From NCBI GenBank assembly GCA_951406725.2, contig OX597819.1, positions 100,440,001 to 100,504,000 on the forward strand: a stretch of DNA of 64,000 bases, in the 5' to 3' direction. This DNA is from Octopus vulgaris (taxonomy: Eukaryota). The position numbers and the translations under genes are program-made. Positions 1 through 64,000 of this stretch are shown one piece after another; the first letter of the stretch is position 1, and every line of letters begins with the position of its first letter. The notes beneath the pieces were generated by a model. The model made no database searches, was not told the DNA's origin, and saw only the letters and a program-made list of their open reading frames with translations.

Positions 1-35
1 TTTCTATGCACGAGAAACCTAGGACCATTTTATAG

Positions 36-266
36 GGCGGCGAGTTGGCAGAAACGTTAGCACGCCGGGCGAAATACTTAGCGATGTTTCGTCTGCCGCT
101 AAGTTCTGAGTTCAAACTCCGCCGAGGTCGACTTAGCCTTTCATCCTTTCGGGGTCGATTAAATAAGTACCAATTACGCACTGGGGTTGATGTAAACGAC
201 TTAATCCCGTTGTCTGTCCTTGTTTGTTCCCTCTATGTTTAGTCCCTTGTGGGCAATCAAGAAATG
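36..266 (+). mobile_element. tRNA-derived SINE family A, full copy
   Basis: Head GGCGGCGAGTTGGCAGAAACGTTAG, B-box-like GAGTTCAAACTCC, central GCCTTTCATCCTTTCGGGGTCGAT. Flanked by an imperfect TSD tag(g/a)accattttat at about 20-33 and 274-287. More than 12 related copies occur in the window. Confidence 0.85.
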
Positions 267-336
267 AGGAATTTAGAACCATTTTATTCAATATAACATT
301 TACTAAATTGTTAGGGTAATATTTGAACCATATTTA

Positions 337-539
337 AGGCGGTGAGTTGGCAGAATCATTAGCAAGCTGAGCAAAATGCTTAGCGGCATTTCGTCCTGAG
401 TTCAAATTCCGCCAAGGGGTACTTTGCCTTTTATCCTTTCGAGGACGGTGAAATAAGTGCCAATTGAGTAATGGAGCCGATATAATCAAGATATCACGAC
501 CCTGAAATTGCTGGCCTTGTGCCAAAATATGAAATCATT
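337..539 (+). mobile_element. SINE family A, alternative-tail subfamily
   Basis: Same head and core as family A, with tail CCTGAAATTGCTGGCCTTGTGCCAAAAT. TSD atttga(a/g)ccatattt at 321-335 and 540-554. Confidence 0.8.
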
Positions 540-609
540 ATTTGAGCCATATTTGACTGCTATTTCTAATGCGTCAAGTAACCAATCCGAAGCCATCTCG
601 TTGCCTCGA

Positions 610-4290
<3,681 letters not shown>

Positions 4291-4633
4291 AGCAGCGGAC
4301 AGTTAACGGTGAAGAGTTGGTGCATGAGTATATCTGACATGGTGAAATGGCGGCGTTGTTGGAGGCAGAGACGACGGTGTAAACATGGCTTTATCATTTC
4401 TCTACTATTACCTTTCTGATTGGGTCTTGTCTAGTTTTTGATGACTTAATCTGGCCGTGTCAGTATAGGTTGGACACGACATATTTCAGAGGGATCAGCC
4501 ACACCATTAAATGTCTTTCAATGGTGATAGTCACAGCACGAACACTTCCAATGTATACTTTGTATGTATGTGTGTGTGTGTGGATACATATACATGTATA
4601 CATTCATACATACATACATACATACATGCATAC

Positions 4634-4679
<46 letters not shown>

Positions 4680-5319
4680 TCACATATATACACATATTGT
4701 GCACAAAGAGGAACATGCATATACTACCGATTATGTACGCACATACACACAAATTCAAGGTAGACACATAGAAATATAGCTATACTTAGACACTTTCACA
4801 GACACGCATATGTGTATGTGTAACTATATGAGTGAGTGTGTGAGAGAGAAGAGAGCAAGAGAGAGAGAGAGAAGAGTCAGAGTCAGAGTGAGCGTGACAA
4901 GTAGATAGATAGATACTTAAACACACATACACGTACGAACGCACGCGCATATGTGTGTACACACACAAACACACATACACATATGTAAAGCGCATTGTGC
5001 GCGTGTGTGTGCACCTGTGTATGTGTGAAGTTGCTTAGCCTAGCTCATAGGCGTTTTGGGCTGATAACCACAACGCCGACGGTTCGAATACTGGTCCAGG
5101 AGCGGGCTTCAATCCTTTAAGAATGTACTTCGTTTCGCATTGGTCCAGTCATCGTAGCTGAAGTAAGTAACCTGTGGATCAACAGTGCAAGAGCCGATAA
5201 TCAGACAATGAATGCCCACAACTATGACAACGCCTAAATCGTTTAGTGAAAGTATATTGCAATCACGAATACATATATATTTGTGTGTGTTGTGTGTGTA
5301 TAGTAGAAATTTCCAGAAA

Positions 5320-5465
5320 AACAAAACACGATGAAAAGTATATCAAGAACAAGAGGTTTATTAGTTTGACACTCGGAAAAATGTAAAAGTCTTTTATATT
5401 TCGAGCCTACACTCTTCAACAGAAGGGAATAAGAGAAAATGAACAGGGAGAATAAAATAAAACTT
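5320..5465 (-). mobile_element. Short repeat family with an HHR-like motif (CUGUUGA core)
   Basis: Minus strand 5390-5427 reads cttCTGTTGAa-gagt gtag gctc-GAAAT ATA-aaaga. Homologous to 41805-42000 and 51610-51850. Confidence 0.6.
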
Positions 5466-5922
5466 TGTCCTATTTGCTGTTTGTCGTGCTATCTTCAATT
5501 TTCCTGCATGCTGCGTTTAGTTGGTTTCCGTTTGTTGTGTTCTTTCTGTTCTACCCTTGATTTATATGCATGTGTGTGTGTGTGTGTGTGTGTGTGTGAG
5601 TGTGTATGTATGTGAGTGTTTCTGTAGGTATAGAAATACACACTCACACACACAAACACACATGTATACAAACATACATAAATACATATATGCATAATAA
5701 TGTATATACAAGCGAGTGGGTGCGTGTGATGATGTATATTTGTATATATAGACACAAATGTATCTCTCCCTTTCTCTCTCTCTATATATATAAACATATA
5801 TATATATATACATATGTAAGTGTATATATCTATATATATATATATATATGCACACACATATATATATGTGTGTGTGTGCGTGTGTATATATATATATTTG
5901 TATGTATTTATATCTATACGTC

Positions 5923-5953
<31 letters not shown>

Positions 5954-6337
5954 TGTGTGTATTTGTATATATGTTTGTGTCTATATTGTATGTGTGCGCG
6001 CTTTGTATGTGTACACAGGTAAAAATCTTAGCATATTTGAGACAACATAATTTGCATGTACAGGTATTAAAAAAAATTAACTTTAGGTGATACAAGTAAC
6101 CGATATCTCAAAGTTTGATGTGTTACATGCGCAATCATCAGTGTTGGACCAAAATCTTATCAACATATTTGTTTAGACTATATATGATCGCAACACCTGT
6201 CATCGTACACTGATGTTTGTGCATGTAACTTCCAGACGTCAGAATCTAGATTCAAATGATATATACTTTATCTTTATATACATACATATATATATATATA
6301 TATATGTGTGTGTGTATATATGTATATATATGTATAC

Positions 6338-6430
<93 letters not shown>

Positions 6431-6435
<5 letters not shown>

Positions 6436-6983
6436 GAAATATTAAAATTACTGAGTCTCTCTAAAGGAGTATACGGCCGCGTTACTGGAAATTAATAGTT
6501 ATCGCCATACTTATATGGCAGTCTTATAAATATAAGACTAAAGCTGTCGCTGATTAGCTCCAAGAGGCGACCGCCTCAAGCTAGCTATTTGACACACAAT
6601 CTGCGTCCATTATAAACCTTCGAACAGGGGAGGTCAGCCGCTTCATCCTGCCAGTCAGACAGCTGCAGACATGTTTCAGGGTATTTGCTCTTTATCAATG
6701 CAGCGTAGTCAGACCCAGCAGGTGTCGCTACTGACTGTCCCAGCTGTCTGCAGCTGTCTGACTGGCAGGATGAAGCGGCTGACTTCCCCTGTTCGAAGGT
6801 TTATAATGGACGCAGATTGTGTCAAATAGCTTGCTTGAGGCGGTGGCCTCTTGGAGCTAATCAGCGACAGTTTTAGTCTTATATTTATAAGACTGCCATA
6901 TAAGTATGGCGATAACTATTAATTTCCAGTAACGCTGCCGTATTCTCCTTTAGAGAGACTTAGTAATTTTAATATTTCTATTA
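6431..6983. repeat. About 240-bp fold-back inverted repeat adjoining (TA)n, PLE inverted-pLTR-like
   Basis: Arm 6431-6671 is the reverse complement of 6745-6983, with about 7 substitutions and one 2-nt indel by manual count. Confidence 0.95.
6662..6704 (-). ncRNA. Minimal type-I hammerhead ribozyme, U3:A8 variant
   Basis: gctgca-TTGATAA-agagcaaataccct-GAAAC AT GTC-tgcagc: 6-bp stem I, palindromic ACAUGU stem III, GUC cleavage triplet. Confidence 0.75.
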
Positions 6984-7542
6984 TTGAAAACAAGTGGATG
7001 TATTCCACTGAAACTAGGTAAATAGATTCTTCGAACAGGGACAGTCCATTGTTTCTAATGGGTAAATCGGCGTTCATGTCCGTTGTATAAATCCAAAGCA
7101 ATTACAAAGGAGACTTGTACATTTTTGAATTCCTGTTTTAATTTAAAACTTAATTGTACACAATAATTAATAGTTAATTGTACACAATAATTACTTAGTT
7201 AAAATGACCGAAACGTGTTTCTTCAGCAAGAGTATGTGTATCTGATATTTTATAGCAATATTAAATTTCGAAATCTTGCCTGCACTTTCCATTTCTTTCT
7301 AAAAATAATGAAATAAGCTAGCCACACATAAATAAAATAAGTTCGCTTCGGATTATGCTTGTGAATAGATCACGAATGAAGGTGCACACCAGAATATGGT
7401 ACGTTGCATTCGCAGCTGCACATAATCTATGCAGCAGAAACGCCTGCCGATCATTTTAACTAATTATGTTTAACTGTTACTTTAAAAGAAACATTTTAAG
7501 ATATACCAGTCTCTGTATTCTTTCTAATTGCCTTGGATATAT

Positions 7543-7597
<55 letters not shown>

Positions 7598-7598
7598 C

Positions 7599-7639
<41 letters not shown>

Positions 7640-7641
<2 letters not shown>

Positions 7642-7855
7642 CTCATTTACTTGTTTCAGTCATTTTGACCGCGCCCATGCTGGAGCTCCGCCACTAGTCG
7701 ATCAAATCGAACCATAGGACGTATTCTTTTTAAGCCTAGCACTTATTTTATCGGGTTCTTTTGTCGAACCGCTAAGTTAGGAAGATGTGAAGCACTACAA
7801 CATCGATTGTCAAGCGTTGGTAGGTGGACAAACACGGACACAAACACGCAAAACA
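7640..7855 (-). mobile_element. SINE family B, 3' half
   Basis: Matches the reverse complement of 48730-48930 (CAGCATGG..GGTCAAAATGACTGAAACAAG). Confidence 0.8.
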
Positions 7856-7870
7856 CACACACACACGCGC

Positions 7871-7924
<54 letters not shown>

Positions 7925-7931
<7 letters not shown>

Positions 7932-8045
7932 ATAATAAGAGTAAATAATTTCTATAAAGGCTTTTAAAAAAACCCCAATTATTTACTGGTATTGGGGTTT
8001 TTTTAAAAGCCTTTATAGAAATTATTTACTCTTATTATTATATTA
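7925..8045. repeat. About 55-bp perfect inverted repeat (hairpin) next to (TA)n
   Basis: 7925-7979 (taatataataataagagtaaa...ccccaat) pairs with 7991-8045 across an 11-nt loop. Confidence 0.9.
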
Positions 8046-8270
8046 CTATTTGGATTTTTCACTCCCTTTGACAACCTAATTGTTCCCCATCTTATGGAAC
8101 TATTTTTGTAATGCGCATGGCAAAATTTTGGAGGGAAGATTTATGAATTCAAACGTCTATGTAGATTTAGCTTTTGCTCACTTTCTTCAAATATTTTGAT
8201 GTCGCATGGTCAGAAGGTTTGAGGTACGTAGCATTTGATAAATCTATGATAAATCTTTTTCAATGGAAAG

Positions 8271-8383
8271 CTGTGCTGAAGAAGGATGTGAAATATATAT
8301 GCAATGTATATGAAATATATATCAAAAATATATATGGAATATATATTCAATATGTTTATAATCCAGAAACATGATGTTCACAG
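8271..8383 (+). ncRNA. Type-I hammerhead ribozyme with long AT-rich stem II
   Basis: ctgtg-CTGAAGA-agga...tcca-GAAAC ATGAT GTT-cacag. Stem I ctgtg/cacag is perfect. Confidence 0.7.
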
Positions 8384-8564
8384 ATAACCGCCAGACTTCG
8401 TATTCGTTATCTATTCCTTCTGTTTTGCATATGTGAATTACAGGGTCTGTCATGCCCGGAGTCCAACTTTGATAGAAATAAGCATTCTTGACTGCTATTT
8501 CTATTTTTTCGGTATGCGGTCAAGCAACCTGTTTTGCCTGTCCCTTTTTATATATATATTATAT

Positions 8565-8600
<36 letters not shown>

Positions 8601-8603
<3 letters not shown>

Positions 8604-8765
8604 GACGGGCTTCTTTCAGATTCCGTCTACCAAATCCACTCATAAATATTTGATCGGCTCGCGGCTATAGTAGAATACAGTTGTCCAAGGTGCTACACAG
8701 AGGGACTGAACCCGGAACCATGTGGCTGGGAAGTAGGATACTTACAACACAGCCACTCCTGCGCT
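8601..8765 (-). mobile_element. SINE family B, 5' half (tRNA head and CORE-like CCTTGG..AA..G region)
   Basis: Reverse complement of the family B head GCGCAGGAGTGGCTGTG..GGTTCCGGGTTCAGTCCC. Its partner half is 7640-7855. Confidence 0.8.
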
Positions 8766-8767
8766 TA

Positions 8768-8800
<33 letters not shown>

Positions 8801-9299
8801 ATGCCTGTGATTTTGTGTGTGTGTATCACCTAGCATACAGGGTAGGATAAAAGAATACAGATGCCAGGATTCAAACCATTGAAATATTATTTCATTCCAC
8901 GGTTCGAATACCATCTTAGGTATAACATGGAAAGTTTTTGGTCTATATTGTACACAATGGTGAACAATAACGCCATAATGTGCAGTATTTCAATGGGCCA
9001 ATCACTGATTCACTACAATCTTCGCCTTTGTGAGTAACACTAAGGAGTGAATTCGGTGTTTGACAAATATTTAAAGAGCTACCATTGTTCCTTTTTTGTT
9101 TCCTCATCGATGTTTGTACCCTTCGTTGACAGACTTTGGCAAATGATATTGGTGGTGTTGGCGGTGTTGCGTGGGGGGGGGCTTTAATTGTTATTGTTAT
9201 ACTCTTCATTTTCTTCAGCGAGGAGCCAGTGTCTTTGATCCATGAATGATGGAATGATAACCGTGACCATTGCACGTCACAGTGTACTTCTTAAATTGG

Positions 9300-9460
9300 T
9301 TTCAAATCTTTTGACGCGTGGCCATCAATTTTGTGGGCGGGATCAGTGTGTTACATCAACTCCAGTGCTCAAAAGGATGAACGGCGAAGTCGACTACGAC
9401 AGAAATTGAACTCAGAACGTAAAGATGGACGAATTGCCACTAACAGTTCTACCAGCACAC
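9300..9460 (-). mobile_element. SINE family A, decayed
   Basis: AAAGGATGAACGGCGAAGTCGAC..GAACTCAGAACGTAAAGA is the reverse complement of the family A core and head. Confidence 0.7.
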
Positions 9461-10107
9461 CGTCATTAGTGTTCTTAAATGAAAAAAGAATGCATGAAGT
9501 ATGAATAGTATTTGACACTTATTTCTACCAGTCAACAAATGCGTAGAACTTCCTCGCTACTTCGTGTTATGTAAAATAGTTTGCTACTAACTTTAAATAT
9601 GTTTATATATAGGAAAACTGTAGAAACAAAAGACCAGATATACAACCTGATTCACATCATCATTATACTAAAGCATTCTACATTTGCGTGATGAGTGAGT
9701 GAGCGAGAGAGAGAGACAGAGACAGACAGACAGAGAGTGAGAGAGGTTGAGAAAGAGACAGAGAGAGGTGTACCTATACACACACGGATAACAAAAATAA
9801 AATCACACCAACACACACACACACATATACGTGGTAGTATATCTCTGTGAATGTGCTTATAGTGAGACAGTTGGAGAAATATAAAGGTATGTAGTCGAAA
9901 TTGCATATATGTGTAGACTCGCATGTGCAATATTATACGTACACACAACATATATATATGCATACGCAAATGCATACAAATATGTATATATGTATATATG
10001 CATGCATTTATCCAAACAAATATGCAAACACACATATATACCCACATATATATACGTACATATGCATACACCCACACGCACAAACACAAACGTATATATA
10101 CACACAC

Positions 10108-10270
<163 letters not shown>

Positions 10271-11444
10271 TATACATATATACACATATATATATTTATG
10301 CATGTATGCATGTATACCCTTATATATTTATATATATCTGTTTATGTAAAAGCAGTCACAAGGCTGTCTACGAAATATGTCGGCCGTGTTTGCAAGTACG
10401 TGGCACTATAATTGTATTTCCCAATCCAATATTCTCCCTTTTATTAAAATCATGGTCCGAACCAATCCCTGACCAAACACCTCACCAAAGCCTTAACACT
10501 CATCCTCTTACCCTCGCCCTCCTCCTAGTTGACGTCCATCAATCTTCAACCACACAACATATCACGCAAGCTATTGCTAAATGATGTTATCAGGATGTGC
10601 CCTCGCCTCGTTCTCCTCCTCTTCCTCCTTCTTCTCTTGCCATCGTCTCCACCATTTCTAAGTTCTTCTGCTTCGTTCTGAAGGTAAACCAATGTAGGTT
10701 TACATCTTACAGAAGCAAATGTTAAATGAAGAGCTGGACAATCGAATTATTTCGTGAAATGTTTTTCTCTTGCCCGCCAAAATTCTGCCAAAGACTGTAT
10801 GGCAAATAATGCACAGGAGACGTGCAAATGAATAGGAAATATAAGGAATATACTACAGGGACTTAGTAATGGGTAAAACACTGCCGACACAGAATGTGGG
10901 AATTTTTTATTTAAGATTTAAGCTTATAGCTGTAAAGTCGTGGTTAGAGGAGTAAAAACATTAAACTCATCACATATGTATTGTTTCTGCAGTGTTAAGT
11001 AGCTGGGTGACAAATCTTTTTGTTTCTGCCTGTCTGCCTAATATTGTCCGTCACTATATTCCCTCTTTGTCTTTCTGTCTGTCACTCTAGTCAATGACTA
11101 TCTGTCTATCGGTCTATCTATTCTGTCACATTGATTGTCTTTCTCTGTCTGCCTGTCTGTATCACTCTGTCTTCCTGTCTGTCTAACTGCGTATCGGTCT
11201 CTCCTCTCTTTTCTCTCTCTGGAATTATCATCGGCATATCAAAGATTTTGCTTCTCGAGAAATGCCTATTGAATTGTGTTCCCCACTGAGCGCCTGAAAA
11301 TTACTCAGACACGATACCCTGCACTGTTACTTTTGTTCTTGTTCTTAGATTGCGTCTACTCACACAGAATTACGAATAAATACAATCTGTGTACAACCTA
11401 CTGTATTCAGACATAATGATTATAAGACAATGTAATCGAATATA

Positions 11445-11605
11445 TCGTCCGTCTTCGCGTTCTGAGTTCGACTTCCGCCGCGTTCAACTTTACCTATCAT
11501 TCTTTTGCAGTCGATAAAATAAGTACCAGCTGAGCACTGGGCCTGATGTAATGACTTACACCTCATCGCCAATATTGCTGGCCTTGCTTCAAAATTTGAA
11601 ACGAA
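11445..11605 (+). mobile_element. SINE family A, decayed
   Basis: GTTCTGAGTTCG..GTCGATAAAATAAGTACCAG..TTGCTGGCCTTG. Confidence 0.7.
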
Positions 11606-13125
11606 TATAATCGAATATATCCTGCCGAGTTTTCAAAGGATTGTAGTATGGGACTAGAGGGATATTTAGTTGCTACTTCTAACAAAACAACTGATCCCGC
11701 AGATGGCTTTTAATTATCTATTTATCTTGTTTTTGTTATTTTTCTTTTCCTTTCAACTGTATATCATCCTATCCATTTTCAGTGCTATATGTCACACGAA
11801 TTGACCTTATGCTCAATTAAACGCACTCCGGCTTAAAAATGATGCTAATGAAGCATTTTCGTGTAAACAGCAATCCTGAGCAAACTCAATAGGTCTGACA
11901 TTGTTCTATGGGAGAGGAAATATGTCTCCATGTACTTTTATAGACGGCAACTGCCTAGCAAATGTGAATATCGGGACTAAAATTAAGGGCTGGCTATATA
12001 ATATTACTTTACGTTAAATATCATAGGATTAGTGGACATATAAAGTAAGAGATTTGTATATATATATATATATATATATATAAGGAATGTTAGAGCTCTC
12101 CATGACAAAAAGCAGAAAAACCAAACTGACTCGCATCCTCCAAATGCACGTCGTTAATGTTATAGAGAAGACCTATGAAAATCCCTAGGATTGTTAATTA
12201 GAGTTTTCTGAGATGAAAGTATGCGTACAGTCGCAAGTGTGTGTAACATAACACATACTACACATACACTTAAACAGTAATGAAACGCACATGTACTAAA
12301 GGTACATTCATATTCATTCCGTGTTTGCATCAGCATATATCAACACACAAACTCAATGTATTTGCAAATGTCAGATATTGACTTAAGTCAAGAAAAGCGT
12401 CTTGTCACTTTGTTAGAGACAGCTTGAATTTTTCCGAAAACTTAAATCATCATCGATGTTTTCTCTATCCTTATTTTACATCCATTCATGTTTTATCTCA
12501 AAGGAAAATCACGTGTAGATTCACATACATAATCTCATATACACTCGCGCACGCACACTCACACACATACACACGCAGACATTATTCACGAGTTCAAATA
12601 CGCTTCCGTAAGTCATATAGCACAAATGACTCATGCTACCTGGATCTACATAAGTATTTGCAAGGTTTGTGTAAAATTTTAAGGATAAGCGATTTGACGA
12701 TAGATGACAAAGAGAACTAACTCTTTTGCGTTACTACCTTGCAACTGAGCAGGTGGCAAGTCAAATGAAACTCTAAAATAATCGTATATGTTAGATGTTG
12801 CGTGGGGAATGTTTTCAGATCCTATAAATAAACGGGATAACTATAGACGTGGGTAATTAATTCTTTTGGAAATCAACGTGTAGGATTCGAAATCCTAAAT
12901 TTGGAAGACAAAGAGGAAACTATATGAGCAATAGAATTTTATGCTAATGCTACACAGAACACGGATAAATTCTAGGAACGTTTAGGTAGATTTTAGGAAG
13001 AACATAAAGAAGTTCGATTTGAAACGAAGCGCATTCCAACCCGTCTCCACTGCACGGCACTTGGGTTTTTCTTAACTATATATCCAGGCCCCGACCACCT
13101 TTAGAATATGGAAAGTGAAGTCCGT

Positions 13126-13191
<66 letters not shown>

Positions 13192-13192
<1 letters not shown>

Positions 13193-13455
13193 AGAAAAAA
13201 AGTCAAAATAGAAAATGCTAAAATAATTTTATAAAGAACATTTCAGTACCGGTTTCAGTCATTTTGAGACCTTTTCAACTGTAACGATTAAATAATTAAA
13301 TTTAGAAAAATTAAAAGAAATGTTTTTTTAAAGGAATATTTGTATAGTGTTCAAATATAAGTGGCATTTTCCTTGTTTCTGCCTTGCTCTGTCTCTCTTG
13401 TTCACACTTGTGGGTTCGAGGTCGTTGTGAATTCTTGGTAGGGAAGAAGAAGAAG
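13192..13455 (-). mobile_element. Short HHR-bearing element, same family as 47531-47766, flanked by microsatellites
   Basis: About 240 bp match the reverse complement of 47531-47766. Confidence 0.85.
13241..13284 (-). ncRNA. Minimal hammerhead, U3:A8 variant
   Basis: cag-TTGAAAA-ggtc tcaaaat gact-GAAAC CG GTA-ctg, with palindromic ACCGGU stem III. Stem I is short. Confidence 0.6.
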
Positions 13456-13867
13456 GATATACACACACACATATATATATATATACACATACATACATAT
13501 ATATTTACACACACACATATATACATATATATATATACATATATAATATAAATTATATATATATACATATATGCATATATACATACGTATATGTACATAC
13601 ATCTATACACATATATATGCATATGTAGGCACAGGACGTCACAAAACGTGTACAACAAAAAATACGAAACACAAGTACATGAACTATTCATTCGAACAAC
13701 AAAAGACACAACTGGAAGACAAAACAAACAACATAAAAACGAGCCTTCATCAGTTGTTGGCTGGTTTTCCAGTCTCTTATTTCGAGCATTTAAAAACAAT
13801 ATACGCTTCCGATACAGCAGTTGCTCCCGCAAAGCAATATATATGTATATATATATATATATATACA

Positions 13868-14036
13868 AATAAGAAAATGGAGGAATAGATTTCTTTCAAT
13901 CATCAACTACTAGATAATATCAATTCATATAATTTATTAACTAATTATTTAGGAACATCCAGATCAAACAGAATAATACAGAATAAAACAGTACACATCA
14001 ATAATTGAAAGAAATCTATTCCTCCATTTTCTTATT
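13868..14036. repeat. 33-bp perfect inverted repeat next to (TA)n
   Basis: aataagaaaatggaggaatagatttctttcaat (13868-13900) pairs with 14004-14036. Confidence 0.9.
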
Positions 14037-14219
14037 ATGTATTATGAATTTGAGGTAAAATATTTTACCTTCACCCATATAATACAATAAATGAATTAAT
14101 TGCATTGCAATTCTTAGCATTTATGCATTAGCCTCTCTGGGTACTTTACTGGCAGTATATTGAATAAATGATATCACATAGTGGGTTACACTCATAACCC
14201 CTATCTCACTTTGTAATTT

Positions 14220-14312
<93 letters not shown>

Positions 14313-14318
<6 letters not shown>

Positions 14319-14900
14319 GTAGAAATTGATATTGATCAATTAAAACCAGTGGCTTAGCATTTTTAATCCGAAGATTAAAATTATTTGACATATAAAATTT
14401 AGAGGATTGACCACTAAAAGTGGACAGCCTATATGCTAAACATAGACGTCAAATCGCCATTTACCACGAAGAATGTGTTCTCAAGAAAAATCCAAAGTGT
14501 AAAAATAAGCAAGACACATGAAAATATACGAAATAAAAAACGATTACCTATGTACCAATTGGTTTCACTTGTTAATATTTACGTATGTGGACACGCAAAC
14601 ATCTGCAAAATCATCAGCACAATCTGCCGTTTATAAAACACAATTTTCAGAACTAGATACAGAACGCTCAACCAAAATCCATCATGTATAAAGTTCTACA
14701 ATTTATATTTAGTAGCATCTTTCAAAAATCCTTTGCTTTGGCACGCTGAGATTAGAAACTACTCTGCAGTTAATAAACTACAGCAGTCAATTTACCCGTT
14801 AGAGAACATTTTTAAAATTTAAAATTGAATAAAGGGTAGAAATTGATATTAATCAATTAAAACCAGTGGCGTAGCATATTTTAAAGAATCTGAAGATTAA
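14313..14900 (-). mobile_element. About 520-bp HHR-bearing unit with about 65-bp terminal direct repeat (pLTR/retrozyme-like)
   Basis: taaag(g)gtagaaattgatatt..caattaaaaccagtggc.tagcat..gaagattaa occurs at 14313-14378 and 14829-14900. Related to 54235-54430 and 61730-61800. Confidence 0.75.
14548..14622 (-). ncRNA. Type-I hammerhead ribozyme, canonical core
   Basis: ttgtg-CTGATGA-(extended stem II)-GAAAC CAATTG GTA-catag. Stem III is the palindrome ACCAAUUGGU. Confidence 0.75.
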
Positions 14901-14924
14901 TTAATGGACGGGTGTTGTATAAAA

Positions 14925-15192
14925 CAGTGGTTCCCAAAGTGGGTATTACTGCTCCCTTGGTGGTAGTGAAAAAATCAAGGGCTCGGCGAATAACTGAGGC
15001 GATGGCCAAAAGGTGGGTGCATTGATGTAAAAAAAAGCCCAAAATAATGGGTTCTTTAGGTTACGTTTTATTTGTGAAATAAAGTTGCTCTGAATTTACC
15101 GCAGAAAATGGTCTATATTTGTAATGGTGAGTGCGGATGGGGAGCTAAAACGGTAGCCATGGCGGCAGCCTGAAAAGTTTTGGCAACCACTG
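14925..15192. mobile_element. hAT (Charlie-like) MITE
   Basis: TIRs CAGTGGTTCCCAAA and TTTGGCAACCACTG. 8-bp flanks gtataaaa and gtcgaaaa form a decayed TSD. Confidence 0.8.
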
Positions 15193-16679
15193 GTCGAAAA
15201 GATATGTATCTTTTCAATGATTTGGTGCTTGTAAAAAATATTGATTTCATATTTATGGAAATACATATTGATGAATAAAAACAAAAGGTGGGTAGAAACC
15301 TTTGGAATTACATGCGTAGAATGGGATTGAAAAATTTGAGTAAAAGGTAGAATTGATTAGTAGGAAAATAAAACGGTAGAATGGATGAAATTTAGCTGTT
15401 TCTAAGACAAATTTTTAAGGGAAATTACGTCGGATTACAGAAACAAAGAAGAGAGAATTACATAAAAAAAAATTAATAACCGGCTTAAATTTATAGAAGA
15501 AAAACGTAAGTATTAGGAAAGTATTTTAGACTTTAGAAAGAATTTTAGTGGAGGGAAGATAATAGGAAATAAATGAGAGTTGAGTAGGAAAATATAAGCT
15601 TTCCATACGGACTGCTAATACTCAAGGTATAGAATCTTAAAGTAGAGTTTGCTAAAAATGTTTATAAAGTAAGTAAAGTTAAGGAAATATTGAAAGGGAT
15701 GATTAAAGAATTAAGGGGAAAGATATCATACAAAAGAAGAGAAGGAATGAATTGAATAACTTTAGTAAATAATATAAAAAGGGATAATAAATGTGGTTAT
15801 CACAATAAAAAAATAAATAAAAATAAGGAAAACTCTATTAATTAAGGGAAGCTGGAAATTTCTTTAGAAAATGTAAACAAAGACAGAAGTATATGTAAAA
15901 TATTGATAAAACTGACAGGCAAGCTTTTGAAAAACATCAATTATATATAGTAATCTTTCTAACACGGAAACATAAACAAAAGCTAGCTATAGGAATAAAC
16001 TAAAATACGTAAATACCTGTGTGTGCGCAGACACACACGCACACACACATTAATGTGAGTAATTGCGTAATTCCTAAATATGCATATACACCGATTGCCT
16101 ATTTTTCTATCTTCTATCGCACTGTTTGTATAGCAGCATTCGTATACGAAACAGCGTAACTTTCAGTGCTGGCTCAATATTACGCATTGCCCGTGCGATA
16201 TCTTATAGCTTCTTCAAAGGCATTTAGAGGAAAAAAAAAACTTTCTGTGGCAGAAACAGTTGTATGCTGGAGGAAATGATTATGTAACTGATGTTCTTTC
16301 ATTGAATCGCGAGACTCAAACTCAACCATGCTCTAGCCATATATTTTGCTAAGATCCTCTCCGTCCTGTCCTACATATTCGCACTCCATCTTTGAATTTC
16401 TCGCACGCGGGTTCATTATCCGTCCACCCAGTGCCCGAGATTGTGAGTGCAGGGCTTCAGGGCCATGGCTTGGTATCAATTCATGCACAAGTATATTAAT
16501 ATTTCCATAGCTGTGTGAAACTTGTTATGTAATACATTTACTAGTCCCTTTTTTGAAAGAAGAACGATAATATTTTCATGTCCTTGCTTCATCCACAAAC
16601 TATGAATATGAAGTAAAACGTTGCTTTCTGAAGTAGTTGTCGAGATAACATTATTTGATATATTCATATTTTTATGTAA

Positions 16680-17020
16680 CTATGCTGGAGCACCGCCTTG
16701 AAGGACTTTCAGTTGAATGAATAGACCCTTAATACATATTTATTTTTAAAGCCTATCGTTCTCTTGTGACAAACTGCTAGGTTATGGAGATGGGAGACGA
16801 ACATACATACACAAATATATATTCCTATACAAATACCCCCCCCCCCATATATATATATATATATATATATGACAGGATTCTTCCGGTTTCTATCTACCAT
16901 ATCCACTCAGAAGGTTTTGGTCGGCCCGAAGCTATAGCAGAATACACTTGGCCAAGTTGCCGTGCAGTGGAACTGAACCAGGAACCTTGTGGTTTGGAAG
17001 CAAGTTTCATACCACACAAC
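16680..17020 (-). mobile_element. SINE family B, decayed
   Basis: ATGCTGGAGCACCGCCTT..CCGTGCAGTGGAACTGAACC..ACCACACAACC. Confidence 0.7.
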
Positions 17021-17370
17021 CAAAATTACTCTACATATTTCGTGCTTCAGATATATATATATATATATATATACATATATGCATATATATGCATATATAT
17101 ACATATATATATAGAAATTCAGGGATGAGTACTTGATAATCGTAAGAACCTGTATATACCGTTTGGTGGTGTAGGTGGTGGAGTAATTTATTCATTTATT
17201 TATATTACCTCAACATCCAAACTTCACTCATTCTACATTGAGAGACAGGACGAGATGGACACTTCATTTTTATGCTGTTGCACGCATTATGTCGTACGCG
17301 AATGAGAGGATTTGCATCACCCAACGTAGAATTTTTGATGTAATACATGTCCTTGAGGTAGTAGTTATGC

Positions 17371-17449
17371 GCGGCTGAAGAAGGCCATAGACACACATTA
17401 TGCATTGTTATAAGATCCGTCTAATAAAGGCAAGAAACATATGTACCGC
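17371..17449 (+). ncRNA. Type-I hammerhead ribozyme, canonical core
   Basis: gcgg-CTGAAGA-aggccatagac..gtcta..ggcaa-GAAAC ATAT GTA-ccgc. It lies in a roughly 380-bp insert (17112-17490) between TA-rich tracts. Confidence 0.75.
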
Positions 17450-17556
17450 TGAATCCTTGAAGCATCGTGTTTTTATTTTGATTAATTTACATATATATAT
17501 ATACATATATATACATATATATATACATACATATATATACATATATATACATAAAT

Positions 17557-17669
<113 letters not shown>

Positions 17670-18002
17670 AAGCTTAATTTGTGTTTATCTACCTTACTAT
17701 CTCCATAACAGCTTGATCTGGATTTCTCTTATAGTCACAATTAATACTGTGGCCCTTACTCTGAACGAAAAAGAATGTAAACTGAAATTATTTCGAGCAC
17801 TACAATACACACACACACATACACACACACACAAACACACACACACACACACACACATATATGTGCGTATTTACACACATACACTACGTTTTGAGTTTGG
17901 TTTGCAAGATACTTTATGTGAGTTCGTGTGTTGAAGCTATTTCACACATACACCCCAATTTAATTTGGTTTGCAAATACTTATAGACATGTATGAATGTA
18001 TG

Positions 18003-18033
<31 letters not shown>

Positions 18034-18037
18034 TATG

Positions 18038-18068
<31 letters not shown>

Positions 18069-18253
18069 TTGTTAAATAATTAAATTATGCAGCTAATAAT
18101 GCTTTGTAATAGTGTACAAATACCAATTTCGGTATAGATCTAATTAAAACATATATGCACATAGACTTTCCTCCTTTCCTTCTCTCTGTTTTCCCTCTCT
18201 CTTTGTCTTCTCATACTTACGCTGTCACACAGACACACACACATTTGCTTAAG

Positions 18254-18809
18254 TATTTAGTTATCCGGAAAGTTCGTGCCGAATTTTAATGGAAAGAAAA
18301 AGGTCAATAAATACTTGCCATTACATTTTGAACCATTTTGTTGTACGATGCGTCTCTATCTTTCCCTTAACTTGAAAATACCTTCTTCCAAGAACTGAGG
18401 TGGTTTTATGGCAAATAATTCATCAAGGTATCTTTTTACGTCATCCGAGGAATTGAAATTTTTACCATTAAGACTATTCTGTAGAGACCAGAATAAGTAG
18501 AAATCCGAAAGGAGCAATGTCTGGTGAATATGGAAGGTAGGGTAACACATTGCAGGCGAGCTGCAGCAATTTTCGTCTGGTTCCCAAAGTATCAAGTACT
18601 GAAAATGAACTTTCTTATCTTCCAGTTTAAAGGGTTAGAGTATTAACACAGGTTATAGGAACATAAACCTTCTTCCACGAAAAGACATCTTAAACTGTGC
18701 TCTAAATGGCGGTGTAGTAAAATCCTATTTTATGGACTCAACCATGTTCTAAAATAAGTCGAAAGGTAGGCTACTATAAATCGGCACGAACTTTCCGGGC
18801 AACCTAATA
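18254..18809 (-). mobile_element. Internally deleted mariner (DD34D-type) element
   Basis: TIRs tatttagttatccggaaagttcgtgccga and tcggcacgaactttccgggcaacctaata. C-terminal transposase remnant (PYSPDIAP)SDFYLFWSLQNSLNGKNFNS..GIFKLRER. Confidence 0.9.
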
Positions 18810-19049
18810 CATATCGTTATACATTGCTATACATGTAATCTCATATATAATTTCATGCGTTACATAGATATCTATCGTTTGAGTATAAGATGTCATTTAT
18901 ATAATTTATTACAGTATGGTTTAATGTGTATCTTGTAAAATATACAAGACACATCAGCACATGGCGAAAGACAAAACGTAATTGTAATGCTGTAATATTC
19001 AAATATTCTTCGGCAAAATAAACCTGAAACACTTAATATTGGATTAAAA

Positions 19050-19420
19050 TTTTGGTACAAGGACAGTAACTTTGGTATAGAGTTATAGCAGATAACATCT
19101 TGCTCAGCAGTTAACTGGTTCTTATTTTATCGACTCCAAAGGGGTCAAAGGTGAATTTGAACTCAGAAGGTTAAGACGGATGAAACACCTATTTTTTTAC
19201 TACCCGCAAGGGGCTAAACACAGAGGGGACAAACAAGGACAAACAAACGGATTAATTCGATTACATCGACCCCAGTGCGTAACTGGTACTTAATTTATCG
19301 ACCCCGATAGGATAAAAGGCAAACTTGACCTCGGCGGAATTTGAACGCAGAACGCAGCCGTGGATGAAATACCGTAAGCATTTTGACCGGCGTGCGAAAG
19401 TTTCTGACACCTCACTGCCT
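19050..19420 (-). mobile_element. Two adjacent or nested SINE family A copies
   Basis: A decayed copy at 19050-19190 is followed by a better copy at 19190-19420 (AAGGGGCTAAACACAGAGGGGAC..CTCGGCGGAATTTGAAC). Confidence 0.8.
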
Positions 19421-19519
19421 TGTGAAGCTTTACCTATAATGAAATGATACACCTTATTAAAAAAGTCCAGCAAAAACGCTGCCTTAGTTAAATTCCAAAT
19501 TAAAATTGAGATATAAAAA

Positions 19520-19800
<281 letters not shown>

Positions 19801-19903
19801 GAGAACAAAAGAATGAGAACTCGATATTACATAAATAGAGGATTATCTCTATATGTTATAATGTAGAACAAGGTGCAAAAGATTGTTATTATAGCCGACT
19901 AGA

Positions 19904-20137
19904 AGGCGGCGAGCTGGCAGAAACATTAGCACGCCGAGCAAAATGCTTAGCGGTATTTCATCTGCCGTTACGTTCTGAGTTCAAATTTCCGCCGAGGTCG
20001 ACTTTGCCTTTCATCCTTTCGGGGTCGATAAATTAAGTACCAGTTACGCACTGGGGTAGAGGTAATCAACTTAATCCCTTTGTCTGTCTTTGTTTGTCCC
20101 CTACATGTTTAGCCCCTTGTGGGCAATAAAGAAATAC
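19904..20137 (+). mobile_element. SINE family A, full copy
   Basis: Near-consensus head, core and tail ending GGGCAATAAAGAAATA. A second partial head is at 20241-20326. Confidence 0.85.
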
Positions 20138-20146
20138 ATATTTCAC

Positions 20147-20232
20147 GGGCATATGACGTAGTGGTTAAGACCGCGGTCACTAACCCCAATCGAGTCCGAG
20201 CTCGATTCCAGGCAGTGATCTGAATAAGATGA
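20147..20232 (+). mobile_element. Isolated tRNA-like head of the HHR-SINE family
   Basis: gggcatatgacgtagtggttaag..ctcgattccaggcagtgatctgaataa is homologous to 42576-42655 and 57186-57265. Confidence 0.75.
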
Positions 20233-20341
20233 TATTTTAAAGGCGGCGAGCTGGCAGAAACGTCAGCATGCCGGGCGAAATGCGTAGCCGTATTTCGTCT
20301 GCCGTTACGTTCTGAGTTCAAATTCCGTATTTTATAAGTGA

Positions 20342-20371
<30 letters not shown>

Positions 20372-20381
<10 letters not shown>

Positions 20382-20600
20382 AAATCCGTTCTGTGTGTGT
20401 GTGTGTGTGTGTCTTCCAGGATCTCGGTTATCCTCCATCCGATTGCGCTCAAATTTGATAGGTAGATACCGACGGTGTCAGGGCGTGTATAAGTCTTGAA
20501 AAAATTACAAAAATCGATTCCAGGTGAGAATGCGATCGATAAAGCCGTGGGAACGTGCATTGGTATGCGCAAGCACATCAGCTGTTGCGATCGATACTAC
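20372..20600 (+). mobile_element. Dispersed repeat, possibly non-autonomous Helitron/Helentron-like
   Basis: 20411-20548 is the reverse complement of 38727-38870. It begins tataatataaaa followed by a (TG)n tract. The class assignment is inferred. Confidence 0.55.
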
Positions 20601-21547
20601 ACGTAACGCGAGAAAAAAGCCCGCTGGCTTGAAATGATGCCACAAAATGCAGTATATTTAAGAGACCATAAAAGTAAGATGCAAAAGAGATATTTTCTTC
20701 AAACTTAGCATGAAGGAAGGAAAGACTATTTGGTTTCCCAAGAAGTTTTTTTTTTTGCCTTAACTTTGTTTAACAAAACCAAAAATTTTATTGCAATAAA
20801 GGCATGCTTAATTATTTTTAACGAAAAAAAAATACTGATTGCTTTTTATTCAGCAGATATGATTCAGCGGCGGCAATGTCATAGGTGTAACGTCTTTCAT
20901 CATAATTTTTTTTACCTGCGATTGATCTAGGAATATCTAACAGCAACATAGTTTTAGTCCAACCTAGAAGGGGGAAACTATCTGCCAGTTATTGCACTCA
21001 AATAACCTTCATATTATACTCTAACGTTTGAAGTTAAAAAAGGACATATCAAATATTGATCTATATGCAAACATGCTTACATGCTCACATACGCACATAT
21101 AAACACTCATACGCATAACAACACATATTCAGAGTGTTCGGTCTAAATTTGACAGTTTGCAGAAAAGGAATAAAGAGACAAACATAAAAACAACAACAAC
21201 AACAAAGTTATCCATGGGTTTGCAATTGTGGGTATAAGGTGCCCAGAAATTAGGGCTGGTGCAAGAGTAGAACATTTTCGACAACCACTATGAGATCTTT
21301 CTAGTAACTGATCCTCCGACAATACAAGTGCGTGCTGAAATGTCCCTGGCTTTATAGGTATCACGAAATGCTTGTCTGAATGCTCAAACTTCCAAGTTCT
21401 TTTCAGGGCTTATCAAGACTTAAGTGCTGCTGCAATAAGCGTGTGAATCTCAAGAGGGAAAACATGTTGAATAAAATCACAATTAACAGAACCTCATATA
21501 TTTTCTTTTACCCAAATCCAGGAACTTTACGCACCCGCTCATATTCT

Positions 21548-21964
21548 CGTGAACCAAATACCTATTTCTTTATTATCCACAAGGGGCTAAACACAGAGGG
21601 GACAAACAAGGACAGACATAGGTATTAAGTCGATTACATCGACCCCAGTGCGTAACTGGTACTTAATTTATCGACCCCGAAAGGATGAAGGCAAAGTCGA
21701 CCTCGGCGGAATTTGAACTCACAACGTAACGCAGACGAAATACCGCTAAGCATTTCGCCCGGCGTGCTAACGTTTCTGCCAGCTCGCCGCCAAATACCGT
21801 GAACCAAATACCTATTTCTTTATTACCCACAAGGGGCTAAACACAGAGGGGACAAACAAGGACAGACATCTCACAACGTAACGCAGACGAAATACCGCTA
21901 AGCATTTCGCCCGGCGTGCTAACGTTTCTGCCAGCTCGCCGCCAAATACCGTGAACCAAATACC
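21548..21964 (-). mobile_element. SINE family A plus a tandem, internally deleted duplicate
   Basis: Units 21563-21792 and 21813-21943 are separated and flanked by GTGAACCAAATACC at 21549, 21799 and 21951. Confidence 0.85.
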
Positions 21965-22762
21965 GTAACCCGTAGACCATATGACTTGGGTTTTACAGAC
22001 TAAAATACACAGGTATATATGCAAGCGATTATTTGTGTGCATTTATGAAAGCATTTGTATCTAGACAAAGAATGTAATACATATACATCCACTGCATCGT
22101 GTACATTTGTTTATGGATAATCTTACGTAAAAATCTCATAGTGATTTGTCACCACTCACAAATCCCATGATCAGATTATCGAAATTTAAAGAATCTAAAC
22201 ATATTCATAAGTGAATGGGTAATTCTTTATTTTTTTCAGTAGACTACATGATTACAAATGCTAGCTCAATCTTATAATTTCACGTGAATTTCACAGTTGT
22301 ACAGTAGAACATATCTGTGTGTGTATGTGTGTGTGTGGTTGTGTGTGATTGCGTGTATATGTATGTATATGTGAGGGTATGTGCATGTGTATGTGTGTTT
22401 GTGTGTGTGTGTATTACCTAGTTAGCTATGGGCATGTTTATGCATATGAGTGCTTGTTTGACTATGCAATGCTACTTCAATAAACCTTTATTGAGTATGC
22501 TTGTATGCTAACAGATATGTTTGTATGGGTACCGGCTGCACAAAACTTACAGAGAGTCAAGCCGCAGTTGTCATTCTCCTGCGACGTTTAAGGCATTATT
22601 TATGAAGTTAAGAGGAAGGTTTCGGCAGCGGATGTTAAAACATACTGATTATACATTGTACATACAACTGTTTCCCTTTGATGTTTTGCTTATACTCATA
22701 ACTAATTGATATTACACATTCCAAATGTATTTATGATTTATTTCGAAAAAAACTAAACTCAT

Positions 22763-22766
<4 letters not shown>

Positions 22767-22825
<59 letters not shown>

Positions 22826-22941
22826 GTAACAGCAACAACAACAATAACAATAATAACAAGAAGAACAACAACAACAATAATAATAATAATGATAATAATA
22901 ATAATAGTAATAATATTAATAATAATAATAATAATAATGAT

Positions 22942-23022
<81 letters not shown>
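22767..23022. repeat. (AAT)n/(AAC)n microsatellite
   Basis: Directly visible. Confidence 0.95.
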
Positions 23023-23564
23023 CTGATGCAGTACTGGCTCTCATGGCTTCTGATCTTAACTGATTGGAAGAGTTATCATGTACATTGTTTGTCTTGGTAT
23101 AAAAGATGGGCTACAGCAAATATTCTGCTCAATACCACAGATTTGCTTGTCAGTTGTTTGACCTTAACCAGTTGAGCATGTCCCTTAGTGGCTGACGATA
23201 TGTGCATCTCTGATCACGAGCAGAAGTAGTGGGGGAGCATCATAGCCATGTGTTGAGAGGGATTCTTTGGGGTTTGAATAGTTCACCTCTGGAAACATGG
23301 GTGGTTCTTTCAACATCCTTAAACAACCCTTATTCAGGGACCGTTTGAGCGGGATGGCTACTCAACCTGAAGAAAATTCTAACTGGGCCCCACCTGCAAG
23401 GTCATGTGCTGTTTATTTTGATATGAGATCACCATGTCGCGCGCATATGGTTGTGATGCATGTGCCTGGTGTACCTTTATCAGACGGGTAGTCATGATGG
23501 GTATATTGGGCTTCGTATATTTTACCCCAGTGTCACTTTGATGGCATGAACTGCTCTCTCACTC
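23023..23564 (+). mobile_element. About 540-bp complex insert inside an (AAT)n tract, probably the 3' UTR of a (TAA)n-targeting non-LTR element
   Basis: Sharp boundaries with (AAT)n on both sides and no ORF. Identity and strand are inferred. Confidence 0.5.
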
Positions 23565-23827
23565 AATAATAATAATAATAGTAATAGTAACAGCAACAAC
23601 AACAATAACATAAACAACAACAGCAAGAACAACAATAATAATAATAATTGAGTGAGATTGGCGAATCGACCTGAAAAAATATTAAACGTATTAAAAACGA
23701 ACAGGGAAACCAGGAGCCTGATTCTCGCTGTTCATCCTGCATATGACTTAGATTTATGATATACATACACATATACAAATGACAACAATACACACCCAAA
23801 GCCCACCTACAACCACACACATAAGTG

Positions 23828-24109
<282 letters not shown>

Positions 24110-24177
24110 TTACATACACACACACATACATATATGTTGCACCTGTCCGTATAGACACATACATACTCTCTCACATA

Positions 24178-24260
<83 letters not shown>

Positions 24261-24485
24261 ACCTTCTTATATGTGCATATATGCTTATATGCTTATATGT
24301 GTTTAGTAATATATCAATTTGTGTGTTTTCCACTCTCTCTATCTATTTCTCTCTATCTATACACACACGCTCATTCTCACATTCATAAATTGATGCATGC
24401 ATACATACGTATATGTATACGTACATACATGCATATATATGTACGGATGTATGTATGCATGGCTATACATATATATATGTATATA

Positions 24486-24724
<239 letters not shown>

Positions 24725-25276
24725 CATATATATATATACATATATACATAGAAATCTGCTAGCATATAAACTCATGAATATGTATGTGCAACACTATTCT
24801 CATGCATGTGAAAACTCGTATTAAACTGTTGTAGATGTGTTTCGTTATTGCGTAGGCATCGTGCGCGACGTATGTGCGTATGTATGTGTGCGCGTATGCT
24901 TGTCTATTTTGGCTTCTTTGTATGTTTGCTTACTCCCGCGCTCTTGTAAAACGGATGTAATACTAGAGGTGTACACAAGCTGGTAACTTTGAAATCTATA
25001 CCCCTGGGCTGAAGCACTACAAAGGGAATAGAAATGAGCTCATGTATTTCATTTAAGGACATTCAGTGTAGATTCTTTGCACACCAGCTTTTGGTGAACA
25101 CCTGACGTGGGTACACTATATCTAATTAATTATTGCTTTGACATATTGTCCTTGTAGTTACTATTGTTAATATACCATGTTATAACCGCTACAGTTATTA
25201 CCATTGCGTATAATTAGCGTATTTATTGCTCGATGGTGTTTACTTATGTGCCCTTATGTTATAACCATTCTTTTAT

Positions 25277-25521
25277 TCTTTTATTTGTTTCAGTCATTTG
25301 ACAGCGGCCACGCTGCAGCACCCCAGGATTTATTCTTTGTAAGCCTAGTACTTATTCTATTAGTCTCTCTTGCCGAAGCGTTGAGGGACGGGGACGTAAA
25401 CACACCAGCATCGGCTGTCAAGCGTTGTCGGGATGACAAACACAGACACACAAACATACACACACACAAACACACGCATGCACACATACGTAAGCGCGCA
25501 CACGCACACACACATACATAC

Positions 25522-25555
<34 letters not shown>

Positions 25556-25718
25556 GACGGGCTTCTTTCCGTTTCCGTCTACCAAATTCACTCACAAGGC
25601 TTTGGTTGGCCCGAGGCTATAGTGTAAGACACTTGTCCCAGGTGCCACGCAGTAGGACTGAACCCGGAACCATGTCGTTGGTAAGCAAGCTACCTACCAC
25701 ACAGACATTCCTGCGCCT
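25277..25718 (-). mobile_element. SINE family B, full copy with internal (CA)/(TA) tract
   Basis: Colinear reverse complement of 48530-48930. Confidence 0.85.
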
Positions 25719-26129
25719 ATAAACAATAATCTGTTGAAAATAATGACTGACAGCCGTGATTCGATGGGGAGTATTTTATAAGTTTCATTTCTGTTTTGAA
25801 TACATATGTCGAATCGATGTGATGGGCACCACTGCAGATCTCAGTCGAATTACTCGACAGCCGTGACTATTATCCCAATCGTTCACTGCGGAAAGGGTCA
25901 CAGAAAAAACAAGTAGAGAAAAAATTGTGTGTAGTGGCTAACGATCTATCTAACGATCCATCACGATCTATATATGTATATACATACATATATACGTACA
26001 TACAAACATACATGCATACGTACATATATACATACATACATGCATACATATATATACGTACATACAAACATACATGCATACATACATACAAACTTACATA
26101 ATACATACATGCATATATGCATATATAGA

Positions 26130-26470
26130 CATATGATGCTTGCTCTGAGGTATGATATTGTTGCAATAACTATTTACAATACTGTCCGGAAGAAGGATTA
26201 CCCTGACGTATACATCAAAGGTATGTCAGAACTAGTCGGTATTCACACCTTCAAAAAGAAGGAATACTGGTGGTACATTCCAATATAAAACAGTAGTTTG
26301 GTGCAAACATAATAGACTTTATGAAACAGGGAACAAAGGACATGAACTGTTGTAGAGATCAGCTACCTAGCGGATGTGAATATACCATCAAAACCAAGGA
26401 AAACGAGAATATTTATTGTGAATCAATGTGGAACTTATAGTTCTTGTACCCTGACAATAAATACTCATTT
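26130..26470 (+). pseudogene. Decayed restriction-like endonuclease region of an R4/Dong-type non-LTR retrotransposon
   Basis: Broken frames give KEYWWYIPI..NREQRT*TVVEISYLADVNIP, which resembles the (P)D..VEISCP.D RLE motif. Confidence 0.5.
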
Positions 26471-26819
26471 GTAGCTATTTTCATAGGTGCATTGGGCTAT
26501 GTAACTTCAAATCTACACAAAAATCTAGATATACTAGGTTTTTCGGACAAAGAGCATAAAGGAAAACTGACGTAGGTTCTCCAAATGCAACCTGTTCGTG
26601 GTTCGGTGGGGATTTGTACGACATTTGAAAAAGTCTCCAAGTGAGAATCTTATGTGAATAGATGCACACACTTGGGCGTATACATCGACAGTTTAACGAA
26701 CACATCAACTCAACCACATATTAGCAAATACCGGGAACTTTCTTAACTGAAAACGTCTTGTCGCTTTGTTCCGGTTTGAACTTAAGAACCAATGTAAAGC
26801 TCAAAGAAATGTCTGACAA

Positions 26820-27145
<326 letters not shown>

Positions 27146-27396
27146 ACATTAATATTTAGTGGAAGCAACATAGTCACTCAAGGGCCGAGATATTTAACTG
27201 AATGCAATCAATCTGCAGAGAAGAATATCAATGATTTAATTTTTAATTATGCTCTCGAAAGGTAAGGGAGACAACTATAAAATCCAATTTTAGTAAACAT
27301 TGAATGACAACTCTATGTATAATTCAGATTCATTGACACACTGACTTATCAATATCATGACATTATTTACAAAGGATTTTAAAACAGAACATGCAA

Positions 27397-27477
<81 letters not shown>

Positions 27478-27654
27478 CTCGCACACGTAGGCTATTACAT
27501 AGGTACACGTACGCGCGCATACGCACATTCAGATATAATTTTTGTAATCGGTTTCTGGCACCGAATTTAGAACGAAATCATTCTTCGCTACATGTATTTA
27601 ATTTCCCTGCTATGTTAAGACCACTAAGATACGTGCCTCTGATTCAGAAAGTAA

Positions 27655-27850
27655 AATTTATCTACCTACCTATAAACCTAGCTAGCAACCTACCTACCTA
27701 CCTACCTACCTACCTACCTACCTACCTATCTACCTACCTACCAACATACCTACCTACCTACCTAACTACATATCTACCTATCTACCTATCTACCTACCTA
27801 CATAAATACCTACCTACCTACCTACCAACCTACCTACTTACCTACCTAAC
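27655..27850. repeat. (CCTA)n microsatellite
   Basis: Directly visible. It explains the PTYL repeat ORF. Confidence 0.95.
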
Positions 27851-28113
27851 TATTGATCTATTGACCATCTGTCTGTTCATCTGTCCATCTGTGCATCTGT
27901 CTAACTGTGTAGATTCATGTAGATATGTGTATAGATATATATATGTGTGTGTGTGCGTGTGTGTGTATATATATATATGTATATATGTACGTGTATGCAA
28001 ATACATAAATAATTTATATATATATGTATAAACGTCGATAGATATTTGGATAAATTTTTATGTCTGTATTTATATACACATATATGTATGTATGTATAAA
28101 CACACACATACAA

Positions 28114-28160
<47 letters not shown>

Positions 28161-28777
28161 CACATACGGAGAGAAAGATAAAAGGTGGGGGGAGTGAAAG
28201 AGTGTGAGAGTAAAGAGAAATAACAGAATTGTGTGTGTGTGTGTTTGTGCGCTCGCCCGTGTATGTTGGTTTTGTTGTAGCAGATGGATATCCTAAAAGT
28301 TCAATGTAATTTTTGATGTTTTATTTGCCGTGAGACTTAGATTGTTCTTCTTATAACAATTACTTTATAAGAAACTGCCTCACCCCCCTGTCAACCTTGC
28401 AATATTTCCGGTGATTTTCACTTAACGGTCTTCTCATTTGCTATCATCTTTTGATGCGATTGTCGACTCGTATCACTGATGTATTTTTAAAAAGCTAATT
28501 TGTTAATGAAATGCTGATGTAAATATCTCAGGAACAATGTATATATCAGATTTTTATTTCATTTTCCCATGAATTACTATGTCTGAGAATTCCGGTTTAG
28601 GCCTTTATTTAATAGGCTTGCAGTCAAGACCTTCGTTGGTAATTGTATTGTGATGTCCTTTATTCGTTAGTTTAAAAGCTGATGGAGTACCTTTTCTCCT
28701 CCTTAAGTCCTCTTAATTTAGATTATACGCATAAATCAGGAGAGAGACTTAATGATGTTGATATTCTGACAGCGTAA

Positions 28778-29197
28778 GAAGGTGACCTAGCAGTATCGTT
28801 AGCTTATCGATTTACATTCGAGTTCATATTCTAACGAAGTCGACTTTGATTTTCATCCCTTCGGAGTCGATAAAATAAGTACAATTTGAGGACTGGGGTC
28901 GTTGCAATGGACTTACGCCCTCCCATGTAATTGCTGGTATTGTGTTAAAATTTGAAGCCAATATTCAGAGTGAACAAGGCGGCGATCTGGCAGAATCGTT
29001 AGCATACCTATTCTAATAAAAAGCGCCATTTCGTCCGTCTTAACGTTCTGAGTTCAAATTCTGTTAAGGTCGACTTTGCCTTTCAGTCTTTCGGGTGAAT
29101 AGGATAAGTAGCATTTGAGCACTGGGGTAGAAGTAATCGACTTATCACTACCTCTATCCCGAAATTGCTGGCATTGTAACAATATCTGAAACCAATA
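28778..29197 (+). mobile_element. Two tandem decayed SINE family A copies
   Basis: 28778-28962 and 28977-29197 both have GTCGACTTTG..TTCGG..ACTGGGGT..AATTGCTGG. Confidence 0.75.
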
Positions 29198-29627
29198 TTC
29201 AAACTGAAATGCTGTTATTGCATAAAGAACAAAATGGTCGAGAAAGAATATCTGAAGTGACACTAGATAAATTAATGTTGATTGAGAAATAAAAGTGTTT
29301 GGTAGGATGAGAAATTGATACTGCATCGTGAGAATTTAGGTGAACAGCATTTTATGAGGAATTCCAGACCAGAGGACAGTATAATTATAATTGAAAGATT
29401 ATAAGAGGTGTGTTGATTATACGTGGTTCATGTAAAAATATATTTCTAGATTTTTGAACACTCAACGAAAATAAAACTTATTTTCAAATATTGATGGCAT
29501 GTAAGGGACATCAAAGAGTTTTTGACTTTCTGCTTATCTGTCTGATATCTCTGCCTATATATGTTATCTTTATCTTTTCCTTGTGTCAGTTATTGGGGTT
29601 GCAGTTATGTATGCACACTCCTCCTGA

Positions 29628-29679
29628 ATTTCTGATGAGATGGACGCGTCCTATGCGCCCACGGAATTTTAAATCAGAT
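29628..29679 (+). ncRNA. Decayed hammerhead (GGAA in place of GAAA)
   Basis: attt-CTGATGA-gatggacgcgt cct atgcgcccac-GGAA TTTTAAA TC-agat. Confidence 0.5.
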
Positions 29680-29710
29680 AGAGGTGAGTCAAACTATCAT
29701 ATAATATATA

Positions 29711-30071
29711 TCTATATATATAAAGCTGAATTTGTCTGTATGGCAGGTTTTGTAGCCTTCAACAAACACTATCTCCTCCGAGACACTGCGGCGCAAGTTG
29801 ACCAAAATGATAGAAGAAGGCTTGCTCTTCCTTCCGTAGAAGAAAAAATTCAAATCGGACCATGGTAATACCAAAAATTATTTACATCAAAAAGGTGCTT
29901 TTTTTCAATGAAAATCCCTATTTTTTTACGATTTTTTTCATTGCTGTGTAGCCATTTTTCGGTGAAATTCAACCAGAAAAATGTTCACTTAAAGGGAATA
30001 ACAAGCTACATAATGCAAACTTTTTGCTTTTCAAAAATTCCAATTTTAAATGGTCGAAGAGAAACAAGCTA

Positions 30072-30072
<1 letters not shown>
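29711..30072 (+). mobile_element. Non-autonomous Helitron-like element
   Basis: Begins TCTATATATATAAAGCTG, ends CTAG, and sits between A and T, which are Helitron terminal hallmarks. A 3' hairpin is not clearly seen. Confidence 0.6.
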
Positions 30073-30162
<90 letters not shown>

Positions 30163-30169
30163 CATGGAT

Positions 30170-30325
30170 AAGGCGTCGAATGGGCAAAATGGTTCGCATG
30201 TCAGGTAAAATGCTTAGCGTCATTTCGCTCGTCATTACCTTCTATGTTCAAATTCATCCGAGGTCGACTTTACTTTTCATCCTTTTGAGATCGAAAAACT
30301 AAATACCAGCTATATACCAGGGTTG
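30170..30325 (+). mobile_element. SINE family A, decayed
   Basis: AAAATGCTTAGCG..CCGAGGTCGACTTTACTTTTCATCCTTT. Confidence 0.7.
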
Positions 30326-30439
30326 TATATTTAAGTCGTTCGTGTACACCGGATTCTGGAAAGATCTTCACTATTGCAACTGTATCGAAAGAGAAATTCT
30401 ATTTATATCTAATGTCCGTGCAGATTTGACAACACTACC

Positions 30440-31100
30440 GATAGAGAAAAATGCAGAATGTGTGATGGGAGGGGTGAAATGGTATGGCACATCGTTAGCG
30501 AATGCTCGAAAGTGGCACAACGCGAAAACAAACAAAGCCATGACAACGTGGGAAGAATGACCCTTTGCATGCTCTGTGAAAATCATGGCCTACAAAGAGC
30601 AAAGACGTGGTATGAGAAAACACCAGAAGGAGTCACCGAAAATAACAACTACAAAATCATGTGGGATGTAATGATCCAGTGCAATCACCTGACCAGACAC
30701 AGGAAACCGGACAATTTGTGGTGAATAAAAATGAAAGAACATGTATGATAATCGACATAGCATGCCTCGGTGACAACAGGATTAATGTGAAAGAAAAAAA
30801 AAACTATGGCAATTTAAAGTAGGAAATAAGAAGGTTGTGGTCAATGAGGAGAGTAGACGTGATAACAATAGTGATTGGTGCACTTGTAAGTATCAGCACT
30901 CAACTACTAGCATGGGTGAAAAAGATTGGTGCAAGTGTGAAGGTAGAAGACCTACAAAAATCAGCATTGCTTGGAACTGCAAGAATTCTTCGCAGGGTTC
31001 TTGAAGCATGACCAGTAAACAAGTGTCTCCTTAGTCTGTTGGCTGTTGACAGCTATCACTTTCCAACATACCAACGAAATAAACTGTGAGTTTTCATATG
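30440..31100 (+). pseudogene. 3' end of an R4/Dong-clade non-LTR retrotransposon (CCHC knuckle, RLE endonuclease, 3' UTR), followed by (TAA)n
   Basis: CRMCDGRGEMVWHIVSEC..HDNVG..WYEKTP..IMWD..RKPD, frameshift, CMIIDIAC.GD..EIRRLW..VIGAL..LQKSALLGTARILRRVLEA*, with the stop at 31009-31011. Confidence 0.85.
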
Positions 31101-31112
31101 ATAATAATAATC

Positions 31113-31207
<95 letters not shown>

Positions 31208-31384
31208 AGCATTATCGCTGTGAAAACAACATCCATCCATGAATTTATTTATTTATTAATTTTTTAAATACATATTTTATCTGTGAATTTGCGCGTGTAA
31301 TCCGGGAATGCATAAAATGAGCTTCTCTGCCCTAGGTGTATGGAAACACTCGGCGAGAAACGGAAGAAAATTTGAAGAAAGAAG

Positions 31385-31472
<88 letters not shown>

Positions 31473-31504
31473 TATAATAAAAATAATAATAATAATATTA
31501 ATGG

Positions 31505-31710
31505 TTTCAAATTTTGGTACAAGGCCAGCTGTTTTGAGGAAGTGGGTAAGTCGATTACATTGACCCCAATGCTCAACTGGTATGTATTTCTTCAAACCCG
31601 AAAAGGTGAAAAGCAAAGTCGACCTCGGTGGAAACGGAACTCAGAAGCTAAGGGCAGATGAAATGCCGTTAAGCATTTCTTCCGGCGGGCTAACAATACT
31701 TCCAGCTCGC
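31505..31710 (-). mobile_element. SINE family A inserted in an (AAT)n tract
   Basis: TTTCAAATTTTGGTACAAGGCCAGC..AAGTCGACCTCGG..CCAGCTCGC. Confidence 0.75.
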
Positions 31711-31757
<47 letters not shown>

Positions 31758-33015
31758 TAATATTAATAATAATGAAAATAATAAAGGTTTATAATTCGCC
31801 AGCATTTATAATTGGCTAACTCATAAGAGACGTCAGTGTTCTATTGATTAATTCGTGTGTTTATGCCTGTGTTTGTGTGTTGGTGTGTGAGAGAAAGAGA
31901 GAGTGAGAGAGTGTGGGTACGTGTTTGTTTGTTTGTCTATGATCTAGTGTGTATCTCCCTGCGTGCGTGCGTGCGTGAGTGAGTGTGTGTGTGTGTGTGT
32001 GTGTGAGTGAGAGAGAGAGAGTAAATGATGTATTGTCTCCATTAACTGGTCAATTAAGACACTACTTAGCCAATGAAATGATGAAGTACCTCAACATATT
32101 TTATCTGTGTGCACGATGCACATTGAACTTCAACACACACACATACACACACACACACACACACACATACACACATATACACACATTTATATATATCACG
32201 TCTTTACTTCAACTCAGTAAATCTCGGGTTTGCTTCTATGTGGCATGTCAGGAGATGATGGTTGTAGGTCGATTGTGTGTCACCCAACAATATCTCATTC
32301 TTCATCACTCTGATATCTCCTTCTCTCTCTTTCTCTGATTCTGGTACACTTTATTTTCTCTATCTTTCTATGCGGCTATATTTCATTGAAACCGCTTCGT
32401 ACCTCCACTTCTTAATCATACTTCTATCCCTCTCTCCTTCTCTCTGCCTATCGCTACTCGCGCCTCTTTCCACCTGTTTTTCATCCCCACCTCCCACTCA
32501 TATACGATGCAAATATAGACAGCTGAGATAACGAGATTGAGAAAGTGAAAGTACTAGAACGAGTGGTTGACTTCTATTTTTCTTACATATATCTGTGGTT
32601 TCTCCTACTCACACAGTTACGGTTCTCACAATTTCGATGGACTGAATCATTATTTACTGGTCTATCTATATACGTATTTCAGTTACTTCTCTTCTTATCG
32701 TTAATTCTGTTTACTTGCCTTTGTTTCTAACTTGCTTTAAAACATTCTTCTTACTACATCCCATTTGTTGCTTTTGTTCCTCACTATCTTCTTTTAGCCA
32801 ACTCAGTGTCATGTAAATGGCCAGGACAGTCGATTGGTCGGATTATTTGAATGATTGCTGTCATTTTTCAGGCTTTTGCATTACGAGTTAAAATCCTGCC
32901 AAGGTAAACTTTGCCTTTCACCTTTCGAAGTCAATTAATGCACACTAGTCAATTAGTAAACCATTTGACCTATTAACTAATCGATTGTTCGGTCAGTCAA
33001 TCAATCAATCGGCTA

Positions 33016-33067
33016 GGTTTGTCAAAGTCTTTTAGTCGCCATTTTTGACCTCATCAGTGACATAACC
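33016..33067 (-). ncRNA. Decayed hammerhead (G12A)
   Basis: ggtt(a)tgtca-CTGATGA-ggtc aaaaatggc gact-AAAA GAC TT-tgacaaacc, with a 9-bp stem I. Confidence 0.55.
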
Positions 33068-33272
33068 TCTCTATTCTTGGTCTGTTTCAGGTCCAGAAAT
33101 CAATACTTTCCCAGAAGGCTACACATACAGAGAGAAGACTCTAAGACAAGTAGCTCCATTTTTATTATTTGAATGGTAATTATGTGATCAACATTGGTAA
33201 TGGAGTGAGACTTTCGTGATGTACCTTTATCAAGAACTGGTAGGGGACAAATACAGACACACACGTATGTAA

Positions 33273-33319
<47 letters not shown>

Positions 33320-33440
33320 CATACATACATACATACAGGGTCTTCTAGCAGCCACCCTCTTGACCCAGGGCAGTACTACCTCCTCCAGGCACTTGATGTA
33401 GGCCTCCGTGTTGAGTCTGAGGCGGTTTGGGAAGATGATA

Positions 33441-34679
33441 TACAGGGTGCTTTGAATAAATTGTCGTTTGAATTACGCAAAAATGGAAATAACACTGACA
33501 TCTCATTTCATCAGATATATTTAGCAAAATTGCATAAAAATATCTTGAAAAACTAAAGAGCAAATTTATTCAATAAATCGCCATTGGTTTCAACCACAGA
33601 CTCCAGGCGACTTCGAAATCTTCTGCCACTCTTCAGGACGGTCCCCTTGTTCAACAAGGTGAATGCTGCCATAAACCATGCCTTCAGTTCATCTTTGGTG
33701 TTAAATTGAGTCTTGTTAGTCTCCCGCTCAACTGCACCCCACACATAATAATTAAGGGGGTTGCAGTTTCGGTAGTTAGGCGCCAGATGTTAGGAGTGAT
33801 GTGGTCGCAGAAATTGTCTGACAGCCATGAATGTTGCCAGACACAGGAGTCTTCCATCAGCCACCCACTTGACCCGGGATAGCACTACCTCCTCCATGCA
33901 CTTGATGTAGGCTTCTGTGTTGAATCTGAGGCCGTGTGGGAAGATGGATGGGGGCATAACGTCGCAATCACCAGTGATCACTCCAAACACCATGATATTG
34001 ACTGGATGTTTGATTTTGTCATACTCGGTACAAGTTTTGGGGACACGGCAAGCCAACGGTGGTCCTGTGTGTTCACCAACTTATGGTGGCAGAAATTTTT
34101 CTCGTCTGAGAAAAATCCAAAGCATGTTCGGATGGAGGGGATGCTTGACTTTATTCAAAATCTTCGTAGCAATATCTTTCCTCTTGTCTTTGATGGTCTG
34201 GATTGAAAATTGGCCCTTTCTCATCTTTTATGAGGAATACTGAATGTCTTCATGCACTAACTGCCTGATAAGGAACTCAGAAATTCCCATATCGCTGGCG
34301 ATGGACCGAATTGACTTGGAGGGATCGTTGTCACCAACTGATTTGGGAGTTATTTTCTTATCAGAACGATCAGAGTGAGTTTACCGAGCTGCCGTATCTT
34401 CGCAATCACAATTATACTCATCCAACTCTTTCCGAATGTCCTGCACCGTCCTCAGATTGACACTCAAACAGTTTGAAATGTTCATATTGGAGCTTCCGGA
34501 GCGAAAGCCAAGCAGTACAGCATGTCGATTCTAAATTTCTGCAGAGTGAATTTTGCCAAGGTGCTGTTTTCCTCATCGACGGTACACAACTGACCCTACT
34601 ATAGTGTGTAGTCGACAAAATCAAAGATAAACAATGCGTATGCGTGAAATGAAAACAATTGCTCATCGCAACCTGTGTA
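33441..34679 (-). mobile_element. Tc1/mariner superfamily transposon (maT/DD37D-like) with disrupted transposase
   Basis: LNKVKHP..W.FSDEK-like, KHPVNIMVFGVIT..VMPP.IFPHGLR.NTEAY, and (WPP)..CNPL.YYVWGAVERETNK..RRFRSRLESVVETNG. Decayed CAGG(G)T termini next to TA. Confidence 0.85.
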
Positions 34680-34699
34680 TACACACACACACATATATA

Positions 34700-34815
34700 T
34701 ATATGCAACGGACTTCTAGTTTCTGCCTACCAAATCTTTCTTCGGCCCGAGGCATCGGCAGAAGACACTTGCACAAGTTGGCACGCAGTGGGACTGAACT
34801 TACAACCATGTGGTT
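34700..34815 (-). mobile_element. SINE family B, 5' fragment
   Basis: AGAAGACACTTG..GCACGCAGTGGGACTGAAC..ACCATGTGGTT. Confidence 0.65.
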
Positions 34816-35423
34816 CGCGTCTGACCTGGTAGGATTTGAACATGTAACACTCAGACTTGAAAACATACACCAGTGTAACTCGTCGAAAACTTTAACCATT
34901 CCAAGTACTAAACTAATGCATTTTGTTCGACTCCGAAAGGACAATATTGCAAATTTGCACTGTACAAAATCTGAACTCACTGCGCTGAAATTTCCTCTCA
35001 AATACCTTGAGATACACGATACAAAACTTTAACGACTCCGCCAATTCGCCATGCTTAGATAAGTGAAATACGAAATGCGATTTATTTCAGCTATATAAAG
35101 AAAATAAAGCTTCAGGCTTACAGATTGCAGTAGGTAAATAAATATACAAATAAATAAATGTATGAATAAATAGCATTAACATGGGAATAATTGGCAGTCC
35201 GACCTGTAGGAAGGTAGAAATGTCACTATACAGGTAACTGATGTTGGCCAGGTGAGAAATATTAGGACTCAACTAACTCGATTCTAATTGCAATGACAAT
35301 CACGTCGCTTAAGTGGACAGGCGTGATATGTTTACACTTCCGAATGAGGATGTGTGTGTGTGTATGTGTGTGCGCGCGTTTGTGTGTGCGTGCATGTGCG
35401 CATCAATCTCTTTCTATATGGAT

Positions 35424-35514
<91 letters not shown>

Positions 35515-35601
35515 CATACATATATACTTATATATTTATATAATCGCTGCACATATCTGTGTAAATATAAGTTATATATGCACGCACGTACACTCGTATG
35601 C

Positions 35602-35957
35602 GGCATTCCGTCAGTTACGACGACGAGGGTTCCAGATGATCTGATCAACGGAACAGCCTGCTCGTGAAATTAACGTGCAAAGTGACTGAGCACTCCGCAA
35701 AAACGTATACCCTTAACTTAGTTCTTGGGGAGATTCAGCTGGCCCTTTGGAATACAGATATAACAGAAACAGGAAGAAAGAGTGAGAGAAAGTTGTGATG
35801 AAAGAGTACAGCAGAGTTCGCCACTATCCCCCTACCGGGGCCTCGTGGAGCTTTAGGTGTTTTCGTTCAATAAACACTCATAACGCCCGGTCTGGGAATC
35901 GAAATGAATGAAGAAATCGCATAAACATGGGAATTGCGCTAAGCCATTGCACCTCCA
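35602..35957 (-). mobile_element. tRNA-derived SINE, head C with tail X
   Basis: Reverse complement of 61266-61644, with small internal rearrangements. Confidence 0.8.
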
Positions 35958-35959
35958 CA

Positions 35960-36023
<64 letters not shown>

Positions 36024-36050
36024 ACACACTCACACACACACATACACTCA

Positions 36051-36101
<51 letters not shown>

Positions 36102-38267
36102 GTATATATACAAATGTGTGTTTGTATATACATATATAAATATATGTGTGTCAGTGTGTATGTGCATTTATACACGTATGTACGTATGTATGAACGTGTA
36201 GATATATGGTTTTGCAATTTAGTACGCATGAATCTATCTGAATTTATCTTAATATATTCTTGAGCGCGTGTTTATAGTTAAATGTCCTCTATCCTCTGTT
36301 TAATATAGGGAAAAGAATTGTTTCCCATATAATAACTATATATATGTCTATAAATATATGCATATATACATATATATATATTTGTATGTATACATATATA
36401 TATATATATATATGTACAACCACACACCCCACAAACACTGACACACACAGACTCACACACACATATATATATATAGAGAGAGATATGCACACATAACCGG
36501 TCCTAGACGTTCAAATGTGTGTATGAAACGAATGAGTTCTTTTATGTACGCACTGCATTCTATGCCTACAAATGCGAACCACGTGATGCAGCATCCTTTC
36601 AGAATTCTTTAATATTTAATCTGTTGGCTGGTCTGCGTTGTGAGATCTTAAAAGAAGCGAACGTTATTCGAACTTCTAGCATGGATCATGATTTACAATG
36701 GACTATTTTTGGTTGGTTAACCATTAATCAAATTTGAACGATCAGGATCATAATTATAAAGCTTCTACCTATGAATACCTGATCATTTTGTTTTTGCTCG
36801 AAACCATACTATGCAATGCGACCTGTTTCTTTTCACAGTAGATTGTAACATCCGGGATTGAACCATTGGCTGTTATTTATAGTAGGTCGAGAAATCTCGA
36901 AAATGCTTCGTTATCAGTTCTTAACAACCTGGTAAAATATGAGTAATTCATATGCTCTTATCTTCTCCAATTTTTTGGAGGATATCATATGTCGGTTGCT
37001 TAATTATACTTAGATCATGTGCTTTGTTGTAAATAAAGTATCATTCCAGCGAATAGAACCTTAGACACGTACCTCTGAAAACTACATTGAATATACGCTA
37101 CACCTGTCAACACGCTTATTTCTCTCTTGCTGAATGTCTGATTTGCACTCATTTGAATGTTCCTTTCTCAAATGGGCGTAAACCGACATGCACCTCACCA
37201 CGTTATGTTACGCCAAGTGTGTATTCCCCTCGTTAGCTTTGATTGTTCTTCGATTTCGTATCGCAGGCCCCAGCTAGTAACATTAATATAGTAGATTGGT
37301 CTCTGCCCTATCTTAGAGTTGTTTCCAAACTATAACATCCGATACATCTAGTTTTCAGCTTATAAGCAATTACCAACAAAGCCAAGCCTACGTTGAATAA
37401 AAGTTGTAAAAATGAGGCCAATTCTATTCATGAATATTACGATGACACGAGGTTCGAAATTAACGTGTCATACATAGTACATTATTCTTTCTAGTATAGG
37501 CAAAAACCTTGAAATGTTAATCGCTCTTACACACGAGTTCTCAAACTTATGGACAAGGTTATGTTGATTACAAGGAATCCAATAGTTGACTGGTACTTTA
37601 TTTTATTCACTCCGGCAGTTTCAGTTTCAAAGGGGACTTCAGTAGGATGTGAATTCCGAAAGGAAAGAGTCACCACAAATTGAGCAGTGCGTTTTATTTG
37701 GCAGTCTTACAATTCCACCAATGTGCGCCCTGAACATAGATATGGAAGTTCATGTTTTCGCTCTTGATGGTAATACTAACAAACCTGAAAAGTCTGAATC
37801 AATGAAGTGTAATTATTAAATGTTTTCTTAAAAGTGAAGCGGTGAACATGCTACCGCGTCGGACAACGACCTTACATTATTCCTCTCCACACAATGCGAT
37901 TTGACTTGAAATCCGGGAGTTTGTAGGCACACATTTCAAAACTTAGTTGCTAATCCAGCAAAAGTTAGTACTACTGCCTGGTATGCAGGTAATATTTCAG
38001 GGTTAGAGCAAAATCTTCAGGAGGTTTACGGAGAAAATGTGTTGATAACATATACATACATACATACAGACGGACAGACGGACAGATGGACTGATAGACA
38101 CACATACACTCATACTCACGCGCACGTGCACACACGCAAATACACTCATACACATGGAAGTGTATACACTCACATACACATGCAGGTATTTATGTATAGA
38201 CATATATATACATATATGTACATATATAAATAAGTATATGTATACGGTGGTCTTATACACATGTGGT

Positions 38268-38344
<77 letters not shown>

Positions 38345-38726
38345 ATATACGAGCAAAACGCCCTCCGTCCAATGGACGGTGCTGAGTTGTCAAACATTTA
38401 AACCAAATTTTCTCAAACAACTTGTCTGACCGTCTCATAGGCTTCTCCTTTGAGAAACACTGATTTAACCTAAATTTGAGACACTACCAAAAGAAGAAAT
38501 AAAGATAGACTTTTTTTCTATTCCAAGAAAAACGATTTTATTCACTCAAATATGCAACCGAAGAGTTTAAAGTATCAGTAATGATAAAGCTGTTGACTGG
38601 GAGAACACAAACATGGTTTAAACAGTAAGCTTGGCAAGAAAGAAACGTGCCTTTCATCAGTACAAAAGCAACAAAAAATGGAAGGTGAAGTTATGTACAG
38701 GTTGACGGAAGAAAGGCAGGACAAAA

Positions 38727-38870
38727 ACGGCTTTATCGATCGCATTCTCACCTGGAATCGACTTTTGCAATTTTTTTTCAAGACTTATACACGCCCTGAT
38801 AAATCGATATCTACATATCAAATTTGAGCGCAATCGGATGGAGGATGCCCGAGATCATAGAAGACAGACA
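38727..38870 (-). mobile_element. Second copy of the 20411-20548 repeat
   Basis: Reverse-complement match over about 140 bp. Confidence 0.75.
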
Positions 38871-39681
38871 TATATACACCCTCACAGATATCTACAGAAT
38901 CAACCACATAATACACTGACGCGTATTTATATCAAGAAAGTACCTTTATAGATATATATGTCTCTGTCTCGCATAATCTATTGTAATCTAACAAATTCAA
39001 GAAACTCGCGTGAATGCACACATTCATAGATGTATACTTACAATATATACATGCATGTATATATACATATGTATGTGTGTGTACATGCCATATATCCATG
39101 CATATGATACACGTATACATATATACATATATATTTGCTTATATGTGTACACAAGTTTAAGTATGTATGTGAAATCACAACAAATTAATAGCATTTGATT
39201 GCATTAGGAGTCCTTCATTAGCTACAGTAAAACCAATATCCCTAAATAATAAACCATATCGTAACACCATCACTACACATAAAACGACCAACAAAAATAT
39301 AACACTACATAATGTCCATATTTACAGTCATCATAGTGAAAATACAATAAAAATACTTCTTCTCATCAACATCTTCACAAACAACACCACACAATGCATA
39401 GAAATACAAGAACTAAATGAGTATGTAAATTATATTATACGACAAAATAAAATGGAACAGGAGAATTGATAAGGTCTTCTATGAATAGAAATACAATTTT
39501 TATTTCCAAATATGGTAATTACGTGAAGTAGATCAACGAACGAATACTTTGGAACGTGTATTCACAAAATACACAATTTTTGCAGTATATATACACATAT
39601 ACGTACATACAGGCTTTAACACACACACACATACACGCGCGCACACACACACACGCACACACACACATGTATATATATATG

Positions 39682-39731
<50 letters not shown>

Positions 39732-40145
39732 TTCATATGTAAAGGTATGTATGTATATATATATTCTTTTGTTTTTTTTTATGTTTCAGCCCTAAAGCTG
39801 GAGCCAAACTGGGGGCACCGCCTGTGTTATCACCTTTCAAATGGCAAATCTTTTGTGATTTGGTGAAGGATGTATTCCGACACTGCTGCCCTCTTTTAAG
39901 ATTCCTCCCTGGATATTGCTTCATCTGGGATCTTAGATAGCAAGAAATCAAGTTGTTTCTTCAGAACATCTCCCAATAAATAGAAATACCTCATGTTTTG
40001 GCAAGGCGATAAATAGATGTGGGCTCTCGAAACCCAAGCTATTGCAGTACGTGGTCCTCTCTCTCTTTCTTTCTCTCATTATATATATGTATATATATAT
40101 ATATGTATATACATATATGTATATATATATATCTATATCTATATA

Positions 40146-40208
<63 letters not shown>

Positions 40209-40352
40209 GCATACATACACGTGGGTGACTGGGGAAGAATTAGAGTCTCACTCGTCTGTATACGGAAGTGCTGTTTTGGGGATATTAGTTATCGATGTCG
40301 CTTGGTCGAATGTGTATTTAATTATTAGTACTCTCAAATTTACAATTAGAAT

Positions 40353-40427
40353 ACTACACTGAAGAAGGAAATAAGTGAGTAAAAATTAAAATTTTACATC
40401 TCTTTAATCCAGAAACGCGTATGTAGT
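40353..40427 (+). ncRNA. Type-I hammerhead ribozyme, canonical core
   Basis: actaca-CTGAAGA-agga..tcca-GAAAC GC GTA-tgtagt: perfect 6-bp stem I and ACGCGU palindromic stem III. Confidence 0.8.
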
Positions 40428-40685
40428 TAAAGACGGCCGGGTGGATTCGTTATTTTTTCTCTTTACCTACGTAATTTAAGAGTATTGCTGTCTGGGAACT
40501 ATCTTATGGTAGAAGAATAGTATTTAAGGAATGAAAGAGGATTTAACGTTTTGAGCCTTGCTCGTCTTCAGAAAGAGAGGAAAGTCCATAAGAAGGGAAG
40601 ACGGAGGAAGAAAATCGCGAACGATACACACGCTGTTAATGACAGTCAGACAGACACACAGACATATAGATATATAGATAGATAA

Positions 40686-40758
<73 letters not shown>

Positions 40759-40992
40759 CAACCGGACAGAAAGACAGACAGATAGATTCTTTTTATTAAT
40801 ATTGACCAGAAGTGAGAGAGTGGCTCATGGCCCGAGAGTTTCGTGCGCTGGCACTCAGCAAACTGTTTACATCTGTCACTAGTTCGATAAGTGCCAAATC
40901 TCGGACCTTGAGTCACTTTGTTATTTTTGGTTTACGTTAATGAAAATATCCATTTACTCATATTTTGACATCTCTTTTTCTTGTTTGCGACA

Positions 40993-41070
<78 letters not shown>

Positions 41071-41094
41071 ATATATGCATCTATATATCTCTCT

Positions 41095-41130
<36 letters not shown>

Positions 41131-41134
<4 letters not shown>

Positions 41135-41699
41135 ATATACGATAAAAATTTTTACGGGAAAAAAATTTTATCAATGGCCAGCATATCAAAAAATGCCTTT
41201 AAAGGTAAAATTTATATATAATTTACAAGATAAGGGCAGAAGAAAACTTCTAATGCCAGATACGCCGAAACAAATACCTTTAAAGGCATTTTTTGATATG
41301 CTGGCCATTGATAAAAAATTTTTCCCGAAATACATTTTATCCTATATCAATTATAAATAGATTAGTGTTTCACTTCCGGATTCTATCACTCTGTGAAAGT
41401 TTCTAGTTCGAATCGCACGTGTCTAGAGGTGCACCGAAGATTTTTCTATTTGGATATATTTGGGGTACTTAAGTCTGCTCGGGACTTGGTGCTTGCTTCT
41501 TCCGTGGGTATGAATAAGTATTTCATTTATATCTCGCGTATGTGCCGCTGAAGAGGGGAAAATTTCTTGTGAATTAACCCCGAAATTGGACCAATACCGT
41601 AATAACGAATTTTTTAGAGATTTCTATCGGTTTATTTCGCGACGCATAAATTTAATGGTTATGGACAATTTTTTTTTGTTTCGGCGTATCTGGCATTAG

Positions 41700-41702
<3 letters not shown>
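41131..41702 (+). mobile_element. (TA)n-flanked HHR element with two interleaved inverted repeats
   Basis: IR1 is 41131-41207 with 41275-41351. IR2 is 41248-41274 with 41676-41702. Confidence 0.85.
41543..41601 (+). ncRNA. Type-I hammerhead ribozyme
   Basis: tgccg-CTGAAGA-gggg..cccc-GAAA TTGG A CCAA TA-ccgta, with one stem I mismatch. Confidence 0.7.
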
Positions 41703-41796
<94 letters not shown>

Positions 41797-41804
41797 CTAT
41801 ATAT

Positions 41805-42000
41805 AGGGCTGGTGGAAAGTTCACGAAAAAAAACAACAAAAGACGAAGATAGGTGGTGTAGAAAACAAACAGATGTATTAGTATAACGTTAAGGAATTGA
41901 AAAAGTCTTTTAAGTTTCGAGTCTACGCTCTTGTACAGAAGGGGACGCAGACAAAAGAAAGAGAGAAAAAAATGTGTGTAGTGGCTACCGATCTATCATG
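41805..42000 (-). mobile_element. Short repeat of the CUGUUGA-core HHR-like family, decayed
   Basis: Homologous to 51610-51850. Motif at 41906-41943. The 3' part also matches 25895-25950. Confidence 0.65.
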
Positions 42001-42015
42001 TATATATGTATATGT

Positions 42016-42073
<58 letters not shown>

Positions 42074-42404
42074 GTGTATTTATGTGCGTCTCTGTTTCTT
42101 CTTTTTGTCCACATATCTCTTGTTTAAACGTCATCTGATCAAAAGACAACTGTCGGGTTCTCAGCTTAATAAATGACAAGATTAATTATAATTTCGACCA
42201 GGAAACTCTGGGAAGCTGTTTTTAGCAAGATTACATGTTCTTTGTTAGGAAATTACATACACCTCCAAACACACACGCACGCAATCACGCACGCACACAT
42301 AAGCATTGTGAGAATAATAACTCAGTGTGCGTATCGGGGTCACATATTCGAGGTTCTAATAAATCTATAGGTTGCTATTCAGGCACTCAGCTATAAGTAC
42401 TCTA

Positions 42405-42662
42405 CATTATTTACACTATTTACATTTGACGAATATTTGTCCTCATCTTGTTTGATGTTAACACACCATTTCGGCTGTTATACCCTCCAGCCTTCATCAG
42501 GTGTCTTGCGGAAATTTCGAACCTGAGTTCTCATTCCTAAGGTATTTTTTTAGATGTTGTTATTATTACCACAACGCCATATGGCGTAGTGGTTAAGAGC
42601 ATGGGCTTCTAACCCCAAGATTCCGAGTTCAATTCCAGGCAGTGACCTGAATAATAATAATG

Positions 42663-42722
<60 letters not shown>

Positions 42723-42898
42723 TAAAAAATACCGTAGGAATGAGAACACAGGTTCGGAATTTCCCTAAGACATCTGATGAAGGCTAGAGGGTATACCAGC
42801 CGAAACGTGTTATCAACAAAGAAGATGAGGACAAATATCCGTCAAATGTAAATAATGTAAATAATGTGCATAATTCCTCATCTCTTAAATATAGAACT
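42405..42898 (+). mobile_element. tRNA-headed SINE with (AAT)n linker and HHR-containing tail, preceded by an inverted copy of the tail
   Basis: Inverted tail 42405-42567. Head 42576-42650 (A box TGGCGTAGTGG, B box GAGTTCAATTCC). (AAT)n 42651-42720. Tail 42721-42898. HHR motifs at 42460-42505 (-) and 42769-42811 (+). Confidence 0.8.
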
Positions 42899-43420
42899 GT
42901 ATTAGTACACTACAAACTCTTTAGCAGAAACACCGGTAAGCTAATGAAGTGCATAATATGGCCATCACCATTTTCCCTGTGTCATTCTTTTTCTGATACA
43001 TAACTTAGATAACTTAGATATGTTTCGACCAAAGATTGGTCTAGGCCATGTCTAACTTAATAGCACCACCTGATAGGATTATTCGAATCCTTTTTAAGTC
43101 AAGTTATGTTTAAGTCAAGTTTTGTTCAAGTAGTGAGTTCTTGTTGGGTGAGTTGTATCCAATTATGGGTGGCTTATCTGGTATTCTTTTTGAAGGAATC
43201 TATCCAGACTCCGTTTAAAGTTGATGGGATCCTTTTCCTCTTTGATCTCCCACGGGACAATGTTAAATAGGGCAGGGCCTGTTGAGGAAAAGAAATTATG
43301 TTGCAGTGTACATGTATGTTGTGATCTTGAATTGGGCAGGGGAAGCTAATGTTAAGGTCGTTTGGGCAAAGTTGGCGGTATATTCTCCACATCGTACAAA
43401 TGATGTACCGCTCACGGCGA

Positions 43421-43491
<71 letters not shown>

Positions 43492-43546
43492 ATGTATATG
43501 TATATATGTATATGTATATATGTATATGTATGTATATATGTATACA

Positions 43547-43602
<56 letters not shown>

Positions 43603-44129
43603 AGACAAAGATAGAGAGAGCACAAATACATACCTATGCATATTTGTATGTGTGTGTATGTATGAGAATACTAAACTCCTCATTATATATGCAAAGTATG
43701 TGTGCGTGTTTCTATCACTCTTTCTTTCTCTCTCTCTGTGCGTGCATGTCTTTCTCTCTCTAAATATATGCACATATTCTAGACAACATGAAATGAAAAA
43801 GCCATTTTACTAATTGTTAAAATCTCACTCACCAACTCATTACAACGAAGCAAGTTGACACGCTGTCTCTATTTTCTTATTTATTTTAAATAGAAAATAA
43901 TATTTTACATCCGAGCCTATCCGTAAATCCACTGAATAACCCCAGCCCCGTCCCAATGTAATTACTCCGCCCAGTCGATTCTTCCCAGTTCGTTAACCTT
44001 CTGGAATCACTTCCCGTCGATGTATTTTTTACATGCAGACATCAGCTTACAGACGAATATAGACTGCATCGATCTTGTGAGGACATGTAAAGGTCATGGG
44101 TACACTATACACAACCATCTATATATATA

Positions 44130-44176
<47 letters not shown>

Positions 44177-44315
44177 CACATATGCATATATATATATACA
44201 CACACACACATATATATATATATACGTACATACATATCTATATACATATGTACATATATATATAATTAAAAATATATCTATAAACACACACATATATGTA
44301 TATATATTATATATG

Positions 44316-44371
<56 letters not shown>

Positions 44372-45974
44372 CATATACATATACATACATATCCATATAC
44401 GTATGTATATATTCATATATATATAAACACTTGCACACACACACACACAACTTTCAAAAATAATTGTGTGAATTTGTGTATGTATGTTCGTGTGCTAGCA
44501 AGCCTGTGTGTGTGTTTTAAGGTAAAAAATACACAGATATATACGTGTGCAGTCGTAGCTTGCTTGCAACATTACAGGTGTATATGAATATGAACTACAT
44601 TACTACAATGCATGTAGAATTATACCCGCACACACGCACACACACACACACACACATACATACACACACACGAACATACATCGAAACACACGTACACATT
44701 TATATATGGTAAAAGATTGTGACATATTCCTTGCGATAAATAAAGGTTTTTATGTATGCGTGCGGGTATAGTATATATGTGTGTGTGTGGGGTGTTTGTG
44801 TAAGTAATACATATATATATATATATATATGCATATGTATATGCATATACATATATATATGTACATATGTATATGCATATACGTATGTATATGCTCATAC
44901 ACATATATATATAGATACATACATACATACATACAGATACCGATATTTATATATATGTATGCATATATATATATATATATATATATATACTTACACACAG
45001 ACAGAAACACGAGCGCCTGTACAAAGACACGCACAAACAAACCCGTGTGTAGTTATGTACCTATACATATATATATATATATACACACGCACACATATGA
45101 ATTTATCTGTGTGTGTGTATCACTGTATGTGTTTGTGTCTGTGTGAAAGAGAGAGAGAGAGAGAGGGGGTAAGAGAGAAGGAAAGAAAGAGAGAGAGAGA
45201 GAGAGACCGAGAGAACGAGAGGTGGAGACAAAGAATCCCGCATGGTACTGTGATGGGGAGTGTATATGTGTGCATATATATTGATATATACAGATCACTA
45301 CAAATAGATTTTCACCTGTATATGCGTTAGATAGTCATATATAACTATCAATACACGTGTGTGTATATACATATTTATATATTATGTGTATTTATGTATA
45401 TATATATATATGTGTGTGTGTCTGTGTGTCTTTTATATATATATATGTGTGTGTGTGTGTGCATATGTATATGTATATATAGATGCGTGCATGTCTGTGT
45501 TTGTGTGTGTTTCTATTTGTATTTGTGCATGTGTATCTGTGTCTCTTTGTGCATGTGTGTATCAGTATGCGCATGTATGTGTGTGTGTGTGTGTGCGTGT
45601 GTGTGTTTATATCTGTGTCTGTATCAACGTTATTCAGACGTTGCGTTGACATCAATAGTCGTAACATAATATTTTTTTATTACATCTGCAGAAAATTCTA
45701 GAAAAAAAGGAAATTGCCATTCTACGATGTTTCCACCGTTGAATGCATCAAATTGATTCTTAATACCCTACACATTTACTTATACACATTAAGAACATAC
45801 ATGCACATACATATAATTACGCACACGTACGCTCTTATATGAATGATATGTGTGTGTGTGTATATATATGCACACAAATACACATACGTATTTATACATA
45901 CATATGTATCTATGGATATGTATGTATGGATATGTATGTATGTATGAATATGGATATATATATATATATATATC

Positions 45975-46017
<43 letters not shown>

Positions 46018-46589
46018 CTTTGTGTATGTATGGATGTTTTTAAACGCCGCTCCCTTTCTTACTTAAAAGAATTTAAGTCATAAATGAAGAACTCGTTTTA
46101 CTTCTTCTTAGTAAATTATTGACTTTTTAAAAGATGTAATCCAATTCTCCTTGGTTTTTGAAGAGGGGAATATTCCACATTTAACTAATAATGAAGTCTC
46201 TTTCTGGCATTTTCATTATCCTTAGTGTACGTAATAAATAAATATATGTCTATGTATGTATGTATGTATGTATGTATGTATGTATGTATGTATGTATGTA
46301 TGTATGTATGTATGTATGAATGTATGTATGTATGAGTATGCATGTATGTGTTACTTTGACTGACCTATGCGACACGTGTTTCTAAATATTTCATCATCTA
46401 TAAATTCTGTCTTTCAAAATCTATCATTCTCTTTCCCTAATTCCATATCTCTCTTTATCTCTCTATCTTTTTATCTATCTATGTATCGCTGTATATATGC
46501 ACACACACACACACGTAGATGCATGCATGCATACATATATACATACACACGTTTACACAGACATACACACAAATACACATATATGTATA

Positions 46590-46628
<39 letters not shown>

Positions 46629-46631
<3 letters not shown>

Positions 46632-47276
46632 AGGAAAAATTTTTTAAAAATGCAGAATGCTCAAATGAAAGAAAATTTTAATAAAATGAGAAAATGATAA
46701 AATATATAAATATATATTTATTCAACCGGTTTTCGTCATTGTATGACTTGTCAAGAATATTTATGTTTTAAGAAGTTTTTTTAAAAATTAGAAAGGGGAA
46801 AAAAAAGAAAATTGCATTGTTTTTTGTAAAAGAATAATGATAAAAATGTACAAAAATTAAAAAATAAGTTCTCCGATACATTGTGAGTTCGTTGTGTATC
46901 TTGAGTTTTATGGTTGTTTACCAAAAATTACCTTGAGGTGTTAAGATCCAAAGGGATTAAGAGCATGTGATGTGTTGTGTTGTTAAATTCAGCATGTTGC
47001 AGGACAGGAAGTAGTAGTAGTAATTGTGGTCCTAGTTCTTCAGTTCCTGTGTTGTGAGTAAGGGAGACAACTCTTTTGAGTTCTTTCTTAAAACATAAAT
47101 ATTCTTGACAAGTCATACAATGACGAAAACCGGTTGAATAAATATATATTTATATATTTTATCATTTTCTCATTTTATTAAAATTTTCTTTCATTTGAGC
47201 ATTCTGCATTTTTAAAAATTTTTTCCTTACTTATCATTTCTCCACGTGCGGTCAACACAACCCCACCATTTATTGA

Positions 47277-47278
<2 letters not shown>
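46629..47278 (+). mobile_element. (TA)n-flanked element with about 145-bp inverted arms, each carrying an HHR
   Basis: 46629-46773 is the reverse complement of 47085-47230. Confidence 0.9.
47100..47140 (+). ncRNA. Minimal hammerhead, U3:A8 variant (mirror copy at 46719-46759, minus strand)
   Basis: tattc-TTGACAA-gtca tacaa tgac-GAAA ACCGG TT-gaata. There is one extra A after GAAA. Confidence 0.65.
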
Positions 47279-47308
<30 letters not shown>

Positions 47309-47314
<6 letters not shown>

Positions 47315-47499
47315 AAGGAGCTTCTACAGGACTAGAACTGTTTCATTCAAAAGAAATCATCAGGAAGCGCTTCCTGATGATTTCTTTGAATGAAACAGTT
47401 CTAGTCCTGTAGAAGCTCCTTCTATAAAATAAATTAATTTACTCTGCTATGTATTGAGTACCTTATTTACTGTGGTTAACCCCGACTTAACCCGGGGCC

Positions 47500-47502
<3 letters not shown>
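47309..47502 (+). mobile_element. (TA)n-flanked element beginning with a 119-bp loopless palindrome
   Basis: 47309-47368 mirrors 47369-47427 with one 1-nt indel. The centre is gaagc|gcttc. Confidence 0.9.
47369..47416 (+). ncRNA. Type-I hammerhead ribozyme, canonical core (mirror copy at 47320-47368, minus strand)
   Basis: gcttc-CTGATGA-tttc ttt gaat-GAAACAG ttctagtc CTGTA-gaagc: 5-bp stem I, 4-bp stem III, GUA triplet. Confidence 0.8.
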
Positions 47503-47530
<28 letters not shown>

Positions 47531-47531
<1 letters not shown>

Positions 47532-47764
47532 CTACGACCTCGAACCCACAAGAGTAAACAAGAGAGATAGAGACAGGCGGAAACAAGGAAAATGCCACTT
47601 ATATTTGAACACTGTACAAATATTCTTTAATAATAAAATTTCTTTTAATTTTTCCAAATTTAATTGTTTTCCATAATTACAGTTGAAAAAACCTCAATGA
47701 CTGTAACCGGTACTGAAATGTTTCTATAAAATTATTTTAGCATTTTCTATTTTGACTTTTTTTT

Positions 47765-47766
<2 letters not shown>
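47531..47766 (+). mobile_element. (TA)n-flanked element, same family as 13192-13455, with a decayed U3:A8 HHR at 47678-47717
   Basis: cag-TTGAAAA..gact-GTAAC CG GTA-ctg. Confidence 0.8.
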
Positions 47767-47795
<29 letters not shown>

Positions 47796-47798
<3 letters not shown>

Positions 47799-48002
47799 CG
47801 GAGATGTATTTGCATAGCACGTGACCTGATCTGATATCGTGTGTTGAAAGAAAAACAATTGAAGCGTGGAAGGTATTTATAAGCCATTTAAATGCACACA
47901 AAAACCGCTAGCTTCACTTCAACATTTAAATTTAATCTGCCACAATATTTTCCTCGCCTTGAGACCACGAACTGATCAGTGACAAAATTCCGTGCTGCAT
48001 TG

Positions 48003-48005
<3 letters not shown>
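47796..48005 (-). mobile_element. (TA)n-flanked element with a decayed HHR-like motif at 47938-47984
   Basis: tgtca-CTGATCA-gttcg..cgag-GAAA ATAT TG-tggca. The core has mismatches, so it is probably inactive. Confidence 0.5.
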
Positions 48006-48046
<41 letters not shown>

Positions 48047-48066
48047 ATACATATGTGTGTACGTGA

Positions 48067-48102
<36 letters not shown>

Positions 48103-48529
48103 ATGTGTGTATGTGTGTATGTGCGTGTTGCCTGTTTGTGTTTTGGGTATGTGCGTGTGTTTTTCCATCACCACCGCTTGGGTTCCGGTGCTGGTGTATT
48201 TCCGTACACTCGACTTAGCAGTTCGGGAAAAGAGGTCGCTTAAATGAGTGCCAGGCTAAAAAAAACTAAATACTGGGATTGATTCATTCGACACAAAATT
48301 TTGTATAAATGTTTGATCCTAAGCCATCAATATGTTTCGGTGTCTGATATTTTTGAAGAATACTTAGACATTCTATTCAGCAAGATACTGACACGGTAAG
48401 AGACCCTTTTCACCATATGCCAATCAAAGATGAATTACCATTTTAAAGCCGATGACAATGGAGGGTCCGAGGCATGGCCACAGCCCTTTGGCTTAGAAGC
48501 AGAAAAGCAAAAATTTATAATTATATATA

Positions 48530-48930
48530 GGCGCAGGAGTGACTGTGTGGTAAGTAGCTTGCTTACCAACCACATGGTTCCGGGTTCAGTCTCACTGCGT
48601 GGCACCTTGGGCAAGTGTCTTCTACTATAGCCTCGGGCCGACCAAAGCCTGGTGAGTGGATTTGGTAGACGGAAACTGAAAGAAGCCCATTGTATATATG
48701 TATATATATATGTGTGTGTGTGTATGTTTGTGTGTCTGTGTTTGTCCCCCTAGCATTGTTTGACAACCGATGCTGGTGTGTTTACGTCCCCGTTACTTAG
48801 CGGTTCGGCAAAAAAGAGACCGATAGAATAAGTACTGGACTTACAAAGAATAAGTCCCGGGGCCGATTTGCTCGACTAAAGGCGGTGCTCCAGCATGGCC
48901 GCAGTCAAAATGACTGAAACAAGGGAAAAA
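48530..48930 (+). mobile_element. tRNA-derived SINE family B, full copy
   Basis: Head GGCGCAGGAGTGACTGTGTGGTAAG..GGGTTCAGTC, CORE-like CACCTTGGGCAAGTGTCTT, internal TA/TG tract, tail GGCGGTGCTCCAGCATGGCCGCAGTC. Confidence 0.85.
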
Positions 48931-49346
48931 GAAAAAATTCTGAAATCGGAAAATCGCTTCATTACAATTTCATTTCTGTTAAAACCTTCACAACGCCACG
49001 GTATGAGAACCCACTGAGATCGGGAATATAGAAAATTGTAATATTATGTTGATGATAAACCACGAAACGCTCATAAGAATTTTAAATATCTTTATGTTCT
49101 CTACTGTAAATTATTATTTGATCATCAATAATATTACAAATCTATATATTGATATATATTTTATTGTTAATATTCCAGATATAACCATTCCGTTGTCTCC
49201 TATATTTTAATATATAACTGTGTTCGCTACCTTGGCTCTATTAAATCCTTAAACATTACTTTTAAGCTTTTGGACAATCCCTTAAGTTGAGACCTTAACT
49301 AGTGATACCCAATACATTTAGTCCTTAAGACACACTTTATTAAGTG

Positions 49347-49377
<31 letters not shown>

Positions 49378-49379
<2 letters not shown>

Positions 49380-49687
49380 CACGTGATCACGTGACCGACC
49401 AGACCATCAGTTCGGTAAAAGAGGTCTCGGTGGTCACAATGCGCTTCGCATTGTTTTAGCCTTCGAATGACGCCACCCCGCTGGCTAAGCGAGTAGGCCA
49501 ATGGAAGAAACAGTGAGAGAAAAAGTGGTGAAAGAGTACAGCAGGGATCACCACCACCTTCTGCCGGAGCCTCGTGGAGCTTTTAGGTGTTTTCGCTCAA
49601 TAAAGACTCAACGCCCGGACTGGGAATCGAAACCGCAATCCTACGACCGCGTGTCCGCTGCCCTAACTACTGGGCCATTGCGCCTCC

Positions 49688-49688
<1 letters not shown>
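49378..49688 (-). mobile_element. tRNA-derived SINE, head C with tail Y
   Basis: Head and body match 61266-61450. Tail matches 63125-63236 and ends GGTCACGTGATCACGTGATA. Confidence 0.8.
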
Positions 49689-49729
<41 letters not shown>

Positions 49730-49734
49730 GTATA

Positions 49735-49791
<57 letters not shown>

Positions 49792-49858
49792 CGGTGAGTC
49801 ACAGAATAATTTCTCTTTGTATAACAGTCAATTTTCATAGCATTTTTTCCGATGGCCG

Positions 49859-49919
49859 GATAACTGAAGTGATGGCAGCGTGGGTTTCCACCTTGGCATC
49901 CGAAACTTGGTGTTTTATC
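49859..49919 (+). ncRNA. Hammerhead-like motif in a roughly 170-bp (TA)n-flanked insert (49791-49957)
   Basis: gataa-CTGAAGT-gatggcagcgtgg gttt ccaccttggcatcc-GAAAC TTGGT GTT-ttatc. A9 is altered. Confidence 0.6.
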
Positions 49920-49954
49920 ATGGCTACCGAATAATTGTTACATATTTCATTTAC

Positions 49955-50004
<50 letters not shown>

Positions 50005-50312
50005 TACATGAATATTGCATACAATAATATAAAATCATTGTTCGTCCGGCATTAAATTTACCACTGTCCTTTGATAACAAATTCATCGATCATAAATAAA
50101 CGTGATCGTCTACCCTGAGTGAATCCAATCTGTTGTAAGCATTCGTACCCGGCCAACAGCTTGAAAATAGTTCATAATGTCTCTCTTGGATGCTTTTGAA
50201 TGCTTTTTTCTTTCTCTTCCAACACATAGCAAACGATATGGGTGCTGCCTTTTCTGAGTAAATCACCAAATACAAATCACTATCTTGTACAAGGCAACTC
50301 ACAAATGCGCAT

Positions 50313-50373
<61 letters not shown>

Positions 50374-51204
50374 CACACCTATATACACGTTGGTATGTAT
50401 GTGCGTATGTGATTGTGTATTTTTCTATGTCTCTACAAGTGAGGGTATAAAACTTATATCTAAATGTGAACGCAAGAAAGTCTATATGCTTTCTTATAAT
50501 TCTGCGGCATAAAGAATTTGAATTGAGTAAGAAAAATGGAAAGAATATGAGCAACATATATCGTTATATTTAGGGTAGACACGACGAAAGCAACAGCTGA
50601 CAGGAAATTTTTCTTCATAAAATTCTAGCAACGACATAAATTATTTCATATTTTGAAAGCTGGAGACGATTTTAAAGCAAAAAGTCAACCATTAATCGAT
50701 AGATTTACTCGGTTTAAATACATGTTTTTGTACATGAAATTAAATTTCAATAAAAGAAAAGAATGCAAATCTTAAGAAATGATTAAATGTCAGCCAAAGT
50801 ACTGAGATTCCTATAAAAGTTGTTTGTTTACAGAGGTGTTTCAACATTGAGACACAGCAAAAAGAGGAAAACACAACTTGACAGCTTATATAGGATTAGG
50901 AAAGAATAGGGAGACCAAACAAAAATCAATAATATTTTTACACCAGCTTGCACAATACTTCATACAGGTTTGAAATACACACGCACATGTGTGAATGTAT
51001 GTATGTATGTATGTATGTATGTATGTATGTATGTATGTATGTATGTATGTATGTATGTATGTATGTATGTATGTATGGTCTTCTCTTACTATTTTTAATT
51101 TAGAGTAAAGTTTCTCCTTGGAAGCAATAGTGTGAAGGAAAATATCTTGTTTTGTTTATCAAGAAAGCCTTGCAAATTTATATATTCTCTGATATTGTGT
51201 ATAT

Positions 51205-51600
51205 ACTACGTCTGGTCAATAAGTATCCGGACTGTTGCCTTGGTAACAGCGCTGAAGCACAAAGAGTAAAGCCGCTTGGCACATATTGCCGCTGATCCCT
51301 GCTGTGCATGCACACAAAGTTCTAATGTTCTAGCTCACTTCTGTAGTTCACAGCTGGAAGGAAGGAGTGTAGCTTGTGATCATAGCATTGACCATGCCAG
51401 AGAAAATTGTCATGGCGACAGCTGGTAGGAGTCCTCATAAAGATACAGAAAGCGTATGGAGATGAGTATATGAGACGCACGAGTATACGATTGGTTCAGG
51501 CGTTTCCAAGATGGTCGAAAAATATCGATATTGACGAACGATCTGTTAAAGCAGCAACCACCAAATCTGAGAAAAGCATCGCAGATGTGCATGCAGCTTA
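51205..51600 (+). pseudogene. mariner 5' fragment (TIR and N-terminal HTH region)
   Basis: TIR-like tctggtcaataagtatccggac. IQKAYGDEYM.RT..W..F..DIDERS..T.SEKSIADV resembles mariner N-termini. Confidence 0.7.
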
Positions 51601-51688
51601 ATCCTGTAAAACAAATCTTGTGTGTATCTCCATGTTTTCTCTTTCTGTATATATATTTCTCTTTCTGTGTTTTTTTTTTCTCTGTGTA

Positions 51689-51726
51689 TCTTTCTGTTGA
51701 AGAGCGTAGGCTCGAAACGTTAAAGA
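51689..51726 (+). ncRNA. Hammerhead-like motif with CUGUUGA core (element about 51610-51850)
   Basis: tcttt-CTGTTGA-a gagc gtag gctc-GAAAC GTT-aaaga, with perfect stems I and II. Confidence 0.6.
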
Positions 51727-51894
51727 CTTGTTTCATTTATAGTTCCTGAGCGCCATACTAATACAATTGTTTGTTTGTATTCCACCTGCCTTCGTTTTTT
51801 GTTTATTTCCGTAAACCTGCCTTCGTCTTTTGTCTATTTTCATAAAGCTTACCGTTATATATATATATATATGTGTGTGTGTCTGTGTGTGTGT

Positions 51895-51941
<47 letters not shown>

Positions 51942-52239
51942 TGTGTATGTATGTATGTATGTATGTATGTATGTATATGTATATGTATACATATTTTTTC
52001 TCGTATTCCTTTCTGTTGACTCAGATTGCCCAACAATACGACTTCTGAAAATCTGATAGTTCTGGTGAATTTTTTGTGCGTGGCATGGTTACTCATTGCA
52101 AATATTTAATATAATGGCACCTGGAATGAAAAAGAATAATTACATTGTAAATTCTACACCACTGAAAACACATTAATAGGCTTATATCAGAAATTTTGAA
52201 TATCAAAGGTGTCTATTTACTTCCTGCATGTGTGTGTGT

Positions 52240-53026
52240 GTATCCAACTAGGGAGTCCAATTAGAGGTTGTGAGTCCAGAAAAGCATGAATTTGGTCAAT
52301 CAACCCTTAATTGAAACCTGTGTTCCCTCGGAATGGTCAGCAAATTGGGTGAATATGTTCCTCACAAACTTTTCGAGAGTGACTGTGTGCTCTTCCTTGC
52401 TATCACGTCTCACGAATGATCCTCGAACCGAATACTGATTGGTGACGAGAAATGGGTGTTCTATTAAAATGACAAGCACCGAAGACTGTGAGTAGGGAAA
52501 GGAGTAACACCGGCACCCGAGGCCAAAGAAGCTGCTGTAATCTGTTTAGTGGGATATGAGAGGTTTAGTTAACTTTGAACATTTAAACCTAAACCAAACG
52601 ATAACAAAAAAATTTCTTACGAGAGGCTTGAGCGGCTTGAGTCAGCGCTAGAAGAAAAACGACCATCTAGTTTCAAGACGAACCGTGTTTTCCATCAGGA
52701 TAATGCTTTTCCATCAGGATAATTACATTCCAAAGACTGGAGCAGTTTGAATGGGAAGCGATGCCCCTGCCACCATATTCACTGGACTCTGCCCCATCTG
52801 ATTATCATTTATTCGGCAGTTTTCGAAATCACTTGTACGGAGGAAATATGAGTTAAGCAGACGTGGAGTGTTTTTGGTCACGGAAAAAGTGAAATATGGA
52901 AGTGGGGCCTTGCAAAGTCCTAAATAGATAGAAGAGAATTGTAGAAGACGAGGGAGAGTACAGGTTTGATTAAAAAGAATTGAAAAATGAAAGAAGTATA
53001 ACAAGGGTCGTATTATTTACAGGATG

Positions 53027-53033
<7 letters not shown>
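52240..53033 (+). pseudogene. Decayed mariner transposase and 3' TIR
   Basis: SKLGEYVPHKL, RILIGDEKWVFY, VFHQDNA and PPYSLDSAPSDYHLF motifs in broken frames. Ends tattatttacaggatgatccaata. Confidence 0.85.
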
Positions 53034-53063
<30 letters not shown>

Positions 53064-53261
53064 AAGTAGATAAATGAATTATCTTATTACGGATTATTCA
53101 AATGATAACCGATACCTGGGTAGCAAAAATCACAACAGAAAAAGCACGGTTGGACTCCTTATTCAATCCGAATTAGGGACTTTGCAGCCTTTGAAACATA
53201 TGTAGAAAATAATAAAAAGGAATTTTGTTAAGTCTTCGTTCAGCTCCATTTCTTCATACAC

Positions 53262-53311
<50 letters not shown>

Positions 53312-53386
53312 CAGGCATTAATCCATTAGCTCTGCGTCAGAAAGACTTGAAAAAAATACAGAAAAAAGTGAAAGGGTTACACTGAA

Positions 53387-53424
53387 CTTTCCTGACGAAG
53401 GATTGAATCTGAAACGTTGGATTG
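53387..53424 (+). ncRNA. Hammerhead-like motif in a short insert between (TA)n and (TCTA)n
   Basis: ttc-CTGACGA-agga ttgaa tct-GAAAC GTT-gga. Stem I is weak. Confidence 0.45.
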
Positions 53425-53465
53425 TCCACAGCAAGTTCACTGTCCTCCCTTTCACTTTATGTATA

Positions 53466-53565
<100 letters not shown>

Positions 53566-54046
53566 CATACACATATACATATATATACATATATGCACAT
53601 GTAATTGTCTGTGTGTGTTTGTGTGTGTGAAAACATTATAGTCATATGTTTTGCTATATATGAATTTACTGAAAGGGCTGGGCGTATGTAGGTGTTTGTG
53701 TGTGAGAGAGTGTATGATTGTATGTGAGTGCGCGCGTGCGTACTTATATGCGTGCGTGTCTAATATTGTAATTTTAATATTCCAGATGGTGCAGTATTGA
53801 CAAGGACTTAGTTTGCAGTTTTTCGTGTCAAATATAGCTTTTGTTGTGTTATCATTCAATATAGACAAATATGTCAACAAATACCCACTAACACAAGCGT
53901 ACACAAACAGACGCGAGCACGCACATAGGCCCATTATCACAGAAGCGCAAATATGGGCAGGCACATACTTTCACAGAGAGAGCCACATAATAAAGTATTT
54001 AGATATGTACGAGTCCGTATACGTGTACATATGCATGTGTGTAGGC

Positions 54047-54116
<70 letters not shown>

Positions 54117-54234
54117 TCATATATATACATATATATATATATGTGTATATATATATATATGTGTGTGTGTATATATATATATATGTGTGTGTGTATATAT
54201 ATATATATATATGCATATATGTAAATTTAAAATA

Positions 54235-54568
54235 ATAAGGGTGAAAAATTGAATATTAATTTAATATCAACTTAAAATCAGTGGTCTAGCATATAGAAAA
54301 TCTGAAGATTCAGAAAAATTATATTTTATACACATAAGAGAGATGATCACTAAGTGGACATCCATTATGCTAGAAGTCGACCCCCTATGGTCTCACCACT
54401 AAGAAAGGAATGTTCTCAAGAAAATTTAGCAAAGGCCAGAACGTACGCTTACGTTCTGCCGTTTGCTAAATTTTCTTTAGAACGTTCCTTTTTAGTGGTA
54501 ATACCATAGGGATCGACTTCTAGCATAATGGATGTCCACTTAGTGGTGGTCATCCCTCTTATATGTAT
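54235..54568. repeat. Element of the 14313 family ending in a hairpin with about 118-bp arms
   Basis: 54328-54445 pairs imperfectly with 54450-54568 across a 4-nt loop. Confidence 0.85.
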
Positions 54569-54870
54569 GTATATATGCATTTCTATGTTTATATATGTGA
54601 GTAAGCGCGTCTATGTATCTGTTACAGTGCACGGTTGCGCGTGTCAGAGAAAGCGCATAGCCTAGTGGCTATCGTGATTTCGATATCCAGCCCGGCAGTG
54701 CGTTGGTTTCATGTGCAAAACATTTCTTTCAATATTGCTCCAGTCCACTAATATGTAGATGGGTATCGTTCTGAATGTAAAGCAATTCAAACTGCATTGT
54801 GAACTGTGGAGCCTTACAACATCCAATAGTCTGGTCGATATCATTATACAGTGAAATGGGTACACACACA

Positions 54871-54938
<68 letters not shown>

Positions 54939-54983
54939 CCACTGTATACCTCTATCGACAGAGAGATTGAGTGAGAGAAAGCG

Positions 54984-55031
<48 letters not shown>

Positions 55032-55217
55032 ACATGCATATATATAAACATCTAAGCAAGAGTGTTTATATACGGTGTTGATCATGTCAGATCATAATCC
55101 CCATATTGCCATCAGGTTGTGTTCTACATTGTGGACACTATTGTTTTCTAGCTTCGCTACCGGGCTAATTTCGTTTTCAGATATCTTCTCTGAACTCTCT
55201 ACTTCCTCAGCTATATA

Positions 55218-55437
55218 TACGAGGGGTCGCTACAAAGACTCTGGCTTTCATGGTATCGCGAAAGCGTGGCTGGAGTCCCAAACCTCTGAGTTCTTTTACA
55301 AGACTGAAAAGAATTCAAGAACCGCTGCAATAAATGTGCGAATCTGAGCGGAGAATATGTTGAGTAAAATCATAATTAACTGATTCTCCTCTATATTCTT
55401 CTACTAACAGTCAGAATCTTTTTAGCAACCGCTCGTA
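55218..55437 (+). mobile_element. mariner-derived MITE
   Basis: Termini TACGAGGGG.. and ..CCGCTCGTA. Internal remnant AKAWLESQTSEFFY..RCNKCANLSGEYVE*. Confidence 0.75.
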
Positions 55438-57185
55438 TATGCCATCTCATATCTACAGACATTCCCTGTACTTTGTCCAGTCCAAGGTTCGTAAGGTTAC
55501 CCTATACAACGCTAATCATCTCCTTTGTAATTTATGTTGCTGCTATTCTACGCTATTATAACAATACTTTACTCAATAGTTTTTCTGACGTAATCTTCTC
55601 ATGCAAACATAAGTTTTTTTCCACGCTTTCTTATTATGTGAAGCCTTTATGATTTCTCCTATTTCCCGTTGAATCTCTGTTTTTCATCCAAATATGTTTG
55701 CATCAATTTTCCTTATTCCCTTTCTCTAAACATACTTACCTCATCTGCTACCACATACCTACTCCTTTTACAAAAATGTTTTTATCTTCTTGATTCATTG
55801 TATGGTCAGTGGACATTTTTAACCGATTTATGCCCTGCTTAACATTATCTTTACCATCTGCGGCGTTTCCTTATGCTTGGCTGATTTTAACTTTCTTGTC
55901 TCTCTTTCTCTCTTCTTCTCTCTGCTATTTTTCTTCCTTGCTTCTTTATAATCTAGAACTTGTCCTTCATTTTCCCCTCAAACCTGATCTCCGTTCTGTT
56001 ACCCCACCCTTTAACCGTTTACTTTTGCTAGTGCTAATATATGAGCCACATATGTCAATTTTGTCTTGATGAGGGAAGCCGGACTTATTGTAATATCTTT
56101 ATGTGACTGATTACCAGTTTTTCACATTACATCTGTGATTCCTGGTTTTTATAACTACATAACTCCGAGCTTTTTGAAAAAGCCTTCAATTTATGAATTT
56201 TGCATTATCTCAACTTAATCTGTACATTCATTCCATATTTTGGGGCTCTCTATAAATATATTTATATCAAGCGTAACTGTTTTTATCTCTGTTACTAGCC
56301 CTATATCAGCTCAATTTAGATTTCTCCTACAACCTTTCTTTATGACGCTTGCCTCACCTTGGACGAAGAATTTAGAGTTACAGTACACGCGCACATTCGC
56401 ACACACAGATTATATGTGAGAGCTGCGTATACTCAGTGTAGAAAATACATAGTTATGCCCAAAAGTTTTGCTTTGAGACTCAAAATGCCTCATGCAAGGC
56501 TAAACCGGCGTCGTCAGTACACAGACATACGCAAGCCTAGACATATAATATACATATATGTGTATATGTATGCATATATATGTGTGCGTAAGGCTATAAA
56601 TATGAGCATCATATGTTCAATAATATATTCTCACAACTTATTTCCCGAAGCAAAATATGCAAAGTCTGATATGCAAGCTCTCAATAAAACCAGTTAGTCT
56701 AGAAAACAGTTGTTCGAAGTCAAAATTAATCGAATACCTAAGTATTCGAATTGTACCGAATATTAAGATAATATCTTTATAATATATTATTTTCCCATGT
56801 TTAGTTATAACATCCCTAAATTTTACACCTCATATAATCACGCAATTGACCTAAGTACAAAAGCAATGGTTTGAAATCAACTTTTTTGATGCCTTGACGT
56901 CAATCCAATGATTTTATTCTTTTTTCCATTTATTCCCTCCTAATATCGTCGATTATTCTTGCAAAGTTGTGCACAACTTTGTACAGTAAACATTACTAGC
57001 ATTTTCAAATATTAATCCTATTATCCCAAATTTGAAACATCTTTCGTAAAAACCATCACGGAACATTTATGTAAATTACATTTCTTTACAAATAAGTATT
57101 CAAAGAAATGATGTACGCACGTGTAAAGTTTGACAAAAATTAACAAATAGCAACATATCATTTTTTCATAAACTATTTTCCCTAC

Positions 57186-57410
57186 GGGCATATGGCGTAG
57201 ATGTTAAGCGCGCGGGCTACTAACCCCCAAATTCCGAGTTCAATTCCAGGCAGTGACCTGAATAAAAATGACATCGAAAAATACCTTAGGAATGAGAACG
57301 CAGGTTCGAAATTTCTCTCGACATCTGTTGAAGGCTGGAGGGTATATCAACCGAAACATTGTGCTAGCAACAAACATGATGAGGACAAATATCCGTTAAA
57401 TGTGAATAAT
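57186..57410 (+). mobile_element. tRNA-headed HHR-SINE, second copy without the (AAT)n expansion
   Basis: Colinear with 42576-42860. Decayed HHR at 57320-57365: gacat-CTGTTGA-aggct..aacc-GAAAC ATT-gtgct. Confidence 0.8.
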
Positions 57411-58180
57411 ATACTCTCCCTATTTCAATTATTTGCTAAAATTCAATCAATTGTTCGTGCAACTAATTTCTTTCGTGTTTCAATTCTTCTTTTGTTATTG
57501 ATCAATTGTATCTCAATAAAATGTATTTAATAGACACCATGCAACGAATTCTTTCTAGTCCTAATATCTTTCATGTCTCCTACCCTTTCGGCATTTTATA
57601 CACAACCAGCCAGTAGCATTACCTACGGTTTAAGTTCTTACATTTATGTATTTCAACTTCGATCCAGCAACTCTAAAAATCCAATGCATTTATACACCAA
57701 CATGCACTAATGTTCACGAGTGCAATCTCGAAATGTCTTAATCACTGAATCACGATCTCGCATTCCTAACGGCTTATTGTTCTCCTAATTTAAATGAATA
57801 TAATCAACTATGTACCTCCGGTGATCATTACAGTTTTCAGTTTTTCTAAATCTTACGCAATCATATGCAAGAGACACCAGCTTCTTTCAGTTATAGTTTC
57901 TGTGAAAACAGCGAATTTTACAACCTATTCTTTTTTTTATGAAAAAATGTATTTATATATTTACTTGAAAAGTGCTTTTACTCAAAAGTAACATATTTCG
58001 TATATATCTTTATAGCAGTTACCTTGGCAAATGTTACTACATTTCAAAGTAACTAAAATCAGTTATAGAATGGATTCTTTAGATTATTTGTCTTTCTAAA
58101 AGGCTATTTCAATACATTAAGTATGATATGTATATATAGGTGCATACTATACGTGCATATAGGTGCATATATGTGCATGA

Positions 58181-58481
58181 AGGAGCGTGGCTTAGTGGTT
58201 AGGGCATTCGGCTCACGATTGTAAGGTCGTGAGTTCGATTCCCGGCGACGCGTTGTGTCCTTGAGCAAGACACTTTATTTCACGTTGCTCCAGTCCACTC
58301 AGCTGGCAAAAAATGAGTTGTACCTGTATTTCAAAGGGCCGGCCTTGTCACACCTTGTGTCACGCTGAACCTCCCTGAGAACTACGTTAGGGGTACGCGT
58401 GTCTGTGGATTGCTCAGTCAGTTGCACGTTAATTTCACGAGCAGGCTGTTCCGCTGATCGCATCAGCTGGGACGGAGTGCA
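58181..58481 (+). mobile_element. tRNA-derived SINE, head D with tail X
   Basis: A box TGGCTTAGTGG, B box GAGTTCGATTCC, body GTGTCCTTGAGCAAGACACTT. The tail is shared with 61460-61620. Confidence 0.85.
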
Positions 58482-58976
58482 ACTGTATTTGCATACATAT
58501 ATGCATACATACATGCATACATATATACAGGTATATATGCAAACTGGCATATATCTATATATGTATATGTGTGTGCGCGTGTGTGCGCATGTGCGTAAGT
58601 GAGTGTGTATGTGTTTGTATGTATATACATATTGATAATCAGAATATATATCCAAGCTGTTGCTTTGACAAATTGCTTTATTCTTAATCTTCCCATTTTG
58701 TAGTTATAATAATTGAAAAGTGCAGTATTTCAAAAACTTCTGTTGCATTCTTTAAAATAATGAAGATCAATTTTTAAAACCGCACATAAATACGATATAA
58801 CATTTAGTTTAGATGTTTGAAAATAATTGATAGGTTTTAGTCCTGCTTTATGTCAACTATCCAGTAACGACATGCTGTTTCAGTTATTTGACATGAGCAT
58901 AATAGTTATAAGCTGGCTATTCATTTTTAGCAAACAATACACACATACACTCGCACACATATACACACACAGAGCC

Positions 58977-59038
<62 letters not shown>

Positions 59039-59589
59039 GTAAAAAAAAAATACAAACTAGGACAAGAACGTGAAACATTTAGAAGACGATACAAAAAACA
59101 CGGACGGGACATTCGAAGCCTTCAATCTTCAGTCAAGAACCGGATCATCTTCGCAATTTCGACTGATGATATAAATGTGAGAAAGCTTGAGTTGCATTTG
59201 AAACTTTTTATCTTGGTGGGTCCAAAGTTAGATTTCTAACAAAGATTCTTCATATTAAATTTGTAGCTCACTATTGCAAGTATATGTTTTTAAATATGAA
59301 AATTTTACAAGCATAAGATGTAAACATATATACAGACAAAAAACAAATATACACAATACATATGCGCGTATACATATGTGTATACATATAAAGAATAAGT
59401 GTCCAATGGGAATTCATCGCTATATTTAAATTTATATGTGATTTGACAGTTATGAGTGGTATAAAATGAAAAACATATTTATTTATAATAAAAAAATGGT
59501 GAATATTAAAAAAGCAATAGTGTTTTGAAAGCAAAATATCTGGGATAAGATGTACGTATAGGTAGATTAGTATGATTTTATATATGTTA

Positions 59590-61090
59590 CTTGAAATTCG
59601 AAACTAGGAGACTTTTCATAGATTTGGACTGTCATTTGCTCTTTATGATGGTATGCGTTTGGAGGATTAAATTCATTCTGTGGTCCCTTTTTAGCAGGGA
59701 AATGTTTTGGAGGATGGTTTCGAAGGCTTCATTGTTAAAAGGGTTGTATGGTAGGGCTTTTGGTTGTAAATCCTTCTTTAATTTGGGATGTTTGAGTTCG
59801 TGAATGTTGAGGCGTAGGGTACGTTGAAAGCATATATCAATTTGTGATGGTGCGTAGTTCCTAGTGACGAGCGTATCCTTCAGTTCATGTAGTCGTGTGT
59901 CCTTGGTGCTTGTATTAGAAACTATAGTAGAAATCCTCTTTGCTGGTTTGAAAGGGATATTCATTCTAGCGTGTCTGGGGTGGCATGAGGTGAACGGTAG
60001 ATATTGTTTGGAGTTCGAGGCCTTATAGTATATATCTGTTTTTATTTCGTTGTTGGATTTCTTAATGAGGGTGTCAAGTTGCTGATGGCTATATTCCATC
60101 GGGAATTGAATGCTTACGTCAAGTCCATTTATAAGTGCTTGAATTTCTTTAAGTCTCTCTATACTTCCATGCCAAACAATGAAACTGTCATCCAGGTACC
60201 ACTTCCAGTTATTTTCAATGTAGAGGTAGTAAGGGTTGCCGCATTTTTCTAGTACCTTACGATAAAGACTGATTTCTAGATATCCCATGACTAGGTTAGC
60301 AAAGGAGGGGGCCATTCTCGTACCCATCGCAGTCCCCGATTTTTATCGATAGAAGTTGTATTTGAAGACAAAGTATTTATTCCCAAGATGAATTTTAGCC
60401 CTTCTATTACGAATTATTTTTTGATGCGATGTGAGAGTTCGTTGGCGTGATTCTCTTGCCAGAATTGAATTGCCTCTATTCCTAGGCTGTGTGGATGTTA
60501 GAATAGAGGCTGACTACATCGAAGGATACTAGTAGGGTGTTTTTTGTTTATTGTTTTAGGGAGGTGATTGAGCATATCCAGGTCATCCCTTATGTAGATT
60601 TTGAGATGCTTGAGGAATGATTTAAGAGGGTATCTAAAACGTTTCTGAGGCAGTGGGTTTCATATGTAAGACCTGCTATTATAGGTCTCAATTTGAAGTC
60701 ATTTGGAGTAGGGGCTTTGATTATTATGTCTGTGGCTATCCTGCATGCGTTACGTATTTTCTCACTTTTGTGTATCTTGGGAATATCGTAGAATTGACTG
60801 GATTTACATTTGAAATTGGTCATATAATCGTATTCCTTGTCGATGAGCCCCTTCTCTGTATATGTTTAATATGGATTTTAGGTTCCTCATTAATTTCTGT
60901 TGAATGTATTGCTTGAGATTTTCATAATATGTTGTCTCTTCTAATATAGATAGTACAAAAGTTGTATAGAATACCGTGTTCATTAAGACAACTGCACTCC
61001 TTTTATCAGCCTCTTTGATTGTTATTGTTTTGTCACTTTTTAATTGGTTCAGCTCACGCCATTCTTTTTTTGCTTGTGTATATTTTGATA
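59590..61090 (-). pseudogene. Penelope-like element reverse transcriptase, frameshifted, with no GIY-YIG domain visible
   Basis: In order: IKEADKRSAVVLMN, FYDIPKIHK, LRPIIAG, LVSFDVVSLYSNI, GTAMGTRMAPSFANL.MG, W.WYLDD.F, KTDIYYK..QYL.FTSCHP. These are diagnostic PLE RT and thumb motifs. Confidence 0.9.
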
Positions 61091-61265
61091 TGGGTAATTC
61101 ATGATGTATTCACAGAAATCGTCAAGAGTTTTGTTCTTATCTTTTGAATGGTTGGAGTTACTTCTATTGCAGACTAACGATTTATCCTCGTTGTACTTGT
61201 CGTATAGCTCCTCGGGGAGTCATAATTTCTACAGAATTTCGCGACATATGTATATGTGTGTGTGT

Positions 61266-61644
61266 GGAGGCACAATGGCCCAGTGGTTAGAGTAGTGGAC
61301 TCGCGGTCGTAGGATCGCGATTTCGATTTCGAGACCGGGTGTTTTGAGTCTTTATTGAGCGAAAACACCTAAAGCTTCACGAGGCTCCGACAGCGGGTGG
61401 TGGTGAACCCTGCTGTACTCTTTCACCACAACTTTCTCCTACTCTTTCTTACTGTTTCTGATGTACCTATATTTCAAAGGGCCAACCTTGCCACGCTCTG
61501 TGTCACGCTAAACCTCTCCGAGAACTACGTTAAGGGTACACGTGTCTGTGGAGTGTTCAGCCACTTGTACGTTAATTTCACGAGTAGGCTGTTCCGTTGA
61601 TCGGATCACCTGGATCCCTCGCCGTCGTAAACGAAGGTGTGCCA
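61266..61644 (+). mobile_element. tRNA-derived SINE, head C with tail X, full copy
   Basis: A box TGGCCCAGTGG, B-box-like TTTCGATTTC, body TATTGAGCGAAAACACCTAAAGC, tail ..GTTAATTTCACGAG..GGCTGTTCCGTTGATC. Confidence 0.85.
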
Positions 61645-61646
61645 CG

Positions 61647-61722
<76 letters not shown>

Positions 61723-61942
61723 TAACTAATTAATAAGGGTGAGAGAATTAGATACTAATTTAATAGTATACCTATTCAACACCAAGTGGCCCAGTGCCCG
61801 GAGTGAGCACCGTGCTAGAGTGAGCCACATAGTGACCACTCTCTTATATTTATTTATTTTTATATATATTTAACTATATACATGTATATATACCTATATA
61901 TATATTTATAGATATATAACTATATATATAGATATATATTAC

Positions 61943-62047
<105 letters not shown>

Positions 62048-62124
62048 CAGACAAACACACGGACAGATAGACCATCAGACAGATCGATCGATAGATAGAA
62101 ATAGATAGATAAACAGGCAGAGAG

Positions 62125-62173
<49 letters not shown>

Positions 62174-62967
62174 AATATTGTGAGTGTGTGTGTGTGTGTG
62201 TTTGTTTGTACGAAAGGAGTTTGTTATCTGCACAAAAGAATTATTCACAGATTACAGATCGCAGATAAATCACAATTGCGTTAAATCAATGCAGAAACTA
62301 TAAGAAAAGCAAATATGAAGTGACATTAAATTTATAAATAGCTAAAACATATATTTAGTGTCACATATTTGAGAAAGTAGGAACACATGACAATGTCAAT
62401 ACTATTTGAAATCTTTATCTAAATTTTCTACAGTTGTTTCACTGACTTCAATGTATGCAATCGCTTAGTGATTAATAACAAGTTATATAACATAATTATT
62501 GATAATCAAAAATGATTATAATATAACTTGCTTACTAATAATTAGCAATTATTAATATTGTTAAATAATTTGAATAAATTTAAAAGGTTGTAGCAGTTAC
62601 GTGACATAAATGAATAGATAGATTGAAAGGTAGACAGAAAACACATATGAGTGTCAAAAATATAAAATCAGAGAATCGATATGATCATAAGTTAAAATGT
62701 ACATAAGGTCAGGAGATTATCGAACAACGTAACTCCTGTATACTGACAACCAGAATAACACAAACGTATGCGATATGCATACCTACATACATACATACAT
62801 ACACACATACATACATACATACATACATACATACATACATACATACGTACACATATATCTATGTATGTATAAATGTACGTATGGATAGAAGGATGGTTGT
62901 GCGTATGCATGTATGTATGTATATATATATATATATATTTATATATATCTGTGTGTGTGTGTATTGT

Positions 62968-63236
62968 TAGGCGTGTGGCGTATTGATCAGACTGTAGCAC
63001 TCGTGATCGCTAGATCGTAGGTTCGATTCCCAGGCCGGGCGATGCGTTATATTTTTGAGAAAAAATAAACACTTCATTTGACGTTGGTCCTATCTTATTT
63101 CGAACAGGGTGAAATGTTATTCCATTCACCTAGCCAGAGGTGTGGAGCGCTTTTCGATGGCTAGAACGATGCAAAGCGTATTGTGACCAACATGTGTAAC
63201 ATCCGATAATCTAATCGGTCACGTGATCACGTGATA
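62968..63236 (+). mobile_element. tRNA-derived SINE, head D-like with tail Y, decayed
   Basis: GGTTCGATTCCC B box, body similar to 58250-58290, tail ending GGTCACGTGATCACGTGATA. Confidence 0.7.
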
Positions 63237-63344
63237 TATTGTTATATTTGGGATTGGTCATTTATCTTCGCAAATTAACCACACACACTATATACTCATT
63301 CTTCCCTTCGGCTTCATTATTATTATTATTCGTTTAGAGTTCTT

Positions 63345-63389
63345 TGTCTGAATTCTTTCGTCACACATCCTGTGACTTCTTCAATGACA
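63345..63389 (-). ncRNA. Decayed hammerhead-like motif
   Basis: tgtca-TTGAAGA-a gtcac aggatgt gtgac-GAAA GAAT TC-agaca. The flank at 63290-63322 recurs at 63950-63982. Confidence 0.45.
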
Positions 63390-63471
63390 CTCCATCCCAA
63401 ATGCCTCCTCTTGTTGTGTATGTATGTATGATGTATGTATACATACATACACACACACACACATACACACA

Positions 63472-63559
<88 letters not shown>

Positions 63560-64000
63560 GAATTAAAAAAAAAACGTGGTAAAAACACAGCATGAAAAAA
63601 CAACAGCGATAATATTATATATATACAACAATATATGTATATATACATAAGTAGGCTATGCAGAATTTAAACCAAACACATTAACCATACTCATGTCAAC
63701 CGTGAGAGAATGTCCTGTAGATCAATCAAGAAAAATGTGAGAAAGAAACATAAATAAACTTATTGAGACAGGAAAATCAAAAGAATATTGGTGAGATTTA
63801 AGAATGAATAAAAACAGAAAACAAATTAATACATAAGTGATGTGATATTACGTTAATGTATTTGTTTTGTAAGATTCCTGATAAGAAATCGCGTGTTGAA
63901 ACACATATTGTTATACTTAGGGATGTCATTGTGTTTCTTTTTTTCCAAATAAACACTCGTTCTTCACTTCGGCTTCATTATTGCTCTCATTTTAGTGTTC

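What the first reader, a model, noticed from the sequence alone, without database searches (positions are those of the whole stretch)
46629..48005. Four different HHR elements chained by (TA)n spacers
Seen: (TA)n-[46629-47278]-(TA)n-[47309-47502]-(TA)n-[47531-47766]-(TA)n-[47796-48005]-(TA)n. The four inserts are unrelated in sequence and each has an HHR or HHR-like motif. Inference: these are serial insertions into one TA tract. Each event splits or regenerates the target, a possible feedback that would help explain the TA richness of this genome.
Basis: partly seen in the sequence, partly recalled or inferred. Interest (0 to 1): 0.7.

Follow-up and report, generated by a model that had tools for sequence, protein, structure and literature searches.

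The report
Four retroelement ends stacked in microsatellite
Four fragments of different high-copy jumping-gene families, each family carrying a hammerhead ribozyme motif, sit side by side between TA repeats; they likely landed one after another in a shared preferred target, a known habit, and although each landing likely leaves two full-size TA repeats, this would add under a tenth of the genome's TA repeats.

Summary
The block is real: five pure TA spacers (29-38 bp) separate four inserts. E1-E3 are truncated or folded-back 3' ends of Penelope-like elements (PLEs) whose RT plus GIY-YIG ORFs I found elsewhere (E1 and E3 Neptune/Nematis-type and related; E2 Hydra-type). E4 is a non-coding 206-bp unit with PLE-style ends. 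All four families carry minimal hammerheads (U3:A8, C3:G8, U3:A8, G3:C8). Here the E3 and E4 motifs are broken; those of E1 and E2 are predicted to be locked in hairpins. The block is no composite repeat: two junctions occur once genome-wide, the third twice with different flanks, and ages differ (0.7-10% divergence). Feedback is real but weak. Young E2 insertions have two full-size TA flanks more often than plain splitting predicts (50 of 67 against 35.5). Yet a second hammerhead element beside a young insertion is no commoner than background (16/177 against 87/1098), about 60-325 four-chains are expected by chance, and half of TA tracts touch no recognised repeat. Empty alleles could not be tested. 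The closest published layout is plant SaTar arrays. The scan noted similar stacks elsewhere in this genome.

The parts
46596..46628 (.). (TA)n spacer 1, 33 bp, at the end of a longer TA/CA compound microsatellite
46630..47100 (-). E1 inverted, tail-less arm: last 471 nt of the 3' UTR/pLTR of a young Neptune/Nematis-type PLE; hammerhead copy at 46719-46759
   Evidence: 96-98% to other copies; lies about 300 bp behind the RT + GIY-YIG ORF in L121/L122
47085..47278 (+). E1 direct arm, 146 nt (99.3% to the inverted arm) plus a 47-nt one-sided tail (47232-47278); U3:A8 minimal hammerhead at 47100-47140 with one extra A in helix III
   Evidence: tail motif occurs 476 times in the genome
47279..47309 (.). 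(TA)n spacer 2, 31 bp
47309..47502 (+). E2 fold-back of a Hydra-type PLE 3' end: 60-nt inverted arm, direct arm and about 66-nt tail; C3:G8 hammerhead at 47369-47416 (+) and 47320-47368 (-)
   Evidence: parent ORF in L143/L144 with DKT, CxCX5C and no CCHH; tail motif 1,841 times
47503..47531 (.). (TA)n spacer 3, 29 bp
47532..47766 (+). E3: 5'-truncated, tail-less 3' end of an older PLE related to E1; U3:A8 hammerhead at 47680-47715, broken in this copy
   Evidence: ORF upstream in L008, L009, L025; 17 of 235 positions differ from the family majority
47767..47796 (.). (TA)n spacer 4, 30 bp
47797..48005 (-). E4: about 206-nt non-coding unit with a 56-nt tail (47797-47853); family hammerhead has a G3:C8 core, broken in this copy (47936-47987); parent element not found
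   Evidence: 25 of 209 differ, about 5 at the edge; core motif 1,477 times
48006..48043 (.). (TA)n spacer 5, 38 bp

Best explanation
The block consists of three truncated or folded-back ends of protein-coding Penelope-like retroelements and one short non-coding hammerhead element, which likely inserted independently and at different times into one (TA)n tract, each event likely leaving two usable TA tracts through a short target duplication followed by slippage regrowth. Shown: family membership and copy numbers, the parent ORFs of E1-E3, the inverted-arm-plus-tail anatomy, the TA preference of E1 and E2, junction uniqueness, and the excess of two-sided long flanks. Inferred: the order (E4, then E3, then E2 and E1 in unknown order, from divergence of about 10%, 7%, 1.5% and 0.7%); cutting of TA by the GIY-YIG nuclease and target-primed reverse transcription from both strands (from PMC11167929 and PMC8557442); mobilisation of E4 in trans by a PLE; duplication of about 6-17 bp plus regrowth as the source of the new tract. 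Because the target lies between elements and not inside them, the array is side by side and not nested. The hammerheads are passengers of the element ends and are predicted to have no joint function here. The loop gain is small: about 120,000 insertions among about 1.6 million TA blocks.
For: Parent ORFs: RVT_1 E=8e-8 plus GIY-YIG and a CX4CxxC linker for E1; 37-51% identical ORF upstream of E3; Hydra-type ORF with E2 ends in the same loci. TA preference: at least 12 bp pure TA behind 95% of 57 E2 tails and 76% of 38 E1 tails. Independence: E3-E4 junction 1 match and E2-E3 junction 1 match, both the window; E1-E2 junction 2 matches, the other with different flanks and only an 18-bp E1 stub (0.4 expected by chance); none of the three adjacencies in 116 other loci. 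No clustering excess: 16/177 against 87/1098, Fisher P=0.66. Regeneration: both flanks at least 12 bp in 50 of 67 genome-order E2 insertions against 35.5 expected for a uniform cut given the observed sums, P=2e-5. Target duplications of 6-13 bp at 7 of 24 listed E4 monomers in complex DNA and 14 bp at E2 locus L068 (read). Plant precedent: MuTAnT empty sites 9 TA units, occupied sites 15 per flank (PMC4486113, passages).
Against: No empty allele was seen: both read-laying runs skipped the TA repeats and no record spanned the block. The excess of two-sided flanks could also come from a nuclease that cuts centrally in long tracts, with no net gain. Left and right flank lengths are uncorrelated (rho=0.005), so duplication of the whole tract is not shown. 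Several interrupted flanks show no matching duplication (L342, L370). E4 is only loosely TA-targeted (22% of 27 tails; but 4 of 5 loci in the genome sample) and has no identified parent. With unclassified repeats included there is a mild clustering excess (38/177 against 166/1098, P=0.036). The five spacers are more alike than random draws give (range of 9 or less: P=0.007 against young flanks, 0.066 against all runs; post hoc). Family labels of flank clusters were assigned by my inspection.
Confidence: 0.8

Rival explanations
1. Strong feedback: integration itself duplicates the whole TA tract or the telomerase-related RT or repair synthesis adds TA units, so that hit tracts become hotter and PLEs drive the genome's TA richness.
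For: Two-sided long flanks; five near-equal spacers here; L300 and L067 share an interruption followed by long TA on both sides; (TC)n after 4 of 38 E1 tails and (AC)n after some E2 tails; TAFTA expansion in maize as cited in PMC5907723.
Against: No left-right correlation; no excess of neighbouring hammerhead elements; no chain of three or more in 980 kb (34 single, 8 double); hammerhead families touch 14% of TA blocks, SINEs 24%, and 50% touch no recognised repeat.
Confidence: 0.12
2. The TA spacers grew afterwards: elements landed at short AT-rich sites next to each other (for E4 and E3 especially) and the TA runs expanded from short seeds such as target duplications or the element's own terminal ATATAT.
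For: E4 often sits in AT-rich non-repeat DNA with short duplications; the tail-less E3 end continues as ATATAT in tailed copies.
Against: E1 and E2 are almost always in TA on both sides while only 1-2% diverged; (TA)n targeting is published for Hydra and Neptune PLEs (PMC8557442, passages).
Confidence: 0.08
3. The block is one composite repeat, amplified as a unit or by segmental duplication.
For: Such composites exist in this genome: a 2.2-kb Helitron-like unit carrying an E4 fold-back makes up 14 of 30 genome-order E4 matches.
Against: Junction patterns match once, once and twice with different context; flanks 48130-48520 and 46350-46447 have single-copy depth in contigs; inserts differ in age. 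The patterns are exact, so a diverged duplicate could be missed.
Confidence: 0.03
4. The four ribozymes form a selected RNA-processing array.
For: Motifs on both strands within 1.4 kb.
Against: E3 and E4 cores are broken; E1 and E2 are predicted to fold as 145-bp and 59-bp hairpins that pair each motif with its own complement (-275.8 and -109.8 kcal/mol); minimal PLE hammerheads barely cleave as monomers (PMC4209133, parts 1-2).
Confidence: 0.01

Closest known systems
EN+ Penelope-like elements, Neptune/Nematis type (Craig et al. 2021, PMC8557442: passages and section 15)
   Same: RT with DKG motif, C-terminal GIY-YIG with CxxC inside, CX2-5CxxC linker, 5' truncation, inverted 5'-truncated copy, one-sided tail, (TA)n preference (E1, E3).
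   Different: Neptune versus Nematis not resolved (no tree built); E1 tail is 47 nt against the 30-40 bp described; chains of different families are not described in the passages read.
Hydra-clade PLEs (PMC8557442, passages of section 11)
   Same: E2 parent has DKT, CxCX5C linker, no CCHH, CxxC and CxH near the C-terminus, a hammerhead and (TA)n insertion.
   Different: Its 3' UTR holds a 0.5-1.35 kb TA/TG-rich array, so copies are longer than the under 3 kb described; tail about 66 nt.
Minimal type I hammerheads of metazoan PLEs (Cervera and de la Pena 2014, PMC4209133, parts 1-2 of 4)
   Same: Palindromic short helix III, U3-A8 variant, extra nucleotide before stem II (E4), single or opposite-strand motifs in truncated copies.
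   Different: E4 has a G3:C8 core, not mentioned in the parts read (the swap partly restores cleavage in PMC11167929); E2 lacks the G10.1-C11.1 pair; E1 has a bulged A in helix III.
SaTar arrays of guayule, rice, sorghum and citrus (Valdes Franco et al. 2018, PMC5907723, parts 1, 3, 4 of 6); MuTAnT (PMC4486113, passages)
   Same: Unrelated elements side by side, never nested, joined by TA microsatellites; empty sites are TA tracts; flanks longer than empty sites.
   Different: Those are Mutator-type DNA transposons in plants with about 30% linked elements; here retroelement ends in an animal with about 8-9% linked, near the independent expectation.
Animal non-LTR retrozymes (PMC7229834, passages; bioRxiv 10.64898/2026.07.22.740005, part 1 of 5)
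   Same: E4 is short, non-coding, hammerhead-bearing and likely PLE-mobilised.
   Different: E4 copies are monomers or inverted pairs with a fixed 5' end; no head-to-tail tandem or circular permutation was seen in 59 loci.
SSR spread by TE carriage in penaeid shrimp (PMC7878876, passages)
   Same: Penelope elements and other TEs carry microsatellites to new sites, as the E2 parent and the SINEs do here.
   Different: That paper concerns carried repeats, not regenerated targets.

Membership tests
EN+ PLE (E1, E3) | Single ORF with PLE-type RT and C-terminal GIY-YIG | tested here: met
   In parent copies, not in the window: RVT_1 E=7.7e-8, GIY-YIG E=0.005 (below cut-off) in L122; E3-linked ORFs 37-51% identical
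EN+ PLE (E1, E3) | CX2-5CxxC linker and CCHH in the nuclease (Neptune/Nematis) | tested here: met
   CX4CxxC before the GIY-like motif and CxxC inside it in the L122 translation; read by eye for E1; E3 parent is frameshifted and was not checked residue by residue
EN+ PLE (E1, E3) | Clade placement by RT phylogeny | not tested
   No reference set at hand
Hydra-clade PLE (E2) | DKT, CxCX5C linker, no CCHH, C-terminal CxxC and CxH | tested here: met
   L143/L144 translations against the text of PMC8557442; Pfam gives no RT hit; 21.5% to the E1 ORF
PLE insertion unit | 5' truncation, inverted copy, tail on one side only | tested here: met
   E1 and E2 in the window; E3 and E4 families in other copies
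Minimal type I hammerhead | Conserved core with paired positions 3 and 8, three helices | tested here: met
   Family copies with intact core: E1 49/50, E2 99/109, E3 17/19, E4 41/51 exact (counts need intact anchors; E4 includes the amplified composite). Not met in the window copies of E3 and E4
Minimal type I hammerhead | Self-cleavage | not testable with these tools
   No assay; fold predicts hairpin sequestration for E1 and E2
Non-LTR retrozyme (E4) | Head-to-tail tandem units or circular RNA | tested here: not met
   Monomers or inverted pairs in 29 best-hit and 30 genome-order loci; RNA not examined
SaTar array | Unrelated elements joined by TA, none interrupting another | tested here: met
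SaTar array | Members are Mutator-like DNA transposons with TIRs | tested here: not met
   Members are PLE ends; the inverted arms are of variable length and carry a one-sided tail
SaTar array | Empty alleles are TA tracts | tested here: inconclusive
   repeats skipped, nothing spans the block

The most novel reading that the evidence does not exclude
Penelope-like integration copies or synthesises the whole (TA)n target at each insertion (long staggered cut, or telomerase-like repeat addition by the RT), so one 30-bp tract became five 30-bp tracts here; with the TA/TG arrays that the Hydra-type family carries in its 3' UTR, PLEs would be self-seeding makers of microsatellites in this genome.
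Probability: 0.15. Interest if true: 0.65.

Novelty: new variant of a known kind. Interest (0 to 1): 0.3.

Why it matters
The parts are known: PLE ends with hammerheads, (TA)n targeting, and side-by-side arrays through microsatellite targeting in plants. What this locus adds is an animal, retroelement version of the SaTar layout and a measurement: targets appear to be regenerated (two full-size flanks per insertion), but the effect is small and stacks arise at about the independent rate. The open question it touches is how PLE integration treats a microsatellite target, which PMC8557442 calls undefined. Thousands of 98-99% identical E1 and E2 insertions make that testable with polymorphic alleles. 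I found no paper on mixed PLE chains in TA tracts in searches; subscription journals were not covered and supplements of PMC8557442 were not read.

Tried and rejected
Rfam: no hammerhead family over the block at E<=10; hits were microRNA models on hairpins and repeats. Empty alleles: three raw-read runs gave 11, 17 and 0 laid reads and contig runs skip TA repeats; no joint across the block, so no test. Whole-tract duplication by left-right correlation: not seen (rho 0.17, n=46; 0.005, n=67; the sets overlap). First neighbour count used a library contaminated with SINE sequence and missed families; replaced by flank clustering, from which I removed two double-counted entries (11/91 and 7/88 became 10/90 and 6/87). 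Both-sides-hammerhead blocks in the sample looked enriched (9 against 3.45, P=0.009), but 5 of the 9 have the same family on both sides by my inspection; 4 are mixed. The tail-less E2 row includes misassigned ends and was not used. My first view that E4 avoids TA came from best-hit loci; genome-order and sample loci show a partial preference. Parent ORF for E4: none found; one unrelated hit in 59 loci. Two checks (arm identity, ORF distance) failed on register and were taken instead. MITE reading of E1/E2: rejected because arm lengths vary and the arms lead into RT ORFs.

Full report
Observation. The window lies at G000:C6:100440001-100504000 of a 2.8-Gb genome; its repeats look octopus-like (recalled, and stated in earlier scan notes; not pursued). 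Five pure TA runs of 33, 31, 29, 30 and 38 bp bound four inserts at the stated coordinates. TA runs are common: 98 of at least 12 bp in the window, about one per kb and 2.7% of bases in 98 evenly spaced 10-kb stretches. Rfam gives no hammerhead family over the block. A strict descriptor finds only E2. Aligning 27-29 other copies of each family shows a minimal type I hammerhead in all four majorities: U3:A8 (E1, E3), C3:G8 (E2), G3:C8 (E4); intact cores in 49/50, 99/109, 17/19 and 41/51 copies with intact anchors. The window copies of E3 and E4 are broken, and E1 and E2 are predicted to fold into long hairpins that pair each motif with its complement.

What the inserts are. E1 is a 471-nt inverted arm plus a 146-nt direct arm with a 47-nt tail. 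Longer copies lead, about 300 bp upstream, into an ORF with RT, a CX4CxxC linker and a GIY-YIG domain: a Neptune/Nematis-type PLE by the motifs in PMC8557442 (passages). E3 is the 5'-truncated end of a related, older family: ORFs 37-51% identical to that of E1 lie upstream in 3 of 29 loci, followed by (TTC)n. So the inserts are not all unrelated. E2 is a 60-nt fold-back with a tail of about 66 nt; its parent ORF has DKT, CxCX5C and no CCHH, the Hydra-clade signature. E4 is a 206-nt unit with a fixed 5' end, a 56-nt tail and frequent inverted partners; no parent ORF was found. Inverted copies and one-sided tails are the published PLE footprint (PMC8557442; PMC11167929, parts 1-2 of 4). Exact motif counts genome-wide: E1 tail 476, E2 tail 1,841, E4 core 1,477.

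Composite or serial. None of 116 other loci shows E1-E2, E2-E3 or E3-E4 adjacency. Junction patterns match once (E3-E4), once (E2-E3) and twice (E1-E2). The second E1-E2 site has other flanks and only an 18-bp E1 stub fused to a different hammerhead element; 0.4 such sites are expected by chance. Divergence from the family majority is about 0.7% (E1, 3 of about 450 after edge positions), 1.5% (E2), 7% (E3) and 10% (E4), giving the likely order E4, E3, then E2 and E1. Composites do exist: a 2.2-kb Helitron-like unit carrying an E4 fold-back makes up 14 of 30 genome-order E4 matches, but it is not this block.

Target preference. Pure TA of at least 12 bp follows 95% of 57 E2 tails, 76% of 38 E1 tails, 60% of 20 E3 ends and 22% of 27 E4 tails (E4 set biased to best hits; 4 of 5 E4 loci in the genome sample are TA-flanked). 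In the sample 10 of 15 hammerheads have TA within 200 bp downstream against 12% of random positions.

Clustering. Flank clustering of all loci held and my labelling of clusters give 87 of 1,098 TA-block sides in the sample touching a hammerhead family (7.9%). The far side of the TA flank of young E1/E2 insertions is a hammerhead family in 16 of 177 cases (9.0%, CI 5-14%; P=0.66). With unclassified repeats added it is 38/177 against 166/1,098 (P=0.036). The sample holds 34 single and 8 double segments and no longer chain (loose criterion). Scaling gives about 1.6 million TA blocks, about 120,000 insertions and 61-325 four-chains for p of 0.079-0.12, or 0.0014-0.007 per window; over the 1,250 windows noted in this genome that is 2-9. 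The block is the expected tail. Earlier notes report stacks of three to five elsewhere (unchecked).

Regeneration. Plain splitting of tracts drawn from the sample predicts both flanks at 12 bp or more in 32-63% of cases; 39 of 46 E2 insertions have that. In 67 of 90 genome-order E2 loci with both ends in view, 50 do, against 35.5 expected for a uniform cut given their own sums (P=2e-5). Median sum is 59 bp against a median tract of 20 and a length-weighted mean of 46. Left and right lengths are uncorrelated. Target duplications of 6-13 bp are seen at 7 of 24 listed E4 monomers and of 14 bp at E2 locus L068; some interrupted flanks do not match. The simplest reading is a short duplication that leaves a TA seed on both sides, then slippage regrowth. 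Central cutting of long tracts or synthesis during integration are not excluded. The near-equal spacers here (P=0.007-0.07, post hoc) are the one hint of whole-tract copying.

TA richness. Of 549 TA blocks, 78 touch a hammerhead family, 67 are the internal tract of one SINE family, 66 touch other SINE-like ends, 61 other repeats and 277 nothing recognised. One new tract per insertion is about 8% of tracts. Carriage is a second route: the E2 parent has a 0.5-1.35 kb TA/TG array with 2-8 pure TA runs in its 3' UTR, as described for shrimp Penelope elements (PMC7878876, passages). Old, unrecognised insertions could raise these shares.

Empty alleles. Not obtained: the read-laying tool skips TA repeats and coverage was under one-fold per raw run.

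Comparison and verdict. The layout matches plant SaTar arrays (PMC5907723, parts 1, 3, 4 of 6), where empty sites are TA tracts and flanks expand (also PMC4486113, passages), but the members here are retroelement ends. The hammerheads are the PLE type of PMC4209133 (parts 1-2 of 4). PMC13282606 (part 1 of 3) lists active Penelope families in an octopus without discussing TA targeting in the part read. I found no paper on mixed PLE chains (searches; supplements not read). Verdict: a real, well-explained stack; new variant of a known kind; interest 0.3.

Noticed in passing
L248:757-2973 and 13 other loci among L243-L272: A 2.2-kb unit with TC...CTAG ends (Helitron-like, label recalled), inserted in TA tracts, carries an E4 fold-back inside a SINE's TA tract; 14 of 30 genome-order E4 matches, 95-98% alike.
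   Followed up: partly
L088, L128-L130, L143, L144: The Hydra-type parent of E2 has a 0.5-1.35 kb TA/TG-rich array in its 3' UTR with 2-8 pure TA runs, so it exports its own kind of target; 10,590 first-look candidates for its C-terminal peptide.
   Followed up: partly
L008, L025, L003, L028: The E3 parent carries (TTC)n arrays between ORF and terminal segment.
   Followed up: no
L395:1330-1780 (G000:C3:156989746): Independent chain: TA, another hammerhead element fused directly to an 18-bp E1 tail stub, TA, E2 fold-back, TA; the stub may record a template switch.
   Followed up: partly
L312, L316, L323, L328, L338: The last two bases of the tail are reiterated before the TA run: (TC)n after 4 of 38 E1 tails, (AC)n after an E2 tail; RT stutter or later slippage.
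   Followed up: no
window 47231, 47427, 47766: The tail-less ends of E1, E2 and E3 fall at TA-like words of the element, suggesting primer microhomology, unlike the non-homologous start reported in PMC11167929.
   Followed up: no
window 47936-47987 (-): The E4 family has a natural G3:C8 hammerhead core at high copy number.
   Followed up: partly
window 47362-47375: Most short E2 copies fold back within a few bases of hammerhead stem I, with slightly different junctions: a recurrent truncation point.
   Followed up: no
window 13195-13428, 49791-49956, 53062-53545, 57302, 59644-60626: A second E3 copy, further TA-bounded hammerhead-like inserts (one two-element chain) and a PLE RT remnant 42-44% identical to the E1 ORF.
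   Followed up: no
window 48530-48930: An abundant SINE-like repeat with an internal TA/TG tract; this family accounts for 67 of 549 TA blocks in the sample, and its 5' end also often follows TA.
   Followed up: partly

What the first reader, a model, noticed from the sequence alone, without database searches (positions are those of the whole stretch)
47309..47427. Loopless 119-bp palindrome made of two back-to-back hammerheads
Seen: the palindrome centre (47368/47369) falls exactly at the 5' edge of stem I. The plus strand encodes an HHR in the right half and the minus strand encodes one in the left half. This HHR has a true 4-bp stem III and could work as a monomer. Inference: a transcript from either strand contains the ribozyme plus its antisense, giving a competing long hairpin that could silence cleavage or be an ADAR/Dicer substrate. 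The DNA could also form a cruciform.
Basis: partly seen in the sequence, partly recalled or inferred. Interest (0 to 1): 0.7.

Follow-up and report, generated by a model that had tools for sequence, protein, structure and literature searches.

The report
Penelope retrotransposon start-site run-off palindrome
The palindrome is one of about a thousand mirror-image stubs of a Penelope-type jumping gene in this animal genome; it likely forms when both cut DNA strands copy the element's RNA up to its capped first base and are then joined, so its centre would mark where the element's transcription starts, not a purpose-built ribozyme switch.

Summary
The palindrome is real (60- and 59-nt arms, one-base indel) and each strand carries a hammerhead motif. 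It belongs to a 195-bp stub (47309-47503) of an endonuclease-bearing Penelope-like element with Hydra-clade motifs, inserted in (TA)n. At least 932 loci share a centre at the 5' edge of stem I. That edge (+1) behaves like a capped transcription start: a TATA box lies at -29; 24 of 61 copies that reach +1 stop there; a non-genomic G precedes +1 in 10 of 17 clean flank junctions. The arms end at two fixed AT-rich sites and match in subfamily, and in 14 of 59 pairs the inverted arm reaches further 5'. Best reading: twin priming on sense RNA, run-off at the cap, end joining. Only 17 palindromes centre on the cut site. The ribozyme is weak on paper and the stub has no promoter, so regulation is unlikely. 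Inverted Penelope ends are known, and this scan noted such palindromes elsewhere in this genome; the start-site explanation was not found in my searches and bears on an open question. No RNA start was observed.

The parts
47279..47308 (.). (TA)n microsatellite, left target flank
   Evidence: same flank in most family copies
47309..47368 (-). short arm: inverted copy of element positions +2 to about +61; its outer end lies at the AT-rich second priming site (family mode +68); carries the minus-strand hammerhead motif
   Evidence: outer end +60..+72 in 62 of 64 inverted arms
47365..47372 (.). junction of the two arms, at the inferred transcription start (+1 is the A just upstream of 47369 in long copies and is absent here); this exact form is 2 of 54 listed junction loci, the 4-base overlap form 30 of 54
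   Evidence: (hand count of the first 100 rows)
47369..47416 (+). type I hammerhead motif: stem I 47369-73/47412-16, core 47374-80 and 47392-95, 3-bp stem II with U-U at 10.1/11.1, 4-bp stem III with palindromic loop, predicted cut after 47411
   Evidence: cleavage not tested
47408..47426 (+). competing 8-bp hairpin that takes up the 3' strand of stem I
   Evidence: P 0.76-0.84 in family RNA of 60 nt or more
47428..47503 (+). 'tail' on one arm only; in full-length copies it runs on into the 5' leader and ORF; ends at the first priming site, with a short match to the (AT)n target
47503..47531 (.). (AT)n microsatellite, right target flank; no target-site duplication can be read

Best explanation
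The palindrome is a promoterless 195-bp stub of a Penelope-like retrotransposon, likely made when the element's enzyme cuts both strands of a (TA)n site, primes one cDNA from each strand at two internal sites near the 5' end of the element's RNA, both cDNAs run off the predicted capped first base, and repair likely joins the two ends head to head. Shown: family, ORF, (TA)n target, two fixed outer ends (+60..+72 and about +136), pile-up of inner ends at +1, TATA at -29, extra G at -1, arms that share subfamily. Inferred: that +1 is a capped Pol II start, that the G copies the cap, that both arms come from one RNA species, that microhomology joining (the self-complementary 4-mer at +1..+4) closes the junction. 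[quoted passage not shown] The hammerhead sits in the palindrome because it occupies the first 51 bases of the transcript; most templates were likely uncut.
For: Family: 5650 exact hits of a 32-mer, 4473 tail hits, at least 932 junctions at the stem I edge; reversed-pattern controls 0. Full-length tandem copies link TATA, +1, hammerhead, tail and a 713-codon RT plus GIY-YIG-type ORF. In 99 tail-anchored copies, 24 of 61 that reach +1 stop there, against 7 of 37 in the next 97 bases; 24 more end at +2..+14. TATA spacing is identical in 97 of 100 read-through copies whose spacer sequences differ, and -1 is G in 0 of 100; -32..-29 is the functional window in mouse (PMC1779604, abstract). G stands at -1 in 10 of 17 clean flank junctions (hand count; P = 0.003 against 25%), and in 3 of 4 promoterless copies that begin at +1/+2 and continue into the ORF. 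An extra G marks capped full-length L1 insertions (PMC11702581, passages). Arms agree at diagnostic sites in 35 of 35, 40 of 42, 43 of 44 and 46 of 47 pairs, shuffled means 18.5, 19.1, 27.0, 27.8; the inverted arm reaches more than 4 nt further 5' than the tail arm in 14 of 59 pairs. A purified Penelope protein cuts and extends both strands from two internal sites and needs no ribozyme cleavage (PMC11167929, main text). Control: in a second hammerhead family 0 of 30 arms end at the stem I edge.
Against: No RNA 5' end was seen: only contigs were served, no run is on record as RNA, and contigs from guessed RNA runs cross +1. The G could be untemplated addition at any RNA end; in many inverted junctions it can also be read from the other arm, so only 17 plus 4 junctions carry the test, and two of the 17 are a tandem pair. 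This locus itself shows neither the A nor the G. +1/+2 also looks like a splice acceptor. -29 is the edge of the window, which was measured in mouse. The tail-anchored sample is the first 52 Mb of one contig. D. virilis Penelope has a TATA-less internal promoter (PMC2377424, passages). Later deletion could also make arms unequal.
Confidence: 0.75

Rival explanations
1. Structure-driven stop: reverse transcriptase stalls at the end of stem I, or the cDNA end snaps back on its own stem I complement, and the second arm is copied from the first.
For: The centre coincides with the stem I edge; the cDNA end is complementary to its own +46..+51 copy (sequence); 29 loci have the junction this would give.
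Against: 29 against at least 932 loci; 2971 arms read through the edge; a second hammerhead family shows no stop there, 0 of 30; snap-back would add several templated bases, whereas a single G is seen; in 14 of 59 pairs the inverted arm is not a subset of the tail arm.
Confidence: 0.08
2. The edge is a splice acceptor, as in D. virilis where the intron end maps to the 5' end of helix I, and the junction reflects spliced RNA with a tiny first exon.
For: Pyrimidine-rich stretch and AG at +1/+2 in the read-through copies listed; PMC4209133 (parts 1-2).
Against: By eye none of 30 G-junction loci share an upstream exon sequence; only one extra base recurs; TATA at -29; no joints (contigs only, weak).
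Confidence: 0.07
3. Self-priming on an antisense template, the model proposed for palindromic Penelope junctions.
For: PMC3846280 (passages) reads junction palindromes this way; a self-complementary 4-mer lies at the centre in 30 of 54 listed junctions.
Against: Does not predict the G at -1 in copies with no inverted arm, two fixed target-like outer ends or unequal arms in both directions; sense RNA is the working template in vitro (PMC11167929).
Confidence: 0.06
4. A selected regulatory cassette: ribozyme plus antisense that silences cleavage or supplies dsRNA to ADAR or Dicer.
For: Very stable hairpin. A-to-G differences absent from the DNA run appear in contigs of one guessed RNA run, but from other individuals and other copies.
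Against: About a thousand near-identical young insertions with ragged junctions; no promoter; this copy already carries three private changes; weak ribozyme fold.
Confidence: 0.03
5. Assembly artefact from folded-back reads.
For: Single-base deletions are enriched in palindromic arms; no locus-specific raw reads were seen.
Against: Asymmetric tail, unique flanks, one shared centre in hundreds of loci; contigs from four other runs hold the overlap junction and two listed contigs bridge the centre by 31 or more letters each side.
Confidence: 0.01

Closest known systems
Hydra-clade Penelope-like elements (PMC8557442, section 11 and passages)
   Same: Single ORF, C-terminal endonuclease, RW[K/R], DKT, CxCX5C, CxxC and CxH motifs, hammerhead, (TA)n target, inverted 5'-truncated copy and one-sided tail.
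   Different: Unit about 5.2 kb with a long microsatellite-rich 3' region (described families under 3 kb); tail about 70 nt, not 30-40; the hammerhead lacks G10.1-C11.1. No tree was built.
PAc Poseidon element of Anolis in vitro (PMC11167929, main text)
   Same: Both strands cut and extended, two internal priming sites that define the tail, AT-rich target, ribozyme cleavage not needed.
   Different: There the sites lie in the ORF and are 111-118 bases in; here they are about 70 nt apart in the 5' leader. The paper did not map the start site or describe run-off palindromes.
L1 twin priming and cap-derived extra G (PMC11702581, passages)
   Same: Second cDNA primed from the other target strand, end-joined inversion junction, extra G at complete 5' ends.
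   Different: L1 primes first at the poly(A) tail and the second site is variable; here both sites are fixed and both cDNAs copy the same stretch, which gives a palindrome.
Minimal hammerheads of metazoan Penelope elements (PMC4209133, parts 1-2)
   Same: Type I core in the pLTR, short stem I, palindromic loop III, pairs on opposite strands close together.
   Different: Stem III has 4 bp and stem II only 3; G10.1-C11.1 is replaced by U-U.
Animal non-LTR retrozymes (10.64898/2026.07.22.740005, part 1 of 5)
   Same: Non-coding hammerhead units derived from Penelope pLTRs; this family has such arrays of 271, 277 and 333 bp elsewhere.
   Different: The window copy is a single promoterless palindrome, not a tandem array.

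Membership tests
EN+ Penelope-like element | single ORF with RT and GIY-YIG-type endonuclease linked to the repeat | tested here: met
   713-codon ORF with YRDD and VY..YIG follows the tail and precedes the next hammerhead; 765 homologues, one marked PF00078; Pfam scan gave no hit above cut-off
EN+ Penelope-like element | partial tandem or inverted pLTRs with one-sided tail | tested here: met
   59 of 71 truncated tail copies have an adjacent inverted arm
EN+ Penelope-like element | target-site duplication | tested here: inconclusive
   masked by (TA)n
Hydra clade | DKT for DKG, RWK-like motif, CxCX5C linker, CxxC and CxH in the endonuclease | tested here: met
   against PMC8557442 section 11 (RWR here)
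Hydra clade | (TA)n insertion bias | tested here: met
Hydra clade | placement in an RT tree with named members | not tested
   no named reference proteins fetched
Nematis or Neptune clade | CX2-5CxxC linker and DKG | tested here: not met
   DKT, no DKG, CxCX5C
Hammerhead ribozyme, type I | conserved core C3-A9, G12-A15.1, U16.1-H17 with three stems | tested here: met
   subfamilies vary at N7 and in loops II and III while the core is constant
Hammerhead ribozyme, type I | G10.1-C11.1 pair and stable stem II | tested here: not met
   U-U plus 3 bp; pairing probability 0.01-0.27
Hammerhead ribozyme, type I | match to an Rfam hammerhead model | tested here: not met
   none listed at E up to 10
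Hammerhead ribozyme, type I | self-cleavage | not testable with these tools
   needs an assay; 17 palindromes near the cut site are at most a weak hint
Non-LTR retrozyme | two or more tandem hammerhead units | tested here: not met
   window copy is head-to-head and single; arrays exist elsewhere
Capped Pol II TATA promoter | TATA at -32..-29 and mapped capped 5' ends | tested here: inconclusive
   spacing met, genomic G mark present, RNA ends not observable

The most novel reading that the evidence does not exclude
About a thousand palindromes are a fossil cap-mapping record of Penelope transposition: a dimeric enzyme primes both target strands on one capped sense RNA at two fixed sites, 5'-proximal priming gives strong-stop-like run-offs, and arm-private loss of the first base after the predicted cut (G46) and of G49 records the enzyme crossing a ribozyme-cut or stem-I-folded template in vivo. 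This would settle how head-to-head Penelope junctions arise and give a genomic trace of hammerhead activity.
Probability: 0.3. Interest if true: 0.75.

Novelty: new variant of a known kind. Interest (0 to 1): 0.5.

Why it matters
How Penelope elements make their inverted ends is open: one paper proposed self-priming on antisense RNA and called for tests (PMC3846280), another named the question as still to be solved (PMC8557442). This family gives hundreds of natural events with one start point, two priming points and a cap-like mark, which favours twin priming on sense RNA and predicts a precise start site that one experiment can check. It also shows that such ribozyme palindromes are promoterless by-products, and that long hairpins of this kind are scattered at high copy where read-through could expose them to editing or dicing.

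Tried and rejected
Rfam: only microsatellite and hairpin miRNA noise, no hammerhead. Pfam on ORF pieces and the whole ORF: nothing above cut-off. Nematis clade, my first guess: rejected on motifs. Unique locus, MITE or miRNA gene: rejected by the one-sided tail and the link to the ORF. Cleaved RNA as the usual template: 17 loci against at least 932. Sequencing runs: no RNA holder listed; contigs cannot show starts, strand or level; the A-to-G differences there are not taken as editing. No Penelope ORF of this family in the window. Host gene context of the insertion was not determined. Searches for the start-site or twin-priming reading in print and in this scan's notes found none; subscription papers, repeat databases and the supplements of PMC8557442, which may list this family, were not seen. 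Rows dropped before the count: one duplicate, one copy cut by the locus edge; one copy was reclassified as read-through.

Full report
Observation. The stretch 47309-47427 is a loopless inverted repeat with arms of 60 and 59 nt that differ by one base in a T run. It folds at -94.3 kcal/mol, z = -21.4. Both strands carry a hammerhead core with a 5-bp stem I that starts at the centre and a 4-bp stem III. It lies between two (TA)n tracts, with 76 further bases on the right. The genome has 2.8 Gb; it is likely an octopus, which I infer from size, microsatellite load and an earlier AI note and did not test.

A repeat family. A DNA search scored 40 of 296 candidates and all 40 loci matched nearly the whole query. 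A 32-mer from the arm has 5650 exact hits and the tail end 4473, with 0 for the reversed controls. A pattern for junctions at the stem I edge has 925 forward and 932 reverse hits; the first 100 rows are 54 loci, 30 with a 4-base overlap, 2 with the window's form, 22 with other short joins (hand count). Contigs of four other runs hold the overlap form, and two listed contigs bridge the centre. This is support for the family, not for this locus.

The parent element. Long copies continue upstream through 2.5-3 kb of microsatellite-rich sequence into the end of an ORF. Tandem copies show the order TATA, hammerhead, tail, ORF, 3' region, TATA, hammerhead, with a period of 5193 bp in one array. The ORF has 713 codons from its first Met, with RWR, DKT, YRDD, CxCX5C, YIG, CxxC and CxH, which matches the description of the Hydra clade (PMC8557442, section 11). 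Pfam gave no hit above cut-off; 765 homologues were found. No tree was built.

Where the copies end. I number the A that precedes window position 47369 in long copies as +1. I took the first 100 tail hits on contig 1, chosen without regard to the hammerhead. One was cut by the locus edge. Of 99, 14 end at +15..+100, 24 at +2..+14, 24 at +1, 7 in the next 97 bases and 30 read further (microhomology can shift a call by up to 4 bases). So 24 of 61 copies that reach +1 stop there, against about 0.2% per base upstream. 59 of 71 truncated copies have an adjacent inverted arm, whose outer end lies at +60..+72 in 62 of 64 rows (one row duplicated). The tail end at about +136 and the +68 end are both AT-rich and resemble the target. 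Long copies end at either site, so both look like priming sites.

Why +1. In read-through copies a TATA box starts at -29 with the same spacing in 97 of 100 rows although the spacer varies between subfamilies, and the base at -1 is never G. In mouse, TATA works at -32 to -29 (PMC1779604, abstract). Among 41 loci where the element abuts (TA)n near +1, 17 keep the A and have neither genomic nor inverted sequence before it: G in 10, C in 4, T in 2, A in 1 (hand count; P = 0.003 against 25%). I set aside 7 with inverted remnants, 3 with genomic upstream, 1 with a tail remnant and 13 without the A, 5 of which still have a G at the junction. A non-G-G-+1 pattern has 493 hits; none of 30 inspected had promoter sequence upstream, but in many the G can be read from the other arm. 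Of 25 copies that continue into the ORF, 20 keep the promoter, 1 starts at -10 and 4 start at +1/+2, 3 of them with an extra G. An extra G marks capped full-length L1 insertions (PMC11702581, passages). A second hammerhead family, one copy of which lies beside the finding, is a control: 0 of 30 arms end at its stem I edge. I infer that +1 is a capped start. It was not observed in RNA.

How two arms arise. The arms agree at four subfamily sites (35 of 35, 40 of 42, 43 of 44, 46 of 47; shuffled means 18.5, 19.1, 27.0, 27.8), so they share a source. The inverted arm reaches more than 4 nt further 5' in 14 of 59 pairs and the tail arm in 9, while only the tail arm has +73..+136, so in those 14 pairs neither arm can be a copy of the other, unless later deletion did it. 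The snap-back junction occurs at 29 loci. A purified Penelope protein cuts and extends both strands, starts at two internal sites and does not need ribozyme cleavage (PMC11167929, parts 1-2). Twin priming near the 5' end of the RNA, run-off and end joining explains the stub. Inverted truncated ends and tails are known (PMC8557442, passages). PMC3846280 (passages) explained junction palindromes by self-priming on antisense RNA and left the question open; it also noted a putative TATA box in a rotifer pLTR. D. virilis Penelope has a TATA-less internal promoter (PMC2377424, passages), and its intron ends at the 5' end of helix I (PMC4209133), which keeps the splice rival alive.

The ribozyme. The core is invariant across subfamilies while N7 and loops II and III vary, which suggests selection on the motif in the parent. 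But G10.1-C11.1 is replaced by U-U, stem II has 3 bp, Rfam does not list it, and a hairpin at +42..+60 lowers stem I pairing to 0.08-0.24 in family RNA of 60 nt or more. Loop III is palindromic, as in dimer-type Penelope hammerheads (PMC4209133). Only 17 palindromes centre near the cut site, so templates were mostly uncut or were crossed. Monomer activity is possible but unproven.

Unexplained. One arm often lacks G46, the first base after the predicted cut, or G49: 18 of 105 scored arms in short palindromes against 1 of 59 long arms, 555 hits in the genome, 28 of 30 inspected in palindromes and 22 of those on the short arm. Read error in hairpins should hit both arms alike, which argues for biology, but two of the 28 extend past +1, and the short-read contigs could not test it at a 5% threshold.

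Verdict. The layout is a known Penelope footprint, and earlier notes of this scan describe similar palindromes, the short-end and long-end rule and twin priming in this genome. What this family adds is a sharp inner end with a TATA box and a cap-like G. Searches (listings only, apart from the papers cited) found no paper with this reading; supplements were not read. For 10.64898/2026.07.22.740005 I saw part 1 of 5. Confidence: Penelope stub about 0.97; start-site run-off by twin priming 0.75.

Noticed in passing
window 46624-46774 and 47085-47234: Inverted pair of a second hammerhead-like family (U3-A8 type core, palindromic CCGG), about 150-bp arms; 463 exact hits of a 22-mer; no pile-up of ends at its stem I edge.
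   Followed up: partly
window 14540-14625, minus strand: Hammerhead motif with a long stem II, again U-U at 10.1/11.1, and a palindromic loop III.
   Followed up: no
window 6560-6856: Inverted repeat of about 110-bp arms around a minus-strand U3-A8 hammerhead variant at 6698.
   Followed up: no
window 7925-8045: Perfect 55-bp inverted repeat with an 11-nt spacer next to (TA)n.
   Followed up: no
L316-L326 (C2:64.63 Mb), L331-L341 (C5:37.48 Mb), C8:91.48 Mb: Head-to-head tandem arrays of 277, 333 and 271 bp; the two units read are built from this family's TATA box, hammerhead, tail and ORF start: retrozyme-like derivatives that keep the promoter.
   Followed up: partly
L330, L344, L236, L237: Short head-to-tail repeats in which a new unit restarts at +1, twice with an extra G, as if the enzyme jumped to another RNA after run-off.
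   Followed up: partly
L272-L301: Arm-private deletions of G46 and G49 beside the predicted cut site, enriched on the short arm of palindromes; biology or read error is unresolved.
   Followed up: partly
listings: Some junctions show G followed by T, G or C in place of the A at +1, perhaps misincorporation next to the cap; the window's centre could be such a form.
   Followed up: no
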